Of a stretch of DNA of 64,000 nt, positions 1 through 64,000 are shown piece after piece. This DNA is from an uncultured delta proteobacterium (GTDB lineage: Bacteria > Desulfobacterota > Desulfobacteria > Desulfobacterales > JAFDCJ01), in assembly GCA_963769935.1 (NCBI GenBank), contig CAVYNY010000039.1, forward strand, positions 1-64,000, written 5' to 3'. How positions within the stretch are numbered: position 1 is the first letter of the stretch; the number at the start of each line of letters is the position of its first letter. Both the position numbers and the translations under genes were made by a program. Under the pieces are notes generated by a model, which was given only the letters and a program-made list of their open reading frames with translations, made no database searches and was not told where the DNA came from.

Positions 1-250
1 GTTATGCGGGCATGAACGTAAAAATTCATATTGATGATCCGGGCGCTTGATTATTCTAATGGCAAAAGATATTGCCAAACAAAGGTCACAAGTTAGGTGT
101 GCAGATCCGATGCTTTTGTCCTGGTACAATGGCAAAACCGGTGTATCGTACCCGAACCTCGAATGCGGACCCGGCGATAAACCGGCCTGGATAACATATG
201 CCGAATCAAGAGGCGACGACCTGACCTATTGATATCAATGACGGCCAATA
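1..250 (+). pseudogene. Degraded, 3'-truncated copy of an AF1514-family gene
   Basis: DPMLLSWYNGKTGVSYPNLECGPGDKPAWITYAESRG is near-identical to the product of 8622..8924. It has frameshifts, and similarity stops at ...GACGGCCAATA just before a repeat motif. Confidence 0.8.
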
Positions 251-259
251 AAAAAGACG

Positions 260-284
260 AGGGTCAAAGCTTGAATAGTGAATA
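260..284 (+). repeat. Empty copy of the GGGTCAAAGCTTGAATAGTGAATA host repeat (IS110 target motif)
   Basis: Matches the reconstructed IS110 empty site (5669-5683 joined to 7663-7681) and the copy at 9814-9847. Confidence 0.85.
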
Positions 285-525
285 GAGAATAAGGTGACAG
301 GTGCTTTATTTTGGTCATTGAAATGATTTCATCAGCAACATATGGATATTCGCCTGCCCGTGTCACGATCACGCCGCCTTGGGAGGGGATATTCTTGGAA
401 GCTGTATTATCTTCCGGTCTGACCCTTAAAAAAGAAGAATAGGAACGTATTTGGATTTATTTCTGGAGCGAAAATTAGCTGACGATTTTTCATTTGGAGC
501 CTCCAATTGTTAGAAGTTTGCAAAC

Positions 526-1343
526 TTATTTTATAACTTTCAACCGGTGTGTCTTTTTTAACCGCTCCCACAATTCTTTGATTATCACTCCCGGTGCCTG
601 ATCCCAATGCAGATACTTATCCATGGCCACTTGCCGACACGATTCCAGCAGTCTGTCGTTTCTCGGGTAAAGCAATCGATTCCTGATATACAGTCCAAAT
701 GAAAAATGAAGGTTGGGGAGGTGATCCTCAGACATCTTCGCAATCGCCGATTTGTCTTTGAGGCTCAACTTGGAGATTAGGAAATTAACGGCTTCATCAA
801 CAGTTCCGGGCTGGTCTGTGCTCTTGGGCTTGTCAGTTTCTCTGACATCATTAGATGGTTTCTGTTTATCTTCTTTGGCTGTTACCAAGGTGAAAACCAA
901 TTCAAGCATAACAGTCACAAGGTCGCAGATTAAAGGGTCTTTAGACGCACGAGGCCCTGCTACGTTTAAAACTTCAATTTGATGTCCCGAAATCCAGTCT
1001 TCAACTATCATCGCAGCCTGGAAGGTAGGCAGCTTGTTCAGGTCTGCATGGAACCATGGTTTGCTATGCTTCATTGCCATTTTCCGTGTGTAAGCAGAAC
1101 CACCGGTTAATTTTCCATGGGATATGATCAAGGTGCCATCTGAATCGATTACGTTTTGCTCAGTTCTCTTTGGGTGGCTGCCTGTGGCATTTCTCGCAGT
1201 TGGTAAATGTCAGAAATTGGGCCATCTTCAGCAAGCCGACCACTTGGAACCCATCCACCATGTGGAATTCCCAGTTGAATGGCAGCATCCAATGCCCCCC
1301 GGTCGGCCCCAGTTTCACCCCCACTTATAATCTTTTTTATCAT
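526..1343 (-). pseudogene. Putative molybdenum carrier (SLOG/YpsA-like) protein with C-terminal extension; 1-nt frameshift near 1185
   Basis: KIISGGETGADRGALD...GGWVP (1149..1343) continues in another frame as RTEQNVIDSDGTLIISHGKLTGGS...LNVAGPRAS (526..1131). Confidence 0.8.
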
Positions 1344-1463
1344 TGCCCTCTTCTCTGGTACTGTTTCTGAACCTCTTTTAGTTTGGTATAGAACTCGTGT
1401 TCGGTAAAAAAACCCTTTCCAATCAGCAACTGGACCCCTGCATCGAACTGAATGGAATTTGAA
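1339..1463 (-). pseudogene. 3' fragment of a small conserved hypothetical gene with no start codon
   Basis: Open frame SNSIQFDAGVQLLIGKGFFTEHEFYTKLKEVQKQYQRRGQ*. Its stop overlaps the ATG of the next gene, and it is cut upstream at the 1469 repeat. Confidence 0.55.
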
Positions 1464-1468
1464 AAGGG

Positions 1469-1531
1469 GATCTTAGGGACATCCCTTAAAATTATAACTT
1501 ACCTGTTGTTCGAGGATAATGAATGAGCAGG
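1469..1531 (+). repeat. ~63-bp dispersed repeat, copy 1
   Basis: GATCTTAGGGACATCCCTTAAAATTATAACTTACCTGTTGTTCGAGGATAATGAATGAGCAGG aligns with 14361-14425 and 22005-22066. Confidence 0.8.
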
Positions 1532-1697
1532 TGGATAGGCTCGAATGTCAAATTATAGCAATTTTAGCAATCTGTAAAAGATTTATTGCCCCTATTTGAT
1601 TACGTGTCGACCCCATCCCGCACACTATTTATTGAATTTTCAGCTAAAGCATTCATAAAACGTTATCACCCCTTCCCCCGGATACTTTCCTAAAAAA

Positions 1698-1895
1698 TCA
1701 CTTTCCTCTTTGACCGGATTTGTCATTGGTGTTTGATAACATGTTGAAGAAACGACGCCAATCGGGCAAGAGACCGTCTTCTGTGATGCGACCTTTGGGG
1801 ATCCAGCCGCCATAGGGGATGTTAAATTTAATTTCGACATCAAGGGCAGCACGATCGGCACCCGTTTGACCGCCAGATATGATTTTTTTAATCAT
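1698..1895 (-). pseudogene. Truncated second copy of the molybdenum carrier/SLOG N-terminus
   Basis: MIKKIISGGQTGADRAALD...GGWIPKGR followed by unrelated sequence. Confidence 0.75.
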
Positions 1896-2102
1896 TTAGC
1901 ATCCATTTTTTCAGAAATACTCAATGGAATTACTATCCCAATTTTACTGATATAGTAAATATGAAAAAACTCGTATGAGTTTTAAAAGTTGATAGAAGGC
2001 TGCAAGAAATGCAAAATTGTCATTTTGAATGCTTTGAAGGATGAAATTATTAATGGGAGAAAGGATGTGGGACAAGATCAATAGGTAGCAGGGATGAAAC
2101 GA

Positions 2103-2423
2103 TTAAAACGATCTCGATTCTAATTTAAGAAGCTTGGAGCTATCACCAGTGCGCTTTTTTACCAACTCAATGCCATATCCTTCATGGTTTTGCCATAGAA
2201 TCTGGCCGGGAACTTCGCTTTTTTCATCCTCCTCATAAGGCAGTGCCACGGTAATAAACTCACCTAATGTTAAAATTTCATAGGTTCTAATAAAAAGGCC
2301 ATTTTGACTATAATTTTTGAGCGCTCCTTCAAAGAACCTGTCCTTTGTTGCAAAGAAAATATGCCCCGAGTACGGTCTACGTAGGTCGATTCTTCTTTCA
2401 ATAACCTTTTTTTCGTTTCCCAT
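2103..2423 (-). CDS. PilZ domain protein
   Basis: RxxxR (ERRIDLRR) and NYSQNG (D/NxSxxG) motifs; 106 aa. Confidence 0.8.
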   Translation of the reverse strand: MGNEKKVIERRIDLRRPYSGHIFFATKDRFFEGALKNYSQNGLFIRTYEILTLGEFITVALPYEEDEKSEVPGQILWQNHEGYGIELVKKRTGDSSKLLKLESRSF

Positions 2424-3034
2424 GGAAAATTGCCTCTATCTTTTTGTTAATCTAATCGGTTCGGATATTGACGCATGAGTGTTAATGCAGGAAAGATTGA
2501 ATCAATGCAGTTATGGCACATATAATAACACACAAAATGAGATCAGTCTTGTCCATTATTCACCCTAAACGTACATAAAGCAAAAAAAATGCCATTTAAA
2601 AACTTTTGGATTTTTGCATACGATTCCAGATGGTTATTCTATTGGGGGTCTTAAGGGAGCTAACTTTATTATGAAAAGAAATTGTTAATTAAGTGAAATT
2701 GATTTCACAGTGGAATAAGTCCTTTCTACCTGAAATCGCATGTTGTTTTAAGCTGCATATTGACAAAAAACCAAATGATGATGACCATAAAGTTCCCGAG
2801 ATGTGTTTAATCCTCAAGAATTAATTCATGTTAAAAGCTTTCTGATTTTGGTTGATTCATGGAAGGAGGTTGTCATGTTAGAAAGATTCGAACGCAGAAA
2901 TGATAAACGCCTGAATCACCGCTGCACGATAATGCTTGCTGATGAAAATTCTGGATACTACAATTGGCCAGATTTATAATACAGCTAAAAAATTCGCATG
3001 TTGTTAGTATCACCCCAAACTTAAAACGGCTTAT

Positions 3035-3347
3035 GATGGATAAGTCCAAAAACTCACAAAAAGTTGTTTTCACAGTCGGACCCCCTGACAGTCCGTATGC
3101 CAAGATAATGCGAGTTGAAAGACGCCTTGGTTTAAAAGACAGGCGCAGATTAAACACTAACATTTCAAATGATCGAAGATTCGGAATACTCGATAGAAGA
3201 AAATTTAAGGAACATCGTTTAAAGAGGCTAAGGACTGAAGACAGACGCCAACTGCACACTTACCTTGCAAAAGATAGGCGCAGTGGTATTGCTGACAGAC
3301 GAAAGGCTAAAAGAACCAACCACCTCGGTGGCAAGGACAACAAATAA
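3035..3347 (+). CDS. Hypothetical basic protein with repeated (E/D)RR motifs
   Basis: ERRLGLKDRR...NDRRFGILDRR...EDRR...KDRRSGIADRR. Confidence 0.55.
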
Positions 3348-3722
3348 GCCGATCAATCTCCGATAAAGCGGTTATTAATGCGCACCAGTTTGCCGGGGGA
3401 TCTTCATATCTGAATGGATGACAGGGCCGTTATCCCCATCGATAAAAGATTCCCCTGCATTTCTAAACCATATATCTATCTTGCAGCCGCCATTCACATA
3501 ATACCCGTCACCGTTCTCCGCGATAGGTATAGGGAAATTTCCTTCTCCAATCTGTCAGCATAATACTTCTCCATCTGGCATTGCAAAATTTGGATTCAGG
3601 TTGAAATCCCACAAATCACCAAGGCTCCCGCTTCTCAGAACTTTCTTGAGCATCACCAAGAGCGGACAATTTCATAATTTCAACGACCAATGGATCATGT
3701 TAATTTCATCGAAAAATATAAT

Positions 3723-4637
3723 TCAAGATGTCCAATTGACCAGTTTCTGCTTGGTTCTATCGTAGGCTTGTTTAACGAGCTTTTCCCCAGATGTTTCTTT
3801 CCTCAAACCGTTCCCATTATTGAAAATCTTTTTCTGGATGTGAAGATCTTCAGCGCACTCCTTAATCACGGGGGATTCTATCTTTTTTAATTCTTTTGAA
3901 TAACCTATCATCAAAGCATGGTCACAAATCGTATTAATAACCCTCGGTATGCCGCCTGAATATTTAAAAATTTTGCCAAGGGCACCTGAGCTGAATAAAT
4001 CCTTTTCCGTTCCGGCGATTTTAAGCCGATGTTTTATGTATTCATTAGTTTCGACTTTGGTTAATGATCGGAGATGGCATACTATACGATCTTTCTGCAT
4101 ATTGCCATTTGGTTTTATCTCTTTTACTAACTCAATTAATGGATTTTGACCGACCAAAACAATATTTATAAGTTGCTCACTATCCCTTTTGATTTTTGCC
4201 ATGAGATCCAAATCATTAAGCAGGCTCTTTTTTAACCGGTGCGCTTCGTCAATGATAATGAGCATCCTTTTTTTGGTTCGGGAATACTCTCCATCTATAT
4301 ACCAAAAAAATGATCTCTTATCTTCAAAGTTATTTGGTAGTTTAAAGGAATCTGCAACGAAGAGCAAAAAATCCTTACTATCAATATCTGAATCCTCTAT
4401 CGTTACAATTTTGAATTTATCATTGAGAAGCACTGCAAGACATTTAATAAGTAAGGTTTTGCCTACGCCGACATCACCTGTTAACAGCGTGATGCCTTCC
4501 CCTTTGTCGATTCGGAACTTTAAAACCGCAATTGCTTCTGATTGCCCTTCACCAGACCAAAAATATTTTGGGCTGACAGTATCCTTAAAAGGCTGCTCTT
4601 TCAAACTGTAATGTGGAAGGTACAACATATTAATCAA
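3723..4637 (-). CDS. ExeA/GspA-family AAA ATPase
   Basis: Walker A LTGDVGVGKT, Walker B LIIIDEAH, and VLVGQ and SGGIPRVINTICDHAL motifs. Confidence 0.88.
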   Translation of the reverse strand: MINMLYLPHYSLKEQPFKDTVSPKYFWSGEGQSEAIAVLKFRIDKGEGITLLTGDVGVGKTLLIKCLAVLLNDKFKIVTIEDSDIDSKDFLLFVADSFKLPNNFEDKRSFFWYIDGEYSRTKKRMLIIIDEAHRLKKSLLNDLDLMAKIKRDSEQLINIVLVGQNPLIELVKEIKPNGNMQKDRIVCHLRSLTKVETNEYIKHRLKIAGTEKDLFSSGALGKIFKYSGGIPRVINTICDHALMIGYSKELKKIESPVIKECAEDLHIQKKIFNNGNGLRKETSGEKLVKQAYDRTKQKLVNWTS

Positions 4638-5750
4638 ATGATTCCTCTCTTGAAAAATCGATCCATCGGAATATCAGATCTTTAAACGATGCTATTTATC
4701 GTTATCGGCAACTTTGTTAAAATTCTAAATTGCCACGCCCTTTTTGATGTCGAGATGGTTTAAACCCAAAAAGTAGTTGTAGCCGATGAATTACAGCGGA
4801 ACAGACTTTGATCGATATTTGATCGGGATTTTCCAGTTCGACGCCCAAGAATTGTTTTAAATGGGAAAGATTTTCGAGCGGCAAACGTTATGAGACAAAG
4901 TTTGACAATCATAAATTCAGCATCGGATCACATTGTGGAAATCCTGGTTAAATTAAGAACATACGTTCCACGGGGGAGTGATGGAAAGCCAAGTGATAAA
5001 AGCGCTATGGTATCTTTCGGAATGTTTGAAAAAATTTGGGCGATCCGCTCATATAGCAGACCGCCCGTTAGAGATTGGGAGAAATATTATGAGTCACATC
5101 CTGCTTTGGATGCTTAATAATCATTTTATCATAACCAATTTCCGTGTCAAATTTTCGTTCATCTAGGACACAGAACATGTTTAGAGAAAGTATTCAGTTT
5201 TCCATCGGTATTTCATACATATTTTTCAGTTTTAAAAATCATGGGCGTTAATATACTTCGAGACGCCAGGCTCCCTCTTAGACCGACTTAAGCTGGTCTC
5301 GGATATAGGTCCCGACCAAATTCAATCCAGGGTGGTTATCAACGCACCTATACCGACGATTTTGATTTTGGGAAAAAATCGGGATTTAGTTTTTCGAACT
5401 TGAACATATCAATAAATAAATCCTTCTCTATTTTTGCCTGAAAATGTCGCTTTAAATAAAGTTTCCCCAAAAAAAAACCGATATATATTGCATATTCAGT
5501 TTCATCTTGTCATCGGTATGGCAAACAGCTTTCAACAATAGGCGAATTATGGAATTATCAGAAGAAAACGGAAGTGGTTGCTGCTTGCGTGAGCAACAAA
5601 ATGGATAAAGCTGTAGAAGGCTATTACTTGCCCCCTGGTGAACTCTGGCGTCAGTCAATTGCGGTATCGAAAAAAGGGGGTCACCCATTAAAGGGCTTGT
5701 CAAGAGAAAAAACACCCCCTTGATCAAAAAAAATCAGTTTTTGATTGACA

Positions 5751-5861
5751 TTGATGGATTCCTAAAAAGCCCGTGCTCCTGGGTTAGCTTTTGAACGCAG
5801 GCGATGGTTTGTGCTGCTGATGGTCTTAAGATAAAGATCAGGCTTTTTAGGAATCCATCAA
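5751..5861. mobile_element. 111-bp MITE/REP-like element with perfect 21-bp terminal inverted repeats, nested in the IS110 end
   Basis: TTGATGGATTCCTAAAAAGCC (5751-5771) and GGCTTTTTAGGAATCCATCAA (5841-5861). Confidence 0.8.
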
Positions 5862-6051
5862 GTTTATAGCGCTCCTCAGCCCAGTGTCGCCTTTTCTCCT
5901 TTTCGCGCCCGCTATTTCTTTCTTATTGGCTTACGGTTAGTATTTTCTGATCCGCATCAGTCACCCATCAGGCTCAAGGCATTTGTGTTTTAAGCTCAAG
6001 GCTTGAAAACACCGCCCCTGGTCCGCTTGGGACCCCAGAAATTCTTCGGTT

Positions 6052-6408
6052 CCATACCGTGTTCAATTGGATGTGTTACAAATCTTGTGGTTATTAGCCA
6101 ACCCCTTATGGACTCACGGCATAGGCGAATCGAGATCTAAAGCGATCGCTGTCTGGTTATTATTGGCGAGTGCAGCAGCTGCCAATCACATCTAATGGTT
6201 TAGTGCCAACCCCTATACCGGCTCACTGCCGCACTCCAACTCTTATCGCATACGCACCTGCCTTTTTAGTCGCTCAAATATTGGTGTCTTTTAAGGCCGA
6301 TCGATGTATCATCGGCAATCAACTTTGATCGATTAGCTGGGTGCGGCAGCTGCCAATCAAAGCTGGTGGTTGAATACCAACCCCTTATCCGGTTGGCTGC
6401 CGCACCCA
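6052..6408 (-). ncRNA. Putative bridge/seek RNA region with three tandem target-binding loops
   Basis: Three stem-closed units share the layout [8-nt guide]-NNTGGT-[6 nt]-CCAACCCCT (at 6078-6106, 6186-6214 and 6357-6385). The unit nearest the transposase matches the insertion site. Confidence 0.78.
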
Positions 6409-6414
6409 AACCGA

Positions 6415-7431
6415 TTAACTAAATAGCTTGTCCTCATCGAAGGCAACCTGATCGCGCATGATGTAGTAAGAGGCCCGAGACAGCTTGTTGCTCAATGCCT
6501 TGATTGCTACCACATTCTTGCTTCTCGCCTTTTTGCTCTGATAAAAACTGTGTGCCTTGGGACAATATCTTTTGGCAAAGTTGGCCGCCTCCACATAGGC
6601 CCAGGCCAGGTACTTGTTGCCATTTTTCTTGTTGTTCTCACCTTTTTTCTTGCCATTGGATATTCTCTTACTTTGCACACATCGACAGTAGGAAGAATAG
6701 TCACCAACTGTAGCAAAACGTCCAATATCCCCGACTTCCAGCATGATGGTCAGCGCTAAAATCTTGCCTATCCCCGGAATCGTAAGCAACTTTGCAAATT
6801 CCTTGCGCAGCTTGGCCTGTGACATGACACGCTTTTCAATGCCTCTAATAATGTGCTTCAAAAATTCAATCGTCGCCCAACTGTTGGTGGCCATCAATAC
6901 TAAATCCGGACAATCGAACAGATCTGCAACATCTATGGCGCTCAGTTTCTTGATTTCATTGTTGGATATCTTAAAACCCAGATTTCTGCTGACCATACTC
7001 TGCAGACTCAAGATCTGCGCCGTTCGCTGTCGCACAAATAAAAGCCTGCGGCGTAACAAATCCCTTACCGCTCGATTCTCCTTGGGGTAGATGTATCCTT
7101 CAGCCAGCAGGTTCAAGCGGTACATGTGCGCCAACCAAAATGCATCCCAGGGATCATCGGTATGCTTCAGTCCCTCGTATTGTTTGATTGCCGAGGGATT
7201 AGCCAAATGAACCTCGTAGCCATTGTCCTGCAGGCCGTCGACCATCCAATACCAATTGAACGTGGATTCGATTACCACCGCCTTAAGGTTTTCCTTAAAC
7301 GGTTCCAGCGCCTTCAAGACTTCCTCCAGCCGGTTGCAATGCCGCTTGCCATAAAGCCTCTTATCGTTGCCGTCGATGATTCCAATAAAATTATTACTTG
7401 AATGCAAATCAATTCCAGCGTATGTTTCCAT
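6415..7431 (-). CDS. IS110-family transposase/recombinase
   Basis: N-terminal GIDLH...IEST...HTDDPWDA (DEDD RuvC-like) and C-terminal LLTIPGIG...GDIGRF...ISNG...GNKYL (Transposase_20-like). Confidence 0.96.
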   Translation of the reverse strand: METYAGIDLHSSNNFIGIIDGNDKRLYGKRHCNRLEEVLKALEPFKENLKAVVIESTFNWYWMVDGLQDNGYEVHLANPSAIKQYEGLKHTDDPWDAFWLAHMYRLNLLAEGYIYPKENRAVRDLLRRRLLFVRQRTAQILSLQSMVSRNLGFKISNNEIKKLSAIDVADLFDCPDLVLMATNSWATIEFLKHIIRGIEKRVMSQAKLRKEFAKLLTIPGIGKILALTIMLEVGDIGRFATVGDYSSYCRCVQSKRISNGKKKGENNKKNGNKYLAWAYVEAANFAKRYCPKAHSFYQSKKARSKNVVAIKALSNKLSRASYYIMRDQVAFDEDKLFS

Positions 7432-7432
7432 G

Positions 7433-7518
7433 GGACACCTCCTAAATCCTATAAAATTAATGTTAGACCCTTGTCTACTGGTTCCATAGCATATTTTGCT
7501 ATGGATAGGGAGGTGTCC
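7433..7518 (-). promoter_or_regulatory. Anti-Shine-Dalgarno hairpin over the transposase RBS
   Basis: GGACACCTCC (7433-7442, the SD on the minus strand) is a perfect 10-bp inverted repeat with GGAGGTGTCC (7509-7518). Confidence 0.65.
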
Positions 7519-7786
7519 TTTCTCAAGCTCGGCAGGCTGTAGTGAGATTTATCGCCAGCGGTCCGTAAGAAAATCTCACGCTTGACGAGCAATAACAGCT
7601 GAATGCAGGAAAAAAAGCAGTATCTATGATTTCCTGCCCTGTTGCTCTTTATATGTATATCAAAGCTTGAATAGTGAATAAGGACTCGCTTCCTTACCTG
7701 AATTTTATGAAATATTCGTTACGTTGTTGGCTGGCTTAACTTTCCAGCTTAGCCGCACTTATCCCTTAAATCGTCATCACGGAGAT

Positions 7787-8188
7787 TTATCGCAATTTAA
7801 ATCGGCCCTGCAGCAGAGGTCTGATACGAGAAATCTTTTCGAAATCTTTGTCACGATGTAAGAGGAAGGCACTATTTTCCATCGCAATCTGCGCGATACA
7901 GCAATCCACGGGGCTGTTGACCGTGACTCCCTTGCGCCTCAGTTCAAAATATATTCCGGCAGCCTCGGGCCATGTATCCTGTGATGCTTCCAGATAGTAT
8001 TGAGTCGAAAGGTATTTTTCCAGCAGCCCCCATTCTTTTTCATTAGCCGCGCCTTGCAGAAGCTCAAGCTGCTGAAATCGGCTGATTGCATAATTTTCCA
8101 CACCAATGGCTTTTTGAAAGGCTTTGACAAAATTGCCGGTTTTGTCTCTGAATATTTCTATCCAAACCGATGTGTCGACCAGGATCAT
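7787..8188 (-). CDS. vapC: VapC PIN-domain toxin
   Basis: MILVDTSVWI...ELLQG...VDCCIAQIA...LLHRDKDF PIN motifs. Confidence 0.93.
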   Translation of the reverse strand: MILVDTSVWIEIFRDKTGNFVKAFQKAIGVENYAISRFQQLELLQGAANEKEWGLLEKYLSTQYYLEASQDTWPEAAGIYFELRRKGVTVNSPVDCCIAQIAMENSAFLLHRDKDFEKISRIRPLLQGRFKLR

Positions 8189-8388
8189 CCCCTTAGCTTC
8201 CTCAGTTTTTTATGGTCGAAATTTTTATGAAACCCGACAGCACCTGCAAGTTCTGTGAGATCCTTGCGCTTTTTCAGCCGAATAAATTCAGTTAAAGCCT
8301 CATGAATGAGATCCTTCTTCGTTTTCGCGTTGCTGACCAAAAAGGCCTCATCCAGTAATTTGTCATCGATTACAATGTTGGTTCGCAT
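8185..8388 (-). CDS. vapB: VapB-family antitoxin
   Basis: MRTNIVIDDKLLDEAF...TKKDLIHEAL; 4-nt overlap with vapC. Confidence 0.92.
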   Translation of the reverse strand: MRTNIVIDDKLLDEAFLVSNAKTKKDLIHEALTEFIRLKKRKDLTELAGAVGFHKNFDHKKLRKLRG

Positions 8389-8621
8389 AATAGACTCCCT
8401 TAACGTACCTCATAGTTGCGTTTGGGTGTGTTTAACACTTATCATACACATTGCATACACAAAGTCAAGAAGAGGATAAAAGGGACAGGTACTTTATGCT
8501 CGACAAAAAAAATCCTATGCTATGAGGTAGTCATGGATTGGACTTCGACACTCCACTTCTCAATTTGAGAAATTTAGTTTTATTTTTGATAAGATATATC
8601 CACAAAAGGGGAATTCGAATC

Positions 8622-8924
8622 GTGACATTGATTAGGTCGAACGTAAAAGGTTATCCGGGAAAGTATATAAATCTTGACATTGATGATCCGGATCTTGACT
8701 TTTCAACGGCAAAGAATATTGCAAAACAAAAGGCAACAGAGATGGAAAATGATCCGATGATGCTATCCTGGTATAATGGCAAAACCGGTGAATCGTATCC
8801 GAACCTCGAATGCGGACCCGGTGATAAACCGGCCTGGATAGCATATGCCGAATCAAGAGGCGGCGACATCACCATTGATATCAATGACGGTCAATACGTT
8901 TTTATTTATCTCTCATTTGAATAA
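8622..8924 (+). CDS. AF1514-family protein
   Basis: DPMMLSWYNG...ECGPGDKPAWIAYAESRGGDITIDINDGQYVFIY; GTG start chosen by RBS. Confidence 0.75.
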   Translation: MTLIRSNVKGYPGKYINLDIDDPDLDFSTAKNIAKQKATEMENDPMMLSWYNGKTGESYPNLECGPGDKPAWIAYAESRGGDITIDINDGQYVFIYLSFE

Positions 8925-9018
8925 TGAAAATATTCAGATGACGACGAACAAAATGAAGCAAAGACGTCCGTTGTATTGCGCAGGTAAATAGGGATTTATT
9001 CACTATGAGGGTTTAACC

Positions 9019-9696
9019 TTATTCTCCGCCGTGCTTCCAACGATCGAGAATTCCAGAAACTTTTGGATATACCCTTTCACGTGCTTCCCGCCGGTCGATG
9101 CCTTTCAGCAGCAAATCGTCGTAATTCGTTTCCGCATGCCGGACATGTGCTGTCACAGCCAGCCGCACCGCCTCTTCGTCCAGCGCCTTGGCGGCGGCAC
9201 TCCGGCCCACGCGGCCGCTGTATTTTCGGCATGCATGCTCGGCAATTATGCTTTCTCGCGCGATCGGACAAAAAGGATATATTTCTCGAACAAGGCCTGC
9301 AAAGCTGTGAATGTATTCCAGATCCAGTTCTGCCCGCCGCGCTGCTGCTTTTGCCCGAGCCCGTTTTCTAGCATCTTCGTCGGCAGCACACTCTTTTTCG
9401 GCATGCTCAAGTGCTTCGTTTTCGACAAGCAACCCCTGCCGTTCATAGCGCTTGCGGGCGCGAGACCATTTCAAAACCCCCGCCGATAGTCTGGAGTACT
9501 TTCTGGAACGACGAGTGAGGGCGGCATCACCGGAGGGGAGGAAAACCAGATGATCCAGATCCGCGCAGGTCAAACAAAAAGCCTTTTTCTTTTGGTCTAG
9601 AGTTATCCAGGCCCTGCGACCGAGCTCTTGCCCGCATTCTTCACACTTGGAGTTTTGAGTCGTGATAAAAACGACGAAATCGCTGCCTTTCGACAT
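9019..9696 (-). CDS. DUF2293-domain protein
   Basis: CxxC zinc-finger, LPSGDAALTRR, RKRYERQG, YSGRVGRS and AHVRHAETNYDDLL motifs. Confidence 0.82.
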   Translation of the reverse strand: MSKGSDFVVFITTQNSKCEECGQELGRRAWITLDQKKKAFCLTCADLDHLVFLPSGDAALTRRSRKYSRLSAGVLKWSRARKRYERQGLLVENEALEHAEKECAADEDARKRARAKAAARRAELDLEYIHSFAGLVREIYPFCPIARESIIAEHACRKYSGRVGRSAAAKALDEEAVRLAVTAHVRHAETNYDDLLLKGIDRREARERVYPKVSGILDRWKHGGE

Positions 9697-9813
9697 GAGG
9701 CTCTCACTGAATTTTTCAATTTGGCTGATAGTCTTGAAAGCAACTGCATTTCTCGTTTCTGATATTCCATCGCAGATGATGTGAATAGTGACGGAATCGC
9801 TCCAGAATTGCAA

Positions 9814-9847
9814 GAAAAAAGGGGCTCAAAGCTTGAATAGTCGATAA
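9814..9847 (+). repeat. Empty copy of the IS110 target repeat
   Basis: GAAAAAAGGGGCTCAAAGCTTGAATAGTCGATAA is 31/34 identical to the reconstructed IS110 empty site. Confidence 0.88.
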
Positions 9848-10094
9848 CGGCTTGTTTCCTTACGTGGATTTTCTTAGATGTTGAGGACGTTGTTGACTGG
9901 GTTGACTTAACGCCTTCACTTTGCTCAACATTTAAATCTGCGGCGACACGCCTTGATGATCGACAGATGCCCAACTCAGGCTATGATCAGGCAGCCTGAA
10001 GCGGCCTGATTTTTTCAATCTCCTGTTTGTTCTCTATCTTAGCCGTCCGGAGATCCACCGCGCGTTGTAAAAATTGGGGTGAAATATTGATTAT

Positions 10095-11330
10095 TTAATG
10101 ATTAAATAATCTGGCGAATGCATTCCGGATTTCAATTTGATTTATGGCCTTCGGTGACATCTGCATTTTTTCATGGCCGTCCCTTTTTCTGTCCCTCATC
10201 CATTCTACTGGATGCCCGCCACCCAATTTTTCTCTACCACCAATTTTAGAAAAAACGATCTGCCAGAGTTGGTTTCGTCGCGCCCGGAAACTGCCGGCGC
10301 AGGAAAGCAGGTAGTAAACCCACATGCGCTTAAACTGTTCGTCATAGGCATCCTGGATACAACGCCAGTTATCGACGAAGTTTCGGTGCCAGGCTAGCAG
10401 GGTGGGGTCGTAGTGGGGACCGAAGCTGTGCCAGTCTTCCAGAATGAAGATACCTTCGGCGGCCTCTGTAATCTGCCGGGCGGAGGGCAGCATCGAATTC
10501 GGGAAAATATATTTCGCCAACCAGGGGTCCACTGAGTGGACCGAGGTGTTGCTCCCGATAGTGTGCAACAAAAATAGCCCATCATCCTTCAGGCAGCGGT
10601 TGACCAACTGCATGTAGGCTCGGTAGTTCACAAACCCCACATGCTCGAACATGCCGATCGAAACAATGCGGTCGAAGGTTCCCTGAATATTGCGGTAATC
10701 CTTTAGCTCGAAGGTTACGGGTAGGCCTGAACTTAGGCTTTGGGCCAGGTTGACCTGCTCGCCAGAGACCGTAACGCCCGTCACCTCGACCCTGTATGTA
10801 TCCGCGGCGTAAATCGCGAAAGCGCCCCAGCCGCATCCGATATCAAGCACCCGCATGCCCGGCTCTAGTCCAAGTTTGCGGCAAGTTAGCTCGAGTTTGG
10901 CCTCCTGGGCCTTATCGAGGGTGTCGGCCTCATGCCAGTAGGCGCAGGAGTAATTCATGCGCTTGTCCAGCATGGCCGTAAAAAGATCGTTGCCGATATC
11001 GTAATGGCGTCGCCCGACTTCAAACGCCCTGGACCTGCCATACATTCTGGTCAGCCTGGCTTTAGCCGCCAGCCATAGGGCCGCCTTCGATTTACGGACC
11101 TTTTTATCGATTCGTGCCGCCATGATTCGTTCGAAGAACTGATCCAGTGCTTCGCAGTCCCACCAGCCGTCCATGTAGCTTTCTCCCAGAGCCAGTGAAC
11201 CACCGGCAAGGATCCTCTGGTAAAAATCGGGATTGTGAATTTGGATATCGCAGGGTGCGTGCCCATCGATCCGCACACCGGCATGATCCAGAAGTTGTTG
11301 AACCAGCCTTTTTTCTCCAGAGCCTTTCAT
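10095..11330 (-). CDS. cfa: Cyclopropane fatty acyl phospholipid synthase
   Basis: LGESYMDGWW, HYDIGNDLF, VLDIGCGWG, IVSIGMFEHVG and YIFPNS motifs. Confidence 0.95.
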   Translation of the reverse strand: MKGSGEKRLVQQLLDHAGVRIDGHAPCDIQIHNPDFYQRILAGGSLALGESYMDGWWDCEALDQFFERIMAARIDKKVRKSKAALWLAAKARLTRMYGRSRAFEVGRRHYDIGNDLFTAMLDKRMNYSCAYWHEADTLDKAQEAKLELTCRKLGLEPGMRVLDIGCGWGAFAIYAADTYRVEVTGVTVSGEQVNLAQSLSSGLPVTFELKDYRNIQGTFDRIVSIGMFEHVGFVNYRAYMQLVNRCLKDDGLFLLHTIGSNTSVHSVDPWLAKYIFPNSMLPSARQITEAAEGIFILEDWHSFGPHYDPTLLAWHRNFVDNWRCIQDAYDEQFKRMWVYYLLSCAGSFRARRNQLWQIVFSKIGGREKLGGGHPVEWMRDRKRDGHEKMQMSPKAINQIEIRNAFARLFNH

Positions 11331-11637
11331 GGAGCTGTCTCCGTATCAGGTGAAAGCGAAGATCGGAAAATAAGAAAACAATTGCTTAATCAATATCCTT
11401 ATTTACTTATTATGAAATAATAAAACCCCAAAACTCTAATTGAGAAATGGGGTTTTTAAAAACGATTCATGGCTACCTCTTGGTTTGGGTTGTCAAATTT
11501 TTAGCATGTAAGTTTCGCCAAAGTCAATATTAGGGGGGCAAATTAAAAAAAAATGACAACCTGAAATTTTCTCTGTGATCTTCGCGATCTCTGCGGATCC
11601 TGAACTGTAGCCTGAAAACTTCAAGAAAGGTGTTGAT

Positions 11638-12173
11638 ATGAACTCACAAAAACGGCTGACGGACGTCGATTCTGAGCGCCAGGCAATACTGCTGAACAAC
11701 TTCATGCGAACCGTTCCGTTTCTCGGAATGCTTGAAATGGGGGTTCTGGAATGATGGGTCTGATAATGGGCGGTTTGCCGGGGCTCTTGATTGCTGCTGT
11801 GACAAGTGCGGTGGTCTCTGTGTGCACGGAGGTGTTTTCCGGAATGGTTGGAAGCGGATCGATAAATACACTTTACGGCTTTGGCCGCCGAACCTCAATT
11901 CTGCGGGAGCGTCTGGCAGCCGATCTGAGCGGGGTGCGTTTTCACAAAATGAAACAGGACCATGACAGCGCCCTTGTCAAACTGGAAGAAATTCTGGCCC
12001 GCGATCCTGATTTCCCCGAAGGGCTCTTTCTAAAAGGCCAGATCCTGTGGGAGGGCTATCAGGATTGCGCCACTGCCAAAGCGTGCCTGATGCGGGTCAT
12101 AAAAGTCGAGCCGGACAAAAATGCCGTTTTTCACCGCTGGGCGTTAAATTTGTATCGAGAAATTAATACCTGA
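11638..12173 (+). CDS. Membrane-anchored TPR-like protein; probable frameshift near 11735-11750
   Basis: The ATG at 11638 follows an RBS and reads MNSQKRLTD... then shifts into ORF 11751..12173 (hydrophobic segment, then ILARDPDFPEGLFLKGQILW). Confidence 0.6.
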
Positions 12174-12294
12174 TTATCTTGCATGAAAATCAAAGGACCT
12201 GCCTCCTTATTGACAATCCTTCCCTGTTTTGTTGTTTTAAACTAAATCTTAAATTAAATTATAAGAATTGCTATTTTAAAGATTGAAATAAGTG

Positions 12295-12552
12295 ATGAAA
12301 AGAGACCTGCAAGGAAGGCTACGTGACTATTTCCACGGCCGGGGAGGCAGCCAGGGCTTTTGTTCCTTCGCCTTTGCCTCCAATACCTTCGATAGAGTGG
12401 TCATCTGAGTTCCGTGAAAAATTTGATCAGGCCCTTCTGACTTTGGGGCGGTTAGATTTGGAATTGTTTCTGCATGACTTGCCTGAAAAGACACCGGTTA
12501 TCGTCAAGGCCGCCTGCGCATGTTCAGTTTGAGACCATTCATCCGTTTCCGG
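12295..12552 (+). pseudogene. Fic-family remnant with internal deletion
   Basis: Fic N-terminus (AFVPSPLPP...ALLTLGRLD) is fused directly to LELFLHD...VKAA, then the frameshifted HVQFETIHPF motif. Confidence 0.75.
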
Positions 12553-12730
12553 AAAGAAATCTATATATGGAGCTCCTTACGGAATTCCTTTAGAAACTGC
12601 GATGCTGCGAGAATTTGAGTATTGCTGTGTGATTTCAGATTAAGAAGGGCGGATACGAAAACATTAATTATTTGACAAATGTCTATCATCGCCGTGCTGC
12701 TATTACTTCTAACTTGTTTATAAAAGTGGG

Positions 12731-13897
12731 TTAATTGAGCCTCTTGAAACCATCCGCCAGATCTGAAATCAAATCCTGTGGGTCCTCCAGCCCGACATGA
12801 TAGCGCAGGAGATAGCCGGATTCATCCCATGGAGGAGCGGTTCGATAGGCCGCCGGATCGGCAGGGATCACCAGACTTTCAAAGCCGCCCCAGCTGGCTC
12901 CGATATTAAAGTAGCTGTAGTTGTCCACCATCCGGGAAACCGCTTCTTCCGATGTCTCATGTAACAGCACACCGAAAAGGCTTGATGCCCCGGTAAAATC
13001 CCGCTGCCAGAGGTGATGGCCAGGGTTTCCTTCCAGCGCCGGGTACAGGACCCGCTTGACTTCGGACCGGTCCTGAAGCCAGCGAGTCAAATCCAGCGCT
13101 GCCGCCTGCTGCTGCTTCAGCCGGGCCCCCATGGATCTCATCCCCTTGAGGGCCTGGTAACAATCGTCCGGTGCGGCGATCTCTCCGAAGGCCAGGGTGG
13201 TATCCTTTAACTGACGAAAATATTTCTCTTCGGCGGCCGTAATAATTCCGATTACCAGATCCGAGCCGCCTGCGATATACTTGGTTGCGGCCTGAATTGA
13301 AATATCCACGCCATGGGCGAAGGGTTTGAAGAAAAGCGGCGTGGCCCACGTGTTGTCCAGCAAGATCAGTGCATCCCTTTGATGGGCGGCGGCAGCGATG
13401 GCCGGAATATCCTGAACTTCGAAGGTAAGCGAGCCCGGAGACTCGGTAAACACCACCCGGGTGTTGCAACGGATCAAACCTGCAATGTCCGCCCCGATAA
13501 GCGGGTCGTAGTATGTTGTTTCCACACCCAAACGCATCAGAACGGAATTGCAGAATTCCCGGGTCGGCGTGTAGACCGAGTCAACCATCAGCAGATGATC
13601 GCCGCTGTTTAAAAATGCGGTCAGCGCCATGGTTGCCGCCGCCAGACCGGATGAGGTGACCACCCCGCCGACGCCGCCCTCCAGTTGTGCCACCGTGTCG
13701 GCCAGGGCAAAGGTTGTGGGGGTGCCGTAGGCGCCGTAGCGCACCCCGCGATATTTGCGATCGTCGGCGGCGCGGTTTTTAAACGCTTCAATGGTCGGAT
13801 AAATAATGGTGGATGCATGATAGACCGGTGTGCTGACAACACCGTGCTGTGACATCGGGTCCCGACCCAGGTGTACCAGATCCGTATTTTTGCCCAT
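12731..13897 (-). CDS. metC: Cystathionine beta-lyase
   Basis: YGAYGTPT, ESPGSLTFEVQD, DNTWAT, AATKY (PLP lysine), SWGGFESL and VGLED motifs. Confidence 0.93.
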   Translation of the reverse strand: MGKNTDLVHLGRDPMSQHGVVSTPVYHASTIIYPTIEAFKNRAADDRKYRGVRYGAYGTPTTFALADTVAQLEGGVGGVVTSSGLAAATMALTAFLNSGDHLLMVDSVYTPTREFCNSVLMRLGVETTYYDPLIGADIAGLIRCNTRVVFTESPGSLTFEVQDIPAIAAAAHQRDALILLDNTWATPLFFKPFAHGVDISIQAATKYIAGGSDLVIGIITAAEEKYFRQLKDTTLAFGEIAAPDDCYQALKGMRSMGARLKQQQAAALDLTRWLQDRSEVKRVLYPALEGNPGHHLWQRDFTGASSLFGVLLHETSEEAVSRMVDNYSYFNIGASWGGFESLVIPADPAAYRTAPPWDESGYLLRYHVGLEDPQDLISDLADGFKRLN

Positions 13898-14360
13898 CGA
13901 ATGCCTGCGCTTTCTAAAGGAAATATGGAATTAGGCTCAAAACTTACCGCTTTATGTATCCCCTATGTACGGTTGCCCGCAGACCGTTGTCAAGAAATGA
14001 ATGGGGGAAATATAGGGGACTCCGGATCTCCATTCTGTACCTCAGTCCAACATAAACACAAGCCCGCATGCTTATCCAAAAAAATATCCGTTAATATCCA
14101 TTTTAAATTGGTTTGTGCCCAAATTGTGCCGGTCGAGAAGTCTTAGGCCCCAGCGAGTGTGCTTGGAAGACGTGTGCCTAACATCTGTTCCACCAAGGAG
14201 TTGAAGGATCTAGTTTCCATTCATTGCTCCTTTTTAATGGCTATAGCAGGCAGAGGCAAAGGGCTCAATGGGATGTAAACTTCGACTTTACATATCAAAA
14301 TAAAACCGGAATTGGCAAAAGGTTTATGGATCGACAAGAGAAGCTATCTGCTGCCTAAGA

Positions 14361-14425
14361 GATCTTGGGAACGCCCACTTAATTATTACTTTCCTGCTGT
14401 TCAACGATAATGATGGAGATGCAGG
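14361..14425 (+). repeat. ~63-bp dispersed repeat, copy 2
   Basis: GATCTTGGGAACGCCCACTTAATTATTACTTTCCTGCTGTTCAACGATAATGATGGAGATGCAGG. Confidence 0.8.
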
Positions 14426-14446
14426 CCTATTCTATTTGCTTTTCTT

Positions 14447-15940
14447 CTATTTTAGCAAGGTGTCAATGAAACAGCCCGCTGAGCCGCCGCTGTCCGTGCT
14501 GCTGGTATTTACGGCGCCCGAAGTAGAGGGTGCAATCCCAAGCCCGGCAGGATCTTTTATAATTCCGTTCTGCACTTCGTCGTCGTCTCCTGGGCCGCCA
14601 TCTATCAATGTTAAGCTCACCTCGTCTCTTGCACTGTTGATGGAAACATGCGCACTGTAGTCAATCCAACCCTTATTTTGGCTATATTTATACCATTTGT
14701 ATCCCTCCGGCACAGGCTCCGGCAGAAAAACCGTAATGACGGCAGTGCGGCCGGGAATATCGGTTTTAATTGCAAAATCAATCAGTCCGTAAATCAGATT
14801 TTCAGGCATTCCATCTATATCCGAAATGCTGTCACTTTCAGGATCGACAGGATAAAGGCTCACCAAAACTGAGCCGCTATTCAGTTTTAATCCCAACCAT
14901 CTATCGGTATCCGTTTTAAATGTGATGATATCATCCGGCCAATTTTGAACTCCATTTTCCTTGATTGTTATTTCAACCGTATCAGAGTCGGATAAACCGC
15001 CGGAGTCAAACACCGTCACCTGGAAAACTACCTTGGCATCCTCGGTGATCGGCGCTGCAACAAAAGTGGGGCCGGCGTCATTTTCGTTGGATAACCTGAA
15101 TGCAGGGCCGCTGATTTGAGCCCATGCGTAAGCCACGACTGCATCATTCGGGTCTGATGACTGAGATGCATCCAGCGTCACAGTTTCGCCCTCTGCAACC
15201 ACCTGAGGAGGACCTGCTTCAGCCGCCGGTGCCAGCTGATTGATCGCGAAGTTTACCTCAAGGCTGTGGTTTCTGCCGACATTTGAAAAAGTATAGGTAG
15301 TCGCTAAAGCAGCGGCCTCGCCGTCCACCAGCACTTCATCAACGCTGTACCCCGGATCCGGCGTAAAGGTGAAGGTTAAATTGCGGCCTTGATCTACGGC
15401 GACGTCTCCTTCCGGAAATATGCTGCCTCCGGGACCGGCAGCAGCCGCAATCGTATATGTGGCAGTACCCGGGCAGGAACTGACTCCACTTTTACGTCCA
15501 AAGTCCTGCGTCCAGTAGTAGTGATAAGTGCTGTCTGCTACATAGACATAGCCGACACCGATATCGCAAAAGTTTGGGTTCAATATATTTGCCCGGTGCC
15601 CTGAGCTGGACATCCAGCTGTCGATGACAACTTCAGGAGTTGGCTGGCCGGCGGCAATATTTTCGCCATAGGTGTTGTAGGAGTAGCCAGCCTCCGTGAG
15701 GCGGTCGCCGACTGTTCGTCCGTCGAGGCTCGTGTGGCTGAAATAGTCCTGCACTCCCATGTCCTCGGAATGATCCCGTGCCGCCGCAGCGAGGCTGTAA
15801 TCATAAGCGAGCGGATGAAGACCCCGGGCTTCTCTTTCAACATTTACCAAATCAATCACGTCACTTTCAAAGTCGCCATAGACATACCCGCCAAGCAAAA
15901 AACAGCAGCATACGAATAGATAAGATAACCTTCTCACCAT
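14447..15940 (-). CDS. Secreted CAP-domain protein with Ig/PKD-like repeats, choice-of-anchor-U-like domain and GCFI C-terminal sorting motif
   Basis: Signal peptide; GENIAAG and WMSSSGHRANIL (CAP); TLDASQSSDP (PKD-like); LTLIDGGPGDDD...IIKDPAG; terminal GGSAGCFIDTL. Confidence 0.85.
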   Translation of the reverse strand: MVRRLSYLFVCCCFLLGGYVYGDFESDVIDLVNVEREARGLHPLAYDYSLAAAARDHSEDMGVQDYFSHTSLDGRTVGDRLTEAGYSYNTYGENIAAGQPTPEVVIDSWMSSSGHRANILNPNFCDIGVGYVYVADSTYHYYWTQDFGRKSGVSSCPGTATYTIAAAAGPGGSIFPEGDVAVDQGRNLTFTFTPDPGYSVDEVLVDGEAAALATTYTFSNVGRNHSLEVNFAINQLAPAAEAGPPQVVAEGETVTLDASQSSDPNDAVVAYAWAQISGPAFRLSNENDAGPTFVAAPITEDAKVVFQVTVFDSGGLSDSDTVEITIKENGVQNWPDDIITFKTDTDRWLGLKLNSGSVLVSLYPVDPESDSISDIDGMPENLIYGLIDFAIKTDIPGRTAVITVFLPEPVPEGYKWYKYSQNKGWIDYSAHVSINSARDEVSLTLIDGGPGDDDEVQNGIIKDPAGLGIAPSTSGAVNTSSTDSGGSAGCFIDTLLK

Positions 15941-16071
15941 TTGATTCCCAATCATTTGTCTTTATCTGTGTTTAAACGCGCAACATGAAGATCAGATTGT
16001 AAGAATGCAATAATCGCACCATTGCCGGAATCCATTTAAAGGATAATAACCGCATAGGGTTAGACACATCA

Positions 16072-17334
16072 TCAGCCAATCTTTTTGCCATGCCGTCCAA
16101 ATTTTTGAACATTTATGTGCATAATTTGATTCTTTGTCCGGTTGGCCCGCCGCATGATGCATAACGAGGTTATACTGAGGAGGGCAAATCCGCCGATAAG
16201 GGGCAAGGTCGTGTCGTTGTAAAGGCGACCGATCAGAAAAGCGATGGGCACGGAAATGAAGGTGGAGAGCGACCCTACGACCGCCGAAGCGGTGCCGGCG
16301 ATATGGCCCATGGGGCTCATGGCGATGGCATTCAGGTTGCCGAACAGGAATCCGATGCAAAAGAAAGCCATCAGGAAAAAGACCATCAGCATCCAGAATG
16401 GCGAACGCCCGCCGAATAAACAGTCGATGACAAAATAAGCGGACGATATCGCGGCAAGGGCTGCCATGGCCCGATCGACCAGTTTCCGCATGCCAAGGCG
16501 CATGACGATGCGCGAATTGAAAAACAAGGCGCTGCCCACGGACAGCCCCAATATTCCGAAGATGAGCGGAAACAAGAGACCCTGATCATACAGGCCCTGA
16601 AAAACCTGCTGGGCGGAGCTCAAATACCCCAGAAAAGCGCCCATGACGAATCCCGCAACAATTGTATACGCCAGCGCGATGCGATGGCGGCATACTTCCA
16701 CCAACGCCAGGGCGATTTTTTTAAACGAGAACGGCAGGCGGTGCCGGGGCGAGAGGGTTTCCGGGTGCCGCCAGCCGAACCACGCCAGAATGATCAGCGC
16801 CAGGACCAGAAGGACGGCGAAAATCGCCCGCCAGCCGGCCACCAGGAGGATTCCCTGGCCGATGGAGGGGGCAAAGACCGGAATCATGATAAAAATGGAC
16901 ATGATCGTCGACATGATCCTGGCCATGGCGCGGCCTTCGTACTGATCCCGCACCAGGGCCAGCACCACGGACCGGGGTCCGGCCGAGCCCAGCCCTTGCA
17001 AGACTCTTCCCGCCAGCATGGTCGAGAAACTGATGCTTAAAATAGAAAGAGTGCATCCGAAGATGTAGATGGCCATCCCGGCAAAGAGAACAGGTTTGCG
17101 TCCCAGGCTGTCCGACAAGGGGCCGTAGAAAATCAGACCGACGGATAAACCTATGAACAGCAACGATATGACAAGCTGAACGTCATTGGCATTTCGCACG
17201 TTCAGATCACCGCCGATATCCGGCAGCGCGGGAAGCATGGTGTCAACCGAGAGCGCCACCAGGGAGATCAGCAGTGCCATCAGCACAAGCGATTCACCAT
17301 ATCCTATCCGGAGATGGCTTGTTTGACTGTCCAA
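16072..17334 (-). CDS. Bcr/CflA-family MFS drug efflux transporter
   Basis: DTMLPALP and GPLSDSLGRKPV motifs; about 12 hydrophobic segments. Confidence 0.92.
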   Translation of the reverse strand: MDSQTSHLRIGYGESLVLMALLISLVALSVDTMLPALPDIGGDLNVRNANDVQLVISLLFIGLSVGLIFYGPLSDSLGRKPVLFAGMAIYIFGCTLSILSISFSTMLAGRVLQGLGSAGPRSVVLALVRDQYEGRAMARIMSTIMSIFIMIPVFAPSIGQGILLVAGWRAIFAVLLVLALIILAWFGWRHPETLSPRHRLPFSFKKIALALVEVCRHRIALAYTIVAGFVMGAFLGYLSSAQQVFQGLYDQGLLFPLIFGILGLSVGSALFFNSRIVMRLGMRKLVDRAMAALAAISSAYFVIDCLFGGRSPFWMLMVFFLMAFFCIGFLFGNLNAIAMSPMGHIAGTASAVVGSLSTFISVPIAFLIGRLYNDTTLPLIGGFALLSITSLCIMRRANRTKNQIMHINVQKFGRHGKKIG

Positions 17335-17412
17335 TTGATTCTGCGTCCTTTCGAGCTTGCTTCTATATATTGCGACTGGAGGACCAGTGACAGATTCTGT
17401 CCATGCCGTTTT

Positions 17413-17640
17413 TCAACGGTAATCGGATGCGCGCAGGCGAAGGTAGCGCGGCATGATGGTTTCCAGGGTGAACAAGCGGTCATCGATCATCAGGCCGCGC
17501 CTGGCTTCCGGCACATCAAAATCCCGGGGATAGGTGACTTCGGGATCCAGGCGCTCGATCACGATATCCAATTGGAATCGATCGGATTTCGGCACTCCCC
17601 GGTAGGTCATTTTCAGCCCTATATAGTGAAATTTATGCAA
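17413..17640 (-). CDS. Hypothetical protein
   Basis: 75-aa ORF filling the gap upstream of the MFS gene. Confidence 0.4.
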   Translation of the reverse strand: MHKFHYIGLKMTYRGVPKSDRFQLDIVIERLDPEVTYPRDFDVPEARRGLMIDDRLFTLETIMPRYLRLRASDYR

Positions 17641-17791
17641 CTATAAGGCAGATTCACCCGCTTCATTACCATACCGAACCAATACCTCGCAACGTATGCC
17701 TGCTGGATTGAAATTGCCGATCGATTATGCTAATGACAGATCATCTGCTAAATATGGAACGCAACCCTTCAGCCTGTAAGAGGATATAGGC

Positions 17792-18289
17792 ATGGAAATG
17801 AAAATGTCGGTTGAAAAGGCCAAGCAACGCGCATTGGAGCTTATGGGCCGGGGATATCACTGAGGACCTTCCATCCTGCAAGTTATGTGGGAGGCATATG
17901 ATCTCGACAATGAAGACTTTCTGTGGGCCGGTGCTCCATTTCTGGGAGGTATCGGCGGCTATCAGAATGCCCCGTGCGGAGTGGTATCGGCATCCGCCGT
18001 GTGCCTTGGGCTGCGGCACCGCTGCCCATTGAGTGATAAAGGGCAGGCCAAACAGGCCCGCCACGCCGTACGCACATTTTCGGCGAAAATCGTCGCGGAA
18101 TTCAACCGGCATTTTGGCGACATCACTTGCCAGGCACTTATCGGCATGGATTTTTCCAAACCCGGTGAATACAAAAAGTTCCTGGAATCGGGCATCTGGA
18201 AGGACAAGTGCGAAAAGTACATCGAGTTCATGATAGAAAAGCTTTATGAACTTGAGGAGGACCGGGGATTATTTATCCAGGCCCCTTGA
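17792..18289 (+). CDS. C_GCAxxG_C_C-family protein; candidate selenoprotein (in-frame TGA at 17861-17863)
   Basis: MEMKMSVEKAKQRALELMGRGYH*GPSILQVMWEAY is in frame with ORF 17885..18289 (GGIGG...PCGVVS, ITCQAL, KCEKY). The TGA sits where the family's first Cys is expected. Confidence 0.8.
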
Positions 18290-18434
18290 AATCTTAAATG
18301 ATCAATTGAACCCGACAGTCTGGGACTTATAGCGATAGCCGGCACGCCTCCCTGGCTCGAATGAGCGAGACCCACAGCGAGGCTCAGGAAATCCTTGAGA
18401 CCAAAACCGATTTTTCTCTCAAAGCGTTTTTTTC

Positions 18435-18815
18435 TCAAGCGAGTTTGTCAGCGCCGCTGTATACTTCTTCGATGTCAATGACAACAGCTCCATGTCCAGG
18501 ATATTTTTTATCCAGCCAGACATTTTTCATTTCATCAAATATTTTACCGCTGGTATGGTAATGCACGGAACCTTTTAATTGAAACGCCTTCTTTTCGCTG
18601 GTAATATACAGCAGACCGACGGCGCTGCCAGCCTTTATATTGGCACGGGTTTTATGCATTTTGTTATCCGCAACTACAATTTTGCTGTCGGAGATCTTTT
18701 TTACACAGGTGACGTAAATCGTGTTGGGAATTCCGTTTGAATCCACTGTTGATAATATCACCGGCCCCTCACGATTTTCCCATGCCTGAGCCGCAATTTC
18801 GGGCAATGTTGCCAA
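18435..18815 (-). CDS. Pyridoxamine 5'-phosphate oxidase-like FMN-binding protein
   Basis: LSTVDSNGIPN, ADNKMHKTRANI and FQLKG motifs. Confidence 0.85.
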   Translation of the reverse strand: MATLPEIAAQAWENREGPVILSTVDSNGIPNTIYVTCVKKISDSKIVVADNKMHKTRANIKAGSAVGLLYITSEKKAFQLKGSVHYHTSGKIFDEMKNVWLDKKYPGHGAVVIDIEEVYSGADKLA

Positions 18816-18881
18816 GAGTCGTTTCCTTTCTTAACCAGGTTTATCGATTCATACTTTATCCATATTTATTCGGTCAAACCG

Positions 18882-19253
18882 CTAATATTTACCCTGATCT
18901 ATCTTCTCAACGATGGACAAACCAAGCAAACGATGCCCCCGGCGTTCCCCCTGGCCGGGCATGGTGATGTGTTTGATTTCAGTTTTATATAGTCCTGAAG
19001 GCATCTTGCCTGTGGGTGATATAAAATCAGCATCTAAAATTTGACCCACCTCAACCAGATTCAAAAAGTTAGAATCCTCTTTAACGAGAAGCCCGGCTCC
19101 CGCTCTAGATACATCCGTAACTCTAAACTGATAGATCGGTTCTCCGATCAGCTTAATCTCGACTCGATAATTTCTCAGCTCAGCCCCACGGGGACAAGCC
19201 CTTCTTTCTTTGGATATTTTAATTTTGGGGTCTTTTCTCATTATCTCCGGCAT
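18882..19253 (-). CDS. PilZ-like domain protein
   Basis: ERRACPR and DVSRAG motifs. Confidence 0.7.
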   Translation of the reverse strand: MPEIMRKDPKIKISKERRACPRGAELRNYRVEIKLIGEPIYQFRVTDVSRAGAGLLVKEDSNFLNLVEVGQILDADFISPTGKMPSGLYKTEIKHITMPGQGERRGHRLLGLSIVEKIDQGKY

Positions 19254-19607
19254 CGGTTTTGTGTTTGATTCAACCTTTATACTTTAATCCGTATATGATA
19301 AAAAAGTCAAGCATATTAATTAGATACCTTAGGATCATTCAGGAATCATTGTCGTTTTATTGAAAAATTTATGCTTCGATTCTGCACATAACCGACTAAA
19401 TTTTATTGACAAAATATTCTGATGCCGGAAAATGGGTACAGATTATAAATTTTCCAGGTAAGTTTTATTTTATTCCAACAAACAGATTTTTAATAACCTG
19501 AACAATTGACAGAAATAATTGCCGCCGGAGTTGAATTGCCCAGCGCTTCTTATAGCATGACCCCTGCGCTGAGTGCGGCAGGTGCCTCATATCGAAGTGA
19601 ATTCTGC

Positions 19608-21216
19608 ATGAACGTCCGAAACAACATTTATTTAGCTCTGACCAGCGGACTGCTCCTGGGGCTGCCCTGGTCCGTTTCAGCTTCGTTTTTTTTCGTTTTT
19701 TTTGCCTGGATGCCCCTTTTGCTGCTGGAAGAGGAGGTTCGGCATCACGCCAACCCCTATGCCATATTCAATTATGCCTTTGTCAGTTTTTTGCTGTGGA
19801 ATATCATCGGCAGCTGGTGGATTGCCCGGGCCCAATTTGTGGGAGCCCTCTTCATCATTCTCGCAAATTCACTGCTGCAGGCCCTGGTTTTCTGGCTGGC
19901 AAGCCGTATCCGGACCATCCTGAATATTCCCCTGTTGCTTCCTTTTCTGCTCCTTTGGATGGGCTTTGAGCATTTTCATCTATCCTGGGACCTGGCCTGG
20001 CCCTGGTTCAATCTGGGCAACGCACTGGCCACAGCGCCTGAACTCATCCAATGGTACGAGTTTACCGGCGTCCGCGGCGGAACGCTCTGGATAATCCTGG
20101 CCAATTTTGCGCTCTTGCGGGTGTATCATACATATCGCAAAAAAGGCCCGGGTTCCATCGCTCCGGTTTGGCGCAGCAACCCTGATGCTCTTTCTCGTCC
20201 CCATCTGTGTATCCTATCTTCTTTTGCACAATTTTAGAGAGGGAGGTGAAACCGTCAGTATAGCTCTGATTCAGCCCAACCTGGATCCGTACACGGAAAA
20301 ATTTGACCCCCAAAATTATGATCGACACATGCAGGCATTTTTCAGGACGGCGAATGCTGTTGTCGATGACAAAACCCAGTATCTGATCGGCCCGGAAACC
20401 CTAATTGTCGAACAGATTGACGAGAGAGACCCTGCCGCATCAATCTATTACCGGGATTTGCTGAAATTCCGGGAAAAATATCCCAAACTGAATATTCTCC
20501 TCGGCGTAGACAGCTACCGGAAGCTCGGCCAAGGAGACATTCCTCCGGGCAGTCGCTACAATCGCGAAAAAAATTTTTACTACGAGGCTTTTAATACAGC
20601 GCTTTTTATACCGGCCGGCTTTCCAGCTGCACCCCAGTTTTACCACAAAACCAAGTTGGTACCCCTGTTCGAGCGCATGCCCTTTGTGCAATATCTGCAC
20701 TTTTTGGGGAAATACGCCCTCGAGCTTGGCGGATACACGGGCACTTACAGCCTTCGTCCGGCGAGCCCTGCTTTTGTATTGCCGGATGCTTCGATCACCA
20801 TACTGCCGATTGTCTGCTTTGAATCCATTTTCGGCCCCTACTGCTCCCGGAACCTGCCAAAGGAAAAAGGCTTTATCTGTATGATTACCAACGACGGATG
20901 GTGGAAAAATACGCCCGGCTATCTGTACCATTTCAATTTCAGTCCGGTGCGCGCCATTGAAAACCGGCGCGATTTTGTTCGCGCAGCCAATACAGGAATT
21001 TCTGCACTGATTGATGCCACAGGCATGGTAATCGCGCAGACGCCCTGGTGGCAGAAAGCGACCCTTCAAGGGAGGGTTCATCTTCACCGGGGCCAAACTT
21101 TCTTTGCGCGACATGGTGATTATCTGGGCCGGTATTCTTTGGTGTTCGGGGGCTTGCTGATTGTGTACGCAGGGTATCGCAAGCTGAAAAAGTCACGCAT
21201 CCAGGGGCATCGGTAA
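19608..21216 (+). CDS. lnt: Apolipoprotein N-acyltransferase; apparent +1 frameshift at TTT 20167-20169
   Basis: WPWFNLGN and QWYEFTG in the first ORF; IQPN, GPET, YHKTKLVP, IVCFES, ITNDGWW and RAANTGIS in the second. Confidence 0.88.
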
Positions 21217-21283
21217 AGGATCCTGCCCACAGGACCCGGTTTTCAAGGTTAGAATAAAGACCTGTCCTTTAGGCGCTCTGAAA

Positions 21284-21886
21284 TCAGCGGTTGAGGTCGA
21301 CAGGCGGCATGGACCGGGAATGGTTTTTCCCGCTGACACCGTCATAAAAAGCCCTGATGGTTTTCATATCGGCCGAAAAATTTCCGGTGGGATAAACCAA
21401 AGGACCAAATCCGCCAACCTTGCGTCCATAGTCGAGAAAGCCGAGAACAATCGGAACTTCTGCGCCGCAGGCAATATGGTAGAATCCCGATTTCCATTTG
21501 ACAACGCTTTTACGCGTTCCGGACGGTGCGATGGTTAAAATGAGTTTTTTACTCCGTTGAAATTGTTGAATCGACTGCTCAACCAGATTTTCCGAGCGGG
21601 ACCGTTGGACGGGTATGCCCCCCAGCCATTGGAAAAAGCCCTTAAAGGGCCTGCGAAAGATAGCCTTTTTACCCATCCAGTGTATTCGGGCCCTGAAAGC
21701 AAAGGCCATCAATAGGGTAAAGGGCAAGTCCCAATTCGAGGTGTGCGGAGCACCAACCAGGACAAATTTTGGGATCTGCGGCAGCCGGCCTTCCGTGCGC
21801 CACCCGGCCAGTCTTAAGATGAAACGGGAGGCCCGGTGGAAAAATGCTTCCAGGCCCGGGGTATTGAATATTGTATGATTTACCAT
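21284..21886 (-). CDS. Lysophospholipid acyltransferase (PlsC family)
   Basis: APHTSNWD and IAPSGTR motifs. Confidence 0.88.
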   Translation of the reverse strand: MVNHTIFNTPGLEAFFHRASRFILRLAGWRTEGRLPQIPKFVLVGAPHTSNWDLPFTLLMAFAFRARIHWMGKKAIFRRPFKGFFQWLGGIPVQRSRSENLVEQSIQQFQRSKKLILTIAPSGTRKSVVKWKSGFYHIACGAEVPIVLGFLDYGRKVGGFGPLVYPTGNFSADMKTIRAFYDGVSGKNHSRSMPPVDLNR

Positions 21887-22004
21887 TGTTAAAATTGTTC
21901 ACATTTCCAAACGATGCCTCTGTACCCAAAGACATCCTAACTGCTAACATTAATCATTGTTCGGCGACAATTCAAACACGCCGGCCAAAGAAATAATATC
22001 CGGG

Positions 22005-22066
22005 GATCTTGGGAACGCCCATTAATTTATAACTTTCCCGTTGTTCGACAATAATGAAAGAGCAGG
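22005..22066 (+). repeat. ~63-bp dispersed repeat, copy 3
   Basis: GATCTTGGGAACGCCCATTAATTTATAACTTTCCCGTTGTTCGACAATAATGAAAGAGCAGG. Confidence 0.8.
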
Positions 22067-22306
22067 AAGGAATGGTCCCGGGGTCGAGATCGCATTCCGA
22101 TCTGATAATATCAGGTGCCGTTGACAGATGCGGTCAAACAAGATTGGTCGTAGTTGACGGTTCGGGGAGCCAGCGAAAGGGATAACAAAAAAAATATGGC
22201 AAAAAAACAGGTTTTAGGGGCGGAGGCGAGCGGACCAAATGCCGTTAAATTATTGAAAATTAATAAAACAGGTGGTAATTATTTCAGTAAAAAGGTGATC
22301 GGAAAC

Positions 22307-22804
22307 ATGATAGACGCTGAATATTGGATTAAAAAGCTTGGTCTAAAACGGCACCCCGAAGGCGGATATTTCAAAGAAACCTATCGATCCCGTGAAGTTA
22401 TTTTGAAGCACGCTTTACCAGCGCGTTTTAAGGGTGATCGCGTGTTCTCCACCTGTATTTATTTTTTATTGAACCAAAAAGACTTTTCTGCATTTCATGT
22501 TATTCAGCAAGATGAAGTCTGGCATTTTTACGAGGGCTCATCTTTAACCATTCATGTAATCGATCGAGAAGGAGAATACAACGCCGTAAAGTTGGGAAGA
22601 AACATTGAAAGCGGCGAATCTTTTCAGGCTGTTATCGGGGCCGGCTGTTGGTTTGCAGCAGCCGTGAATAACACGGAAGCATACGCTTTAGTGGGGTGCA
22701 CGGTCGCACCTGGATTTGACTTTGCCGATTTTGAAATGGCGGATCGCAAAAAACTTGTGGCGTTGTATCCCGACCATAGGGATATTATCGAAAAATACAC
22801 CTAA
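22307..22804 (+). CDS. Cupin_5 (DUF985) family protein
   Basis: HPEGGYFKETY, DEVWHFYEG and GCTVAPGFDFADF motifs. Confidence 0.92.
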   Translation: MIDAEYWIKKLGLKRHPEGGYFKETYRSREVILKHALPARFKGDRVFSTCIYFLLNQKDFSAFHVIQQDEVWHFYEGSSLTIHVIDREGEYNAVKLGRNIESGESFQAVIGAGCWFAAAVNNTEAYALVGCTVAPGFDFADFEMADRKKLVALYPDHRDIIEKYT

Positions 22805-22852
22805 AATTTCTGCATCATAAAAGGTCAAACGATGACTTCTCCCCTATTATGA

Positions 22853-23590
22853 TCATAACCCAAGTCTGGCTATACCGTAATTATAAGCATCCTTTAAAGT
22901 AAAAATTTTCTCAATATCTTCATCAGGGATTTCCACATTAAATTCTTCTTCAAAAGACAAGACAAGCTCAACCAAGTCCAAGGAATCTGCACCAAGATCA
23001 TCAACAAAAGCAGCTTCGGGTACAACCTCTCCGGGATCAACAGAAAGCCTTTCGACAATTATTCTGGCCATTTTGTCCCACAACTTTTCTTTATCCAACG
23101 TCGTATCAACATCGTCTTTGCGTTTAGCCTCAGCCTCCCCTTGCTTGCGTTTGCGCACCGTTGCCAATGGTCGCCCCGCTTTTTCGATTTTCAGGGGTGA
23201 TGGACCGAGAATTGCTGAAAGGTCGGAAATAAGCTTTTCAAACTCAGGAGAAGATTGGGCGGGGTCCCAACTAACAAGGTCTGCGGCTTGTATGCCCCCA
23301 AAGCCCAGTGGGGGCCGTACCCTATCGATTAATATTGGGATCAATATATTCCGCTCAAGCCCCCTATCAGCTTCTTCCTGCACCCATCTTGAATCTACTG
23401 ATGTTTTAGACCATGCTACGATGACTGAGCGTGCGCTTTCGAGGGCATCTCCAATTACTTGACGCCAAGTTTTACCAGCCGGAATCGTCCGATCCCAAAA
23501 TACAGACCAACCATTCTTTTCAAGGGCTGTTACAATTGGCGCTATCTTTGATCTATCCTCTCTCGCATAGCTAATGAAAATGTCAGTCAT
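22853..23590 (-). CDS. TIR domain-acyl carrier protein fusion
   Basis: N-terminal [11 protein letters not shown]...VFWDR...SRWVQEEA (TIR); C-terminal [31 protein letters not shown] (ACP with the phosphopantetheine Ser). Confidence 0.9.
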
Positions 23591-23848
23591 AACCTTTATT
23601 CCTTAGCAGTTTAATTGCAACGTACAGTTTGCCGTTAGCACAACTTTCCGGAATGGTGAAATTGAACATAATAAATAAACTATTCAATCAGATAGGTCAA
23701 TTTATTTTCAATCGATTTTACCCAGGCAAGTCTTGTTAACCTATTTTACCAGAACGGGAAGACTCAGGTACGTCCGCCGGGGAATATGAGGATGTGAAAG
23801 ACTTGCTCAACAGCCTGAAGGGTGAATGGGCCGCAACAGCGGAGCTGA

Positions 23849-24235
23849 TCAGTTGCGAGGGCACGGAAGATGAACCACGTGAGGAGATCGAAAATTATTC
23901 AATGGGGAAATGAAAACCGCGTCGTAAAAAACAGTCTCCTTCAGGGCTTTGATGGCATCCCGGCTGAAATAAAGCGCCATGAGCTCCGACAGGCTGAAGG
24001 GGACGGGAACCGGCTTTCGGGCGGACTCCAGCAGCGCCCAGAAACCGGTGCCGTTGATCCTTTCGTTGTAGATCGGAAAACCGGCCGCCTGCAGAGCATC
24101 CAGATCCCGGTAGACGGTGCGGGGGTGGCAGTCCAGGTCGGCCGCCAGGTCGTTGACGGATTTGCCGTATATCGAACAAAGCAGTTTTTGAACAATCATC
24201 CACTGCCTTGCCAGTTGATCTCCACGAGCCATCAT
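23849..24235 (-). pseudogene. Truncated YafY/WYL-type HTH regulator (N-terminal HTH only)
   Basis: MARGDQLARQW...CHPRTVYRDLDALQAAGFPIY...FSLSELMALY; breaks off before any WYL domain. Confidence 0.8.
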
Positions 24236-24571
24236 CGCCTCCTTTTATTCCAACATTGAAAACCTGGTCCTCTGGGCCGGGATTCTTTACTTCTATTAGG
24301 ACGCAGATTCACAAAGGTTCTCAGCGATATACAAAGATTATATCGGCTATGGCTCGCTGGAACTTTAACCGGTAAGACCGTTCAACAAGACTGGCCGGCT
24401 GTTTCAAAGGACCTTGATAAGATGGTGCTGGAACCAGAAAAGTTCACCGGAGACAATTAATGAAATAAATGGTAAACGAGAGGCTGTCCAGAGGTTTGGA
24501 CCCACTTTTTCAACGGCAAAAAATTGAGGAATAATGAGGGTTATGAACCCTTCCAATCGAAAGATCCATAT

Positions 24572-27235
24572 ATGTATGACCTTATGATTTCCTACTCAAG
24601 AAATGATATCCCTTTTGTCCAAAAAATCGCCGACCTTCTTGCCGCCAAAGGGAAAGAAGTCTGGGTGGATCTAAAGGGTATATTTTATGGTGAAGAATGG
24701 TTGGAGAGAATATTTGCTGCCATAGAAGATTCGGATAATATGCTTTTTGTCCTGAGTCCTGATTCGATCAAATCTAAATATTGTATTTATGAAATCAAAC
24801 ATGCCCTAAACCACCACAAAAACATCTTGCCGATTTTATTCCGGGAAATAGCCCAAATCCAAACAATTCCTAAATATATCAGTAAACTGCAGTGGCTGAA
24901 TTACGAAAAAGATACCGATATGGATGCCGTGATCAGGGGCATTGTGGAGTTTGTCGAAGAAAATCCCAATCAGAAAAGATATCACAGCCAATTACTCAAC
25001 CGGGCCCGCCAGTGGAAAAAATTCGGACATGACAGCAGTTTGATTATGGGAAAAGACCTCGAAGAGGCAGCTGATTGGCTCAAAATATTTGAAAAAAAAT
25101 TTAAAATGAAATCCTCTTCATTGGAAAGGGAATTTATTCAAGCCAGCATTAACAAAGCCAGTCTGGTCTCGGAAATGCGGTCTGATTTGATATCCAACCA
25201 AATTCTCCGCGATCCAAACCTCGATCCGGAATTAGGAGTTGCCTTATCATTGGCGACAATTAAGGAAAACATGCTGACCGATAAATCAATTCTGGCATTA
25301 ACGCATAACCTGAAGTACGTGAAAACCATCGCTCTTTTTGACAAACATAATAAGGAAGCATTCGATAAGGAAGTTCACAGCGTTAGTATTACCTCGGATG
25401 AGCGGTTTGCCGCATCGGCCGGGGGTGACGGAACGGTACGAATTTGGAGCATAGCGACCCTTCAGGAAAAAACAGTTTACGATAGGCATGCACGCAACGC
25501 CGGCGGCGAAGCTTGGGCCGTGATGGCAGTAGATTGGTCGCCGGATAACCGTTTGATCGCATCCGGCGGCAAAGATGGTGTCCTGAGGATCTGGCATCCT
25601 TTTGAGATTGAGGATATCGCGGTGCTGCAGAAACACCAACATTGGATAAACGACCTGAAGTGGTCCCCGGACGGAAATTTCGTTGCTTCCTGTTCTCGTG
25701 ACGGCTCATTGTTGATTTGGGATACCCGGAACTGGAATCCGATAAGAAAGTTTCAATTCAGCCAATATTCATCGATTCGGGCGTTGTCCTGGAATCATGA
25801 CGCAAGCCGGATTGCAGCGGTTTCAGATTCGGGATTTATTCGGATACTCGACCCCCTGGTCGGAAAGATTTTGATGAAAAGACGCCTGTCAAAACAGGAC
25901 GCTGTATTATCTGTGGATTGGCATAGGATTACCGGCTTGATAATAACTTTTGCCAACATGATTGAAGATGAGGGAGCCGCAGTTCATATTTTGAATCCAG
26001 GCGATCTCACGGACGTTCATAAATACAACTTTCAAAAAGAATATATCCGTGATGTTAAATGGTCGAAAAATGGTGAACGGTTTGCTGCCGGGACAGACCA
26101 GGCAAGGGTATATATCTGCCAAGCCTTGAAGAAACCGGATGCGCAGATCCTGGTCGGCCATAAGAATGAAATTTCCAGTATGGCCTGGCTCGAGAACGAT
26201 ACGAAACTTGTCACATCCTCGGAAGATGCAACTGTTCGCATTTGGACCCTGGATGAAGAGCAAAAATCGCAAGTTATCGCAAAGCAATCAACGATTGTTG
26301 CCGAAGTGGGATGGACATCTGACGGCAATAAATTGATAATAGGCGGTTTTGATGGCCGGATTGATGTGCTTGACGCCCAAGATTTTAAAAAATTGCTGAC
26401 AATGCGACCTTATCCCAGGAATCATATACATCACTGGACTTTATCGCCGGACGGCTCGAAAATACTGATCGGCGCTGATTGCCGAATCGCCCGTCTGTGG
26501 GACGTCACCTCCGGCACTCAACTGCATGAGTTTAAAACTTTCAAAAATTGGACCAATGGCGTAGCCTGGTGCCCGAGAAACCAGTATATCGCCATTGGAG
26601 ATTGTGATATTCGCATCTACGAGACCCAGGATTTTCAACAGGTTAAAATTTTAAAAGGTCATGAAGAAGCTTTGGAAATAGTTGACTGGTCACCCAACGG
26701 CAGGTTTTTGGCCAGCACGGGTCTTGATATGCTGCTTATCATTTGGGATATGGATAGGATGGAAATGCCCTGGAAAATAAAGTGTCATGATGACAAGGTT
26801 TTTGCGTTGGCCTGGTCACCGGATAGTAAATATGTCGTTACAGGAGGGAAGGATAATACCGCTAAGGTCTGGCAAATTATGGATGAGAGGCCGGTCAGCA
26901 TTTTCTTAGACCATGATGCCCCCGTTTATTGCGCCAAGTGGGCTCCCAATGGAAGGTTGGTCGCAACGGGTTCGGGTGATCGTACTATTCGAATCTGGAA
27001 CCCTGCCACGGGGGAGGGTTTAATTACACTTACCGTACAAGAAGGACCGGCACACAGCATTTGTTGGGATCAAACCGGCAGTAAACTTATAAGCGGCAGT
27101 GAGGAAGGCAGTGTCAGACTCTGGGAATTAGTTGTTGAAAAAGAAAAATTGGTAGCTATTGCTAAAAGCAGAATAGTTAAGTCTTTAACTGAGAAGGAAA
27201 GATCAGAATTTGGGTTATTAAAAGAGCTTTACTAA
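24572..27235 (+). CDS. TIR domain + WD40 beta-propeller protein
   Basis: YDLMISYSR...VWVD...SKYCIYEI (TIR), a helical linker, then about 14 WD repeats (WSPDG...ASGG.DG..RIW). Confidence 0.92.
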   Translation: MYDLMISYSRNDIPFVQKIADLLAAKGKEVWVDLKGIFYGEEWLERIFAAIEDSDNMLFVLSPDSIKSKYCIYEIKHALNHHKNILPILFREIAQIQTIPKYISKLQWLNYEKDTDMDAVIRGIVEFVEENPNQKRYHSQLLNRARQWKKFGHDSSLIMGKDLEEAADWLKIFEKKFKMKSSSLEREFIQASINKASLVSEMRSDLISNQILRDPNLDPELGVALSLATIKENMLTDKSILALTHNLKYVKTIALFDKHNKEAFDKEVHSVSITSDERFAASAGGDGTVRIWSIATLQEKTVYDRHARNAGGEAWAVMAVDWSPDNRLIASGGKDGVLRIWHPFEIEDIAVLQKHQHWINDLKWSPDGNFVASCSRDGSLLIWDTRNWNPIRKFQFSQYSSIRALSWNHDASRIAAVSDSGFIRILDPLVGKILMKRRLSKQDAVLSVDWHRITGLIITFANMIEDEGAAVHILNPGDLTDVHKYNFQKEYIRDVKWSKNGERFAAGTDQARVYICQALKKPDAQILVGHKNEISSMAWLENDTKLVTSSEDATVRIWTLDEEQKSQVIAKQSTIVAEVGWTSDGNKLIIGGFDGRIDVLDAQDFKKLLTMRPYPRNHIHHWTLSPDGSKILIGADCRIARLWDVTSGTQLHEFKTFKNWTNGVAWCPRNQYIAIGDCDIRIYETQDFQQVKILKGHEEALEIVDWSPNGRFLASTGLDMLLIIWDMDRMEMPWKIKCHDDKVFALAWSPDSKYVVTGGKDNTAKVWQIMDERPVSIFLDHDAPVYCAKWAPNGRLVATGSGDRTIRIWNPATGEGLITLTVQEGPAHSICWDQTGSKLISGSEEGSVRLWELVVEKEKLVAIAKSRIVKSLTEKERSEFGLLKELY

Positions 27236-27329
27236 TATGCCGGAATCGGCCGGTTCGCAAAATGTGTCCGGTATAGATTCATCGGGGCATTGTTCAAATC
27301 GAAAACGACACCCCTGGAATTCATGGTCG

Positions 27330-28907
27330 TCACGCCGGCGCCTTCCGGCCTGGCAGGAATTTTTCGCCGATGCGCCCAAACACGGCCACCTGTTCAGTTT
27401 CCCATTGTTCGTCATAACCGAGTTCGGCGGCCATCAGGGCGGCCACCTTCGGAGCCGCCTGCAGGGCCGCTTTAGCATTAAGAAAAAGACTGCGGGTTCG
27501 CCGCGCCAGGAAGTCGTCGACTGTGCGCGCCGCTTCGAACCTGACCGCCCAGACGACCTCGCCGCAAAGCGCAGACAGTGTCGGATGAATGCGTTCCTGA
27601 TGAAAAGCCTCGGCCCGCAGCAGGTCCTGAAGGGCCGGTGCGTCAGAGCCGTAATTTGCCAGGGTGCCGAATTTCTGCGGTCTTTTATGGTAGCCGTGGA
27701 TATTGAGCCGCTTGGTGACACAGGGTCTGGCGTCCAGACCGGCCAGGGTGGCGGCATGATCGACACAGTCCTGGGCCATCTGCCGATACGTCGTCCACTT
27801 GCCGCCCGCAATGGTGAGCAGCCCTGAGTTTGAAATGACAATGGTGTGGTCCCGCGAAAGTGAAGCCGTGTTCTTATCGTCGCTGGCCCCGACCAGGGGC
27901 CGAACCCCGGCAAAAACACTGAGGATGTCGTCGCGGGACGGAGCCTTTTGCAGATACGTGCCGGCCGTTTCCAAAATGAAGTCTATCTCCTCCGGCAGCG
28001 CACGCGGCTCGAGGGGTATATCAGCAATCGGAGTGTCGGTTGTCCCCACGAGGGTTGCCCCGAGATAGGGAATGGCAAACATCACCCGGCCGTCTTTGGT
28101 GTGGGGCACCATGATGGCGGACTTGCCCGGCAGAAAGCTTTTGTCGAAGACCAGATGAATTCCCTGGCTGGGTGAGATCAAGGGCCCTGCTGCGGGGTCA
28201 TCCATCCGGCGCAGATGATCGGCAAAGGGGCCGGTCGCATTAATGACAGCGCGGGCTTTGACGTGGTATTCTTTGCCCGTTTCAATGTCTTCAAAGACCG
28301 CACCGTTCAGGTACCCCGCCCGGTCATTGGTAAAAGCCACAACCCGGGCGTAGTTGAGCAATGTCGCGCCCTGCTCGGCAGCCGTCCGGGCCAGGTTTAT
28401 GAGAAGTCTGGCGTCGTCGAACTGGCCGTCATAGTAAATGACGCCCCCGCGCAGGCCTTCCGTTTTTAGCGTCGGTATCCGCTGAACGGTTTCAGCGGAC
28501 GAAAGAATCCTGGAAGGACCAAAACCATAGCGCCCCGCCAGCAAATCGTATACCTTAAGCCCGATTCCGTAGAAAGGCGCCTCCCACCAGTCGTAGTTCG
28601 GTACGATGAAGGCCAGATCATGAACCAGGTGGGGCGCATTTTCCCGCAGGATGCCGCGTTCTTTCAAGGCTTCCATCACCAGCGTGATATTCCCCTGCTG
28701 AAGATAACGCACCCCCCCATGAATTAATTTGGTGCTGCGCGAGGAAGTGCCCTTGCCGAAATCGCTTTGTTCAAGCAGCAAAATATCATAGCCGCGGGAA
28801 GCCGCATCAACGGCGATACCGATGCCGGTAGCCCCGCCGCCGACAACCAGCAGGTCCCACGGTTGGGTGCGATCCATGATTCTGCTTGTCATTTCCCCAC
28901 GGTTCAT
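27330..28907 (-). CDS. glpD: FAD-dependent glycerol-3-phosphate dehydrogenase
   Basis: VGGGATG, GTSSRSTKLIHGGVRYL, DGQFDDAR and GGKWTTYR motifs. Confidence 0.95.
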   Translation of the reverse strand: MNRGEMTSRIMDRTQPWDLLVVGGGATGIGIAVDAASRGYDILLLEQSDFGKGTSSRSTKLIHGGVRYLQQGNITLVMEALKERGILRENAPHLVHDLAFIVPNYDWWEAPFYGIGLKVYDLLAGRYGFGPSRILSSAETVQRIPTLKTEGLRGGVIYYDGQFDDARLLINLARTAAEQGATLLNYARVVAFTNDRAGYLNGAVFEDIETGKEYHVKARAVINATGPFADHLRRMDDPAAGPLISPSQGIHLVFDKSFLPGKSAIMVPHTKDGRVMFAIPYLGATLVGTTDTPIADIPLEPRALPEEIDFILETAGTYLQKAPSRDDILSVFAGVRPLVGASDDKNTASLSRDHTIVISNSGLLTIAGGKWTTYRQMAQDCVDHAATLAGLDARPCVTKRLNIHGYHKRPQKFGTLANYGSDAPALQDLLRAEAFHQERIHPTLSALCGEVVWAVRFEAARTVDDFLARRTRSLFLNAKAALQAAPKVAALMAAELGYDEQWETEQVAVFGRIGEKFLPGRKAPA

Positions 28908-29024
28908 CGCGTGATCCTTGCAGGACCGGCCGGGAGCCGGGTGCCGCGGCCATCCGGCCCGGCCGAAGCCCGGCAGCCCGTCGGACGGTTGGAATGTGTC
29001 TGCCGGATGATTCCGGCATCCAGA

Positions 29025-29342
29025 TCATCGATGGGCTTCAAGGCAGACAACCCCCTGCGGCCCCACGACGGCATCGTGCACCACACCGGCGGCAAGGTCG
29101 AGTCTATCGCCTGTTTGCAGATAAACGGAATCACCTTTCTCCGGCAGGCCGAATGTGATCGAGCCGCTGACAACGTAGATTACTTTGTCATAACTGTGGT
29201 TGTGGGCGCCGTATACATCGCCGGGCCCGTTGGACCAGGTGTAAGGATTTAATCCTTCGTCGGCCATTATTTTCAGCAGGACCGCCTTGTCCGGCCTGAT
29301 ATCCGCGGGCCATTTCGTTTTCTTTACGTTTTTGGCATTCAC
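29025..29342 (-). CDS. Cupin domain protein
   Basis: HNHSYDK...VVHDAVVG motif. Confidence 0.85.
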   Translation of the reverse strand: MNAKNVKKTKWPADIRPDKAVLLKIMADEGLNPYTWSNGPGDVYGAHNHSYDKVIYVVSGSITFGLPEKGDSVYLQTGDRLDLAAGVVHDAVVGPQGVVCLEAHR

Positions 29343-29497
29343 AGTCGGCTCCTTTGGCCGATAAAAAATCAGATAGCACCAGTCTAAATCTTAATTATAA
29401 AACATCATTCGAAATTTAAAAGGCGGCATCGACCGACAGTCTAACTTCAAATGTTTGCCGGACCGAAGCAACTTTTTGAGGATCCAGGCAATCAATG

Positions 29498-30457
29498 TTA
29501 AAAGCGGGGCCGGTTAGGGGCTTGGAGCCGCATCGCTAAACTCCGGATATGTCGGTCGTCGGTTCCGCAGCAGCCTCCCAGGAGCTTTAAACCGAAGTCC
29601 GTATGCAGTCCGGCAATCGTCCGGGAAAAGGTGTCCGGGTCCTCCTCCACCAGGCTTTCACAGTTGTCCAGCTGTTCGGGGGTCAGGGCGGCCGTGTTGG
29701 CGAACAGGCCGATGATGCGCTGCCTGGCATGCAAAGAGGAATGCTCCCTGTGCGCCAGGGCGCTTTTCAAAAACGAAGCATGGGTGCAGTTGGCCATAAA
29801 GGCTAGGGGGCGTGGGCTGACGGTGTCCTCGATGGCCGCCAAAGCCTGCTTCAGGGGCGTGCCGTCGAGCAGCGTGCCTTCAGGCCGCACCACGAATGAA
29901 ACCACATAAGGCATTCCGGTGCCGGCCAGGGCGGTTGCCAGCCCGATTGCCTCGCTGAGCGCCGGCAAGGTAGCGGCAAGCAGAAAGTCCGCTCCGGCTT
30001 CCGCCAGCCTTTCGGCCTGCCAGGTGTGAAATCGATAGGCCTCTTCGGTGTCGAGGGCTTCGGACGGGTTGTAGGCATTTCCACGGCAGCTCAACAGACC
30101 GCAAATAGCGACCTTTTGGGCGTACGGCCGGTAGCTTGCGCGCAGCGCATCCAGAAACCGGAAATTATCGCCGTTCAAATCCCGGCTGCCGTATCCGGCC
30201 GCCTCAATCCTCTCCCGGCTGGCTCGCCAGGTAGGGGTGGAAAGCACCAGCGGCAAATCGTACTCAAAACCGATGTCCAGGTATTGCCGGTAGATCGTCT
30301 CGATGGCTGAACGGTTGGCATCGTCGTAAATAAAGGCCGAATTGACCACGTGCGGGTCGAGTTCGCAGCCGCCGCGGCGCAAACGCTCGATGACGGCACC
30401 CTCGCCGAGAATGCGCGAATGTTGATCGAAAAATTGATGGATGTCCATGGGCTCCAT
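29498..30457 (-). CDS. Homocysteine S-methyltransferase family protein
   Basis: TPTWRAS, ANCTH and LLGGCCGTD motifs. Confidence 0.9.
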   Translation of the reverse strand: MEPMDIHQFFDQHSRILGEGAVIERLRRGGCELDPHVVNSAFIYDDANRSAIETIYRQYLDIGFEYDLPLVLSTPTWRASRERIEAAGYGSRDLNGDNFRFLDALRASYRPYAQKVAICGLLSCRGNAYNPSEALDTEEAYRFHTWQAERLAEAGADFLLAATLPALSEAIGLATALAGTGMPYVVSFVVRPEGTLLDGTPLKQALAAIEDTVSPRPLAFMANCTHASFLKSALAHREHSSLHARQRIIGLFANTAALTPEQLDNCESLVEEDPDTFSRTIAGLHTDFGLKLLGGCCGTDDRHIRSLAMRLQAPNRPRF

Positions 30458-30795
30458 ATTATGTCAACTTTGGGATACGTTTTTCTGCAAATATCTTTAA
30501 ATCTATACCAGAATGCAACGTATGAAAAGAAGAAATGTTCCCAAACTTTATGAGGGGATTCCGCCATGCTCTTTAAAGCAGTAAAATCACGGCAATTAAA
30601 CTTGTAAAATCGCGGAATCTAAAATATAAAAATTCTGTTTGCTTCATTTAAGTGGGGTAGTGACAGGGAGACGCTTTTTCGTGGAGGCACCATTTATTCT
30701 GGCCCGAGTAAACAGATCCCATTCAGGTCAATGCTGTCCGAGTACATGTTGGAAAGGCTTTGCTGCACTCAACATGCCGATAAAGGGAGGGACCG

Positions 30796-31473
30796 ATGAG
30801 GATTCTTCTGGTCGAAGATGATAAGCAGACCGCCTTGTTTGTGTCGAAAGGACTGAAACAGGAAGGCTTTGCCGTGGACAGCAGCTCAGACGGGGAAAAC
30901 GGACTCCATCTTGTTCTGACGGAATCCTATGACGCCGCGGTGATTGACATCATGCTGCCTAAATTAGACGGACTGGCGCTGATTGATGAAATGCGTCGAA
31001 ACGGTATCCAGACCCCGGTTATCGTCCTGAGTGCAAAGAGCTCAGTAGATGACCGAATCAAGGGGCTGCAGGCCGGCGGTGACGACTACCTTGTAAAGCC
31101 GTTTGCTTTTTCAGAATTGGTGGCGCGCATTCATGCCCTGCTAAGGAGGGCTTCCCGCGCGGATGCACCGTCTGCGCTATCCGTTGGTAATCTTACAATG
31201 GACTTGCTAAGGCGGAAAGTTTTCAGAAAGGGTGTTCAGATTGACTTACAGCCGAAGGAGTTCGCGTTGTTGGAGTATCTCATGCGCAATACCGGTCGGG
31301 TTGTTTCAAAGACCATGATCATGGAGCACGTGTGGGACTACAACTTCGACCCGCGGACCACCGTGGTTGAAGCGCGCGTATGCCGCCTGCGAGATAAGGT
31401 CGACCGTCCCTTCGGAAACGATCTTATCCATACGATACGGGGTGTCGGATATGTTCTCGAAGAGAGATATTAG
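30796..31473 (+). CDS. OmpR-family response regulator (CusR/CzcR-like)
   Basis: MRILLVEDD, DIMLP, DDYLVKPFAF and IHTIRGVGY motifs. Confidence 0.95.
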   Translation: MRILLVEDDKQTALFVSKGLKQEGFAVDSSSDGENGLHLVLTESYDAAVIDIMLPKLDGLALIDEMRRNGIQTPVIVLSAKSSVDDRIKGLQAGGDDYLVKPFAFSELVARIHALLRRASRADAPSALSVGNLTMDLLRRKVFRKGVQIDLQPKEFALLEYLMRNTGRVVSKTMIMEHVWDYNFDPRTTVVEARVCRLRDKVDRPFGNDLIHTIRGVGYVLEERY

Positions 31474-32872
31474 CTTCTTGCGAACGACAACCTTCCGGCT
31501 GACCCTTTGGTACCTGGGGGTGTTCAGCGCCTTATCGGTGGCGGTGTTTCTGATCGTTTATATTTCTCTTGCATTGCGTCTCCAGGATCAGACGGACCAT
31601 GAGATATTGGACAAGTCTAAGGAGTTTGAAGCCCTTTACCGGGAACACGGCATCAAGGCGCTTCAAGCCGAGTTCACACGCGAGGCGGAGTCGCAGGGAA
31701 CAAAGCGTGTGCTCTTTCAACTGCTTTCGCCGCAGGGAGAATCCCTGGCGTCATCCGATTTAAGCCAGTGGAGGGAAGTCGATATATCCCGCCTGAGCGG
31801 ACCTGCCGCTCGACGGGACCCGCCGTCTTATCACACGCTTTTCCTACCCGGGCATCGGCACAAATTCAGATTGATCTCTATGCCGACCAACGACGGCAAC
31901 TTGATCGAGATCGGCAGCTCGCTCCAGCGCGAGGAAATCATTTTGGAGAGATACCGGGAAACCTTCGGTGTCGCCCTTATTGTCATGCTGCTTTGCGGCG
32001 GTCTTTTCGGATTTCTCCTGGCCAGGAAGGCCATGTCAGGGGTCCAAAGGGTGACGGACACAGCAACCCGCATCGGAAGGCATGGTCTTGGTCGAAGAGT
32101 GCCGCTGGCGAATGAAGGGGAAGAGATAAACGCTCTGGCGCAGGCGTTCAATGCCATGCTGGAACGGATTGAACTTCTCTTGCGTGAGTTCCGGCAGATC
32201 ACCGATAATGTCGCTCATGAGCTGCGCACCCCCATCACGCGCATCCGCGGCACCGCCGAAACGACCCTGAAGGGCAGTAAGGATATTGACGAATACCGCG
32301 AAATGGCGGCTTCGATCATTGATGCATGCGACGATCTCATAGAGATGATTGGCACGATGCTGGAGATCGCCGAAACGGATTCAGGTGTCGCCGTGCTCGA
32401 CTTCGCTCCTTTGGATATTCGCGAAATCGTCGCAGAAGCGGTCGATCTGTTCGCTCCCCTGGCCGAGGATAAAGGCCTCCACATCCACCTGGTCAAATCT
32501 TTTCGACCCGCATTGGTCGATGGCGACCGACCAAGACTCCAGCGCGTCGTGGCGAACCTGTTGGATAATGCCATCAAGTACACGCCCTCCGGTGGTACGA
32601 TACGCCTGTCCGTCAAGACGGATGCGGACAACGCGAAAGTAGAAATTTCCGATACCGGTGTAGGCGTCAACGAAAAGGACATTCCCCATATCTTTGAGCG
32701 CTTCTACCGCGGCGACAAAAGTCGCGCAACAACCGGGAATGGACTCGGACTGAGTCTGGCTCTGGCCGTCATCCGTGCTCATGGCGGCGATATCACGGTA
32801 AAAAGTACCGCGCATGGAAGCATATTCACCTTCTGCCTGCCAACCGCGCAATCCCCACGATACCAGTCTTAA
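31451..32872 (+). CDS. HAMP sensor histidine kinase
   Basis: Two TM segments, HAMP, AHELRTP, NLLDNAIKY and GNGLGL. Confidence 0.95.
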   Translation: MFSKRDISFLRTTTFRLTLWYLGVFSALSVAVFLIVYISLALRLQDQTDHEILDKSKEFEALYREHGIKALQAEFTREAESQGTKRVLFQLLSPQGESLASSDLSQWREVDISRLSGPAARRDPPSYHTLFLPGHRHKFRLISMPTNDGNLIEIGSSLQREEIILERYRETFGVALIVMLLCGGLFGFLLARKAMSGVQRVTDTATRIGRHGLGRRVPLANEGEEINALAQAFNAMLERIELLLREFRQITDNVAHELRTPITRIRGTAETTLKGSKDIDEYREMAASIIDACDDLIEMIGTMLEIAETDSGVAVLDFAPLDIREIVAEAVDLFAPLAEDKGLHIHLVKSFRPALVDGDRPRLQRVVANLLDNAIKYTPSGGTIRLSVKTDADNAKVEISDTGVGVNEKDIPHIFERFYRGDKSRATTGNGLGLSLALAVIRAHGGDITVKSTAHGSIFTFCLPTAQSPRYQS

Positions 32873-32874
32873 TG

Positions 32875-32890
32875 TTTACCAAAAGGTAAA
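32875..32890. promoter_or_regulatory. Palindromic candidate response-regulator box upstream of the uppP-RND operon
   Basis: TTTACC-AAAA-GGTAAA perfect dyad in the intergenic gap. Confidence 0.4.
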
Positions 32891-32974
32891 GTTGAGGCAA
32901 TGTTCCGGTAAACTCCGCAGATTACATTGTGCTCGCAATTCACGAAAGATAATTCTATTGCGAAGGGAGAAAGC

Positions 32975-33973
32975 ATGTCGATGAGCAAACATGCGCAGTT
33001 GCATCTTACCGCGGCTTGCATACTGCTGTTTGGCGCTTCCATTGCCGGCGCTGCCGTCCAGGGGGGGCCTGCGGGGACGCCGGCAGTTCATAAACCGCGG
33101 GCCATGACCAGCGTGCAGGCGGTCGTTCTGGGCGTTGTTGAAGGGGTTACGGAATATTTACCGGTCAGCTCCACCGGCCATCTGCTGCTGGCGGAGCACA
33201 TTATGGGCATCGGCGAGGATCCGTCCCAATCCCCGGACCAACAGGAGCGCACCAAGGAAGCCGCTGACGCCTATACTATCTGTATTCAGGCCGGCGCTAT
33301 CCTGGCTGTGCTTTGGCTCTATTTCGGGCGCTTCAGACAGATTTTCCGGGGGTTGGTCGGTAAGGACTCGGACGGGCGGCGCCTGCTGGTCAATGTGGCT
33401 GCAGGGTTCTTACCCGCAGCCGTGCTGGGACTGCTGTTCAATAAAGTGATCCAATTTTATCTTTTTGGTCCCTGGCCGGTTGTGATTGCCTGGTTGGCAG
33501 GCGGCCTGGCCATCCTGGCAGTGAGCCGGCGCAATCAAACCCGGCGCCAGGGAGCACGGCCGGGCAGGCTGCTGGATTCTATGACCTGGCGGATGGCGTT
33601 GATCATCGGCTTGGCGCAATGCATCGCCATGTGGCCGGGCGTCAGCCGCAGCCTGGTTACCATTGTGGGCGGGTTGATAGTGGGGTTGTCCCTGTCGGCA
33701 GCCGTGGAATACAGCTTTTTGCTCGGGGTGGTGACGCTTGGCGCGGCAACGGCATACGATGCGTTGAAACAGGGGCGCTTGATGCTGGAGATATTCGATC
33801 CCTACTCGCTGGCCATCGGCGTGGCGGTCGCCTTTGTCGCTGCGATCATTTCCGTGAAATGGATGGTGAACTACCTGACCCGGCACGGTTTGGAGATCTT
33901 CGGCTATTATCGGGTGATTTTGGCGGTGGCGACAGGCGGATTTTTGCTGGCGGCAAAGGTGATATGGATATGA
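32975..33973 (+). CDS. uppP: Undecaprenyl-diphosphate phosphatase with N-terminal extension
   Basis: GVVEGVTEYLPVSSTGH and PGVSRS motifs. Confidence 0.92.
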   Translation: MSMSKHAQLHLTAACILLFGASIAGAAVQGGPAGTPAVHKPRAMTSVQAVVLGVVEGVTEYLPVSSTGHLLLAEHIMGIGEDPSQSPDQQERTKEAADAYTICIQAGAILAVLWLYFGRFRQIFRGLVGKDSDGRRLLVNVAAGFLPAAVLGLLFNKVIQFYLFGPWPVVIAWLAGGLAILAVSRRNQTRRQGARPGRLLDSMTWRMALIIGLAQCIAMWPGVSRSLVTIVGGLIVGLSLSAAVEYSFLLGVVTLGAATAYDALKQGRLMLEIFDPYSLAIGVAVAFVAAIISVKWMVNYLTRHGLEIFGYYRVILAVATGGFLLAAKVIWI

Positions 33974-33989
33974 GAGAAGAGAATAACCC

Positions 33990-35090
33990 ATGAAGCGCAG
34001 GCACCATATCGCCATAATTCTGGCTGTTTCCCTTACCGGCCTGGCCCTTACCTATTGGTATATGCAATCTCGAGGATCGAGCAGAGCAAGCCTTACCACC
34101 TTAGATACCTCGTCTGCCGCCCCACCATTGATTACCACCGCCCGACCGGCCAAGCGTGCATTCACGCTCCGCGTTCCTTGGATCGGAACGGTAGAATCCC
34201 AAAATTCAGTTGAATTGACCGTTCTCGTACCCGGGCGCATCGAGGTCATCGAAGCCGAGGATCAAGCTCAGATTGAGAAGGGCCGGCTTGTGATGCGGCT
34301 GGGAGGCCCGCAGATCGAAGGGGTCCACGCCAAGCTCACAGCAGAGATCGAATCTTTGCGATCACAAATTGGGCTTGCCCGGCAGACAGTTGAACGCCTC
34401 AAACAGAATTTATTGGCGCAGTTGGCCACCAAAGATCAGCTGGCGGCGGCCCAGGATGCGCAGGTCAAGCTTGAGGCTCAACTGCGCGAAGCCCGGCTGA
34501 GTCTGAAGACTTTTGAGAGTCAGGTTCTTATCTCCGCGCCAATGGATGGAATCTTCACGAACCGGCGCGTCAGCGCGGGACAGGAGGTCAAGGCCGGACA
34601 AGTCGTTGGCGAAATCATCGACACCGGCCGGCTGCGAATCGCGGCCTCCATCTTCCCGCCGCAGGGAATCCAACTTCAAGGCAAGGAGGCGACCATTCGC
34701 TTGGGCGAAAACTCGACGCTGTCCGGTATTGTTCGACGAGTTCTGCCACAGGCCTCGAGCACAGGTGCAGTCACAGTATGGATTGAAGGCTCCCAAATTG
34801 ACACACAACTGCGCCCCGGCCAGCTGGTGGGGGGGACAATGGTCGTCAAAGTCGGACCTGATACCCTGGCGGTGCCGGAATCAGCCATCGTTTATGACTC
34901 ACAGGAACATCCGTATCTGTTTGTCCGCCAAGACAGCTCCTATGAGCCTCTCAGTATCCAGGTGGGTCTGGAGCAGGACGGTTGGGTTGAGGTCCTTTCA
35001 GGGCTGAAACAGGACCAAATCGTCGTCACCCAAGGTGCCTACGAACTATTCTACCGGCAGTTCAATGAGCAGTTCAAGGTTCAGGATTAA
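33990..35090 (+). CDS. RND efflux periplasmic adaptor subunit
   Basis: N-terminal anchor, coiled hairpin, ISAPMDG, LAVPESAIV and VEVLSGLK. Confidence 0.9.
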   Translation: MKRRHHIAIILAVSLTGLALTYWYMQSRGSSRASLTTLDTSSAAPPLITTARPAKRAFTLRVPWIGTVESQNSVELTVLVPGRIEVIEAEDQAQIEKGRLVMRLGGPQIEGVHAKLTAEIESLRSQIGLARQTVERLKQNLLAQLATKDQLAAAQDAQVKLEAQLREARLSLKTFESQVLISAPMDGIFTNRRVSAGQEVKAGQVVGEIIDTGRLRIAASIFPPQGIQLQGKEATIRLGENSTLSGIVRRVLPQASSTGAVTVWIEGSQIDTQLRPGQLVGGTMVVKVGPDTLAVPESAIVYDSQEHPYLFVRQDSSYEPLSIQVGLEQDGWVEVLSGLKQDQIVVTQGAYELFYRQFNEQFKVQD

Positions 35091-35093
35091 GCC

Positions 35094-38000
35094 ATGCGAA
35101 AGCTCCTCCAACTGACCATCGCCAACCCAATCGCGGTCATTCTCCTGGTAATGATCGCCGCGTGGGGAGGAGCCTTTGCCCTGCTTCATTTGCCGGTGGG
35201 TCTGTTTCCCGGGCTGGACGTGCCGGTGGTAAACGTGATCTCCCACTATCCCGGCGCGGCCGCCGAGGACATGGAGCTGCTCATCACGCGACCTATCGAG
35301 GATCGCATTCGGACAATTTCCGGCGTCCGGCGTGTGGCCTCCACGTCTATCGAGGGGGTCTCGCAGGTTACAGCCGAGTTTGAATGGGGAACCCGATTGA
35401 CGGACGCCCGGCAGCTTGTCCAGGCGGAGCTGTCGTCGGTGCAAAGCGACCTGCCGTCCGGGGTCAAGCCGCGTTTAGAGAACATCGGAACCACCCTGCA
35501 AGAGGTTGCCGGTTACGTGGTGTACGGGGCAGGCAGCCCGGTCGATCTTCGCACAACGGTGCAGATGGACCTGGCCAGCCGGTTGATGAGCGTGGCAGGC
35601 GTCTCTCGCGTGGAGGTCCTGGGGGGCGACGAGCCGGCGTTTATTGTCCAACTCCGGCCCGGAGCCTTGTCGCAGGAGCACTTGACCATAAGTGATGTGA
35701 CAGCTGCATTGGCCGCCTATAACCAGGTGACGGCCGCGGATTTCATAGACCGGGGGGCGTTTGAGTATCTCATTCGCGGCGACAGCCGGCTCCAGACAAT
35801 TGAAGATGTCCTAGCCGTCCCGGTGGTTAAGGCGGGGGCCAAGTCGGTCTTGCTTAGGGATATCTCCGAGGTCCGATCCGGGCGAGTGCCGCGGCACTAC
35901 CAGGTCCATGGCAATGGTTTGACCGCCGTGGCTCTCGTCGTGAGCAAGCAGCCGAACGCCAGTACGATTGATGTTGTCCGCGGAATTGATCAGGAATTGA
36001 CGGAGTTCAAGACACACCTGCCGCCGGGCGTCCACGTCCGAAAGTTCTATGATCAGTCCGACATCGTCACCGAAGCCCGTGATTCTCTCCTTCAGGACCT
36101 GATCGTCGGAGCAATTCTTGCGGCGGTGGTGCTCTTTTTCTTTATGGGTACATTTCGGGCGACTTTGATCGTCACTGCGACCATCCCGATCACGCTCCTG
36201 GCAACCTTGGCAATGATGCAGGCCTTCGGCCAGACGCTCAACGTGATCACTTTATCGGCGTTGACATTGGCGGTCGGCATGGTGGTCGATGATGCGATCG
36301 TGGTCGCCGAAAACGTGGTGCGGCATCTCCAGCAGGGAGCAGACCGGCAGGCCGCCAGTCTGGCCGGGGCGGCGGAAATTGCGGGGCCGGATGCCTCCGG
36401 AACATTCACCACGGTGGCGGCATTTGCGCCGCTGCTGTTCCTGGGTGGTATAGCGGGGCTTTTTGTGCGGCCCTTCGGATTGGTGGTCAGCGTGGCGTTG
36501 CTGGCTTCGCTCATCGTCTCCTTGACCTTCGTGCCGATGATGTTCGGCCGCATCGGCTTGACCGGGCTGCGGCAGGCAATCGGTTCGCGGTTATTGAACT
36601 GCCTCGACAATGCGCTGCAGAAGACGCTTCGTTTTACCTTTGCGCATCGGGCTTTGACGATCTTGTTGAGTGTGCTGATGCTGGGGCTGGGCGGCCTTGC
36701 CGCGTGGCTGGGGCCGTCAAATGTTTTGCCGCCGATCGACGAAGGGGCAATTTTGATCGAATATATCATGCCGCCGGGTACATCTCTAAAGGAAAGCGAC
36801 CGAGTCGGGAACATTCTTGAACGGCAGGCAATGTCTCAAAGGGATGTTGAAACCGTATATCGGCGCACCGGATCTCCGGAACGAGGCTTCCAGATTGAAG
36901 GCGTCAACCGTGGTGAACTCACCATCAAGCTCAAACCGCGTTCACTTCGCACGCGCACCGCAAGTCAGATTATCGAGGGCCTGCGGGCCGAATACGGCAA
37001 GATACCGGGGGTGGCATTCCTGTACCATCAACCGACGCAGGAGAAGATGGACGAAAGTCTCTCGGGTCTGCCGGCGATGTTCGGTGTGACGATCTTCGGC
37101 AGCGACATGAAGGAGTTGGTGTCACTGGCCGCGCAGGTCGAGAAAATAATGGCCGCGGACCCCTCACTGGCCAACATCGTCAACAACACGAAAATCAAGA
37201 GCCCGCAGATAATTGTCCGGCCCAACCCGGTTGAACTGGCCCGCTGCGGCATTTCCCCCGGCAATGTCTTCGAAACAATTCAGGCGGGTCGGTTCGGCGT
37301 TCTAGCGACATCCATTATCCATCAGCGACAACAGGTGCAGGTCTTGGTCGAGAACAACTCTCCTTCCGATGCAACGCTTGATTGGCTGCAGGGGCTTGCG
37401 ATTGCAACACCCTCAGGCCAAACCGTTCCCTTGGGGCGAGTGGCTGATATCCGCACGACGCATCTGCCCGCAGCGGTTACCCGTCTCAACGGACAACGCG
37501 AAATCACCATTCTGGCTGAGGTCAACGGCAGCATCCCGGCCGCCGTGGGCCGGCTTCGTCAGAAGTTCTCGGCCATCTCTCTGCCAGGAGGCTACAGCAT
37601 CGCCTTCACCGGCCAGTATCAAGTGATGCAGCGAACCGTGCTGGACTTTGCTCTGGTTGGACTGGCGGCCGTCATGTTGATCTATCTGATCATGGCCATG
37701 CAGTTCCACTCCTTTCTCCAACCACTTATCATTCTGGTCACCATCCCCGTGGCTTTGGTTGGAGCGATCGTGCTCCTTGCAATCACCCAGGTAGGGCTGG
37801 ATGTCTCGGTGGGCATGGGAGTTCTCACGCTCATCGGCATAGCCGTCAATAACGCGATCGTTTTGCTTGACTATACCAACCAGCAGGCCGGCGCCGGTCA
37901 GACGATATCCGATTCACTGCTGTCAGCCGCTTCCGTCCGCCTGCGGCCGATCCTGATGACGGCCGCCACCACAATTTTCGCCTTAATTCCGATTGCAGTG

Positions 38001-38132
38001 AACCCTGCGGTCGGTTCGCGGATATTCCAGCCATTCGCAATAACCCTAATTGGCGGACTCCTCTCATCAACCGCCGCCACTTTGGTGCTGGTTCCAGTGC
38101 TTAGGACCTTCATTTCCTGCCGCCGGCAATAG
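35094..38132 (+). CDS. RND efflux permease (AcrB/CzcA superfamily)
   Basis: 1012 aa; GMVVDDAIVVAEN, GIAVNNAIVL and RLRPILMT motifs. Confidence 0.95.
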   Translation: MRKLLQLTIANPIAVILLVMIAAWGGAFALLHLPVGLFPGLDVPVVNVISHYPGAAAEDMELLITRPIEDRIRTISGVRRVASTSIEGVSQVTAEFEWGTRLTDARQLVQAELSSVQSDLPSGVKPRLENIGTTLQEVAGYVVYGAGSPVDLRTTVQMDLASRLMSVAGVSRVEVLGGDEPAFIVQLRPGALSQEHLTISDVTAALAAYNQVTAADFIDRGAFEYLIRGDSRLQTIEDVLAVPVVKAGAKSVLLRDISEVRSGRVPRHYQVHGNGLTAVALVVSKQPNASTIDVVRGIDQELTEFKTHLPPGVHVRKFYDQSDIVTEARDSLLQDLIVGAILAAVVLFFFMGTFRATLIVTATIPITLLATLAMMQAFGQTLNVITLSALTLAVGMVVDDAIVVAENVVRHLQQGADRQAASLAGAAEIAGPDASGTFTTVAAFAPLLFLGGIAGLFVRPFGLVVSVALLASLIVSLTFVPMMFGRIGLTGLRQAIGSRLLNCLDNALQKTLRFTFAHRALTILLSVLMLGLGGLAAWLGPSNVLPPIDEGAILIEYIMPPGTSLKESDRVGNILERQAMSQRDVETVYRRTGSPERGFQIEGVNRGELTIKLKPRSLRTRTASQIIEGLRAEYGKIPGVAFLYHQPTQEKMDESLSGLPAMFGVTIFGSDMKELVSLAAQVEKIMAADPSLANIVNNTKIKSPQIIVRPNPVELARCGISPGNVFETIQAGRFGVLATSIIHQRQQVQVLVENNSPSDATLDWLQGLAIATPSGQTVPLGRVADIRTTHLPAAVTRLNGQREITILAEVNGSIPAAVGRLRQKFSAISLPGGYSIAFTGQYQVMQRTVLDFALVGLAAVMLIYLIMAMQFHSFLQPLIILVTIPVALVGAIVLLAITQVGLDVSVGMGVLTLIGIAVNNAIVLLDYTNQQAGAGQTISDSLLSAASVRLRPILMTAATTIFALIPIAVNPAVGSRIFQPFAITLIGGLLSSTAATLVLVPVLRTFISCRRQ

Positions 38133-38437
38133 GCAGAAGGCTTAAATGCGCAATTTCGACCTTGACATTGACGATTTAGAGCTGAAAACAAAGCCTTTTC
38201 GTCTTTTTTATGAATTTCCAGATAGTTGGCGATTCCCGCCCCTCGTTTGCTTCCCTTAATGGATCCGGCCTGCATCCCTCCATGATAGGCGTGACTCCTA
38301 ATCCGGTCGAGAGGGGTTGCAAGTTCAATGGTAAAAATCGCCGAAAAGGTTCAGACCATGGCAGGGGTAACCGCCGAACAGTTTTCATGGCCTTCCGGAC
38401 GGCGTGCTCCCTGCCCCCCTTTTGATGCGCAGGATTT

Positions 38438-38725
38438 CTATTCGGCCACATTGTATATCCGAACTTCGGGTTCGGCTGCCAGAAGCGGCTTTAAGTCTGC
38501 GACCACATCCTTATTGAAAAGGCTGCTTTTCAGGTATGTCTGAGCGTTCTCCATGTTATCGAAGCCGTGGAGCACCTGCACATCGTCACCCCTGACGAGC
38601 AAAGCCTTTGACTGGGCGCCTTTGATCTCTTTAAGAAAAGGCTGCCGATACTTGCTGTAAACTTGCGCAGCTGCCGGGCGGTTTTTTTCCTGAATCTTTA
38701 GTGTAATTTCCAGATAGGCACTCAT
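38438..38725 (-). CDS. Conserved hypothetical protein (possible ferredoxin-like fold)
   Basis: 95-aa ORF with a clear AAAGGAG RBS. Confidence 0.7.
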   Translation of the reverse strand: MSAYLEITLKIQEKNRPAAAQVYSKYRQPFLKEIKGAQSKALLVRGDDVQVLHGFDNMENAQTYLKSSLFNKDVVADLKPLLAAEPEVRIYNVAE

Positions 38726-38865
38726 GGGTTACTCCTTTCTATTACGATTTACGCCTTGCCCTTTCCCCGGCAAGATACGTATTCGGCAAGGCCGGATCAA
38801 TGCAGTCATGACCCTCTTCTCTGAATTCGGTCACCTGCCGGTGGAAAATTAAAAATTTGACCTTA

Positions 38866-39225
38866 CTATCCACGGTGATCGGAATCTCTATCGCCGTGAT
38901 GTTCAAGACCACCGTAAGGCTCTCCGAATTCGTTATGCTCTCTCAACCCGCGGTCATCTCTGAATTCGCGCTGACTCCGGAATGGGTGGTTCTCGCTGTA
39001 TTCAGGGTTTTCACCGTACTCGTGGTGATCCCCGTATTCGTGGTGATCCCGGAATCGATCCTCCTGGTTGCCGTCATAGTAATAGCCGTAAGGGTAGCTG
39101 TAATGATAATAAGGAGGGTTCCTGTAATAATAATAGCCGGTGCCTGAGTTGTAGCCGGCACAGCCGGACATCAACAGCACAAACGATCCAATTATATAGA
39201 AAAATATATTCTTGCTCATATACAT
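38866..39225 (-). CDS. His/Tyr-rich putative lipoprotein with hexapeptide repeats
   Basis: Lipobox-like MSGC; DHHEYG-DHHEYG-ENPEYS-ENHPFR repeats. Confidence 0.65.
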   Translation of the reverse strand: MYMSKNIFFYIIGSFVLLMSGCAGYNSGTGYYYYRNPPYYHYSYPYGYYYDGNQEDRFRDHHEYGDHHEYGENPEYSENHPFRSQREFRDDRGLREHNEFGEPYGGLEHHGDRDSDHRG

Positions 39226-39671
39226 TTCCCAATTTTTGTAGATTCTGCCATGATAGTTGCATACGTTTTCTGCCCAATAACAATAATCTATAGTAATTTA
39301 TTGGGTCAGGTGGACAAAGTAAATAAATTCAATCCTGTATTTCATGTCCTTAAATTCTGTATAGACCTACACCCCCTTTTGGTCCGGCAGCACTGCCGAC
39401 GCCGAACAGCGCCCCGAGGCGTTGATAGCCGTTGCCGACCAAAAGATCGGTTATCTTATACGCCGAGTCGAACTTAGCTCCCCATCCACCGTCAATTTCA
39501 ACGCCTGGCACACGGCGGTCGAGTCCGGCGACCGGCAGATGCGAACTGGCAATCTCGATAAAATTATTGCTTGTTTTTAAGCGCCGGCAATAGGATAATG
39601 CCCGCAATCCGTTCATCACGCATCAGTTTTCGATACATAGGTTTATGAGCCGGATCTTCAAGGGGTTAAAG

Positions 39672-40925
39672 ATGAATATGAAAGCGGTTTTAGGTTTAGT
39701 TATGGGCGGCGGACAAGGTTCGCGACTATATCCCTTAACCAAGTTGCGGTCCAAACCGGCCGTGCCCTTGGCCGGAAAATATCGCTTGATCGATATTCCG
39801 ATCAGCAACTGCCTGCATGCGAGCATCAATAAGATCGCCATCCTGACCCAGTACAACTCCGTCTCGCTGCACCGCCACATCCAGCGCACCTACGCCCGGG
39901 ACATGTTCACCGACGGCTGGGTGCAGATCCTGGCCGCCGAACAGACGCCCCGCAGCATCGGATGGTACCAGGGCACGGCCGATGCGGTCCGGCAGCAGCT
40001 GATGGAGATCGAAGCCGCGCACACGGAATATGTCCTGATTCTGGCCGGCGATCACCTCTATAACATGGACTATCGTGCCTTTGTCGAATATCATGTTGAA
40101 ACCGGAGCCGACATCACCATGGCCGTCCAGCCGGTGTCGGCCGCTATAGCCCCGGCCATGGGCATTCTCAAGCGCAACGCGGACGGCCGGATCGAAAGTT
40201 TCACTGAAAAGCCCGCCTCCACCGCGTTGGCCGGCCTGGAAAGCCTATCCGATTCAGACAAACCCTATCTGGCGTCCATGGGAATTTATGTTTTTCGCAC
40301 CGACCTGTTGTTCGAAGTGCTCGATTCCGTAGGCGACGATTTCGGTAAAGATATCATCCCCAATGCCCTCGCCGATTACCGCGTAATGGGCTATGTCTAC
40401 GACGGATATTGGGCCGACATCGGAACGATCCGCCGGTTCTACGAGGTGAACCTGGAAATGGCTTTGCCGGACCGGCCGTTCGATTTTTACATTCCCGGGC
40501 GGCCCATATACAGCCGCGCCCGTTTCCTGCCGGCGACGGAAGTTTACAGCGCGCGCATTGAAAACGCTCTGCTGGCCGATGGCTGCCGGGTGGCGGACAG
40601 CGAGATCACCCATGCCGTAATCGGCCTGCGCAGCCTGATCGGGCCAAAGTCCAAAATCCGGTCATCGATTCTCATGGGCGCGGATTATTATGAAACCGAA
40701 GCGGATCGGGCCGCCAACAAACGGCTCAGCCGGCCCGACATCGGCATCGGCGACGGCGCCGTCATTGAATGTGCCATCATCGATAAGAACGCCCGCATTG
40801 GCCGCAATGTGCACATCCGACATCTGCCCGACCGCCCCGATAGCGAAACCGACAACTGGGTGGCCCGTGACGGCTTGGTGGTTGTTCCCAAAAACGCGTC
40901 GCTTGCAGATGAAACGGTGATTTGA
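39672..40925 (+). CDS. glgC: Glucose-1-phosphate adenylyltransferase
   Basis: GGGQGSRLYPLT...RSKPAVP, WYQGTADAV, DFGKDIIP and YWADIGT motifs. Confidence 0.96.
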   Translation: MNMKAVLGLVMGGGQGSRLYPLTKLRSKPAVPLAGKYRLIDIPISNCLHASINKIAILTQYNSVSLHRHIQRTYARDMFTDGWVQILAAEQTPRSIGWYQGTADAVRQQLMEIEAAHTEYVLILAGDHLYNMDYRAFVEYHVETGADITMAVQPVSAAIAPAMGILKRNADGRIESFTEKPASTALAGLESLSDSDKPYLASMGIYVFRTDLLFEVLDSVGDDFGKDIIPNALADYRVMGYVYDGYWADIGTIRRFYEVNLEMALPDRPFDFYIPGRPIYSRARFLPATEVYSARIENALLADGCRVADSEITHAVIGLRSLIGPKSKIRSSILMGADYYETEADRAANKRLSRPDIGIGDGAVIECAIIDKNARIGRNVHIRHLPDRPDSETDNWVARDGLVVVPKNASLADETVI

Positions 40926-40926
40926 T

Positions 40927-42741
40927 ATGGACCGGTGCATGGACAACCTGAATTACGGCGTGATCGGCAATTGTACGAGCGCGGCCCTGGTATCCCGGCA
41001 AGGAACGATTGAATGGTGCTGCCTGCCGTATTTCGATTCGGCTGCATTTTTTGCCAAAATATTGGATCGAAATATCGGTGGTGAATTCGCCATCCGGGTG
41101 GCCGCCGATTATAAAATTTTGCAGCATTATTTGCGCAAGACGAATATTCTGGTGACATCGTTTCAGCGCGGAAAAGATCAGTTTGAAGTAATTGATTTCA
41201 TGCCCCGCTACAAAAGAGATTCCGGAGCCTACCACTGCCCGCCGGATATCGTCCGCTATATTCGACATATTTCCGGCAAACCGATCATAAGAGTCAATTA
41301 TGACCCGCGGCCCGGCTACGGGCTGAATGAAATCAAAAGAGAAATCCGCCGCGAGTATATCAAGGTTCTTACGGTGCGAGACCCCTACGAATCGGTTTAT
41401 TTGTACTCCGATCTCGACTACCGCAAGATTGCCGAGGGCAAGCCGATCGGCGTTGAGCAGGATCATTATTTTCTGCTCAGCTACAATCAGAAGCTGGTCG
41501 AGCTCAATCTGGATGCCGTTCAGCTCGAATATGAGAAAACCAGGGTCTACTGGCTCAACTGGTCCTCTCAAACCCGGCGTTTTGCCATGTATAACGAGGA
41601 GATCGTTCGCAGCGCCCTGGTGCTGAAATTGCTTTCCTTTCAAAAGACCGGCGCTATCTTGGCGGCGCTGACCACCTCCCTGCCCGAAGAACTCGGATCG
41701 GTCCGCAACTGGGATTACCGCTTCTGCTGGCTGCGGGATGCGTCCATGAACATCGCCGTGCTTACCACCGTCGGGCATTATCGCGTGGCCAGGCGATTTT
41801 TGGATTTCATTCTGGACGTCATTCCCTACAAGGATGAACAAATCCAGATCATGTACGGCATCAACGGCCAAAAGAACCTGTCGGAAAAGGTCTTGCCGGG
41901 ACTGCAGGGCTATGAAGATTCAAAACCTGTCCGGATCGGCAATGACGCATACAGACAAAGGCAAAACGACATTTTCGGCGTCCTGCTGGACGTCATTTAC
42001 CAGTATTTAAAAATTTTCAAACGCGATACAGTGGAATACCGGGAGGAACTCTGGACCGTGGTGCGAACCCTCGGCCGACACGTGGAGCGCAACTGGATGA
42101 AGAAGGATCGCGGGATCTGGGAAATCCGCGGCCGGAAAAAGCATTTCACTTTTTCCAAGGTGCTGTGCTGGGTGGCCATGGATCGTGCCATGAAAATCGC
42201 CCGGCTTTTCTCCATGGATAGCTATGTGCGCGTTTGGGCCGATATGCGCCAAAAAATTCGCAGCGACATCTTAAAAAAGGGCTGGAATGCGGAGGTTAAC
42301 GCTTTTGTTCAGGCGTATGATGAAAAGGATTTGGATGCGGCCAACCTGCTGATGGAGCATTACGGTTTCATTGAAGCCGATGATCCCCATTATGTGAGCA
42401 CCGTTATCGAGACGCATAAACAACTCGGCCGAGACGGCTTGATGTACCGCTACCGGAATCATGATGATTTCGGCGTCCCAAAATCCTCATTTACCGTCTG
42501 CACCTTCTGGATGGTTAAAAGTCTTTATAAAATCGGCCGCCGAAAAGAGGCGGAAAGCCTTTTTCAAAAAATTCTATCGCACTGCAACCACCTGGGGTTG
42601 CTGAGCGAAGACATCGATTTCGATACCAAAAGACTGCTGGGCAATTTCCCCCAGGGATACAGCCATCTGGCCTTGATCGACGCCGCCATCACGTTGAGCG
42701 GGGAAGACATCACCGCGCCGATACAGCCGCCGCTAAAATAA
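40927..42741 (+). CDS. Glycoside hydrolase family 15 (trehalase/glucoamylase-like)
   Basis: TTSLPE...RNWDYRFCWLRD, GIWEIRG and LGNFPQGYSH motifs. Confidence 0.93.
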   Translation: MDRCMDNLNYGVIGNCTSAALVSRQGTIEWCCLPYFDSAAFFAKILDRNIGGEFAIRVAADYKILQHYLRKTNILVTSFQRGKDQFEVIDFMPRYKRDSGAYHCPPDIVRYIRHISGKPIIRVNYDPRPGYGLNEIKREIRREYIKVLTVRDPYESVYLYSDLDYRKIAEGKPIGVEQDHYFLLSYNQKLVELNLDAVQLEYEKTRVYWLNWSSQTRRFAMYNEEIVRSALVLKLLSFQKTGAILAALTTSLPEELGSVRNWDYRFCWLRDASMNIAVLTTVGHYRVARRFLDFILDVIPYKDEQIQIMYGINGQKNLSEKVLPGLQGYEDSKPVRIGNDAYRQRQNDIFGVLLDVIYQYLKIFKRDTVEYREELWTVVRTLGRHVERNWMKKDRGIWEIRGRKKHFTFSKVLCWVAMDRAMKIARLFSMDSYVRVWADMRQKIRSDILKKGWNAEVNAFVQAYDEKDLDAANLLMEHYGFIEADDPHYVSTVIETHKQLGRDGLMYRYRNHDDFGVPKSSFTVCTFWMVKSLYKIGRRKEAESLFQKILSHCNHLGLLSEDIDFDTKRLLGNFPQGYSHLALIDAAITLSGEDITAPIQPPLK

Positions 42742-43051
42742 CCTTAACGTTGCATAAATCGTTTCCTGCTCCCGCAACCCTTTTACGTCCCGCTGCTCAA
42801 ATACATTATTCCGGACCGCGCAATACTGGATTCACCTTATTTACCGGCGTCCATTTGCCGGCTAAATTAATCTCAAAATATAACCCTGTGAAGAATTTAA
42901 TCCGCTGCCATATCGGAATCGGCAAGACAGATGCGGAGCGGATACAGCGCTTTTCAAAGCACTACGCGCTTTCGGTATTTGATGAGACGCATGTGGCCCA
43001 GTCAGCAAAATCAACTCAATACGGCGTGAATTATTTGCAAAGGAGGATATC

Positions 43052-43330
43052 ATGAAACATTATTATACCATCCGGTTGGACGACAAAGCGGTTAGATTTA
43101 CACCCACGGGGGAAGTTGCGGTGGTGGATGCCATTCAGGCCCTAAGCGGATCAGACCGTGCAGGATTCATCTGGCAGGATATCCGCAAGGCACATCCGAA
43201 ACTCGATAGCCGTTGCCATGAATTTTCTTTTCGGAAAAACGCATCCACCGAAGTGGTTGACAACGAGGGCTGGGAAAAGATCGAAGAAGCGCTTATTGAC
43301 TACATTGTTGATAAAGGCCTTCCTGCTTAA
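43052..43330 (+). CDS. Hypothetical protein
   Basis: 92-aa ORF with an AAGGAGG RBS. Confidence 0.7.
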   Translation: MKHYYTIRLDDKAVRFTPTGEVAVVDAIQALSGSDRAGFIWQDIRKAHPKLDSRCHEFSFRKNASTEVVDNEGWEKIEEALIDYIVDKGLPA

Positions 43331-43559
43331 CCGGTTGATCCGTTAGCCCGTTGACCCGTTGGTCCGTTGGCCCTTTGGGCGATCCGGTAAACCAGCTAAC
43401 CGGCCAACCGATAAACCCAACCTTTCACCATTACCGGCGAAGCGCAAGCCCTATTCTCCGGAGGCCGATTGGGCTGATGGCCCTGACCCGCCTCTGATGA
43501 TTGTCGTGCAAATCTGCCTGCATTTGACATCCATAGCCGGGAGCATTAGTTTTTAAACT

Positions 43560-43880
43560 ATGGTTCCGGAAAATGATATGATGAAATTCAGGAATCTTGA
43601 CCGCGTTTGTCTGAACCTGCTGGCATACCAATGGATTCATGTCCGGCCGCCGGGGACGATGGCGGTCGATCAAATAACGGATTGCTTTGCCGACATTCCG
43701 AAGGCACATGTGCATAAAGCCTTGGCGGCCCTGGATGAAAAGGGATTCATCCTTCTGGAATCCAGGGGCAAAAGTGCTTCCCTGACCAGGAAAGGGTTTG
43801 ATCATATCTGCAGCGCTGTAGCCGAACCGGTATGTACCAACGTCCGCTCGGATTCGCCATTTAAAGGGCGGCGATTTTGA
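43560..43880 (+). CDS. Hypothetical protein, possible winged HTH
   Basis: VHKALAALDEKGFI...ASLTRKG pattern. Confidence 0.5.
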   Translation: MVPENDMMKFRNLDRVCLNLLAYQWIHVRPPGTMAVDQITDCFADIPKAHVHKALAALDEKGFILLESRGKSASLTRKGFDHICSAVAEPVCTNVRSDSPFKGRRF

Positions 43881-44042
43881 GCAAATCGGCCGGCAAGTCC
43901 CTGGCACCGTTCTTACCGTCCCGCTTCATCTTGCTCCTGCAATAAACCAGGCCGCCATCGCCGTCTACGAGGACAGCCGCTACATTGCCGCCCACTTCTC
44001 ATCCGACCGGAAGGATTTCCCGGCCTCGCTACTTCGACCACT

Positions 44043-45504
44043 GTTTGTTCAAAACAGGGTCGATGCCGACGCGGCGGGCCAGGTCGGAGGTGAACAGGCC
44101 GTCCGGGTCGAGTCGCCGCTTGATCGCCAGGAGTTCCCGGTAGCGCGGATAGACGCGGTAGAACTGATCGGGCCGTCAGGACCTGGTCCTTGGCAAGGTG
44201 AATCTTGCCGCCGCGCCGCACCGTCGCATCGATGAGGCGGTCGACGGCCTCGCGGCTGGCGGCTTCGTGGCGCTTCTTGGGGTGGAACTCGAAGTTGAGG
44301 CTGTAGCCGTCCTCGGAGAACGAAATCAGGCAGTCGTCCGGCTTGTGGGCGCGCAGGATGGTCGTGACCGGCGGGCAGGGCGACGACCGGCAGATCCCCA
44401 TCAGCTCGATAATCGCTTCGCGCGCGCCGGCTCGCGGAAAGGTGAGCTGGACGGTGTATCCGCGCGGGCCGCAGACGAGGTGGGCCGGCGGCACGGTGAA
44501 GCTGGCCTCGAAACCGAACCGCAGGAAGAGTTCGGAGTTCGAAGAACGGTCTCATTCGGTACAGCAGCCGGCACATGGCGTAATAGAGCCGGTTGAACGA
44601 ATTCATCATGGGGCGCTGCGCGTGCAGCAGGAGCGACAGGATGGGACCGAATTTTTCGTGAAGCGCCAGGCCGAATTGGCGGTGGTCGTTCGAGGCGTTC
44701 GTAGCCTGCCGCGAGGATTTCCCGGCGTTGGGATTCGGTGTCATGGCGCTCGATCCATTTCGCGGCGTGGATCACGGAGCGGCCAATTTTGCGGCCATGG
44801 GCGTAAGCGTCCACCCACACGACGGCCGCATCGTGCGATTTTTCGACCCGGCTCATCGTCGCGAGCAGCGCGTCGACGTCGGGCGCCGGGATGCGGTTGA
44901 TTTCGACAAAGGGCGATGGGATCGGTATCAGCCGAAGCGTCGCCTCCAGGATGATGCCGAGCAGCCCGATGCCGCCCAGCACGGCATTGAAGAGTTCGTG
45001 CGACCGGTCGATGCGGATCACCTCACCGTTGGCGAGCAGGAAGGTGAGACGGACGACCTGGTGGGCAAAGCTGCCGTGGTGCCAGGCGTCCTTGCCGTTG
45101 ACGTTGGCGCACATCGCGCCGGCGACACTGGAGTGCGATTCGGTCGGGCTGGCGGCCAGCATGAGCAGGCGATGGTGGACCGCCTGGTAGATATCGATGA
45201 TTCGAATGCCGGCCTCCACGGTGATCAGGGCGGCCGCCTCGTCGAACGCGAGGATCCGATTCATGGCGCTCATGTCGAGGAGGGCCTGGCCGTCGTTGAG
45301 CGCAACATCCCCGTAGCCGCGCCCGGCCCCGCGCGCGCAGATGGTCATTCCGTTCCGACGGCAGTAGGCCAGCGCCTCGCGGCACTGTTCAATTGTCCGC
45401 GGACGGGCAACAAGGGAGCGCGTTCGAATGGAGCCGACCAGTGAGGCCAGCTCCTTCCACTCCATGAAGCTCGGGGGTGCCTGTATTTCAGGCTTTAATG
45501 GCAT
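44043..45504 (-). pseudogene. FAD-binding oxidoreductase (DprE1/VAO-like) split by several frameshifts
   Basis: ARGAGRGYGD and ANVNGKD in 44401..45504; FNRLYY in 44049..44744; GYSLNFEF...GGKIHLAKD in 43913..44494. Confidence 0.8.
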
Positions 45505-46687
45505 GGTGGATTCTTTCCAGAGCCCAATCGACCTGATCCTTGGTAATGATCAAAGGCGGCGCAAAGCGAATAATATGCTCATGGGTTTCTTTACACAGCA
45601 GCCCATTTTCTTTGAGTTTTACGCAGTACGGTCGGGCACCGCCGGCTGCCGGATCGAGTTCCAGACCGATCATCAATCCCTTTCCCCGCACCTGCTTGAC
45701 CCGCGGGTTTGAAATCTGCCTGAGACCCTCCATAAAATAAGCCCCCATTGTTGCCGCGTTTTCGATGAGCCCCTCTTCCACCAGGACCTTCAAAGCTGCC
45801 CGGGCAACAGCGCAGGCCAGCGGGTTGCCTCCGAAGGTGGAACCGTGTTCGCCGGGCTGAAGCACGTTCATGACCTCGGTGTTGGACAAAACTGCGGAAA
45901 CCGGATAAAAGCCGCCGGAAAGGGCTTTGCCGATCAACGTCAAGTCCGCTTCAATCCCGTCATGCTCCTCTGCCAGCAATTTGCCGGTGCGCCCTAAACC
46001 GGTTTGGATTTCATCCAGGATCAGGATAACCTGGTGTTTTGCACACAGCGCTTTGGCCTCCTTGAGATACCCTGCCGGCGGGATGATCACGCCGGCCTCG
46101 CCCTGAATCGGCTCCACCAGAAAAGCGACGGTGTTGGGCGTTATGGCCGCTTCAAGGGCCTTCACATCACCGAAAGGAATCAGTGTGAACCCCGGTGTGA
46201 ACGGGCCGAACCCCTTGCGCGAATTCGGATCCGTGCTGAAGCTGATGATGGAAATGGTCCGGCCGTGAAAATTGTTTTCACAGACGATAATTTCGGCCTG
46301 ATCCGCAGGGACGCCTTTGACCGTATACCCCCATTTGCGCACGGTTTTGATGGCAGTTTCCACGGCTTCGGCACCGCTGTTCATCGGCAGCACCTTATGG
46401 GAGCGGGTCAGTTCGCAAACTTCCCTGTAAAAAAGGCCGAGTTGATCATTGCGAAACGCCCGTGATGTCAAAGTCAGTTTATGAGCCTGATCCATAAAGG
46501 CCTGCCTGATTTTCGGATGGCAATGCCCCTGGTTGACTGCGGAATAGGCCGCCAGGCAATCCAGATATTTGTTGCCGTCCACATCCCAGACCCAGACGCC
46601 TTGGCCGCGGCTTAAAACGACATCCAACGGCCGGTAGTTGTGGGCGCCGTATTGATCCTCCATTTTGATATATTCGTGGGAATCCAT
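45488..46687 (-). CDS. rocD: Ornithine-oxo-acid aminotransferase
   Basis: [39 protein letters not shown] and GKALSGG motifs. Confidence 0.96.
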
Positions 46688-46889
46688 TCTGACCGCCTCG
46701 ATAAGGTTCTTCTTTCCGTCTTGGAATATCGATCAAACCTTTTTGCTTATTCCTTGTCAATAAAATTTTTCGAAAACATCCGGCGGGCGAGCAACTGACC
46801 GGACCAGCCCAATTGCCTGGATTTTCTTGTCTTGACATTGTTATGACTACTTATATAGTAAGCTGGAATGTGCAAAGGAGACTCATTTC

Positions 46890-48779
46890 ATGAAACATTA
46901 TAGGTTGTTCATAAAATACGTTGTCCTGGCGCTGATGATTTTTATCTTCATGGCCCCGCCGTCACAGCCGGTCTCCGCGTCGGACGGCGTGATGATGCAA
47001 TATTTTCATTGGTATTTTCCGGCAGGGGGCCTTCTCTGGGACGAAGTTGCCGCTCGCGCGGATGACCTGGCGGCAGCCGGAATTACCGCCCTCTGGTTGC
47101 CGCCCGCCTATAAGGGAGCCTCCGGCAATGATGTCGGCTACGGCGTTTACGACCTTTATGATCTAGGAGAGTTTAATCAAAAAGGAACCGTCCCGACCAA
47201 ATACGGCACCCGGGACCAATACGTGAGCGCCATCAATGCCGCCCACCGGGCGGGGATACAGGTTTATGCCGATGTTGTTTTCAACCATAAAATGGGAGCG
47301 GATTTTACGGAAAAAGTGAAAGCGGTTCGGGTTGCGCTCGACAACCGCAATTACGAGTACGGCGGTGATATTTGGATCGATGCCTGGACAGGGTTTGATT
47401 TTACCGGCCGGCAGAATCTATATTCATCCTTTAAATGGCGCTGGTATCATTTCGACGGCACCGACTGGGCCGATAACCTGCAGGAGACGGGTAAAATCTA
47501 TAAATTCCGTGGAATCGGAAAATCATGGGATTGGGAAGTGGATACCGAAAATTACAACTACGACTATTTGATGGGGGCGGATCTGGATTTTGACCATCCC
47601 GAGGTGCGGGAGGAGTTGAAGCGCTGGGGCCGTTGGGTGGCAGCGCAAACCAATGTTGATGGATTTCGCCTGGATGCGGTCAAGCATATTCAGTTTGGAT
47701 TTTTCCCGGAATGGCTGGATGACCTGCGATCCGCGACGGGAAAAGAACTTTTTGCGGTGGGTGAATTCTGGAGCGGCAGCATCGACAAGCTGAATAATTA
47801 TATCGCCAAAACCGGGGGCCGCATGTCGTTGTTCGATGCCCCGCTGCACTACAATTTCCAGGCGGCTTCAAAGGGAAACGGCAATTACGACATGAGCAAA
47901 TTGATGGACAACACCTTGATGAAGGAGCAGCCGCTGCTGGCGGTAACCCTGGTGGAAAATCACGACACTCAGCCCTGCCAGGCGCTGGAATCACCGGTTG
48001 AAGATTGGTTTAAACCCCTGGCCTATGCCTTTATTCTCCTGCGACAGGAAGGCTATCCCGACATCTTCTATGCCGACTACTACGGGGCGCAATACACCTC
48101 TTCGGACAACCGGTGCGGTGAAGCAGCCGGCGGCCGGGCGACGATCACGATGACCGCCCAAAAGCCCCTTATCGACAAACTCCTTGAGGCCCGCAAAAGG
48201 TTTGCCCATGGGCCGCAAAAGGATTACCTGAACCATTGGGATATCATCGGCTGGAGCCGCCTGGGAGACGCCGCGCATCCCGGGGCCATGGCCGTGATTA
48301 TGAGCGATCGCCAGGGGGGAACCAAGTGGATGGATGTCGGCCGGCCGAATACGTCATTTATTGATATGACCGGCCATCGCTCCGATACCATTCGAACGAA
48401 CCCCGCCGGCTGGGGTGAGTTCGCGGTCAATGACGGTTCGGTTTCGGTATGGGTCGAACCGTCGATTCTCGGGAGTGGGACCGTAATCGTCGAGGTCGCA
48501 TTTACCTGTCGCAACGGCCAAACCTCCTGGGGACAAAATGTCTACGTCGTCGGCAGCATTCCTGAACTGGGAAATTGGGATACAGACAAAGCCAGGTTAC
48601 TCACGCCGAATAATTATCCGGATTGGGGTCAAACCATATCGCAACTGCCCGCCGATACCCAAATTGAGTGGAAATGCATCAAAAAAGACGGGGCCGGCAA
48701 TGTCGCCTGGCAGTCCGGCGACAACAATAAATTCACAACACCCGGCAGGGGCCCAGGCGCAGCTTCCGGGTCGTTTTAA
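46890..48779 (+). CDS. Secreted alpha-amylase (GH13_5-like) with C-terminal CBM20
   Basis: Signal peptide; MMQYFHW, DVGYGVYDLYDLGEF, GFRLDAVKH and VENHDTQP; CBM20 GQNVYVVGSIPELGNW. Confidence 0.94.
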   Translation: MKHYRLFIKYVVLALMIFIFMAPPSQPVSASDGVMMQYFHWYFPAGGLLWDEVAARADDLAAAGITALWLPPAYKGASGNDVGYGVYDLYDLGEFNQKGTVPTKYGTRDQYVSAINAAHRAGIQVYADVVFNHKMGADFTEKVKAVRVALDNRNYEYGGDIWIDAWTGFDFTGRQNLYSSFKWRWYHFDGTDWADNLQETGKIYKFRGIGKSWDWEVDTENYNYDYLMGADLDFDHPEVREELKRWGRWVAAQTNVDGFRLDAVKHIQFGFFPEWLDDLRSATGKELFAVGEFWSGSIDKLNNYIAKTGGRMSLFDAPLHYNFQAASKGNGNYDMSKLMDNTLMKEQPLLAVTLVENHDTQPCQALESPVEDWFKPLAYAFILLRQEGYPDIFYADYYGAQYTSSDNRCGEAAGGRATITMTAQKPLIDKLLEARKRFAHGPQKDYLNHWDIIGWSRLGDAAHPGAMAVIMSDRQGGTKWMDVGRPNTSFIDMTGHRSDTIRTNPAGWGEFAVNDGSVSVWVEPSILGSGTVIVEVAFTCRNGQTSWGQNVYVVGSIPELGNWDTDKARLLTPNNYPDWGQTISQLPADTQIEWKCIKKDGAGNVAWQSGDNNKFTTPGRGPGAASGSF

Positions 48780-48794
48780 TATAGAGGAGCCAGC

Positions 48795-49079
48795 ATGGCA
48801 GCCTATCTCATCGGTCACATTACCATCAAGGACCCCGTTAAATGGAACGTGTATGTCGAAGGCGTCCGAAAATCCCTGATCCCTTTTGAGGCGCAGGTCA
48901 TATTTCGCGGCCAACGCGCCTCGGTTCTGACTGGCGAGCATCCTTACCGCGATACGGTTGTCATAAAATTTGCCGACCAACCGACCTTGCAGAACTGGTA
49001 TCACTCCGAAAGTTACCAGCAATTGATTTCCACACGGGACAGCGCGGCCGATGTTGTGATCATCAGCTATGACGCCTGA
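48795..49079 (+). CDS. DUF1330-family protein
   Basis: AYLIGHITIKD...VVIKF...WYHSESYQ...RD. Confidence 0.85.
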   Translation: MAAYLIGHITIKDPVKWNVYVEGVRKSLIPFEAQVIFRGQRASVLTGEHPYRDTVVIKFADQPTLQNWYHSESYQQLISTRDSAADVVIISYDA

Positions 49080-49212
49080 GGGACCCAACAAGGATTGGGG
49101 ATTGCGGATTGCGGAATTAAATGCTAAATTGCTGCTAATTGCAAGTAGATACACCTTGCGGCAACTTGCTCCAGGCAGAAAGTATTGCGTTTCTATCGAT
49201 ACGATTAAGACA

Positions 49213-50166
49213 ATGAAATCAACCGACAACAACACCTTGGAATGCCCCGACTGCGGTGAGCCGATCAAAGCCGGCTGGAAGATCTGTCCGGCCTGCGAAT
49301 TCCGGCTGGCCGCTTTAGCCTGTCCGCTCTGCGGCCGGGAAGTCAAAGAAACCTGGAAGCGCTGCCCCGAGTGTGAAGCCCGCCTGCAGTGCAGTACCTG
49401 CGGCCGTCGGCTGGCATCGGGCCGCCGGGATTGTTTGTATTGCAAACCTCAACCATCAGACGTGGAAGAGACGGCGTCGAGCCTGATCGCTGCGCTGACC
49501 GGCATGGAATTGGTGCGGGTGCCCGGAGGCCGGTTTATGATGGGCGACACCTTTGGCGAAGGACTTGATAACGAAGGCCCGCTTCACGAGGTCGAACTGA
49601 ATCCGTTTTACATCGGCCGCCATCCCGTTACGCAGGCCCAGTGGCTGCGGGTAATGCCCATTAACCCTTCGGCCTTCAAGGGCGACAACCATCCGGTAGA
49701 GCAGGTCAGCTGGTTTGATGTCCTGAATTTTCTGCAGCAATACGCGGCGATGGCGCCGGGCGAACCCCCCTACCGCCTGCCGACCGAGGCCGAATGGGAA
49801 TACGCCGCGCGCAGCGGCGGCCGGGAGGAAAAATACGCCGGCAGCGACCCGGTTGGATCCCTGGCCTGGTTTGGCGAAAACAGTGGCGGAAGGACCCGTC
49901 CGGTCGGCTTGAAGCAGCCCAACGGACTTGGCCTGTACGACATGTGCGGCAATGTGTGGGAATGGTGTCAGGATGTTTTCGATGAGCAGGCGTACACCGG
50001 CCATAGCAAAGCAAACCCGGTGGCCGCCGGCAGCGGACCGGACCGCGTGATCCGCGGCGGCAGCTTTAATCTGGATGAATGGAGCCTGCGCTGCGCACGG
50101 CGTTTCGGTTTTCCGGCGGATGCTTGCGGCCCCGGTTTGGGATTCCGGCTGGTGAGAGACGTTTGA
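49213..50166 (+). CDS. Double zinc-ribbon + FGE/SUMF1-like domain protein
   Basis: Six CxxC pairs, then FMMG, RLPTEAEWEYAAR, GLYDMCGNVWEW and RVIRGGS. Confidence 0.9.
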   Translation: MKSTDNNTLECPDCGEPIKAGWKICPACEFRLAALACPLCGREVKETWKRCPECEARLQCSTCGRRLASGRRDCLYCKPQPSDVEETASSLIAALTGMELVRVPGGRFMMGDTFGEGLDNEGPLHEVELNPFYIGRHPVTQAQWLRVMPINPSAFKGDNHPVEQVSWFDVLNFLQQYAAMAPGEPPYRLPTEAEWEYAARSGGREEKYAGSDPVGSLAWFGENSGGRTRPVGLKQPNGLGLYDMCGNVWEWCQDVFDEQAYTGHSKANPVAAGSGPDRVIRGGSFNLDEWSLRCARRFGFPADACGPGLGFRLVRDV

Positions 50167-50169
50167 TGC

Positions 50170-51198
50170 CTAAAACTGCTCAACCGCTTCAATAACCTTC
50201 GGTATCATGCCGCCGATTTTTTCCTGGCTAAGGCCGAGAAAATCCATGGCCCCTTTTTCAGCCTGGTACAAAATATCATCATCGTCATACCCGATGCCCC
50301 CCATCGTGGCAACATAATCCGCCATATGAAGGATGTAGGACAGTTCATCGCCATTTGAAATCGAAGGCTGATGGTGACACCCGATTGCCAGGGTGATGGT
50401 TTCAGGAATTTTCCAGGCCCGGCAAATTTCTGATGCGATTTCAGCATGATCGAACCCGAAAAAGTAGCGTTCGGCATCCAGGAACGTTTTTTCCTCCCGT
50501 GACATATAATCGCCGATTTTATCCTTTTTTTCCAGGATATACCGGTCCAGTATGATTTTGCCCACATCATGGATCAGCCCGGCGGTGTGAGCCTCATAAA
50601 TCAGATTTTTATTCTTCATCTCGACAATGAGTTTGGAGGCGAAGGCCACTGAAAGCGAATGCTTCCACAGGTCCTGGGCGTCGTACCCGTATCCCGGCAT
50701 TTTGCCCGCCAGCAGGTCGGCGGCGCCGGCCAGGGTGACGATTTCTCCCAGGGTCCGGTAGCCCAGCAGAAGAGAGGCCTGGTGAATGGAGGAAATCTTG
50801 CCGCTCATCCCATAAAAGGCCGAATTGGCCATTTTTAAAACTTTAGCCGCAATCGCCTGATCTGATTCAATAATTTCAGCCAGCTGTTTGGTGTCTGAAT
50901 TAAGGTTCGAAATTAAATGCTGGATTCTGATTACGACCTGCGGCATGGGCGGCAGGTCTTTGATGTCCTGGATGAGCTTCGACTTTAAATCATCCGATGT
51001 TTTTCCGCCCTTGGTCCGGCAATCCATCCCGCCGGCTTTATTTCCATTGTCGGATTCGGCCGCCGTCTGTTCCAATCCCGGATCGATTTTTATTTTTTCC
51101 CCACGATCTTGGCAGGTACAATTGTGACTGTGGTTGTTGCTCAGCATATCATCCTTCACTGTCATCGAATTACGGCACCGGGTGCAGGCATTTCCCAT
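50170..51198 (-). CDS. HDOD-domain signalling protein
   Basis: LPPMPQV, KVLKMANSAFYG, LWKHS, GLIHDVGK and GFDHAE motifs. Confidence 0.9.
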   Translation of the reverse strand: MGNACTRCRNSMTVKDDMLSNNHSHNCTCQDRGEKIKIDPGLEQTAAESDNGNKAGGMDCRTKGGKTSDDLKSKLIQDIKDLPPMPQVVIRIQHLISNLNSDTKQLAEIIESDQAIAAKVLKMANSAFYGMSGKISSIHQASLLLGYRTLGEIVTLAGAADLLAGKMPGYGYDAQDLWKHSLSVAFASKLIVEMKNKNLIYEAHTAGLIHDVGKIILDRYILEKKDKIGDYMSREEKTFLDAERYFFGFDHAEIASEICRAWKIPETITLAIGCHHQPSISNGDELSYILHMADYVATMGGIGYDDDDILYQAEKGAMDFLGLSQEKIGGMIPKVIEAVEQF

Positions 51199-51432
51199 AT
51201 TTCCCTCCTTCATGCAAGTTGGCCTTTCTCAATATCGGCCTTTATTGCCAAATCTTTAGATTCAATTTCATTAAAAGCCGCGTCAATTTCGTTGGCTGAA
51301 TTTTCACCTGTAACCGTTGCTAAAATGAACCGGATGATTATATTGGATCACTTTAGCCGGAGCATTCATCATAAAAACCTGTTTGAACAGCTAATTAAAA
51401 GATAACCCCCGGCCAGTTGAAAGTAATTGAAA

Positions 51433-51795
51433 ATGAATAAAAGAGATCTGAATCAAATTAAAAAAATATTAACCCAACAACTCAAGGAGTTGCTGAGCCG
51501 AGTCGATTGCAGTCTGGAGGGACTGGGTGAGGTAGAGGAGAATTTGTCCGATCCCGTCGATATCGCCGCGCAGGTTTCCGAACGCAATTTTTCCAACCAT
51601 CTATGCAGCCGGGAGAAACTGCTTATCCGAAAAATAGAGCAATCATTGCAGGATATCGAAGACGGCGTCTACGGACTTTGCGAAAATTGCGAAGAAGAAA
51701 TATCCATCAAGCGGCTGAAAGCCAGACCAACCGCCCGTTATTGCATAAATTGCAAAACAAAGATGGAAACCATGGAAAGGTTGACCCAGGACTAA
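51433..51795 (+). CDS. dksA: DksA/TraR-family RNA polymerase-binding protein
   Basis: DPVDIA (DxxDxA) and YGLCENC...RLKARP...CINC. Confidence 0.85.
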   Translation: MNKRDLNQIKKILTQQLKELLSRVDCSLEGLGEVEENLSDPVDIAAQVSERNFSNHLCSREKLLIRKIEQSLQDIEDGVYGLCENCEEEISIKRLKARPTARYCINCKTKMETMERLTQD

Positions 51796-51820
51796 AACGA
51801 CGGTGGAGGAAGCCCTGGTT

Positions 51821-52190
51821 TTACAATGTCAGCAGATTCGCCCCCTTTGCTCTACGGGGTGTTCGGCCCGCGATTTTTGCCAGAATGTGTCCCGCCCGCG
51901 CATAGTGCTCGGTGCTGATCGAAAAAAGCAGGCCCTCGATCGTGCTTTTTACGGCGGTTATCCGATTTTCGAGTCGGCTTTGCAGAGGATTTACAATTTC
52001 AGCAATCGTCTCACCGCTTGCGACGCGGTCGCCGAGCTGCCTTAAAAATACCACAATACCGGGCACCTCAGCTTTTATGTGCGCCACCCCCCTCAACGGC
52101 CTGGCCTCGTTTCGCAGCCCGGGGAGCCTGGGGGGGGCACCGCGAATTAATCCCCTTCCCTGCAGAAACCAAAAGATATGGTCGGCTATA
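51821..52190 (-). pseudogene. C-terminal fragment of a succinylglutamate desuccinylase/aspartoacylase-family gene
   Basis: FLQGRGLIRG...IKAEVPGIVVF...LGDRVASGETIAEIVNP...AKIAG; no N-terminal catalytic part. Confidence 0.6.
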
Positions 52191-52221
52191 AAGTTTCAAC
52201 TCTTCATTTTACCTGCCGGCC

Positions 52222-54918
52222 TTATGTCCCGGCGACAGCGTCATCCGGCCGGCCGCCGGACTGTTGAATGAGTTTGGCCACCAGGCCCGTCCAGCCCGTC
52301 TGATGGCCGGCACCCAGCCCGGCGCCGTTGTCACCGTGAAAGTATTCGTTAAACAACAGGTAATCCCGCCAGTGGGGGTCATCCTGGAATATACGCCGCC
52401 CGCCGTAAATCGGCCGCTCACCGCTGTCGTTGCGCAGGAACAGCCGGATCAGCCGGCGGGACAATTCGGTGGCGACCTCACCGAGATTCATCAGTCGGCC
52501 GGACCCGGTGGGACATTCCACTTTAAAGGAATCGCCGTAGTAGTGGTCGAGCTTCTGCAGCGATTCAATCAACAGATAGTTGACGGGCAGCCAGATGGGT
52601 CCGCGCCAGTTGGAGTTGCCGCCGAACAGGCCGCTTTCGCAGTCTGCCGGCTGGTAGCTGATGGTATGGGCCTGACCATTCACAAAGAAGGTATAGGGAT
52701 TGTTTTTATGATACTTGGAAACCGACCGGATGCCGAACTCGGACAGAAATTCGTTTTCATCCAGCATCGGCCGCAGTATTTTTTGCAGCCGATCGCGATT
52801 GACGATCGAGAGCAGGCGACGTGAATTCTCACCCGGCGCTCTCACACAGGCCATATTCCCACTGTCACGCAGGTACAGCCGGTTTTGGAAAAACCAGTTC
52901 AATCGGCGTTTGAAAACCGGCAGGCTCTCCACCAGCTCGTGCTCGAGGGTCTCAACGGCCAGCAGGGGCATCAGGCCCACCAGAGACCGCACTTTGAGGG
53001 GCATGATGCGGCCGTCGGGCAAATGCAGGGCATCGTAGAAAAAACCGTCCTGTTCATGCCACAGGCTCAGGCCGCCGCGATAGTCACCGGTCATGGCCCG
53101 GGCAATGCGCAGGAAGTGCTCAAAAAATTTGCTGGCGGTATCCTGATAAACAGGATCTTGCCCGGCCAGCTCCAATGATATTTTCAGCAGCACCAAACAG
53201 TAGAATCCCATCCAGGCCGTCCCGTCCGACTGGTCGATGTGCCCGCCGGTGGGCAGCGGGGCGCTGCGGTCGAACACACTGATGTTGTCCAGGCCGAGAA
53301 AACCGCCCTGGAATACATTGCGGCCCTCTTCGTCTTTTTTATTCACCCACCAGGTGAAATTCAGCAGGAGCTTGTGAAAGATGCTCTTCAAAAACAGCGT
53401 ATCGGCCCGGCCCTGCTGCTTGGCGTCGATTTTATAAACGCGCCAGGCGGCCCAGCCGTGCACCGGCGGATTGACGTCGCCGAGCTGCCACTCATAGGCC
53501 GGCAGCTGGCCATTGGGATGCATATACCACTCGCGGGCCATCAAATCCAGCTGCCGTTTGGCAAAATCAGCATCCACCAGCGCCAGGGGGATACAATGGA
53601 AGGCCAGATCCCAGGCCGCATACCAGGGATACTCCCATTTGTCCGGCATGGAAATTATGTCGAAATTGCTCAAATGCTCCCATTCATGGTTGCGCCCCTG
53701 GCCGCGGGCCTTCGGCGGCGGCGGCATGGCCGGGTCGCCGTTCAGCCACTGCTCGATATTGTAGTAGAAGAACTGCTTGCTCCAGAGCATGCCTGCCAGG
53801 GCCTGACGCTGCACGCGCCTTTCGTCCGCACCCAAACCGCGATTCTGAATGGCTGCATAAAATTCATCCGCTTCGACCCGCCGCCGGTTGAAAATGCCCT
53901 CGAAGTCATCGAAGGCCGAAGGACGCGTTGAATTCGAAAGGCGCAAACGAAACACCCGGCTATCGCCCGCCTCAATTTGACTGCGGTAAATGGCGGCGGT
54001 TTTGGTGCCTTGCCGGGCAGGATTAACGGCATCGGCTTGCCCGTTGACCAGATAACGGTGAAACGCATCTTTGACATACGGACTGCCGTTGGAAAGGTTG
54101 TACAGGCGGGCGCTGTTGGTTTCGTTTTCGGTAAATATAAATTCGGGTGCATTTTCGGCATACAAGTAGTATGTGCCGGCGGCCGGGTGAACCGCTTCAA
54201 CTGCGGTAATTCCGGGTCCACCTTCAATTAGCTTGAGCAGCGGTTTGCCCGGTACATCGCCCATGGGCCCGTTTGCATACCCCCAGCTCCAGGTATTGCG
54301 AAACCACAGGGTCGGCAGAACGTAGCCCAAGGCCGAGTCCGGCCCGCGATTGGCAATCGAGACTTTGATCAGGATGTCGTCTGGGCCGGCCTTGGCATAC
54401 TCGACAAAGACATCGAAGTAGCGGTTTTCTTTAAAGGCTCCGGTATCCAGGAGTTCATACTCGGTCTCAAAAAAACCGCGCCGCGCATTTTCTTTAATTA
54501 GTTCGAGGTAGCCGAATTCGGTCTGAGGGTATTTATAAATCATTTTCATGTAGCTGTGGGTGGGAGTGCTGTCGAGATAGAACCAGTAATCCTTGGCGTC
54601 TTCACCGTGATTGCCTTCGGATCCTGTCAGCCCGAACATCCGCTCCTTCAAGATCGGGTCCCGGCCGTTCCACAGTGCCAGCGCAAAGCAAAGATATTGG
54701 AAGCGGTCGCAGATGCCGGCGATGCCGTCTTCCCCCCAGCGATAAGCTTTGCTGCGCGCATGATCATGGGGAAAATACTCCCAGGCGGTCCCTTTTTCAC
54801 TGTAGTCCTCGCGCACGGTGCCCCAGGAACGCTCGCTGAGATAAGGCCCCCATTTTTTCCAGTTGGCTTTGCGATCGCGATACTCGCGCAGCCGCCCGTG
54901 TTCAGCCGTATTTTCCAT
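52222..54918 (-). CDS. GH63/MGH1-like glucosidase
   Basis: [45 protein letters not shown] and HQTGWTG motifs. Confidence 0.9.
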
Positions 54919-55099
54919 CACCCAACTCCTATGATACGGACGCTGCCATTGCATTTAGGATAGGAACAGGCCCATTAATGTCAAGTGAGCGGCCGGAAAT
55001 TCCGGACGGCACGCAGCGCTGGGGTGCAGCTTTAAATATGATATTAAAATCGACGCTTGTTTTTTTAGCCTGGAATATGGCAGAATAAAGACCGCCACC

Positions 55100-55534
55100 A
55101 TGAATACAAATAACAAGCGCTTTTATAGAAAATTGTCTTTTAAGGAGATGACGCCGGAAGAATGGGAATCCCTCTGCGATCATTGCGGGCTTTGCTGTCT
55201 GCATAAGCTGGAGGATGGAAAAACGGGCCGGATAAAATACAGCGGGATTGCCTGCGAGTTTCTCGACACGCACAGCTGCCTGTGTATGGTTTATGAAGAT
55301 CGGCAATTCGTCAAACCGGAGTGCATTGCCCTTGATCGTGATATCGTGAAGCAGAACAAATGGCTGCCGGAAAGCTGCGCGTATCGACGCCTGGCCGAGG
55401 GCAAAAAACTGGCCTGGTGGCATCCCCTGGTATCCGGTGACCCCACAACCGTTCATAAAGCGCTCATTTCCGCCCGCAGCAAAGTCGTATCCGGCCTGTA
55501 TGTTCACCCGCAGGATTTCGATAGCGAAACCTGA
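55100..55534 (+). CDS. YcgN-family cysteine cluster protein
   Basis: EWESLCDHCGLCCLHK and WLPESCAYR motifs. Confidence 0.92.
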   Translation: MNTNNKRFYRKLSFKEMTPEEWESLCDHCGLCCLHKLEDGKTGRIKYSGIACEFLDTHSCLCMVYEDRQFVKPECIALDRDIVKQNKWLPESCAYRRLAEGKKLAWWHPLVSGDPTTVHKALISARSKVVSGLYVHPQDFDSET

Positions 55535-55853
55535 GATTCTACGTCCTCCAAGGCCAAGCCTGGCGAAAATGACGGCTGTGGCGCGGCAAAATCACAAATT
55601 CCAAATCTCAAATCCCTGGCCCAGACCGATTTAACGCCGGGAGTATTAATTGCATCCACGGCAAGGCCAGAAAAGTATAAAGGTATAAACCAAGCGAGTC
55701 GCGCCAGGGCGGGCTCAAATAAATTTCAATGACCAAAATGCAAAATTCAAAACGGGACTCAATGTGTTTTGGTCATCGCTTTAGAAATATATGCGATCCT
55801 TTATCACAAAAGCGCAAAAGTTCTAAAACTCGAAAAAAAGGAAGGGAGATCAT

Positions 55854-56517
55854 ATGGCAGCCAAAGAGATGGCCTTAACAATCAAGCGAAATTTTCCGCG
55901 GGCAACCCTGGAGCTTGTCAAAAACTTCAGCAACCTGCCCACCGGAAATGTCTGTGATGCCCAGGGACGCGTCGGTGCGTTGGATTACCGCATAAAGCCC
56001 GTCGGCAAGGCATCGCAATTTTGCGGAATTGCCCTGACGGTCGATGCCGGCCCGCGCGATAATCTGGCAGCGTGGGCGGCGCTGGAATTTTCCAATCCGG
56101 GCGATGTCATTCTGATCGCCACCGGGGGACATCTGGACAGCTCCGTGGTCGGCGACCTTTATGTGGGAATGGCTAATAATGCCGGTGTTGCCGGCTGTCG
56201 TGACGGACGGGGTTGTCCGGGATTTAACCGGAATCGATGCGGTCGGCCTTCCCGTGTTTGCCCGGGGGATTTGTCCCAATTCACCCTGGAAAAACGGACC
56301 GGGCAGGGTGGGACTGCCGATCGTGATCGGGGGTGTCGCCGTCAAGGCCGGCGACATCGTGGTGGGTGATCAGGACGGTGTGGTCATCGTGGCACATCAA
56401 AAAGCAGCGGCAGTGGCCGAAGGACTGAAGGCGGTCCTGGAGAAAGAGAAGAATATGGAAGCCGCCGTGAGGGCCGGACTTACCGTGCCGGCCTGGCTCA
56501 AGGAGGCCTATAACTAG
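55854..56517 (+). CDS. RraA-family/HMG aldolase; apparent +1 frameshift near 56193
   Basis: TGNVCDA...GIALTV...DNL...VVGD in the first ORF; VVTDGVVRD...GDIVVGDQDGVV in the second. Confidence 0.82.
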
Positions 56518-56696
56518 CAAGGGTGTGGTTTACCTGGATTAGGCGATTAACTTCGTCGGTTCGACCATTTTCTTCCTGAGGTGCTTGAAGTTTGGACGAA
56601 CTGACACTCAAGGAAATAGCTTTTAGATAAATTCGCTGCACCGGATACGTCTATACCTTCAAGCATGATTTTGTAAATATAGGAGAGGAGAACCGC

Positions 56697-57668
56697 ATGT
56701 CATCTCATAAAGTGTTTTATTTCAGCCACGCACCGGAAAATGTCTACAAAATCATTCGTGAAGAGGTGCCCGCGGGCTTCGAGCTGATAACGCTCACTGA
56801 AGACGCCGATGACGAGCGCAAAGCAAAACTAGCGGACTGCGAGGTAGTGATTGTGGCCGCCCGGCCAATGTCCCGTGAATTTGTAGAAGCCGCCCCCCGC
56901 TTGAAGCTTTTGCACCATCAGGGCGTCGGCTATCAGGACACGGTGGATGTGGCGAGTTTAAAAGCGCGCAACATCGCCCTGGCGCTGACGCCTGCCGGCA
57001 CCAGCATCGGTGTGGCCGAGCATACGGTGATGCTGACCCTTGCTGCCTGCAAGCGACTGCCTTTTGCCGACAGCGAGCTGCGTCTGGGCCGCTGGCATAT
57101 TAACAGCCTGCGCCCCTTCTCTTTTGAACTGTGCGGCCGCACAGTCGGCTATGTAGGCATGGGGCGCATCGGGCAGGAAACCGCCGCCCGGTTCAAGGCT
57201 TTCGGCACCTCAGGAATTTACTCCGACCCCCACGCGGCGCTGCCGGCCGAGCGGGAAAAAGAGCTGGGTGTAAGCCGGGTCGAATTTAACCAGCTGCTGG
57301 CCGCCGCCGACATCATCACCCTGCATGTGCCGTCGGGTGCGGCCACCTATCATATGATCGATGAAAAGGCCCTGAAGCAGATGAAACCCAATGCCATTGT
57401 CATCAACACGTCCCGGGGAAGTGTCGTCGATGAACCAGCTCTCTGTCGGGCCCTGGAACAAGGCCGTATCGCCGGGGCCGGCCTGGACGTGTTCGAAACA
57501 GAGCCCTTCCGGCCGGACAACCCGCTGGCGGCCATGCCCAATGTCGTCCTGACACCCCATATCGCCGCCGGCACCCGGGATGCACTCAAAACCAAGATGC
57601 GCGCCCTGTTTAAAAATATCCAACGCTTTTTCAACGGCGAAGCTCTGGAGAATCAAGTTAATTTGTAG
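56697..57668 (+). CDS. D-2-hydroxyacid dehydrogenase family protein
   Basis: GYVGMGRIG, INTSRG, GLDVFETEP and TPHIA motifs. Confidence 0.93.
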   Translation: MSSHKVFYFSHAPENVYKIIREEVPAGFELITLTEDADDERKAKLADCEVVIVAARPMSREFVEAAPRLKLLHHQGVGYQDTVDVASLKARNIALALTPAGTSIGVAEHTVMLTLAACKRLPFADSELRLGRWHINSLRPFSFELCGRTVGYVGMGRIGQETAARFKAFGTSGIYSDPHAALPAEREKELGVSRVEFNQLLAAADIITLHVPSGAATYHMIDEKALKQMKPNAIVINTSRGSVVDEPALCRALEQGRIAGAGLDVFETEPFRPDNPLAAMPNVVLTPHIAAGTRDALKTKMRALFKNIQRFFNGEALENQVNL

Positions 57669-57768
57669 CCAAACGGGGGAAAATATTATCGATGAGGATC
57701 TTAATATATGCTGAGTCTGAATCGGGTAAGAGCTTGGACGTGCTTGGAGTAATGGAGTGATGGAAAAA

Positions 57769-58584
57769 ATGAAATGCGCCGACTGCCACTTCCACATCAT
57801 CGATCCGGCACGGTTTCCGCTGGCCGCAGGCCGCGGTTATCAGCCGCGGCCGGATGAGGTCGGCACGTTTGAAGATTTCAGCGCTTGTATGCAAGCCCAT
57901 AATATCTGCTGCGGACTGGCGGTGCAACCCAGCGGCTATGGCTACGACAACACGGCTTTGCTGGATGCGGTCAGGCGCTCCGGCGGCCGGTTGAAAGGCA
58001 TCGCGGTGGTGCCGCCGGGCATTGGTGAAAAGCAATTGCAGCAGATGAAAAATGATGGAATCGTCGGCGTGCGCTTCAATCTGGTGGATTTTGATCCGGC
58101 CGGACTGGCAAAAAAAGGCGTCGTTGATCTATTGGAGGGCGTGCGCACCTTGGATTGGTTTGCGGAGATCCAGTGCAGCGCAAAAGAATTCATCCGAATT
58201 GAACCGCTCATTCGCCGTACCGGCATTCGGGTTCTGATCGACCATCTGGGGCGGCCGGACCCGCGGCTCGGCACTGGTGAAGCCGGATTCAAAGCGATTC
58301 TGGCACTGGCCGACACCGGGCGGGCAGTGGTAAAACTGTCCGGGGCCTTCCGGGAATCCGGCCGGGCCTATCCATTTGATGACCTGGATCCGTTTGTAGA
58401 GGCCATTTTAGAGGCTTTTACATCGGAAAATTGCGTTTGGGGCTCGGACTGGCCGTTTTTAAACATCGATCCCAAACCAGATTATGGTGAAACGCAGGCC
58501 TGCCTGGAACGCTGGCTGCCCGATGAGGATCAACGCCGCCAGGTTCTGTGGGAATCGCCCAGGCGGTTGTTTGGCTTCGGGTAG
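57769..58584 (+). CDS. Amidohydrolase_2 family (LigI-like lactonase)
   Basis: DCHFH, VQPSGYGYDN, IDHLG, VKLSG and WGSDWP motifs. Confidence 0.88.
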   Translation: MKCADCHFHIIDPARFPLAAGRGYQPRPDEVGTFEDFSACMQAHNICCGLAVQPSGYGYDNTALLDAVRRSGGRLKGIAVVPPGIGEKQLQQMKNDGIVGVRFNLVDFDPAGLAKKGVVDLLEGVRTLDWFAEIQCSAKEFIRIEPLIRRTGIRVLIDHLGRPDPRLGTGEAGFKAILALADTGRAVVKLSGAFRESGRAYPFDDLDPFVEAILEAFTSENCVWGSDWPFLNIDPKPDYGETQACLERWLPDEDQRRQVLWESPRRLFGFG

Positions 58585-58600
58585 GGAATAAGGTTTGATT

Positions 58601-59602
58601 ATGACGACGAAATCCAGACTTAAGGTGGCCATTGCCGGGGCCGGCACGGTCACACGGCACCATTTGCAAGCCTGGAGCAAGCTGCCGCAGGTTGAAGTGG
58701 CGGCAATCTGCGCGCGACACCTGGCAAATGCCCGGTTGCGGGCCGCCGAATTCAACATCCCGGCCGCCTATGATGACGTGGCCGCCATGCTGGATCGCGA
58801 AAAACCGGATGTTCTCGATATTGCCACCCCGCCCGCTGTCCATCGCACCCAGGCGCTGATGGCGGCGGACAGAGGCGTCGACATCCTGTGCCAGAAACCC
58901 ATGACGCCGGATCTGGCCGAATCCGAGCAGCTGGTGGCCGAAATCGGCGACCGGGTGCGGTTCATGGTCCATGAAAACTGGCGCTTCAGGCCCCAGTACC
59001 GCCGGGCCGCCGAATGGCTGTCAGCCGGCCGGGTCGGACAGGTGCGGGAATTTCAATTGACTGTCCGCAGCTCGGGTCTGATTACCCGAACAGCGACCGG
59101 CCGTCTTTTCGCCCTCGAACGCCAGCCGTTCTTTTCCGGACTTAAAAGGTTCATCATTATGGAGCTTCTGATTCATCATCTGGATACCATCCGCTGCCTG
59201 GTCGGTCCGGTCAGCATCACGGCAGCCGGTGCCGCCCGCGTATGCCCGGAAGTCAGCGGCGAGGATGTGGCCCTGATCAGTCTGAAAGCCGACAGCGGTG
59301 CCCTGGGAACGGTCAGCGGCAATTTTTGCGCCGCCGGCTTTCCGCTGTTGCCGGACGACCGATTGGAGCTGATCGGCGAAAAGGCGAGCATCCTGTTTGA
59401 AAAAAACATCCTGCACCTTAGGGGTGAAACCGCAGAGACTCTTGAATTTGATTTCGCGCAGGCCTACCAGCAGTCCTATGACAATACCATTGCGCATTTT
59501 GTGAAGGCCCTGCAGCACGAGACGCCTTTTGAGACCGGGCCGGAGGATAATTTGCAGACGCTGCGACTCGTGGAAGCGGCATATAGACTGTCCGGAATAT
59601 AA
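58601..59602 (+). CDS. Gfo/Idh/MocA oxidoreductase
   Basis: IAGAG, DIATPP, CQKP, HENWRF and IHHLD motifs. Confidence 0.92.
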   Translation: MTTKSRLKVAIAGAGTVTRHHLQAWSKLPQVEVAAICARHLANARLRAAEFNIPAAYDDVAAMLDREKPDVLDIATPPAVHRTQALMAADRGVDILCQKPMTPDLAESEQLVAEIGDRVRFMVHENWRFRPQYRRAAEWLSAGRVGQVREFQLTVRSSGLITRTATGRLFALERQPFFSGLKRFIIMELLIHHLDTIRCLVGPVSITAAGAARVCPEVSGEDVALISLKADSGALGTVSGNFCAAGFPLLPDDRLELIGEKASILFEKNILHLRGETAETLEFDFAQAYQQSYDNTIAHFVKALQHETPFETGPEDNLQTLRLVEAAYRLSGI

Positions 59603-60247
59603 ACGCCGCCCGGAGCTGAAAAAGATGCCGGCCCTATGAATTCATCTACATATTTCTATAGACCAACCTTCATAATGTTACCGGCTTCAATCCGGCCTTT
59701 TTTATATCTATTCAAATTTATTCGAAATTTCCCATTCGGCGATAATGGCATGTAATTTGCGTGCTGAAATATAACTACGGGGCGGGTTTAAGACTTAATT
59801 CTTCAAAACCGGACAAGTTTTAAACCCCTGCCCCGATCTCAGAGCCGGCAGCCCCAACGTTGCGACATTGGGCGAAAGAAACTGACATCGATATGTGGTT
59901 GACCTTCTCCGATAAATTGAGGATTGTCCTGCGCCTTTTGCGCAGACGACTGGTGAAGTACATCATTGACCGCTCTCGCCGTCTGCGCATAACCTCATGA
60001 GACCCTGCCCATTCTAAATTCAGTGGAAATTATTTCGGCACGCGAGGTGTTTTTTTCGTTTTGCCCGCTCAAAGCATGTCCCTGCGGAGGCAAGGAGCGG
60101 GCATCCAGTCGACGCGGTTCCGATTTTTCTGGATTCCGGCCTTCGGCAGAGCCGGATCGCAGAAAAGCGCCGGTTTTGGGAACTACACATTAAGCAATGG
60201 AAAAAAGTAGTCTCACCCCCTTTCCCAGACCCATTTCTTCTCCGTAC

Positions 60248-60601
60248 CTATTCTTGCCTTACGCCGACATAAATACCTTTGTCAGCCCTTTTGATTTTTC
60301 CCGCTTTAAATGTTCTGTGAAGAATGTTCGTTATTTTCTTTTGATTAAAACCAGTCTTTTTCATCAGGGCAGCGGTATCAACTCCCTTTTTCGATCTATT
60401 GATGACATTCAAAACCTGATCCGTAGCGGTAACCTTGGTTGATTTCTTTATGGCGGGTGCTTTTTCCTTTGGGGCCTTTGCCTTGGATGCCTTTGGTACC
60501 GTGGTTTTGCTTTTCTCAATCGCCCTTAAAAACTTTTCCAGCTTTTTGTCCATAGCCTGGAACTCTTTCTTCAAGGCCGTTAATTCTTTTCCGGTTGTCA
60601 T
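60248..60601 (-). CDS. Lys-rich DNA-binding protein (histone-like linker + winged helix)
   Basis: KASKAKAPKEKAPAIKK linker; TATDQVL...LMKKTGF...GKIKRADKGIY. Confidence 0.7.
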   Translation of the reverse strand: MTTGKELTALKKEFQAMDKKLEKFLRAIEKSKTTVPKASKAKAPKEKAPAIKKSTKVTATDQVLNVINRSKKGVDTAALMKKTGFNQKKITNILHRTFKAGKIKRADKGIYVGVRQE

Positions 60602-60676
60602 TCTGTCTTTTCCTTTCAATTGGGATTAATGGTTATGTCGCAAGACTCATGAATGCGGCAGATCTATTTGGCCAGA

Positions 60677-61036
60677 TTATGCCGCCAGCAAAAGGCGCGC
60701 TTCTACAATGTCCCAGGGAACATTTATCCGATCATCTTTGGCACGTCCTATCAGCCCAACATTTTCCAGACGCTGCACATCCGTATATACATTTTTATAA
60801 TCTCTTGCCAGATCGTTCGCTAAGGCACGTATGCTCATTGGACCATTTGCATGCAATCTTTTTAGCAACGTCCAACGCCCTTGAGTCAACGTCTTGAGAA
60901 GCAATTCGAGGTTTTCGAAGTGCAACCGATTTTTTTCCTGAATCGCTTCACCACGTTCAGCAAGCTTCCAAACGTCAATAAACTCCTTGGCAGTAGTTGC
61001 TGCCTCGCCTACTCCAATAGCTATTTGCTTTTTCAT
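60677..61036 (-). CDS. HVO_A0114-like HTH regulator/antitoxin
   Basis: LTQGRWTLL...SIRALANDLARDYKNVYTDV...VPWD; overlaps the upstream gene. Confidence 0.82.
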   Translation of the reverse strand: MKKQIAIGVGEAATTAKEFIDVWKLAERGEAIQEKNRLHFENLELLLKTLTQGRWTLLKRLHANGPMSIRALANDLARDYKNVYTDVQRLENVGLIGRAKDDRINVPWDIVEARLLLAA

Positions 61037-61326
61037 ATTTCTTCTCTCCTTGCTTTTTCAATCTCTGCAAGAAAATCTGCCACTAATGTTTCCACATCAA
61101 TCAAAAGATAACTTTCTTCCTGACCGCCAACATGCTTATGATCGCCTTTGCCTGATTCATTATCAAATCTTACAAGGCAGGTTCCATCACCGAGTCCGTA
61201 ATAGAGCCGATACTTCAATCCATGCGGTCTATCCGTAGACTTGCGGGGAAGCTGCCAAAGAACCATCTCGCGTATAGTACCATCAGAATATATATATCTT
61301 TCCTGGTAGAGTAACCTTGCAGCCAT
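61033..61326 (-). CDS. DUF6516 (TumE-like) toxin of a TA pair
   Basis: PHGLKYRLYY...RFDNESGKGDHKH...LVADF motifs. Confidence 0.82.
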   Translation of the reverse strand: MAARLLYQERYIYSDGTIREMVLWQLPRKSTDRPHGLKYRLYYGLGDGTCLVRFDNESGKGDHKHVGGQEESYLLIDVETLVADFLAEIEKARREEI

Positions 61327-61824
61327 ATGGCATCTTATACCATATAGCGAAATTGAAGTAAAGAAATAAAAAAGGCCGCCGGATTTTACTGACGACCTTA
61401 AAATGCCCATTTTACCCCCAAAACGGCGGCCCCAAGCCAAAAAATCGACCCTATTTTTAGCTCTTTCCCCTATTACCAACTACTTGCGGTGGTCCGATCC
61501 CTTTTCCATCAATATGCTCAAAGTCATTGTCCGCAAACTCCGCATTCGGCACATGCGCTTTTCGAGTTTGACATTTCCGTGACAGCCGCGGTAAGAATCG
61601 GATATCAGACATCGATCCGGAGAAACAGTGTAGCCTTCATGCCGGCGCCTGCATCAGGCAAACTCGCGTGTTGCAAAATCCACAAAATTATTCCGGATCA
61701 TGGCTGAAAGAGTTTCATCCAGAGTCCGTTCCAATCGATTCTGTAGTTTTCGACAACCATTAACAACTGCGCGATCAGCAACGCCGATGCTTCAACCGCC
61801 GTCTTGGCAGAAAGGACGAATCGC

Positions 61825-62274
61825 ATGTTCAAACACATTCTTTGCCCGACCGACTTGAAAGAACGAGCCGAGCTCGCCGTCAAAAAGGCCACTCAGATTG
61901 CCCACCAGTTCGGCTCAAAAATCACTCTGCTAAACATCCACGAAGAGTTTATGGATGAAAAAGAACGGGAGATGCTGCGAGTCAGCGTCAACAAAATCAA
62001 GGAAAAATACAAGCGGATAGCAGTGGATTCCAAACAAGAGATGAAGGCCGTCATCAGTAAGCTGCATGCCGAAGATATCGAAGTGAATTACCTGCTGCAC
62101 AAGGGCACTCCGGAAAAGACCATCGTGGAGGTTGCGGACAAACTCGGCGTCGATCTGATCGTCATCTGCACCGACGGCCGGGATAACGTCATGGATTTCG
62201 TTACCGGTACAATTACCGAACATGTCATTAACGCCGCCCACTGCCCGGTTATGGTCATCCCCTATAAAAAGTGA
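61825..62274 (+). CDS. Universal stress protein
   Basis: FKHILCPTD and DLIVI...GTITEHVI...CPVMVI motifs. Confidence 0.92.
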   Translation: MFKHILCPTDLKERAELAVKKATQIAHQFGSKITLLNIHEEFMDEKEREMLRVSVNKIKEKYKRIAVDSKQEMKAVISKLHAEDIEVNYLLHKGTPEKTIVEVADKLGVDLIVICTDGRDNVMDFVTGTITEHVINAAHCPVMVIPYKK

Positions 62275-62361
62275 GCCATTCAGCCCGGGAGACATAGGCG
62301 ATGTTGTGTCCTGGGTTGGCTAACTTAAATAATTGACAACGATTGACGAGGAGCGGACCAG

Positions 62362-62982
62362 ATGACACCGTATCAAACAGAACAATTCCAAACCCTTCAA
62401 ATGGTAAGACGCTATCTGGCACAGATTTCCGAAGTGGAGCGCGAGACCCTCAACGAGAGCTTGGCCGACTATTTGACCTTTCGAGACGACGTCGATACCT
62501 TCCAGGAGAAATACTTTCGCGACATCTGCAACCGTAAATGTTTCCAAAGCGAGTTGAGTGCCTGCTGTTCCCGGGATAGTATCATCATCTTTTTTGCCGA
62601 TGTTATCATCAACGCCTTGCTGGCGGACCCAACGGCGCTTGATCGCCTGCAGGATGTACTCACGAAAACCCACGCAGGATTCAAATGTGTATTTCTGGGA
62701 CGTAAAGGATGCCTGTGGTCAGTCAAACCGATCATCTGTGAATTTTTTCTCTGCGATGCGGCGAAAACTGCTGTTTTAAAAGCAAACCCCGTTGCGCAAA
62801 AACGTTGGGATGCCCTGGTCGAGCGGAAAAAAGCCTATACCTGGCCGGATCGGCCGGTGCTTTTCGACACGCTGGAGCAAATATGTATCGACGTGGGGTA
62901 CACCTCGCCATTGATGTTTCTTCACAACAGCCCGGGACTCTTGCGTGTCAAACGCCGGGGGATACAGCATATATCCAAGTAA
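62362..62982 (+). CDS. Hypothetical Cys-cluster protein (YkgJ-like)
   Basis: CxxxC...CC and C.FL...GC....KP.IC..F.C pattern. Confidence 0.7.
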   Translation: MTPYQTEQFQTLQMVRRYLAQISEVERETLNESLADYLTFRDDVDTFQEKYFRDICNRKCFQSELSACCSRDSIIIFFADVIINALLADPTALDRLQDVLTKTHAGFKCVFLGRKGCLWSVKPIICEFFLCDAAKTAVLKANPVAQKRWDALVERKKAYTWPDRPVLFDTLEQICIDVGYTSPLMFLHNSPGLLRVKRRGIQHISK

Positions 62983-62984
62983 AG

Positions 62985-63049
62985 TCAGCCCAACATTTTC
63001 CAGGCGCGGCACATCCGTATGTACATTTTTTTAATCTCTTCCCAGCCTG
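62985..63049 (-). pseudogene. 65-bp relic of an HVO_A0114-like antitoxin gene
   Basis: TCAGCCCAACATTTTCCAGGCGCGGCACATCCGTATGTACATTTTTTTAATCTCTT aligns with 60750-60806. Confidence 0.7.
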
Positions 63050-63052
63050 TTA

Positions 63053-63207
63053 GGGCTCACGAAAAAATTAATTCACAGTTTTAGCGTTGAGGCGCCCGAC
63101 TGGCAAGGCACGAAAACGCAGGAATATCTGGATATTCCGAGCTTTCGCAACGCCGCCAGTCGGGATGCAGCGGCGTATAAAATGTGAAGTTATTTTTGAG
63201 TGAGCCC
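63053..63207. mobile_element. 155-bp MITE with TTA target-site duplication (IS5-family-like)
   Basis: Imperfect TIRs GGGCTCACGAAAAAATTAATTCACA / TGTGAAGTTATTTTTGAGTGAGCCC; TTA at 63050-63052 and 63208-63210; internal dyads. Confidence 0.82.
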
Positions 63208-64000
63208 TTAGGTGCCGATGTGAACGGCAACGGCGTGTTCTCGAACTCCGTTGTTGCCGTAGCCCAGGACATTCCAGAAGGCGGTTTCGGGCTGCCGAAG
63301 GCCGTTTGTGTCGGTGGCACGCGCCATGATTGTATATTTTCCTTCTGCTTTAACTTCCCATAAGTATTCCCAGTGACGCCAGGCATATGGCGCCTCGAGC
63401 CCGATCATCCCGGCCGGATGCCAACTGGCCCCATGGTCGACGGACACTTCAACTTTTTCTATTCCGGCTTCTCCGGCATAGGCGGCACCTCGGATCGGCA
63501 CGATACCGGCGGAAATTGTTTGATCCGCTTCGGGTTCAATGATGATGGATTTGACCTGAAGCTCTTTAACCACTTGGCCCGACTTGGGGTCTTCGCCCTT
63601 TTGAAACACCCGGTAGACTTTGTCCATAAAGAAACCCTCAAAGGGTTGCTCAAGCACCATGATCTTAAACAGCCATTTGACGCAATTCGCCCCCGTCCAG
63701 CCCAACGCCAGCGAGCGCAAGGGGTAGCCGTGCTCGAGCGGCAGGGGCTTTCCGTTCATTTCATACACCAGCAGGGTCGACGACATGGCCTTTGCGACAG
63801 GTATGCTGCGGATAAATTTGATGCCGGCGGACCCCAGCGGTTTATCAAAACCCTCGAAGGCGATATGCTTGGCATTTTCCTGCAGCCCGGCTTTTTCAAG
63901 CACATCCCTTAGCCGAACGCCTCCCCAGACGGCATTGCCCACCCCGCCGATGGTCCAGGGATTGCCGGATGCTTTTTCCGGCAGCAGCGATCGGCTGTTT
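63208..64000 (-). CDS. Sulfite oxidase-family molybdopterin oxidoreductase (5' end outside the window)
   Basis: GNAVWGGVRLRDVL, FIRSIP, MNGKPLPLEHGYPLR and VEVSVD...MARATD motifs. Confidence 0.92.
   Translation of the reverse strand, partial: NSRSLLPEKASGNPWTIGGVGNAVWGGVRLRDVLEKAGLQENAKHIAFEGFDKPLGSAGIKFIRSIPVAKAMSSTLLVYEMNGKPLPLEHGYPLRSLALGWTGANCVKWLFKIMVLEQPFEGFFMDKVYRVFQKGEDPKSGQVVKELQVKSIIIEPEADQTISAGIVPIRGAAYAGEAGIEKVEVSVDHGASWHPAGMIGLEAPYAWRHWEYLWEVKAEGKYTIMARATDTNGLRQPETAFWNVLGYGNNGVREHAVAVHIGT

Follow-up and report, generated by a model that had tools for sequence, protein, structure and literature searches.

Organization of the element

The window, by which is meant the whole 64-kb stretch of DNA analysed, harbors on its minus strand an insertion sequence whose transposase gene is flanked by 231 nt of non-coding sequence upstream (7432-7662) and 731 nt downstream (5684-6414), the latter in agreement with the approximately 730 bp given in an earlier note on this DNA (Table 1). 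Read in the transposase orientation, the order is a left end with its subterminal repeat, a 5' leader, the gene for a DEDD transposase of 338 aa, a 731-nt RNA-encoding region and the right end. The region that follows the transposase gene encodes a predicted RNA of the bridge or seek type.

The N-terminal part of the transposase is a DEDD/RuvC-like domain (Pfam DEDD_Tnp_IS110, PF01548; E 5.9e-14, residues 5-147) and the C-terminal part a Transposase_20 domain (PF02371; E 2.1e-14, residues 214-298), and the protein exceeds the 140-bit cut-off of the NCBIfam model NF033542, "IS110 family RNA-guided transposase", with a score of 183 bits. The matches listed include at least 120 homologues with 75-90% identity, nearly all of 338 aa. 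A weak match (E 2e-7) to the transposase structures of IS621 and ISCro4 indicates the same fold family as IS621, the relatives with solved structures all being of the IS110 group, and in the alignment to IS621 the query segment ...SKRISNGKKKG lies opposite ...RRYESGSSVRG, with serine opposite serine. Compared with the C-terminal G--P----SG motif, the serine of which we take to be catalytic, the query has SNG instead of SG and a Q where P is expected; in 15 relatives, S258 is nearly invariant and G260 invariant.

The label "IS110" used in the earlier note is right at the family level, as indicated by the combination of PF01548 and PF02371 and by site-specific insertion at a short core with no longer duplication, while the element is built like members of the IS1111 group. 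The longer non-coding region lies downstream of the transposase gene, subterminal inverted repeats are present (7-17 bp being the criterion), the protein length falls within the range of 330-350 aa given for IS1111 transposases (PMC11187229), and AAGGGGU (6380-6388) lies 5' of AGCUUUGA (6357-6364) on the minus strand, which is the order described for IS1111-type seekRNAs, where the top-strand match precedes the bottom-strand match (PMC11187229). On these features the element is a member of the IS110 family and, by architecture, of the IS1111 group.

Table 1. Positions in the window of the element, its predicted RNA segments and the host repeat
Feature	Position	Strand	Remarks
IS110-family element	5684-7662	-	1,979 bp, one core copy (7660-7662) counted
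Left flank, window orientation	5669-5683	+	GAAAAAAGGGGGTCA; core TCA at 5681-5683
Right flank, window orientation	7663-7681	+	AAGCTTGAATAGTGAATAA
Right end	5684-5703	-	terminus ...CCTTTAATGGG; subterminal inverted repeat GCCCTTTAAT (5687-5696); TTGACA (5698-5703)
Hairpin of 111 nt in tail of 3' non-coding region	5751-5861		21-bp perfect arms
Predicted donor-binding domain	5949-6131	-	closing stem GATTCGC (6125-6131) with GCGGATC (5949-5955)
Putative left-donor guide AUGGG-UGA	5961-5968	-	equals right-end tip and core; covaries in L018
Putative right-donor guide AGAAUUUCU	6037-6045	-	covaries with left-end positions 6-7
Unit 3, target-loop-like, nested in donor domain	6054-6132	-	14.7 bits, E 0.1
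Unit 3 stem	6115-6122 with 6054-6061	-	
Unit 3 "guide" AAGAUUUGU	6078-6086	-	constant across family
Predicted target-binding loop 2	6155-6242	-	76.1 bits, E 1.5e-17
Loop 2 left guide AGAUG-UGA	6186-6193	-	
Loop 2 right guide UAUAGGGGU	6209-6217	-	
Predicted target-binding loop 1	6326-6413	-	81.2 bits, E 6.8e-19 (covariance model)
Loop 1 left guide AGCUU-UGA	6357-6364	-	identical to left flank (transposase orientation) and core
Loop 1 right guide AUAAGGGGU	6380-6388	-	AAGGGGU complementary to right flank (transposase orientation)
Transposase gene, 338 aa	6415-7431	-	ORF list; Pfam; NCBIfam
Left end and 5' non-coding region	7432-7662	-	231 nt; terminus TGATATACAT; subterminal repeat ATATAAAGAGC (7644-7654)
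Anti-Shine-Dalgarno segment	7509-7518		pairs with ribosome-binding site (7433-7442)
Optional hairpin module in 5' non-coding region	7528-7589		
Unoccupied host repeat copy	250-284	+	1 mismatch in 12-nt guide-read site (ACCCT, 260-271)
Unoccupied host repeat, longer version	9812-9938	+	1 mismatch in 12-nt guide-read site (AGCCC, 9822-9833)

Ends and insertion junctions

The length of 1,979 bp and the presence of TCA at both junctions with no further duplication, both put forward in the earlier note, can be read directly from the sequence: the two TCA copies (5681-5683 and 7660-7662) are 1,979 bp apart, and nothing longer is common to both junctions. In the transposase orientation, 5669-5683 becomes the right target half, TGA-CCCCCTTTTTTC, and 7663-7681 the left target half, ...TTATTCACTATTCAAGCTT. 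The boundaries themselves, and with them site-specific insertion, are borne out by the relatives, in which the termini are conserved and the flanks diverge right outside them, as well as by the RNA guide segments of the element, whose matches to the two flanks meet precisely where the junction had been placed.

A comparison of the ends, which the earlier note had called for in other copies, was made by motif searches in 80 public loci related to the element, and both termini proved to be conserved. The left-end motif was found in 58 of the 80 loci (54 of the 65 with at least 250 nt upstream) and the right-end motif CTTGAC...AATGGG in 51 of the 74 rows examined. Two-ended elements (n = 44) measure 1,503-1,997 bp, the window element being the second longest, and the downstream non-coding region of the relatives extends over approximately 400-790 nt. 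The same element is present at two sites in L024 and L025, where the flanks differ immediately outside the termini; a flank like 7663-7681 also adjoins the elements of L012, L022 and L024. Left-end and right-end subterminal repeats vary together, with AGAGGC in L012, AAAGGCC in L024 and AAAAGGC in both L045 and L078. In the window element, ATATAAAGAGC of the left end pairs with GCCCTTTAAT of the right end imperfectly, the left-end subterminal repeat being AAAGAGC versus AAAGGGC in the family, and the donor guide forms no pair with left-end position 7. Because its left end departs from the family in these two respects, this copy may be somewhat impaired.

The right-end junction triplets of 51 elements (TGA in 28, CGA in 7, TGT in 6, TGC in 5 and, among the other five, two TGG, one GGA, one AAT and one empty at a contig end) suggest that the core common to all relatives is the dinucleotide TG (CA on the plus strand), the third base coinciding in this copy. 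Since the same letters trail the terminus in most relatives, with TGACCCC or CGACCCC after ...AATGGG in most of the 44 rows compared, TGACCCC could also be assigned to the element, whose true right end would then lie further out. This is extremely improbable, given that both unoccupied repeats have TGA(C/G)CCC joined directly to AAGCTT with no element between them and that L024 and L025 diverge immediately past the terminus. In addition, other clades differ at these positions and their guides follow the difference, and GGGGU of the target loop is complementary to ACCCC.

Target-binding loop 1

The consensus structure of the target loop comprises 12 pairs, nine of them with double compensatory changes, and its covariance model matches 76 of the 80 loci at E <= 0.001, 54 of which served to build the model. 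In loop 1 of the window element, AAGGGGU is complementary to 5669-5683, which is the right target half in the transposase orientation. At this insertion site the left guide of loop 1 agrees with the flank at five of five positions and that of loop 2 at only three of five; the match of the right guide is imperfect in this copy, with ACCCCTTAT predicted versus ACCCCCTTT found (7/9).

Across 53 independent insertions, the left guide and the left flank agree at all five positions in 40 cases if G:U pairs are allowed and in 29 with Watson-Crick pairs only, and a perfect match is absent in 13. Permuted guide-flank pairings, in which relatedness among elements remains, yielded 8.2 such matches on average and never more than 16 (2,000 permutations). 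The mismatches of the left guide are mostly of U opposite C on the top strand, G on the bottom strand, as expected of RNA-DNA pairing, and in L037, which has the core CG, the core covaries with the guide. Clades with other right flanks have matching right-guide segments, namely GTACTGGC in L039, ATAGGTGC in L066, GGGGAGG in L056, ATTCCGGAC in L034 and GTCCTATT in L067, L070 and L071. Right-flank positions 6-9 did not covary significantly with the guide among 31 elements (1.81 vs. 1.69; 497 of 2,000 permutations reached the observed value).

UAUUCAA, which comes first after GGUUGG, coincides in this copy with positions -14 to -8 of the flank and was considered as a guide. As it does not, by eye, follow the flank in relatives, it is taken to be a hairpin loop whose match is due to chance.

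Donor-binding domain and the nested third unit

The donor-binding domain is separate from the target loops, and it is closed by a 9-bp stem in which compensatory changes are numerous, L013, L049, L052, L063 and L072 being examples. Its guide segments vary together with the ends of the elements. In L018, AATGGA at the end is accompanied by AUGGAUGA inside. Position 4 of the right-donor guide is A in four of the six elements with T at left-end position 6 and in none of the 30 others, although two of the four, L012 and L022, may share ancestry; position 3 is G in all three elements with C at left-end position 7 (by eye).

Nested in the donor domain is a third unit that resembles a target loop. 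It was also considered as the donor loop, and this was rejected by reasoning, since its segments match neither end, neither junction strand nor the subterminal repeats. Unit 3 has no match to the flanks and ends of this element, and no sites for its "guide" above chance were found in the window. A search with Rfam returned nothing in the window at gathering thresholds and only chance-level matches over the element at E <= 10.

The host repeat and its unoccupied copies

When rejoined, the flanks match unoccupied sequence at 250-284 and 9812-9847. These are the two unoccupied targets proposed in the earlier note, both devoid of an element, and the match of 31/34 that it reported at 9814-9847 was recovered by eye as three differences from the rejoined 34-mer. 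Both copies keep the left guide match, and one right-flank position deviates in each. A 21-mer composed of the core and the right flank occurs at three sites of the window with at most three mismatches, all on the plus strand (264 and 7660 with none, 9826 with two); at the same threshold it was absent from 100 dinucleotide shuffles. The similarity extends beyond what had been seen before, 7660-7772 and 9826-9938 being 71% alike over 113 nt, and the left halves of the three copies have only approximately 15 nt in common. The target had been called a dispersed repeat. That it is repeated holds, with three copies found, but they are all on the plus strand within the first 10 kb, and none lies in the other 54 kb.

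The earlier note had also likened the target to REP or attC-like repeats, in which case a structured sequence would be recognized via its hairpin. It is true that IS110/IS1111 elements use REP and attC sites (references in PMC11208160), that some relatives of the element lie in short palindromes, GGGTCAA-N8-9-TTGACCC, and that small, cassette-like genes are present in the neighborhood. However, the host repeat forms no hairpin: folded as single-stranded DNA, its three copies gave z-scores between -0.56 and +0.73 (individual values -0.37, +0.20, +0.73 and -0.56), no better than those of shuffles, and the analogy is therefore unsupported. As the genes lie on both strands, as an integrase was not found among the 34 ORFs scanned, and as a 12-nt match to the guides accounts for where the element inserted, recognition of a structured repeat is considered very unlikely. 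An integron context was likewise set aside on the lack of an integrase among those 34 ORFs, in a window that begins inside a variable region, upstream of which an integrase may lie.

The elements of the IS1111-attC group, IS4321 and IS5075 enter a repeated sequence at a single position and always in the same orientation, the targets in their case being either integron attC sites or the terminal repeats of transposons. The window element resembles them in its IS1111-type insertion at one point of a repeat, but unlike theirs, its repeat is neither demonstrably attC nor palindromic.

A second target-binding loop

The second loop, with the left guide AGAUG-UGA, probably gives the element, or gave it, a second target class. 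Two loops are found in only six or seven of the 80 relatives, and the duplication is common to L007, L008, L009 and L061, with a spacing of 170-175 nt versus 171 nt here. Across elements, the copies of loop 1 are 0.73-0.92 alike and those of loop 2 0.67-0.93, whereas loop 1 compared with loop 2 yields 0.65-0.80, which is lower overall with overlapping ranges. Because like loops resemble each other across elements, the duplication predates the divergence of these elements, with both copies kept.

That both target loops are working guides, which would make the element naturally bispecific and the duplication the lineage's route of target change, has in our estimation a little less than an even chance. 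The same estimate applies to the proposal that loop 1 reads AGCTT-TG-ACCCC and loop 2 AGATG-TG-ACCCC, with movement between two classes of sites. The score of loop 2 is near that of loop 1, and the duplication has been kept in the four relatives just named with compensated stems (GGTTGC/GCAACC in L007, GGGCGT/ACGCCC in L009). Both guides have diversified among the five two-loop elements, that of the window included. The flank fits loop 2 in L007 (5/5), L008 (5/5, one wobble) and L059 (5/5), all of which have two loops and two of which are from this clade, and loop 1 in the window element, L012 and L022. Furthermore, the retargeting of ISEc11 is described as having needed changes both in the seekRNA and in the flanks of the donor copy (PMC11187229), and a second loop would therefore help a change of target. 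On the other hand, no single element has been seen at both kinds of sites, and the 64-kb window has no loop 2 target sites above chance (2 at two mismatches vs. 3.9 expected). The small number of relatives with two loops indicates that one suffices, and the second might be retained for its structure and not as a guide.

Loop 2 might instead be a functionless remnant of a tandem duplication, loop 1 alone acting as the guide, a reading that we hold to be plausible but doubtful. It accords with flanks that fit only loop 1 at this site, with the single loop of most relatives and with the presence in the family of unit 3, whose frozen state indicates that loop copies can persist without tracking targets. 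Less compatible with it are the maintenance of both copies at orthologous positions with intact and compensated stems, and the divergence of the loop 2 guides, which match the flank in three relatives. If loop 2 does guide, the predicted RNA could, and this is put forward tentatively, represent a natural array of target loops, with two interchangeable, independently evolving guides and a frozen third copy in the donor domain; one element would then serve two target classes and could change target while still able to leave its present site.

Model of insertion and relation to known systems

Considering its anatomy, its conserved ends, the guide-flank and guide-end matches with their covariation, and the covariation of the stems, the window most probably contains an intact IS110-family element of IS1111 architecture whose own RNA guides specify both the occupied site and the circle junction. 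The RNA would be made in the transposase sense, with target loop 1 directly after the stop codon. AAGGGGU on the 5' side of the loop is proposed to pair with ACCCC... on the top strand of the right half of the target, and AGCUU-UG(A) on the 3' side with the left half and the core on the bottom strand. Together, the two guides would specify roughly AGCTT-TG-ACCCC, which is exactly the occupied site. Similarly, the guides of the separate, stem-closed donor domain match the predicted circle junction ...TATGTATA-TCA-CCCATTAAAG..., one corresponding to the right-end tip with the core and the other to the beginning of the left end. By analogy with ISEc11 and IS621, the circular form would insert by recombination at the shared core with no further duplication.

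Expression might be driven by a promoter assembled at this junction from TTGACA in the right end and an A/T-rich hexamer in the left end. A perfect TTGACA is found 14 nt from the right-end tip, CTTGAC is conserved in relatives, and we infer that TTGACA is the -35 box. The candidate promoter is weak, TTGACA-N17-TATACA, its second hexamer scoring 4/6 by eye; a simple scan of the minus strand of the element revealed no internal promoter or terminator.

RNA-guided site choice by IS110/IS1111 elements has been known since 2024 (PMC11187229, PMC11208160), and the boundaries and target reported here are therefore the routine annotation of a new family member. Nevertheless, the guides of the element confirm its junctions independently and to the base, and they provide a readable target rule: five free bases, TG and ACCCC. 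Among the known systems that come closest in their features are ISEc11, ISPa11 and ISKpn4, in which a transposase of approximately 339 aa with DEDD and PF02371 domains is encoded ahead of a long non-coding region. They also have subterminal inverted repeats and a small RNA, closed by a stem, that matches the top strand of the target with its 5' segment and the bottom strand with its 3' segment, and they show fixed-point insertion and natural retargeting via guide replacement (PMC11187229). The non-coding region of 731 nt differs from their seekRNAs of 82-172 nt, and for ISEc11 an RNA of 82 nt was sufficient in the authors' assay (PMC11187229). The target of the window element is different from theirs and, unlike the ISEc11 group, it combines a pair of complete target loops with a covarying donor-binding domain in which a third, loop-like unit is nested.

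The core of IS621 is CT, unlike the TG of the window element. In the description of IS621 (PMC11208160; 8WT6 and others), one RNA carries a target-binding and a donor-binding loop, each of which reads both strands around a shared 2-nt core, as is predicted here. However, the IS621 RNA is placed upstream of the gene, in the left end, rather than downstream, its loop has the guides in the reverse order, and one target loop is described instead of two (PMC11208160). ISPpu9 with Ssr9 is also an IS110-family element of modular composition with an RNA gene downstream of the transposase (PMC12288879). Ssr9 has been reported to be dispensable for transposition and to move on its own (PMC12288879), whereas the window element has no sign of an independently moving, dispensable RNA.

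A tandem pair of target loops that differ in their guides and have been conserved in a clade constitutes a modest new variant. In a review of September 2026, such systems are still said to use one programmable RNA (PMC13604230), and literal-phrase searches of the literature for tandem target loops, which are weak evidence of absence, returned nothing relevant. If both loops work, they would show that multiplexed or switchable bridge RNAs already exist in nature, and would suggest an escape from the need, reported for ISEc11, to change guide and donor flank jointly.

The 111-nt hairpin near the end of the 3' non-coding region occurs only in this copy: none of the 80 related loci contains the sequence of its arms, and in the BLAST alignment the hairpin corresponds to approximately 107 extra nt relative to L008.

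Termini and Relatives of the Element

The element adds a new member to the IS1111 group of RNA-guided insertion sequences, and the earlier note, which had called its ends and an insertion at TCA into a host repeat, was correct overall. The flank strings lie where it placed them, with TCA copies at the two junctions 1,979 bp apart, and the rejoined 34-mer, read by eye, is identical to 9814-9847 at 31 of 34 positions. A 21-mer across the core and right flank occurs at three sites in the window, and in none of 100 shuffles. Rightward, the occupied copy shares 71% identity over 113 nt with the copy at 9826; leftward, the sequence common to the three host-repeat copies covers only about 15 nt.

For comparison, 80 public loci (L numbers below) encoding relatives at 47-78% identity were fetched, mostly from Desulfobacterales and other sediment MAGs. 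In transposase orientation, 58 of these 80 loci (54 of the 65 with enough upstream sequence) show the left terminus TGATAATCATATAA(AGGGC), and 51 of 74 rows show the right terminus CTTGAC...CCTTTAATGGG. Outside the termini the sequence varies between loci, and for L024 and L025, which are one element at two sites, divergence starts just outside them. The subterminal inverted repeats of both ends covary in L012, L024, L045, and L078. Element lengths range from 1,503 to 1,997 bp, the window copy being the second longest of 44. The triplet past the right terminus (n = 51) is TGA in 28, CGA in 7, TGT in 6, TGC in 5, and another in 5 (two TGG, one GGA, one AAT, and one empty at a contig end). Judging from these counts, the core common to all is probably TG, the A coinciding in the window copy.

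An end tip or target half is tandemly repeated beside the right end in L003, which has two right termini 54 nt apart, L005, L011, L047, L052, and L061, where TGACCCCACTGACCTTG is repeated; such repeats may represent tandem targets or be left over from earlier insertions. Desulfosarcina widdelii (NZ_AP021875.1; L053/L054) has a further, incomplete copy about 790 nt past the first; it consists of the transposase gene's 3' part, the target loop, and the right end, and the flanks of the two right ends differ.

Features of the element and its surroundings in the window
Feature	Position	Strand	Remark
Element	5684-7662	-	left terminus TGATATACATATAAAGAGC from 7662; right terminus ends at 5684
TCA at junctions	5681-5683; 7660-7662
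21-mer sites	264; 7660; 9826	+
Transposase gene	6415-7431	-	338 aa; sole long ORF within element
Unit 1 (target loop 1)	6326-6413		81.2 bits
Unit 1, 3' segment	6357-6364		AGCUU-UGA
Unit 1, 5' segment	6380-6388		AAGGGGU
Unit 2 (target loop 2)	6155-6242		76.1 bits
Unit 3	6054-6132	-	14.7 bits (model match at 6056-6132)
Nine-base donor segment	6037-6045		AGAAUUUCU
Donor closing stem	6125-6131 with 5949-5955		9 bp
Tail hairpin	5751-5861		111 nt
Ribosome-binding site	7433-7442	-	GGAGGTGTCC
Upstream pairing segment	7509-7518	-	GGACACCTCC
Leader hairpin module	7528-7589	-	about 62 nt
DUF5619 paralogues	1-249; 8538-8924
VapC (PIN) and VapB pair	7787-8388	-
TIR/phosphopantetheine-binding protein	22853-23590	-
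WD40-repeat protein	24524-27235		903 aa

Transposase

The transposase carries the Pfam domains DEDD_Tnp_IS110 and Transposase_20 and scores 183 bits on the NCBIfam model "IS110 family RNA-guided transposase" (cut-off 140); the solved IS621 and ISCro4 transposases match it weakly. Among the 120 matches listed from a large protein collection (75-90% identity), almost all are 338 aa long, and many come from contigs close to 2 kb long, as a repeated element that breaks assemblies would give. The ribosome-binding site pairs with a segment about 70 nt upstream, and in relatives the pairing is maintained by changes on both sides (GCACCTCC/GGAGGTGC), which looks like translational masking of the transposase start. 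The 5' leader also holds an optional hairpin module (CTCGTCA...GTGAGATTT...AAATCTCAC...TGCCGAG). About a dozen relatives have it, among them L001, L002, L004, L007, L008, L010, L011, L014, L015, L016, and L050, and those with short leaders lack it; the target-loop covariance model gave no match to it.

A Target-Binding Loop Matches the Flanks

In the IS1111 group the guide RNA is encoded downstream of the gene, according to passages of Siddiquee et al. (2024; PMC11187229) and Durrant et al. (2024; PMC11208160). Directly 3' of the stop codon here, a closing stem of 10-12 bp encloses ...GAACC-NN-[N4 GGGGU]-UGG-loop-CCA-NN-[N5-UG]A-UUGG (unit 1). RNAalifold on 55 aligned units predicted 12 pairs, nine of them with double compensatory changes. 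In the window copy, the 3' segment reproduces the five bases on the left side of the element, followed by the core, and the 5' segment is complementary to the right flank ACCCC. This order, the top-strand match 5' of the bottom-strand match, is the one described for IS1111-type seekRNAs in the part of Siddiquee et al. (2024; PMC11187229) that deals with them.

Of 53 independent insertions, 29 have a 5-nt guide identical to the left flank, and 40 match when G:U pairs are counted; with elements and flanks paired at random, the mean was 8.2 and the maximum 16 (2,000 permutations, with shared ancestry left in). The commonest deviation is a U in the guide for a C in the flank, as would be expected if the RNA pairs with the bottom strand. 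L037 has CG as its core in flank, end, and guide alike. The 5' segment is nearly constant because the right flank is ACCCC in most relatives; clades with other right flanks have matching 5' segments (L039, L040, L032, L066, L056, L034, and L067/L070/L071). Right-flank positions 6-9 showed no significant covariation with the guide.

The Donor-Binding Domain

The block GCCUUGAUCCYG-AUGGG-UGA-CUGGUGCGGAUCAG is kept in about 50 loci, and its AUGGG-UGA equals the right-end tip plus the core; in L018, the end is AATGGA and the internal copy AUGGAUGA. About 75 nt upstream of this block, GGAACC-GA precedes a nine-base segment complementary to the first bases of the left end. Among elements that depart from the family norm at left-end positions 6-7, L012, L022, L026, L027, and L050 have a segment changed to match; the window's segment agrees at one of these two positions, and those of L008, L029, and L021 do not match. 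An A at segment position 4 occurs in four of the six elements with T at left-end position 6 and in none of 30 others (counted by eye; two of the four, L012 and L022, may share ancestry). The domain is closed by a stem with many compensatory variants. With these donor-side matches and this stem, the predicted RNA is therefore built on the two-loop principle of a bridge RNA, arranged in the IS1111 manner.

Nested in this domain is a weak match to the covariance model (unit 3), with its own covarying stem and a constant "guide", AAGAUUUGU, in almost all relatives; AGAUU is also the most frequent guide of first units. Its segments match neither the element ends nor the flanks, and it resembles a copy of an ancestral target loop that has become frozen.

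Tandem Target Loops

The covariance model, built from first units (54 of the scored loci went into building it), detects two full units in the window, the second with guides of its own, AGAUG-UGA and UAUAGGGGU. Two strong tandem units are also found in L007, L008, L009, and L061, spaced 170-175 nt apart as in the window, and in L012 and L022, at 108-114 nt; L059 has one weak and one strong unit. The stems of unit 2 show compensatory changes, and the guides of both units vary among the window element, L007, L008, L009, and L061. Within the window's clade, identity is higher overall among first units and among second units than between the two kinds, with overlapping ranges; the duplication is thus old, and both copies have been retained.

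Unit 1 is the one matched by the flank in the window, L012, and L022; in L007, L008 (with one wobble), and L059, it is unit 2. This is read as evidence that either unit position can guide. No single element was seen at both kinds of site among the 80 loci and the window, and the 64-kb window holds no site for the unit 2 guide. For the IS1111-family element ISEc11, a section of Siddiquee et al. (2024; PMC11187229) reports that retargeting took changes to the seekRNA as well as to the donor copy's flanks. A second target loop would relax a constraint of this type. A literature search by literal phrase, a weak probe, returned nothing relevant on tandem target loops. Differently programmed tandem target loops are a modest new variant, worth a bench test.

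The second unit, an addition of 171 nt, contributes to the length of the window copy, the downstream region being typically 400-470 nt in the family. A hairpin with perfect 21-bp arms, inserted into the tail of this region, is the other addition. None of the 80 related loci has its arm sequence, and L008 is without about 107 nt at its position. No target duplication is evident at the insert, which could be a terminator or a very small mobile element nested in this one.

The Host Repeat and Its Neighborhood

The host repeat, described earlier as dispersed, does have three copies, but all lie in the first 10 kb and in a single orientation. It folds no better than shuffled sequence and is therefore not REP- or attC-like. 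Similarity to the window's left target half extends past the five guide-read bases (ATTCACTAWTCAAGSTT) in the flanks of L012, L022, and L024, which suggests a repeat family common to related genomes; other relatives are inserted in short palindromes, GGGTCAA-N8-9-TTGACCC. The repeat copies lie between small genes of mixed orientation (cpYpsA, PilZ, AAA_22 ATPase, VapBC, two DUF5619 paralogues, and DUF2293). The DUF5619 paralogues are 90% identical over 123 nt, and one repeat copy immediately follows the first of them. The VapBC toxin-antitoxin pair directly adjoins the insertion site. Elsewhere in the window, a protein with TIR and phosphopantetheine-binding domains adjoins a WD40-repeat protein, a possible defense-type pairing.

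Follow-up and report, generated by a model that had tools for sequence, protein, structure and literature searches.

A single insertion sequence of the IS1111 group probably carries two complete target-binding RNA loops, units A and B, of which B would provide a second target specificity, together with an auxiliary third loop, unit C. The element lies in a 64-kb stretch of DNA that was analyzed as a whole (hereafter the window). A first-pass annotation had described three loop units behind an IS110-type transposase and read them as an array of three differently programmed target loops; its observation is confirmed as a whole, and its interpretation is partly supported.

The element, its transposase and its target

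The transposase gene (6415–7431, minus strand) encodes a 338-aa protein that Pfam, NCBIfam and PDB matches identified as an IS110-family RNA-guided DEDD recombinase. PF01548 matched residues 5–147 (E = 5.9e-14) and PF02371 residues 214–298 (E = 2.1e-14), and the protein has the N-terminal DEDD/RuvC-like domain, C-terminal Transposase_20 domain and size (about 300–450 aa) of this family. The NCBIfam model NF033542 ("IS110 family RNA-guided transposase") scored 183 bits against a cut-off of 140, and the IS621 transposase structure (PDB 8wt6) matched the C-terminal domain (E = 2.1e-7). Transposase relatives at 75–90% identity are nearly all 338 aa long, within the 330–350 aa range of the IS1111 group. 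As in that group, the long non-coding region follows the transposase gene; it measures 731–734 nt (5681/5684–6414), depending on where a shared TCA is counted, and the upstream region (7432–7659) measures 228 nt. The sole named IS1111 comparison, with ISEc11-family plasmid copies, gave about 26% (25.6%) identity over residues 175–334, or 47% of the query, which makes this transposase distant from that of ISEc11; the unit model described below had no match in the ISEc11 non-coding region. The earlier assignment to the IS110 family, with a guide RNA region downstream of the transposase gene, was borne out, and its layout places the element in the IS1111 group.

The whole element spans 5681–7659 on the minus strand (about 1979 bp, or 1.98 kb, with one shared TCA/TGA trinucleotide counted), and its body without the shared trinucleotide spans 5684–7659. 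These ends were derived from empty sites. The host repeat TCAAAGCTTGAATAGTGAATA occurs three times in the 64-kb window, where none is expected: it is intact and preceded by GGG/GGGGC at 253–284 and 9812–9846, which represent empty target sites, and the third copy is interrupted by the element at 5683|7660, with the repeat resuming at 7660. The target half left of the element (aaaaaaGGGGGTCA; 5670–5683, plus strand) is, in the transposase sense, the right target TGA|CCCCCTTTTTT, and the half right of the element, where TCAAAGCTTGAATAGTGAATA lies (7660–7680, plus strand), is the left target ...TTCAAGCTT|TGA. Family anatomy was drawn from 76 related loci, 68 of which were assessable for unit content. 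The right-end motif GAC..GCCCTTTAATGGG(T/C)GA was present in 42 of the 76 and was followed in most of these by CCCC or a near variant; the left-end motif was TA(A/T)TCATATAAAGGGC, with NNNNNTGA before it.

Inverted repeats of 7–17 bp that lie a little inside the tips characterize the IS1111 group, and this element has such a pair. The right subterminal repeat (5689–5696, minus strand; sense GCCCTTTA), read from the sequence, and the left one (7644–7651, minus strand; sense TAAAGAGC) each lie 8 nt from the tip. They are complementary at 7/8 positions here and usually at 8/8 among relatives, where the two ends also show paired changes, as in L010 (TAAAGGTC/GACCTTTA) and L045 (TAAAGAGC/GCTCTTTA). 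A TTGACA hexamer read at the right end (5698–5703, minus strand) would stand, on circularization, 17 nt upstream of TATACA at the left tip (7654–7659), with TG just before TATACA, forming a possible promoter across the circle junction; junction promoters have been described for these families (PMC11187229). The linear element itself showed neither a sigma-70-like promoter on its minus strand nor a terminator-like site. The non-coding region also contains a hairpin with perfect 21-bp arms (5751–5861, minus strand), a subclade-specific insert that is kept with a compensatory arm change in L036 and is absent from L014 and L002.

Units A and B and their guides

Three stem-closed units follow the transposase stop, just as annotated. 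Unit A (6334–6412, minus strand), the first A-type unit, resembles a seekRNA target loop and starts 3 nt past the stop codon; unit B (6163–6241, minus strand) is the second A-type target loop. The first-pass annotation had suggested modeling homologous ends, and the unit model built from relatives (R1) scored 88.9 bits for unit A (E = 1.8e-21; fold z = −4.59) and 83.8 bits for unit B (E = 4.1e-20; fold z = −3.25). Unit A carries the loops AUAA+GGGG (5′) and CCAGCUU+UGA (3′), and its stem is the perfect 13-bp inverted repeat reported earlier (6338–6350/6396–6408). Unit B carries UAUA+GGGG (5′) and UUAGAUG+UGA (3′), and its predicted target in the transposase sense is AGATGTGA|CCCCTATA. The two are 77% identical over 71 nt. 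The common scaffold was also found as described, with the plus-strand sequence TGGTNNNNNNCCAACCCCT exact at 6088–6106, 6196–6214 and 6367–6385; at up to two mismatches it had five matches in 64 kb against 1.37 expected, and those outside the units needed both mismatches. A minus-strand RNA had been proposed, and this holds: the second helix of A-type units is mostly G-U, which fixes the strand, and units B and C fold better there (−33.7 versus −23.2 kcal/mol on the plus strand for B; −19.1 versus −15.6 kcal/mol for C, whose fold was no better than shuffles, z = −0.92). Across 57 distinct A-type units, 86% of cells pair, 11 of the 13 outer-stem pairs change on both sides, and 91 cells change on both sides compared with 21.9 in shuffles (reached in 0/500), although the shuffle tests here and below were run on related, non-independent sequences and so overstate significance. 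Rfam gave no match at gathering score in the whole window, and only chance-level matches to unrelated families in 5600–6450 at E up to 10.

The geometry of unit A is that of a target loop, as had been proposed: to the right of the core, the top strand pairs with AAGGGG, while AGCUUUGA corresponds to the left target plus core. The IS621-type left/right order assumed in that proposal did not hold, since the guide order is reversed here and is that of IS1111 seekRNAs, in which the RNA begins right behind the stop codon, the segment matching the top strand is on the 5′ side of the one matching the bottom strand, and a form of 82 nt is sufficient (PMC11187229). Unit A shares the start after the stop and this order of matches.

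IS1111-group elements often insert in palindromic repeats and the units are palindrome-rich, which could mean that they are host repeats captured by or adjoining the element rather than RNA genes. This explanation is contradicted on several counts, and we give it almost no chance of being correct. R1 found nothing else above 17 bits in the window (A, 88.9; B, 83.8; C core, 19.5), so the units are not a host repeat with further copies in these 64 kb. Units were present between the stop codon and the right end in 59/68 assessable loci from many hosts, the empty target sites place them inside the element, and the strand-specific G-U pairing points to RNA.

Two full A-type units were found in 17/68 assessable loci (13 genomes) and a single one in 42/68. 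On the transposase tree, the two-unit trait requires two changes and is essentially confined to one clade; as an architecture, A+B is conserved. Mean identity over the 55 pairs formed by 11 distinct two-unit elements was 0.76 for the transposase 3′ end, 0.75 for the first unit, 0.50 for the spacer, 0.74 for the second unit and 0.84 for unit C. Second units taken alone (14 distinct sequences) show pairing in 90.3% of cells and two-sided changes in 10 of 22 pairs, versus 4.2 in shuffles (reached in 0/500). These comparisons indicate that the second unit is under constraint, being conserved like the first and keeping its stems by compensatory changes. In 14 pairs of first and second units (13 distinct two-unit relatives and the window element), scaffold columns were invariant or nearly so, and guide positions differed in each pair as judged by eye rather than tallied. 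In L020 and L035 the single unit is a chimera that has a weaker stem and scores 79.6 and 73.6 bits, respectively, indicating that units are lost by recombination between the two. A Paraburkholderia plasmid carries a relative at 53.5% aa identity, in which a homologous unit scores weakly (25.9 bits).

We compared the guides with the insertion flanks; the flank data leave out relatives at 85–90% protein identity, which lie on contigs of about 2 kb. Unit A matched the flanks of its own copy, as the first-pass annotation had noted: its 3′ guide AGCUU+UGA reads the same as the left flank AGCTT+TGA (5/5), and the 5′ guide pairs with 6/8 right-flank positions. Unit B did not match these flanks (3/5 left, 5/8 right). 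Guide positions changed with the target among relatives, as in seekRNAs. The 5-mer before TGA was identical to one of the element's own A-type guides in 19 of 42 insertions, versus 5.0 with shuffled flanks (reached in 0/2000); covariation of the right guide was weak (mean 5.53/8 versus 5.17 shuffled, reached in 19/2000).

Among the 11 insertions of two-unit elements, the left flank was best matched by the first unit in four (this window, L010, L049 and L061), by the second unit in four (L013 and L015 at 5/5; L011 and L012 at 4/5 versus 2/5) and by unit C in one (L014); L007 was tied and L053 matched poorly. Right flanks favored the second unit in L011, L015, L018, L031, L036, L063 and L070, and in L070 an unusual guide, CUAGCGGG, meets an unusual flank, CCCGCTAC, at 7/8. 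The second unit thus appears to be used, as several relatives' flanks match it better than the first, with the qualification that targets in this family differ at only 2–3 positions, so that together with G-U wobble, which lets several flanks fit both units, the unit assignments are blurred. Guides can act in trans between copies within one genome, and a flank matching a second unit may therefore have been set by another copy.

For this genome, one element copy is visible, and it sits in an A-type site. The first-pass annotation had expected the B and C targets to be enriched; in the window, the predicted B target GGGGTCACATCT had two matches at up to two mismatches versus 4.4 expected, none of them close, and the predicted C target had 10 versus 7.2 expected. 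The one near match to the predicted B/C targets, at 20299–20310, lies in unrelated sequence and was set aside.

These data bear on whether A alone guides insertion, with B a redundant duplicate that contributes to the dosage, processing or stability of the RNA or binds a second transposase dimer, its guide differences being neutral. The A-type site of this copy and the absence of a B target from the window agree with such a role, as do the frequency of single-unit relatives, which appear mobile with multiple copies per genome (e.g. L039–L043 and L032/33/62), and the loss of units seen in the L020 and L035 chimeras. Neutral duplication, however, accounts poorly for a second unit as conserved as the first across an unconserved spacer, for its compensatory stem changes and for guides that, judged by eye, differ in each of the 14 pairs on a nearly invariant scaffold. 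It also fits poorly with flanks that match the second unit rather than the first (L015, 5/5 versus 3/5; L013, 5 versus 4; L070 right flank, 7/8 versus 4/8), and we consider it unlikely. Clade-wide retention, equal conservation, compensatory stems and matching flanks in relatives instead uphold the earlier claim that unit B is a second, intact and differently set target loop.

Unit C and recognition of the element ends

Unit C (6052–6125, minus strand) is a conserved third paralogous loop with the outer stem CCUAUGCCGUG/CACGGUAUGG; R1 matches its core only (19.5 bits). It has the inner hairpin GGUU..AACC in common with A and B, and a longer 3′ loop that begins ACAAGAUUUGU. An alignment of 37 C-type units has a 10-bp outer stem in which 6/10 pairs change on both sides, and the stems contain many G-U pairs on the minus strand. 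A fuzzy match to the C 5′ stem was found in 54–56 of the 68 assessable loci, including those with one A-type unit, and within two-unit elements no other segment is as highly conserved as C (0.84, as above).

The 3′ guide of unit C ends UGU, not UGA (plus strand ACAAATCT); the C target in the first-pass annotation had replaced that base. The last core base of C mismatches the core A in 17/24 cases, this window included, and C ends UGA like a full target loop in 7/24. Its 5′ loop had no relation to the right flanks (4.67/8 versus 4.73 shuffled, reached in 1483/2000). The 3′ loop matched left flanks at positions −5 to −1 in 15–22 of 24 cases (17–24 with wobble), and the left guide matched the flank exactly in 6/24 versus 1.9 shuffled (reached in 9/2000). 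Exact matches occurred in L014, L038 and L057, and within the clade C changes with the flank: AGAUC with AGATC in L014, AGAUG with AGATG in L038, and both loops in L057. Since its left guide tracks flanks somewhat, C may be more than architectural. A reading of the C 3′ loop across the left junction was rejected, as post-core matches were at background except for a trivial A.

It seems improbable to us that all three units, C included, are independently programmed target loops giving three insertion specificities. The inner hairpin and loop layout shared with A and B, the tracking of left flanks, the flank-following changes within the clade and the occasional UGA ending all speak for it. Set against these are the 5′ loop that ignores the right flank, the frequent core mismatch and the lack of enrichment of the predicted C target in the window; moreover, the most conserved segment of the element, with a guide near the clade consensus, is the opposite of what independent programming would give. 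The comparisons indicate that C is a distinct older paralog, not the third independently programmed loop that had been proposed.

We also looked for the segment that recognizes the element ends. Downstream of the units, a conserved module (5940–6047, minus strand) contains the near-invariant GAUGGGUGACUG (plus strand, 5958–5969), a candidate donor (right-end) guide whose sense is that of the right end AATGGGTGA. GAUGGGUGACUG was found within three substitutions in most loci, distant Scalindua copies included, and among 9-nt pairings with the end-to-end junction it alone kept a consistent position (18 of 23 representatives scanned). This left-donor-like match (GAUGGGUGA; 18 representatives) lies outside A, B and C. 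The scan of the non-coding region of the 23 representatives against both junction strands turned up no consistently placed guide for the right donor, and none of the three units paired consistently with the junction, as an IS621-type internal loop with both sides complementary to the joined ends would. The plus-strand segment 5996–6007 (TCAAGGCTTGAA) looked target-like; relatives have an ordinary hairpin there without relation to targets, and we regard the likeness as a coincidence.

In an IS621-type bridge RNA, A (and B) would be target loops and C the donor-binding loop for the joined ends. Like the donor ends, unit C stays constant from relative to relative, and it trails the target loop with a fixed spacing of about 25–33 nt; A plus C have roughly the size of the "long seekRNA" of 145–170 nt (PMC11187229), and donor-binding nucleotides of IS1111 orthologues often lie in multi-loop structures (Durrant et al., PMC11208160). 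The C 5′ loop, (U/C)(G/A)UAAGGGG, also pairs with wobble with the subterminal repeat TATAAAGGG, but this was so in only 4/23 representatives at the threshold used, and by eye the loop is unchanged where the subterminal repeats change (L010, L045, L037 and L029); the pairing stands as a weak lead. The junction scan, moreover, gave no consistent match in C in the geometry of A, the only consistent match being GAUGGGUGA outside the three units, and what the C 3′ loop resembles is the left target rather than the right end. The chance that C is a donor loop therefore appears small.

A model of the array and its relation to known systems

In the reading that we favor, with two complete target loops and an auxiliary C, transcription of the excised circle would presumably run through the transposase gene and on into the 733 nt of non-coding sequence behind it, which would encode A and B as separately folding seekRNA-type target loops with the same protein-binding scaffold and different guide nucleotides. 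We infer that this transcript is processed and that each unit is loaded onto the transposase. The 5′ loop (NNNN-GGGG into UUG) would pair with the top strand, covering core TGA + CCCC + NNNN right of the insertion point, and the 3′ loop (N5-UGA) with the bottom strand across the left target and the core. Unit A would have steered this copy into the host repeat ...AAGCTT|TGA|CCCCC..., and unit B would be set for AGATG|TGA|CCCCTATA, a target type used by relatives, giving the same transposase a second specificity. Unit C, an apparently older paralog in the constant part of the long RNA with a consensus-like left guide and a constant 5′ loop, would most likely be an auxiliary or architectural loop and not a third programmed target loop. 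Donor recognition would most likely proceed via the downstream GAUGGGUGACUG segment and the subterminal inverted repeats. A and B together show part of what a multi-guide array would require, namely a shared scaffold with differing guides, conservation and covariation, and the flanks of relatives support use of the second unit there, unless a copy acting in trans set those flanks.

The element resembles the IS1111 seekRNA elements ISEc11, ISPa11 and ISKpn4 (Siddiquee et al. 2024, PMC11187229) in its RNA region directly downstream of the stop on the same strand, its stem-closed unit of about 80 nt with guide matches that meet at the insertion point, its subterminal inverted repeats, its transposase of about 340 aa and its specific repeat target; a longer RNA form also exists in those elements. 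Unlike them, it has the unit twice with different guides, followed by a third paralog. It shares with the IS621/IS110 bridge RNA systems (Durrant et al. 2024, PMC11208160; Hiraizumi et al. 2024, PMC11208158) an RNA-guided DEDD recombinase and guides on both sides of an internal loop that read both DNA strands around a short core. It differs from IS621 in having the RNA region in its right rather than its left end and the guides in reverse order; its loops are target-type paralogs, none of them donor-complementary, and the donor-like match sits in a separate downstream segment.

Hu et al. (bioRxiv 10.64898/2026.08.14.744561) describe expanded IS110 loci that, like this one, have duplicated non-coding modules by the transposase gene; one locus there has several predicted donor-binding loops, so that more than one guide configuration per element has already been considered. 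Those arrays were defined by units at least 95% identical (recent duplications) and concern donor ends and partial circles, whereas the units here are 77% identical, differ in target guides and are retained across a clade with transposases about 70–80% identical. The CazIS110-1 report (Sun et al., bioRxiv 10.1101/2025.10.25.684509) describes a TBL-only RNA, separate from the full bridge RNA, that supports part of the reaction, which makes independently acting target-loop units plausible; unlike the present case, it is a single target loop from one bridge RNA in the IS110 group. The array also recalls guide arrays such as CRISPR and TIGR, with repeated constant scaffolds, variable guides and one effector protein, but is not a member of these systems, as it has two (three) units that are whole structured loops, no spacer acquisition and a recombinase effector. 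A review (PMC13604230) describes RNA-guided IS110/IS1111 recombinases as one protein plus one programmable RNA. In the main texts of the literature searched, taken without supplementary files or figures (such as the IS1111 structures of Durrant Extended Data Fig. 10 and the seekRNA supplementary figures), no natural array of differently programmed target loops is described.

Going further, we tentatively suggest, at somewhat less than even likelihood, that this IS1111 clade maintains a heritable small array of independently programmed target loops on the same transposase. The array would comprise two full loops and a third, generalist one whose U-rich left guide reads target variants by wobble, would provide several insertion specificities, and would evolve by unit duplication and by unequal recombination that swaps guide halves, as in L020 and L035.

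The roughly 60 related elements with known flanks form a compact data set for the guide rules of a little-studied IS1111 lineage, and this comparative set also bears on the unexplained second half of the "long seekRNA." If two differently set loops are indeed long kept on one element, the target loop would be an independent, stackable module. This would suggest how such elements hop between variants of a host repeat without losing the old target, and engineering would gain a ready-made template by which one recombinase could be directed to several sites.

The element and its host sites

The element belongs to the IS110 family. Its transposase gene (6415-7431, minus strand) encodes a 338-aa protein that contains both Pfam domains of IS110-family transposases and scored 183 bits with the NCBIfam model "IS110 family RNA-guided transposase" (cut-off, 140); the structurally solved IS621 transposase matched weakly, in the C-terminal domain of the 338-aa protein. 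This length is shared by nearly all of the best 120 relatives listed (75-90% identity), most of which are carried by contigs of ~2 kb. The gene, ends, and non-coding layout match those that PMC11187229 (section 6) and PMC11208160 (section 12) give for the IS1111 group. Three of the four features checked for this group were found in the element; for the fourth, relatedness of the transposase to that of IS1111 along its full length, the comparison was with ISEc11-family transposases, which were distant from that of the element (~26% identity in an alignment spanning half of the protein only). The studied seekRNA examples are not close relatives.

The target 21-mer TCAAAGCTTGAATAGTGAATA is present in three copies in the window, where none was expected. 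The copies at 264 and 9826 directly follow ...GGG or ...GGGGC and represent empty sites, whereas the copy at 7660 is directly preceded by element sequence, with the matching aaaaaaGGGGGTCA at 5670-5683. Because the repeat is split here and whole elsewhere, the element comprises 5684-7659 plus one shared TCA (~1.98 kb), with 228 nt of non-coding sequence upstream of the gene and ~730 nt downstream. Inverted repeats of 8 bp sit subterminally at both tips, and a TTGACA hexamer within the right end would lie 17 nt from the TATACA of the left tip in a circular form. Each empty site departs from the CCCC stretch (plus strand, GGGTCA and GGGGCTCA), which may be why they stayed unoccupied.

The host repeat extends beyond the 21-mer, with 77% identity over 83 nt between 7660-7742 and 9826-9908; the repeat is also found at 264-284. 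By our own reading, the ORF at 8538-8924 is similar to a coding sequence whose end lies near 150-250, so the repeat may accompany paralogous genes. Genes for a VapB antitoxin (8185-8388) and a PIN-domain VapC (7787-8188), both on the minus strand and identified with Pfam, adjoin the left end of the element, and an ORF for an AAA_22-type ATPase (304 aa; 3723-4637, minus strand) lies ~1 kb from its right end. The non-coding region also contains a hairpin (5751-5861) whose 69-nt loop is enclosed by perfectly matched arms of 21 bp. The related locus L036 has this hairpin too, with a compensatory G>A / C>T change in the arms, and L014 and L002 lack it; the hairpin could represent a small element that inserted there or an additional RNA domain.

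Structure and guide rules of the A-type unit

Units A (6334-6412), B (6163-6241), and C (6052-6125) are real and were found within the window at this spot only, bearing out the three stem-closed units that the first-pass annotation had described behind the transposase gene. The closing stem of unit A is a perfect 13 bp, A and B are 77% identical across 71 nt, and each forms a separate closed domain in a fold of the entire 736-nt region. The minus strand proposed there for the RNA was also supported: B and C fold better on this strand, and the short second helix of the A-type unit, the seekRNA-like target loop, is mostly G-U and thus pairs only on the transposase strand.

A transposase scan of one genome per species, all other than the window's own, yielded 76 related loci (55-90% identity in the segment that matched best, and no more than 79% for full-length matches). 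They come mainly from Desulfobacterales-like MAGs; Scalindua was among the sources of the rest. All relatives share the order stop codon, one or two A-type units, one C-type unit, a conserved module holding a near-invariant GAUGGGUGACUG, and the right end (...TTGACA..GCCCTTTAATGGG(T/C)GA). Their left end reads TA(A/T)TCATATAAAGGGC, their left flanks end in NNNNN-TGA, and their right flanks mostly start with CCCC or a near variant. L027 and L052 carry a tandem duplication of the terminal 19 nt of their right ends (..GCCCTTTAATGGGTGA + C.CGCCCTTTAATGGG(T/C)GA, then CCCC), recalling the repeat units that keep left-donor matches in expanded IS110 loci, as described in 10.64898/2026.08.14.744561.

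An alignment of 57 distinct A-type units revealed invariant scaffold blocks (GAACCGG, GGGGUUGG, AACCA, and UGAUUGG) enclosing two variable loops. The closing stem varies while its pairing is kept, with both-side changes in 11 of 13 pairs, and 91 covarying cells were counted against 21.9 in shuffles. The left guide consists of the five 3'-loop bases that precede UGA. In 19 of 42 insertions, it was identical to the five left-flank bases that precede TGA, against 5.0 with shuffled flanks; none of 2000 shuffles reached 19, a significance that is overstated because the sequences are related. The right guide, formed in the 5' loop by four variable bases followed by GGGG, was only weakly more complementary to the right flank CCCC+NNNN than shuffles were (5.53 of 8 positions against 5.17), the telling cases being AGGG with CCCT in L015 and CGGG with CCCG in L070. 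In the window, unit A carries AGCUU-UGA for the flank AGCTT-TGA, pairs with six of eight right-flank positions, and has the sequence-level features of an IS1111-type seekRNA. The IS621-like guide order that had been assumed for it is in fact reversed: as in IS1111 seekRNAs, and in contrast to IS110-type RNAs, the top-strand match lies 5' and the bottom-strand match 3' (PMC11187229, abstract, section 9).

Unit B as a candidate second target loop

A-type units were counted with a covariance model in the 68 loci that have 330 nt or more of downstream sequence. Two full units were present in 17 loci (13 genomes), one in 42, and none in nine, which are deleted or interrupted copies; the window's element has two. 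In a transposase tree of 37 distinct proteins, from which L020 and L035 were excluded for frame breaks, the two-unit state required two changes and mapped to essentially one clade, which includes the window's element and within which the single-unit exceptions sit. L020 and L035 each carry one chimeric unit that joins a first-unit 5' half to a second-unit 3' half, indicating that units are lost through recombination between units.

Second units are conserved as well as first units: mean identity among 11 distinct two-unit elements was 0.74 for the second unit, 0.75 for the first, 0.76 for the gene end, and 0.50 for the spacer. Among 14 distinct second units taken alone, 90.3% of pairing was kept, and 10 of 22 pairs changed on both sides against 4.2 in shuffles. 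By our own reading of the alignment, guide positions differ between first and second units in 14 pairs (the window and 13 relatives), and scaffold columns are invariant or nearly so across them.

Left flanks were readable for 11 insertions of two-unit elements; four fitted the first unit best (the window, L010, L049, and L061), four the second (L013 and L015 exactly; L011 and L012 at 4/5 against 2/5), and one unit C (L014), with one tie (L007) and one poor fit (L053), an assignment limited by targets that differ at few positions, by wobble that lets some flanks fit both units, and by guides that may act in trans between copies, so that a flank match need not reflect an element's own unit. Right flanks favoured the second unit in seven elements and the first in two. 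The left guide of B, AGAUG-UGA, equals the left flank seen in four relatives (L015, L030, L038, and L057), and the site occupied by L004, a deleted copy without the units, is identical to the guide in the second unit of L017, an intact copy from that genome. In the window's genome, one copy of the element is visible, at an A site, and no B-type site lies in the 64-kb window. Taken together, these comparisons incline us to regard A and B as both being working target loops.

Several related loci have unusual structures. L011 and L012, from the MAG of L010 and L049, have an additional CA between the right end and the flank CCC(C); their left flank fits the second unit and their right flank CCCTTGT fits the 5' guide of the first. 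Guide halves from two units may possibly be used together. L003, L004, L005, and L067, four copies at different sites in one MAG, share a deletion from mid-first-unit to the module after C, and in three the transposase frame is interrupted by stop codons; all four resemble non-autonomous copies that the intact L017 would have mobilized in trans. In a Scalindua clade (L039-L044 and L074), a degenerate first unit (26-30 bits) ~8-90 nt past the stop retains its closing stem, though not the guide scaffold, and a full unit (72-75 bits) comes next, at offset ~112; the former may be a decayed remnant of an older two-unit state.

Unit C and comparison with known systems

Unit C is a different, older paralog, with its own covarying 10-bp stem, an inner hairpin as in A-type units, and a longer 3' loop. 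A fuzzy match found its 5' stem in 54-56 of the 68 loci, single-unit elements among them, and C is the best-conserved non-coding piece of two-unit elements (0.84). Its 3' loop resembles the clade consensus left target and tracks the flanks modestly (exact in 6 of 24 against 1.9), as an independently programmed third target loop might; however, its 5' loop (..AAGGGG) is near constant and unrelated to right flanks, and in 17 of 24 cases, the window among them (UGU), the third core base is a mismatch, making such a role unlikely. The whole non-coding region of 23 representatives was scanned for pairing with either strand of the end-to-end junction. The one segment that paired at a consistent place (18 of 23) was GAUGGGUGA, which lies downstream of C, so C does not qualify as a donor loop of the geometry seen in A. 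C is probably the constant second part of a long RNA, a form also described for ISEc11 (PMC11187229, section 14), and possibly acts as a generalist left-target guide by U-G wobble. The observation of the first-pass annotation was thus confirmed, and its reading as a naturally multiplexed recombinase with three differently programmed loops is partly supported: A and B share a scaffold and differ in their guides, and C is a distinct, constant paralog.

The A-type model found no match in the ISEc11 non-coding region, and a full-text literature search, covering the main text of papers, returned no description of a natural array in which target loops are programmed differently. A single programmable RNA is what the review PMC13604230 describes. 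In 10.64898/2026.08.14.744561, non-coding repeat units of at least 95% identity are reported in tandem beside IS110 transposases, as is one locus where several donor loops occur, and 10.1101/2025.10.25.684509 presents target-loop-only RNA as a natural, active species. Judged from sequence, what would be new relative to these published descriptions is the retention of a pair of differently set target loops.

Follow-up and report, generated by a model that had tools for sequence, protein, structure and literature searches.

How many sites can the guides of a single RNA-guided recombinase be programmed for? The question is raised by an IS110-family element in a 64,000-nucleotide stretch of DNA (the window, to which all positions without a contig name refer) from an uncultured delta proteobacterium. 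A sequence-only reading of the window had proposed that three stem-closed units following the transposase stop, called A, B and C below, are three differently programmed target-binding loops. All three units are present at the positions proposed, and two of the three programmed guides were borne out, since copies of the element lie in sites matching A and in sites matching B; the third was not. We consider it likely, from the sequence comparisons that follow, that the element encodes a two-guide recombinase in which A and B are each programmed and each have site evidence, and in which C is an altered loop and not a third guide. In this element a known RNA-guided insertion system seems to occur in a naturally multiplexed form.

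The bounds of the element follow from three near-identical copies and an uninterrupted allele on contig C17, and its ends, gene and accessory repeat are:

5684..7662 (minus strand): complete IS110-family element, 1,979 bp
5681..5683 (no strand): target-derived core triplet, TCA here and TCG on contig C15, from junction counts and the empty C17 allele
5684..5703 (minus strand): right end with a short sub-terminal inverted repeat, GCCCTTTA, from end comparison
7645..7662 (minus strand): left end with the partner repeat TAAAGAGC, which reads TAAAGGGC in most relatives, from end comparison
5751..5861 (no strand): perfect 21-bp inverted repeat in the right end, with a 69-nt loop, in some close relatives only
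6415..7431 (minus strand): intact recombinase gene, 338 aa, with D8, E55, D93, D96 and S258, from Pfam, NCBIfam and alignment

Read on the minus strand, the element starts with TGATATAC and ends with TTTAATGGG, and inside it the gene is flanked by 731 bp of non-coding sequence downstream and 231 bp upstream. Its own genome (G000) holds three full copies, on contigs C39 (the window), C11 and C15, with 1 and 3 differences, as well as relics on C10, C12, C13, C18 and C20; no further intact element of the family was found in this genome. The relic at C10:14163-14695 (L160) retains the core RNA and a cut B-like hairpin, and that at C13:569907-570631 (L161) retains part of the gene together with one hairpin and C, with guides of the TGG/TGA type. 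Two features of the IS110 family are evident: terminal inverted repeats and a true target duplication are absent, and insertion is site- and orientation-specific around a short core. Crossover falls just inside the triplet at 5681..5683. Among relatives the left-junction triplet reads TGA in 99/99 cases, and the right-junction triplet (n=103) reads TGA in 82, CGA in 19 and CGG in 2; the uninterrupted C17 allele of the C15 site has the same G as the C15 junction. The right triplet is therefore target-derived and the left one element-derived, and the same observations rule out a 2-nt TC core with an element variant on C15.

The sub-terminal repeat is 8 bp long, matched at 7/8 positions here and at 8/8 in many relatives, in which a repeat of 11 bp with one gap would leave extensions of 7 and 2. 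The right end contains the hexamer TTGACA (5698-5703), which, judged by its sequence, could act as a -35 box across the circle junction. A promoter scan of the linear form gave no minus-strand promoter and one promoter-like site (3.0 expected) on the wrong strand, and a terminator scan gave 0 terminators; both are uninformative. The 21-bp inverted repeat varies in sequence among the close relatives that have it and is absent in others; it may represent a miniature element that was captured, or a signal for the end of the RNA. No Rfam model fits the RNA region over 5300-8000; the single match, a plant microRNA model on the inverted repeat (E 0.094; 25.7 bits against a gathering threshold of 79), is due to chance. 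Two relatives (L027 and L052) carry a tandem duplication of the final 19 bp of the right end, possibly the trace of a half-match or donor-donor event.

Assignment to the IS110 family, as first proposed, is well founded. The protein has the family architecture, a DEDD RuvC-like domain and a Tnp domain with the catalytic serine, matches PF01548 and PF02371, and scores 183 bits with NCBIfam NF033542 (cut-off 140). D8, E55, D93, D96 and S258 are invariant in 121/121 aligned proteins, and D93, D96 and S258 align with the catalytic motifs of IS621, in a weak match to 8wt6 (E 2e-7).

The RNA features downstream of the gene are:

6338..6408 (minus strand): free-standing target-binding hairpin A, from matches to the C39 and C11 flanks and covariation
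6168..6236 (minus strand): free-standing target-binding hairpin B, from matches to the flanks of the C15 copy, a copy in sequencing run X1 and relative L077
5949..6131 (minus strand): core bridge RNA with a long-range closing stem, loop C and a multi-branch donor-binding region, from a consensus fold
6052..6125 (minus strand): loop C, the target-type loop of the core RNA, with a nearly fixed guide, a changed core letter and a ~10-nt insertion
5961..5968 (minus strand): donor guide AUGGGUGA, invariant in 40/40 aligned sequences and identical to the junction of the joined ends

Unit A reads TCAAAGCT at 6357-6364 and CAACCCCTT at 6378-6386, with the minus-strand guides AGCUUUGA and AAGGGGUUG at the same two places; unit B reads TCACATCT at 6186-6193 and CAACCCCTA at 6207-6215, with the minus-strand guides AGAUGUGA and UAGGGGUUG. 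A is closed by the perfect 13-bp stem ascribed to it, 6338-6350 pairing with 6396-6408. A and B are 77% alike over 71 nt, and A, B and C share a common 31-nt family at 68-77%. When folded, the minus strand of 5684-6420 beats 20/20 shuffles (z -4.72). The folding energy of B is -33.7 kcal/mol on the minus strand against -23.2 on the plus strand, and that of A is indifferent to strand (-41.3 minus, -42.0 plus); the earlier proposal of a minus-strand RNA is supported in that the sequence favours such a transcript.

The structure of the A/B hairpin was drawn by hand from the same sequences as those tested for covariation, namely 68 of 140 units extracted from relatives together with A and B of the window; across these 70 aligned units 93.5% of cells are paired and two-sided change is seen in 14/18 pairs, with 0/500 shuffles scoring as high, and slid controls are 25-48% paired. 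Second hairpins have intact stems, with 10.2/11 pairs on average, in a detection that favoured intact units and by its pattern left decayed ones uncounted; decayed second hairpins are evident in L085, L108 and L125. The guides of the two hairpins are unlike in 32/34 two-hairpin elements.

Unit C is a different matter. It had been taken for a third copy of the shared hairpin, and this did not hold: relative to A and B it has ~10 additional A-rich letters after the guide and a core of GT, not GA, and it sits within the closed fold of the core RNA, where 6125-6131 pairs with 5949-5955. The donor-binding region in 5949-6131, with which loop C folds together, had been missed in the sequence-only reading. 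In a consensus fold of 40 sequences, two-sided change is seen in 12/32 pairs of this core RNA. Loop C reads ACAAATCT at 6078-6085 and CAACCCCTT at 6099-6107; the guide ends in GT in 105/122 loops among relatives and in GA in 8/122. Because C is found in one-hairpin and two-hairpin elements alike, it is part of the core RNA and not a unit of an array. Nor is it the donor loop: its guides are similar to the target, and the donor is matched elsewhere, at 5961-5968. This match is 8 nt long and on one side only; for the donor's other half, no guide was found beyond the core.

Three loci of one genome (L003, L004 and L005) have an intact-looking recombinase and proper family-type sites, and in them the hairpin and loop C are internally deleted, which suggests either that guides act in trans or that the deletion followed the spread of the copies. 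Two RNA runs gave contigs in the region, one (X19) of 212 nt over 6014-6225 with 5 other letters at depth 4, the other (X18) over 5692-5906; such low-depth contigs give neither strand nor level and may be DNA, neither covers A, and both were left out of the evidence. No joint between the element ends was found in four runs, an absence that carries no weight.

The test of the guides begins with the sites of the element itself, the target lying on either side of it:

5670..5680 (plus strand): G-rich half of the target, from flank comparison
7663..7690 (plus strand): other half of the target, an A-type repeat arm beginning AAGCTTGAA, from empty arms elsewhere

Empty A-type arms are found in the window at 264 and 9826, and on C12, C18 and C32. 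The copies on C39 and C11 have the flank AAGCT, which A matches exactly, as claimed for the present insertion site, and B with two mismatches. The flank of the C15 copy is CATCT, which B matches exactly, A with two mismatches, and C with one mismatch and its altered core letter. Insertions into B-type sites had been predicted and do exist, in the C15 copy, in run X1 and in relative L077. In run X1, from another metagenome, a contig has the element, differing by 2 letters over 6078-7662, and runs on into a B-type arm whose counterpart in the genome, at C38:121440, is empty; the other element end in X1 resembles the C11 flank, the window's own flanks (5500-5661 and 7687-7767) are uncovered, and the two ends cannot be paired because two X1 contigs collapsed. 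L077, with a protein 89% identical, has the same A and B guides and a B-type site. Only 18/7,446 GGGTCR sites in the genome continue CATCT. Copies of one element lying in two site classes, each spelled by a hairpin of its own, constitute genomic evidence for multiplexed targeting in nature; the claim of a naturally multiplexed RNA-guided recombinase would on this evidence stand for two guides and fall for the third. Counts of the predicted 12-mers in the genome are 3 for A (1.01 expected) and 2 for B (0.36 expected), simple enrichment being weak because many B arms read TCG.

Might B nonetheless be an idle duplicate, with B-type insertions arising through a half-match of A to the common G-rich half, or through the guide of a related element acting in trans? 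Half-match insertions make up about half of the IS621 off-target reads in the available text of 10.64898/2026.08.31.748434, and the GGGG half is common to all loops. Against this, the three non-A sites observed for A+B elements, those of the C15 copy, X1 and L077, all have B's five letters exactly; the genome has no other intact element of the family to act in trans, and its C10 relic ends before the second guide and the closing stem. Second hairpins, moreover, retain stems, compensatory changes and lineage-specific scaffolds while their guides vary. We regard an idle B as improbable, and the relatives bear on the same point.

Relatives were collected as 156 loci (76 plus the best 80 of 255), of which 148 reach the gene end and, with the three own copies, make 151 rows; 60 further relative genomes (25 with a match) were left out of the counts. 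Hairpins were counted in the 117 rows that reach the donor motif, near-duplicates and members of the best 80 of 255 included: 63 have one hairpin and C, 43 have two and C, and 11 are of other or deleted layout. No three-hairpin element was found among these 117, a third hairpin called in L103 being judged spurious. On a tree of 83 proteins, close relatives only, the one- or two-hairpin label requires 15 changes (26.5 when shuffled), 12 of them forced by well-supported branches; hairpins have therefore been repeatedly gained and lost. A distant branch (L039-L044, L046, L064 and L074), ~60% identical and mostly labelled Scalindua, shows the same arrangement of hairpin, C and donor region; its left end measures 88 bp, and the first hairpin of L039 is decayed.

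Guides were compared with sites over the five target-derived letters, G-U pairs allowed; rows lacking a left junction (52) or loop C (17) and duplicate rows (6) were dropped, leaving 76 events in 55 element clusters, for which p-values overstate because the relatives are kin that share guides. In the 47 one-hairpin events the guide equals the site in 23 (7.6 expected by shuffling sites) and is pairable with it in 38 (16.2 expected); within the main AG lineage (36 events) the hairpin is exact in 19 (9.2 expected). For the 29 two-hairpin events, hairpin 1 is exact in 14 (3.9 expected), hairpin 2 in 6 (3.1 expected; p 0.056, borderline) and either guide in 20 (6.9 expected), either being pairable in 26 (14.5 expected). 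Hairpin 1 alone fits 13 of these sites, hairpin 2 alone 8, both 5 and neither 3; C's five variable letters could also read 6/8 of the sites fitted by hairpin 2 alone, and only L077 and the C15 copy, plus X1, exclude both A and C. Where hairpin 1 fails, hairpin 2 pairs in 8/11 cases, against 3.0 with shuffled second guides (a smaller set of 24, in which events are over-merged). Elements with an AGATG-reading hairpin account for 6/7 AGATG sites and for 13/69 other sites. The G-rich guide has low specificity (172 paired positions against 164.3 shuffled, p 0.029, n 35). For an idle B speak the 12/76 events that fit no free-standing guide of their own, the 15 changes in hairpin number and the existence of decayed units.

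The same events bear on whether all three loops choose targets, in which case C would be a further guide, broad in scope, for sites of the AGAYYYG type. Nearly all relatives retain the apical stem of C and both of its guide segments, and the guide of C follows deep lineage changes (TGG- and AAG-type): over all 47 one-hairpin events C is pairable in 26 (17.4 expected), an excess that we read as a deep-lineage signal. C is also exact in 3 of the 29 two-hairpin events (0.8 expected, p 0.023), its guide has the GA end in the 8 loops noted above, and six repeat arms in the genome begin TCAAATCTTGATT. Within the main lineage, however, C is exact in 7 of 36 events (6.3 expected, p 0.41) and pairable in 22 (21.7 expected, p 0.55). 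Across all relatives its guide is nearly fixed (AGATT in 54/76 events). It rescues only 2 of the 12 sites that the hairpins leave unexplained; enrichment of its predicted target, which the three-guide proposal implied, failed to appear, the 12-mer occurring 0 times in the genome (0.92 expected), and none of the three genomic copies lies in a C-type site. With the core letter altered in most members and ~10 nt inserted, a third guide in C seems unlikely, and we retain the reading in which A and B are the programmed guides.

What the guides find is itself of interest. The predicted targets had been described as three variants of one host repeat family; they are indeed variants of related repeats, and ends or miniatures of tyrosine-transposase elements fit them better than a host repeat. 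In the genome the A-type and B-type words lead into families of repeat arms, which are often arranged as inverted pairs or form short palindromes. On C11 a Y1_Tnp gene lies between inverted B arms, and on C9 a B arm overlaps the end of a Y1 gene; this direct link is confined to B-type arms, and for A-type arms it comes through relatives such as L104. A Y1 profile built from the genome matches 9/69 left flanks of relatives against 4/1,000 random pieces of the genome, a rough control as the flanks come from other genomes and the E-value cut-off differed. From their sequence and surroundings, the targets appear to be ends and miniatures of tyrosine-transposase elements of a TIRtron-like kind. IS4321 and IS5075, members of the IS1111 group, reportedly also target the ends of other mobile elements. 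TIRtron/TIRYT ends carry the motif GGGGWSAS (PMC3733652, in the available text), and the arms here resemble them in part: they start GGGGTCR, form inverted pairs or short palindromes and adjoin Y1_Tnp genes. B arms fit the motif when they read TCAC, many B arms read TCGC, and A arms read TCAA.

Other elements share this neighbourhood. A group II intron (reverse transcriptase, TIGR04416) is present in five copies in B-type arms, ~11 letters beyond the IS110 crossover: on C15 (L157:1905-3150) and at C17:220458, C13:598858, C11:465037 and C11:193932, with an apparent empty allele at C11:188173. On C15 the IS copy and the intron are stacked, the intron being itself cut by a Y1-transposase element; a 1,214-bp repeat beside this copy is part of the intron, which rules it out as a transposon. 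A PIN-domain gene (7787-8188, minus strand) adjoins the element in the window, between A-type arms at 7660 and 9826, and a stretch resembling its region also follows at C12:50411. Near the C11 copy is a repeat of ~163 bp (e.g. C11:457897-458059) with dozens of copies on most contigs.

Under the mechanism we propose, an IS1111-like IS110 element would transcribe the recombinase, both hairpins and the core bridge RNA from a single strand. The donor region and the joined element ends would be bound by one recombinase dimer, a second dimer would bind either hairpin A or hairpin B, in a separate complex for each, and open the matching site, and strand exchange beside a YGA core would insert the element. 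A would direct it to GGGGTCR-AAGCT arms and B to GGGGTCR-CATCT arms, and loop C would be the core RNA's own target-type loop, retained and mostly unused for site choice. Either hairpin could pair with the core donor region, because the target and donor loops of IS621 come from different RNA molecules and are functional when separated (PMC11208158), split loops are functional for IS622 (10.1101/2025.05.14.653916), and loop-only target RNA dominates for CazIS110-1, with 90.4% of the recombinase-bound RNA (10.1101/2025.10.25.684509), each according to the part of the source available. That last figure, and the finding that a pair of target-bound dimers is unproductive in IS621 excision (PMC13626964, available part), would also suit extra hairpins that mainly regulate, by titrating the recombinase or by ending or processing the transcript, the site matches being a by-product of copying; it is the guide letters, beyond the scaffold, that follow the insertion site across relatives, and we think such a role very improbable.

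Beyond the two-guide recombinase favoured here, the whole clade may, tentatively, have moved target choice from the bridge RNA to an expandable cassette of free-standing hairpins, with the built-in loop C frozen and core-altered. It is possible, at the same tentative level, that the hairpins are duplicated, point-reprogrammed and lost as the element follows variants of tyrosine-transposase ends. If so, this would be a natural split and multiplexed bridge system, and a case of a transposon that gains guides and so widens the set of sites open to it on another mobile element. The layout makes testable a switch of target without a dead state, in which a loop is duplicated and one copy drifts; for engineering it supplies a target module of 70 nt that stands alone and whose permissible variation is known, and loop C, conserved yet altered, is of interest for its role.

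Among known systems, CRISPR- and TIGR-type guide arrays consist of many near-identical, regularly spaced repeats with unrelated acquired spacers. The elements described here have at most two hairpins in the 117 loci (including the best 80 of 255), with variable spacing and point-variant guides. Bridge recombinases have been described as having one target and one donor loop, and the present element departs from that canonical form, with two free-standing hairpins, C and a donor region, in which predicted non-coding RNA loops of the IS110 type match target and donor. In IS621 the one target loop and the one donor loop lie upstream of the gene (PMC11208160). The present system resembles IS621 in its DEDD and serine recombinase and in an internal loop with two guides that read opposite strands flanking a short core; it differs in that the RNA lies downstream, with two free-standing target hairpins and a modified core target loop, and in that the donor region has several branches and one clear guide, of 8 nt. 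The guide order along the element strand would be opposite to that of IS621, going by the description in the available part of 10.1101/2025.10.25.684509.

No description of a layout with multiple or tandem target loops was found in the literature searched, a scope outside which most subscription papers, patents and supplements fell; it is absent from the available portions of PMC11208160, PMC13626964, PMC11187229, PMC13604230 and PMC12288879, and of 10.64898/2026.10.21.760802 and 10.64898/2026.08.14.744561. Fig. S12 of 10.64898/2026.10.21.760802, a source available in part, concerns deviant bridge RNA folds and could include the present clade.

A close likeness, as far as the available text of PMC11187229 goes, is with the IS1111 seekRNA elements ISEc11, ISKpn4 and ISPa11, which share the long downstream non-coding region, short left end, sub-terminal inverted repeats, fixed orientation and lack of a true target duplication; the multi-loop donor region is likewise a feature of the IS1111 group (PMC11208160, available part). 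The repeats here are 8 bp (11 with one gap) against 11-13, with extensions of ~7 and 2 against 7 and 3, and those elements, as described there, have one target specificity each. As in CazIS110-1 (10.1101/2025.10.25.684509, available part), a target loop would act as an RNA of its own and cooperate with a full bridge RNA; there a single bridge RNA is truncated and keeps the same guide, whereas here separate hairpins with different guides adjoin the core RNA. The engineered split bridge RNA of IS622/ISCro4 (10.1101/2025.05.14.653916, available part) similarly treats target and donor loops as separate modules, but it is single-target, and the system described here would be its natural counterpart with two specificities.

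Follow-up and report, generated by a model that had tools for sequence, protein, structure and literature searches.

Why would a bacterium join a TIR domain to an acyl carrier protein (ACP), and does the ACP serve there as a carrier or as a surface to be recognized? The question is raised by one gene in a 64,000-nucleotide stretch of DNA (the window) from an uncultured member of the Desulfobacterales (positions 1 to 64,000 of contig CAVYNY010000039.1). A preliminary description of this sequence had proposed that the ACP is an integrated decoy or sensor for phage or toxin proteins that target ACP, or that its acylation state controls oligomerization of the TIR domain. Here, these proposals are considered together with the architecture of the protein, its relatives, its gene neighbourhood and the systems known from the literature.

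Architecture of the TIR-ACP protein

According to the ORF list and its translation, the gene is a single uninterrupted ORF of 245 aa at 22853..23590 on the minus strand, with an ATG start four codons past the upstream stop. The clean reading frame with a TIR and an ACP domain given in the preliminary description was confirmed; the strand, which was missing there, is minus. The following features were assigned to the gene:

22853..23590, minus strand: whole TIR-ACP gene (245 codons plus the stop codon at 22853..22855; two Pfam domains in one frame)
23180..23590, minus strand: TIR domain, residues 1-137 (Pfam TIR_2, a TIR-only AlphaFold2 model and the match to AbTir)
23372..23374, minus strand: codon of Glu73, the catalytic-position Glu (aligned with the Glu of AbTIR 'YELD')
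23093..23179, minus strand: charged flexible linker, residues 138-166 (pLDDT <50 for 138-163)
22856..23092, minus strand: AcpP-derived ACP domain, residues 167-245 (Pfam PP-binding and NCBIfam ACP models; tail R242-L243-G-L)
22982..22984, minus strand: codon of Ser203, the phosphopantetheine attachment position in DLGADSLD (read from the sequence)

We propose that the product, a protein of two modules, is soluble and located in the cytoplasm of a Desulfobacterales-type bacterium. Scans for promoters and terminators around the gene gave counts no higher than those of shuffled sequences, a scan for tRNA genes around the gene found none, and there were no Rfam matches.

Residues 4-120 match the Pfam family TIR_2 (E 1.6e-24, 87.2 bits against a cut-off of 28), and the AlphaFold2 model of the TIR domain alone has a pLDDT of 90 and a pTM of 0.85. 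In Foldseek searches, the best PDB match of the TIR half is AbTir (7uxu, there with 3AD bound; TM 0.75, E 1.8e-7), and the TIRs of SPARTA, SARM1, MyD88 and BtpA are matched at TM 0.6-0.8; AbTIR is also matched in sequence (E 2e-4). The catalytic-position Glu that had been noticed within SRWVQEE is present as E73. In the alignment with AbTIR it falls on the Glu of 'YELD', it is kept in all 19 TIR-ACP proteins described below, and the same position is invariant across the 125 nearest TIR representatives. Fold, TIR_2 match and catalytic-position Glu are shared with the NADase TIRs (AbTir, TcpB/BtpA, ThsB of Thoeris, SPARTA and SARM1), none of which, however, possesses an ACP as its C-terminal module. 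Judged from its residues, the TIR domain looks catalytically competent, and the protein is presumably an NADase.

The linker had been called basic, which is loosely right at most: residues 138-166 carry a net charge of +2, but the composition is mixed-charged, with E/K/R/D accounting for 56% of the 34 residues that lie between positions 135 and 170 of the alignment. In 13 of the 19 proteins of the family, the linker is 34-35 aa long. In the AlphaFold2 model of the full-length protein (pTM 0.54), pLDDT exceeds 90 in the TIR domain, is about 87 in the ACP domain and falls below 50 in residues 138-163 of the linker, so the two domains are predicted not to dock.

The C-terminal module is a complete AcpP-like domain containing DLGADSLD, as previously described, with Ser203 intact. 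Pfam PP-binding matches residues 173-234 (E 2.6e-11, 44.1 bits against a cut-off of 20.8). Over residues 167-238, the NCBIfam ACP models NF002148 (100.3 bits, cut-off 71), NF002151 (96.1, cut-off 92) and TIGR00517 (84.4, cut-off 70.45) are passed, the latter two with equivalog cut-offs, and NF002149 (88.5, cut-off 106) and NF002147 (64.1, cut-off 84) remain below theirs. Foldseek superimposes the ACP half on solved AcpPs with a target TM of 0.85-0.95, an rmsd of about 1 A and 54-58% identity, and all 50 listed matches of the whole protein are ACPs.

The domain has the four-helix fold, the DSL motif and the acidic helix II of the housekeeping AcpP of type II fatty acid synthesis (FAS), to which it is 54-73% identical among the matches listed. 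AcpP is a separate protein of some 78 aa whose gene lies in a fab cluster; the ACP domain of TIR-ACP makes up the last third of a protein of 245 aa, and its gene is in no fab cluster. Pfam families of FAS, fab, PKS, NRPS or PPTase proteins were not found among the 49 window ORFs scanned, which were selected ORFs of at least 120 aa, a size that a small AcpS-type PPTase could escape. The ACP domains of the family also have features that are absent from housekeeping AcpP: W171 (15/19), M174 (13), Y236 (14), G239 (12) and a C-terminal tail with R/K242 (19/19) and L243 (15/19). Lys175 occurs in only two of the 19 proteins, compared with 90% of AcpPs, and the end branches of the TIR-ACP domains (0.4-2.6) are longer than those of AcpPs (median 0.13).

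Recurrence of the fusion and exchange of its modules

The architecture, whose recurrence the preliminary description had proposed to check, was found in 18 further TIR + PP-binding proteins. Together with the window protein, they make up 19 distinct TIR-ACP proteins on independent contigs; the 18 others are 33-87% identical, some of them occur on 10 and 39 contigs, and one is named from a Desulfosarcina/Desulfobacterales MAG. Because the architecture recurs in this way, the TIR-ACP protein is not a product of chance or chimerism. An assembly chimera or a mis-called ORF fusing a TIR gene with acpP, for which we found no supporting point beyond the rarity of the fusion (PP-binding in one of the 125 nearest TIR representatives), is ruled out by the independent contigs and has a negligible probability; the frame is clean, and the family-specific residues of the ACP are not those of a free AcpP. 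At least three members are publicly annotated simply as 'acyl carrier protein', a label that hides TIR-ACPs from surveys of defence and of lipid metabolism alike.

Other collections returned little. A profile search of genome contigs gave no full-length TIR-ACP among the 80 loci listed of 599 matching stretches: L001-L005 have the TIR only and L006-L080 the ACP part only, with housekeeping acpP genes dominating. The phage collection gave no match to TIR-ACP, 18 plasmid records were matched with none covering at least 80% of the query, and the ESM Atlas search gave generic TIR clusters only, with scores up to 0.80.

The nearest relatives of the TIR domain were surveyed in the first 125 of 150 representatives by rank, the last 25 lying outside the census. 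The TIR is N-terminal in all 125, and the C-terminal Pfam domains among them include FGE-sulfatase (10), TPR (3), PEGA (3), Sel1 (2) and PP-binding (1). A transmembrane (TM) segment is predicted after the TIR in 80 of 117 near relatives versus none of the 11 TIR-ACPs compared there; in the whole family it is absent from 18 of 19, P0358 having a hydrophobic segment. The TIR domain belongs to a large chassis of the type 'TIR + linker + variable C-terminus', in which the ACP is a rare soluble module.

Modules have been shuffled within this chassis. The TIR of the TIR-ACP protein P0001, a member of clade A, is 70-77% identical to TIRs carrying PEGA, FGE-sulfatase or PF20701, but compared with the TIRs of TIR-ACPs, its identity falls to 47-52% in the other subgroups of clade A and to 24-32% in clade B. 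TIRs of both clades are found joined to the same ACP module, and ACP identity across the TIR clades is 47-61%. The two trees, built by 'quick' searches from short alignments of 79 and 135 columns, contain several long branches. On them, the AU test rejected a single clade for the TIRs of TIR-ACPs (delta lnL 255, p-AU 3e-25) and did not reject one for the ACP domains (p-AU 0.76), for which the constrained tree was 11.5 lnL better. The ACP domains fit one clade and their TIRs do not; therefore, the ACP module has passed from one TIR type to another.

Gene neighbourhood and known systems

The immediate neighbours of the TIR-ACP gene, whose neighbourhood was seen in one window, are a cupin gene and the following two features:

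23849..24235, minus strand: wHTH fragment of a WYL-type regulator, 128 aa, upstream (Pfam HTH_11)
24524..27235, plus strand: TIR (clade-B-like) with two WD40 propellers, 903 aa, divergent (WD40/propeller from Pfam; TIR from PADLOC and NCBIfam)

The PADLOC WYL model covers the wHTH fragment at positions 2-93 of 229 only, no continuation of the fragment was found in other frames, and its link to the TIR-ACP system is uncertain. The true start of the TIR-WD40 gene is likely the ATG at 24572. Together with the lower-GC stretch in which they lie, the adjoining TIR-WD40 gene and HTH fragment suggest a conflict-gene setting.

The TIR-WD40 protein is a possible partner of TIR-ACP. Such a pair, in which a clade-A TIR joined to ACP and a divergently encoded clade-B TIR joined to WD40 would divide the roles of sensor and helper or executor as do paired plant TIR receptors, is suggested by the 934 bases of lower-GC sequence that separate the genes, and by the neighbour's TIR, for which the score is about 50 bits with the TIR of P0137 (clade B) but 15-18 bits with that of P0001 (clade A). 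It would also be in keeping with the joining of both clades to one ACP module and with the tandem A+B TIRs of P0292, P0243 and P0062, in which the second of the two TIRs matches clade B with 120-131 bits. However, the adjacency comes from one window only, the neighbour's TIR is only 27-32% identical to clade-B TIRs, and of the 125 representatives, 14 have tandem TIRs, mostly in the arrangement A+A, so we regard the pair as distinctly unlikely.

Genes of housekeeping type are also near: a PlsC-type acyltransferase (21284..21886), lnt (19506..21216) and a glpD-like gene (27330..28907). They bring up a non-immune role, in which the TIR would be a scaffold or regulatory enzyme of lipid or envelope metabolism, brought by its ACP to ACP-dependent machinery such as acyltransferases. 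The ordinary chromosomal setting amid such genes would suit this role, as would the membrane anchors and envelope-type outer domains of most chassis relatives. The three genes, however, are on other strands or behind other genes, the nearest neighbours are instead a second TIR protein and the HTH fragment, and the family keeps the catalytic Glu without exception, as NADase TIRs do; on balance, a non-immune role appears very unlikely.

An immune role of TIR-ACP is suggested by the identity of its domains. In TIR-ACP, PADLOC matched the TIR alone, and weakly (best PDC-S66, E 2.2e-11), and it called no defence system. Among the window ORFs scanned, TIR-ACP has neither a fused nor a neighbouring partner of the ThsA, Argonaute, STING, SAVED or STAND kind. 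The ThsB_TIR model scores 21.5 bits against a cut-off of 21.2, and the PADLOC ThsB matches have E-values of 1e-5 or worse; membership in Thoeris was rejected, as no ThsA gene is adjacent and a lone SLOG-type gene lies 22 kb off (526..1131). Membership in TIR-ParA systems was rejected as well, since the scan of 49 window ORFs showed no ParA Pfam family, the closest P-loop protein in it being an AAA_22 protein (3723..4637).

TIR-ParA systems nevertheless hold the closest precedent in the literature. In the available portion of a 2026 preprint on these systems (10.64898/2026.10.19.760177), a domain of the PP-binding superfamily is listed as a predicted sensor, and in the 'receptor-like subtype' a PP-binding-type domain is one of many swappable C-terminal sensors attached to a constant cytoplasmic N-terminus, in a TIR-linked system that is predicted to be immune. 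As far as that portion goes, the constant domain is ParA, the sensor is located beyond a TM helix and the TIR is encoded upstream by a gene of its own, whereas in TIR-ACP the TIR itself is joined to the ACP. Our literature searches found no published description of a direct TIR-ACP fusion, in agreement with the preliminary description, which knew of none. In the part available, the main text of two eLife papers on conflict systems (PMC7159879, PMC8195603) contains neither acyl carrier, ACP nor phosphopantetheine.

Role of the ACP module

The 19 ACP domains differ at the carrier residue and agree on the surface around it. The attachment Ser is kept in 15 of them, the window protein included, compared with 77 of 77 housekeeping AcpPs; it is replaced by E in P0006 and P0367, by D in P0364 and by A in P0037. 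These four replacements fall in separate subclades, with the neighbouring residues invariant, and the Ser is dispensable in 4 of 19. On the helix II surface, each of D202, L204, D205, E208, L209 and E214 is conserved in 19 of 19. By these counts, the recognition surface is more constrained than the carrier residue (19/19 vs 15/19).

The ACP might alternatively act through its cofactor or acyl state, as a metabolic guard that is phosphopantetheinylated and loaded by host FAS and whose apo, holo or acyl form changes during infection or lipid stress, leading to a conformational change that releases or activates the TIR. The window protein retains Ser203 as well as a complete helix II for recognition by AcpS and FAS, passes equivalog cut-offs of housekeeping ACPs and has a fold nearly identical to that of solved AcpPs, all of which would fit this mechanism. 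Against it are the separate Ser losses, the absence of any predicted docking of ACP on TIR, and changes in many members at positions 7, 59, 69 and 72 of E. coli AcpP, which we take to line the acyl pocket. We consider it rather unlikely; the earlier proposal that acylation controls TIR oligomerization is weakened by the four replacements but may still apply to the 15 proteins with Ser, the window protein among them, so that holo- or acyl-ACP chemistry may yet play a part in most of the family. The Ser losses also disfavour the phosphopantetheine thiol as an ADP-ribose acceptor of the TIR.

Our preferred reading, to which we assign a probability of about 0.42, is that the ACP works not as an acyl carrier but as bait or as a partner-recognition module, through which the TIR NADase is controlled. 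The N-terminal TIR would provide the output by consuming NAD+, as an enzyme of the AbTir, SARM1 or ThsB type, and would be joined by a disordered tether of about 30 residues to an ACP that probably derives from the lineage's own fatty-acid-synthesis AcpP. As sensor or bait, this ACP would fill the place held in most chassis relatives by a TM helix and an outer sensor domain. An ACP-binding protein would engage the module via the universal helix II surface; a multimeric or multivalent binder would gather TIR domains, and their self-association would turn on NAD+ cleavage, resulting in growth arrest or a signal.

The recognition part of the earlier decoy or sensor proposal fits the invariant helix II, the loss of Ser in four of 19 proteins, the chassis with its many modules and the movement of the ACP module. 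Its other part, that the ACP is bait for phage or toxin proteins attacking ACP, gained no support, as our searches found no relevant phage or toxin factor acting on ACP. The ACP is also an imperfect mimic, because W171, Y236, G239 and the R/K-L tail are absent from housekeeping AcpP; these family-specific residues might point to a partner of their own or to a changed acyl pocket instead of mimicry.

Integrated-decoy receptors are known from plants, for example RRS1-WRKY, where TIR receptors act in pairs, one of which carries the integrated domain. The likeness to TIR-ACP lies in a homologue of a host hub built into an immune-signalling protein and in a second, divergent TIR gene beside it; the difference is that TIR-ACP has no NB-ARC or STAND module. 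In its boldest form, the preferred reading would make TIR-ACP a true bacterial integrated decoy: a cofactor-independent AcpP copy with its docking helix kept, tethered to a TIR NADase, so that a phage or toxin protein grabbing ACP triggers NAD+ depletion, with the cassette passed between TIR chassis and perhaps acting with TIR-WD40 like paired plant TIR receptors. We consider this full form rather unlikely. In bacteria, an integrated decoy has been hypothesized for bNACHT11, according to the available part of the source (PMC11702601), and the use of host-protein mimics as bait, established in plants, is there only a hypothesis so far.

TIR proteins with interchangeable sensor domains are already known in bacterial immunity. 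No description was found, however, of a direct TIR fusion whose variable module is an almost intact copy of an essential housekeeping protein of hub type. Its invariant docking helix, together with a cofactor Ser lost four times, is an informative pattern and offers a handle on host-protein mimics as bait. If the preferred reading is true, binders of the TIR-fused ACP would expose invader factors directed against fatty-acid synthesis or other ACP-dependent machinery.

The TIR-ACP gene, its product and its relatives

The preliminary description had reported a TIR domain fused in one ORF to a complete AcpP-like domain, and the following features were located in the gene and in its 245-aa product, P0001.

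Features of the TIR-ACP gene and protein
22853..23590, minus strand: TIR-ACP gene, a single uninterrupted ORF of 245 codons
22982..22984, minus strand: codon of Ser203 in the DLGADSLD motif
Residues 4-120: TIR_2 domain (Pfam, E 1.6e-24, 87 bits, cut-off 28)
Glu73 (E73): second Glu of SRWVQEE, aligned with the Glu of YELD in AbTIR
Residues 173-234: PP-binding domain (Pfam, E 2.6e-11, 44 bits, cut-off 20.8)

The ATG start codon lies four codons past an in-frame stop, and both Pfam domains score above their cut-offs within the one ORF. Residues 167-238 match NCBIfam models of housekeeping ACPs, passing the curated cut-offs of NF002148 (100.3 vs 71), NF002151 (96.1 vs 92) and TIGR00517 (84.4 vs 70.45) and falling short of those of NF002149 and NF002147. 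In a structure search, solved AcpPs superposed on this half with a target TM of 0.85-0.95, an rmsd of ~1 A and 44-58% identity. The TIR modelled alone (pLDDT 90, pTM 0.85) was closest to the AbTir TIR with the NAD analogue 3AD (7uxu, TM 0.75), followed by SPARTA, SARM1, MyD88, BtpA and PdTIR. The fusion, the Glu at the catalytic position of SRWVQEE and the AcpP-like domain with DLGADSLD were thus all borne out. The “basic linker” was so only in its net charge (+2 for residues 138-166; the ACP carries -12), as 56% of the 34 residues lying between alignment positions 135 and 170 are E, K, R or D, a mixed-charged composition. AlphaFold2 (83-row alignment) folded the TIR (pLDDT >90) and the ACP (~87) confidently and left residues 138-163 disordered (pLDDT <50); with a pTM of 0.54, the placement of the two domains relative to each other is therefore not confident.

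Searches of a 5.8-billion-protein set and a 1.84-billion representative set retrieved 18 further distinct proteins with the same fusion, giving 19 with P0001 on independent contigs, plus one fragment (P0007). Relative to P0001, identity is 66-87% for P0002-P0006, ~50% for P0020, P0237, P0355, P0037 and P0358, and ~40% for P0367, whereas P0137, P0138, P0356, P0357, P0359, P0364 and P0376 have a clearly different TIR and are 33-37% identical overall. P0004 is carried by 10 contigs and P0020 by 39, and P0359, from a Desulfosarcina sp. / Desulfobacterales MAG, is named “acyl carrier protein” in one source. An assembly chimera is excluded by this recurrence, and an artefact is given negligible weight. 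None of the 18 matching records in a plasmid collection held a full-length TIR-ACP match, and a phage collection gave no match. The tether between the domains measures 34-35 residues in 13 of the 19 members, spanning both TIR clades, with outliers of 24, 29, 60, 103 and 128 residues and a poorly conserved sequence. The ACP-region search also returned P0121 and P0123 (182-203 aa), in each of which two nearly identical copies of AcpP stand in tandem; they bear no relation to the TIR fusion.

Modular TIR proteins and shuffling of the ACP module

With the E-value limit at 1e-3, the surrounding TIR clade numbers 45,341 representatives, and with 1e-30 still 1,676. Among the first 125 of its 150 nearest representatives, taken in rank order, the TIR is N-terminal in all 125 and the majority have no recognised C-terminal domain; the remainder carry FGE-sulfatase (10), TPR (3), PEGA (3), Sel1 (2), CarboxypepD_reg (2) and single occurrences of Lcl_C, PDZ, HlyD, cytochrome c, DUF4062 and PP-binding, so that, with PP-binding in 1 of 125, the TIR-ACP family is small relative to its clade. 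Of the 117 representatives with at least 40 residues behind the TIR, 80 have a hydrophobic stretch there (Kyte-Doolittle mean of at least 1.6 over 19 residues) vs none of the 11 TIR-ACPs found first. Most relatives therefore have the appearance of single-pass receptors, their TIR cytoplasmic and their variable domain outside; TIR-ACP is a soluble form of this, the ACP occupying the place of the variable part. Among the eight TIR-ACPs found later, the one analysed in this respect, the 337-aa P0358, has a strongly hydrophobic segment between TIR and ACP (mean 1.86, about residues 189-213); if this crosses the membrane once, its two domains would end up on opposite sides, recalling the receptor-like PP-binding sensors mentioned in the available text of the TIR-ParA preprint (bioRxiv 10.64898/2026.10.19.760177).

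The TIR and linker start of P0001 are 70-77% identical to those of proteins ending in PEGA (P0009), PF20701 (P0015) or FGE-sulfatase (P0029, P0361), vs 47-52% for the TIRs of other TIR-ACPs of its own type (clade A) and 24-32% for those of the second type (clade B). In a TIR-domain tree of 135 rows, 19 of them labelled, the TIR-ACP label requires nine changes, at least three of them forced by starred branches, and a single clade of TIR-ACP TIRs is rejected (AU test, delta lnL 255, p 3e-25). The ACP-domain tree combined the 19 TIR-linked ACPs with 77 housekeeping AcpPs from the listed genome-contig loci (80 kept, 599 stretches matched). The free search required five changes for the TIR-linked label; the tree holding these ACPs together was 11.5 lnL better (p-AU 0.76), which leaves a single clade not rejected rather than proven. 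Both this and the TIR tree are quick searches of short alignments with long branches. In an earlier 11-member tree, a weakly supported branch (53) set the TIR-linked ACPs apart, and 10 of them were grouped at 87. ACPs of the two TIR clades are 47-61% identical to each other. These comparisons fit an ACP module that arose once and was then passed from one TIR type to another. The closest free AcpP among the matches listed, from an uncultured deltaproteobacterium (L006), is 73% identical, and capture from the lineage's own acpP would fit, a source that the tree does not resolve.

Genomic surroundings

Two neighbouring genes lie next to TIR-ACP:
23849..24235, minus strand: wHTH protein, 128 aa, upstream of TIR-ACP on the same strand
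24524..27235, plus strand: TIR-WD40, 903 aa, divergent, N-terminal TIR and two WD40 propellers

The wHTH aligns with a WYL-regulator model of 229 positions over positions 2-93 only, and no frame continues it into a WYL domain; it has the look of a truncated regulator left behind between two TIR genes. TIR-WD40, which probably starts at the ATG at 24572, has a TIR scoring ~50 bits to clade-B TIRs vs 15-18 bits to clade A, with 27-32% identity to clade B and the Glu retained. Tandem TIR proteins number 14 among the 125 representatives; P0292, P0243 and P0062 join a clade-A to a clade-B TIR, and most of the others examined are A+A. The A+B fusions and the occurrence of the same ACP module on clade-A and clade-B TIRs are a lead for cooperation between the two types, though one based on a single neighbourhood. 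That TIR-ACP is one half of a pair with TIR-WD40 is rated improbable.

At about 22000..27000 (cupin, TIR-ACP, HTH fragment, TIR-WD40) GC is 41-48% vs 50-60% in the flanks, which is compatible with an acquired islet. PADLOC called no defence system, TIR-ACP and TIR-WD40 included. A non-immune lipid or envelope role is rated slightly lower than the pairing. No FAS, PKS, NRPS, PPTase or ParA Pfam families were reported among 49 selected window ORFs of at least 120 aa. The remaining window is ordinary chromosome with scattered conflict- or mobile-type genes: cpYpsA SLOG + DUF6794 (526..1131), an AAA_22 ATPase (3723..4637), an IS110 transposase (6415..7431), a PIN protein (7787..8188), a TumE toxin (61033..61479) and a zinc-ribbon + FGE-sulfatase gene (49069..50166), the latter domain being frequent also on the relatives of the TIR. 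The gene lnt (apolipoprotein N-acyltransferase; 19506..21216, plus strand) is split into overlapping frames for LNT_N (19506..20237) and CN_hydrolase (20107..21216), the result of a frameshift or else of a sequencing error.

Conservation of the ACP and its proposed role

Columns were compared between 11 TIR-linked ACPs and the 77 housekeeping AcpPs, and then with all 19. The helix II docking residues D202, L204, D205, E208, L209 and E214 are each kept in 19 of 19, whereas Ser203 is kept in 15 of 19 vs 77 of 77, with replacement by Glu (P0006, P0367), Asp (P0364) or Ala (P0037) in four different subclades.

Positions distinguishing TIR-linked ACPs from housekeeping AcpPs (P0001 numbering; E. 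coli AcpP position in brackets, offset from the alignment)
171 (4): W in 15/19; AcpP E, A or D
174 (7): M in 13/19; AcpP V, 84%
175 (8): K in 2/19; AcpP K, 90%
236 (69): Y in 14/19; AcpP I or V
239 (72): G in 12/19; AcpP I, 77%
242: R or K in 19/19; AcpP His or Lys commonest (38%, 25%)
243: L in 15/19; AcpP gap in 35%

E. coli positions 7, 69 and 72 presumably line the acyl pocket. End branches are 0.4-2.6 for TIR-linked ACPs vs a median of 0.13 for AcpP. We read this pattern as that of a domain probably selected to be recognised as an ACP, with an added surface, and not to carry acyl chains. That the ACP senses its cofactor or acyl state, akin to the earlier idea of acylation controlling TIR oligomerisation, accords with the serine in 15 members, sits poorly with its loss in the other four, and is unlikely, though the strongest of the alternatives.

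Our preferred reading, held tentatively at a probability of about 0.4, is that the TIR would be an NAD+-consuming output and the ACP a tethered recognition or bait module engaged via helix II, such that a multivalent ACP-binding factor could bring the TIRs together and so activate them. The data show the architecture, the conservation pattern, the modularity and the shuffling; the enzyme activity, the immune role and the ligand of TIR-ACP are inferred. Activation by clustering is proposed because AbTir, SARM1 and plant TIRs are activated in this way. The remaining probability falls to explanations outside those considered. The earlier proposal of a decoy or sensor survives as far as a recognition module is concerned; its decoy version is weakened, since literature on phage or toxin factors targeting ACP yielded none, and the family-specific residues would make the ACP an imperfect mimic.

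Literature searches on TIR with acyl carrier, PP-binding or phosphopantetheine terms brought up no description of a direct TIR-ACP fusion, in line with the preliminary description, and the main text of two conflict-system comparative-genomics papers (PMC7159879, PMC8195603) gave no match for ACP terms. Membership of Thoeris or TIR-ParA was rejected because the partner genes are absent among the window ORFs scanned, and the ACP, while homologous to AcpP, is not a free AcpP. The nearest precedent, going by the available text, is the TIR-ParA preprint, in whose “receptor-like subtype” ParA bears variable extracellular sensors, “e.g., Phosphopantetheine-binding superfamily”. The idea of a PP-binding fold as immune sensor is common to both, but there ParA is the constant domain, the sensor lies outside a TM helix and the TIR is a separate gene. 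An integrated decoy has been put forward for bacterial bNACHT11 only as a hypothesis, in a discussion passage (PMC11702601).

TIR-ACP is a genuine fusion, rare and not yet characterised, and adds a version to the known design that pairs a TIR effector with a swappable sensor. Most telling is its conservation pattern, in which the docking helix is invariant and the cofactor serine next to it dispensable; this reduces the bait-versus-carrier question to a few simple mutant experiments.
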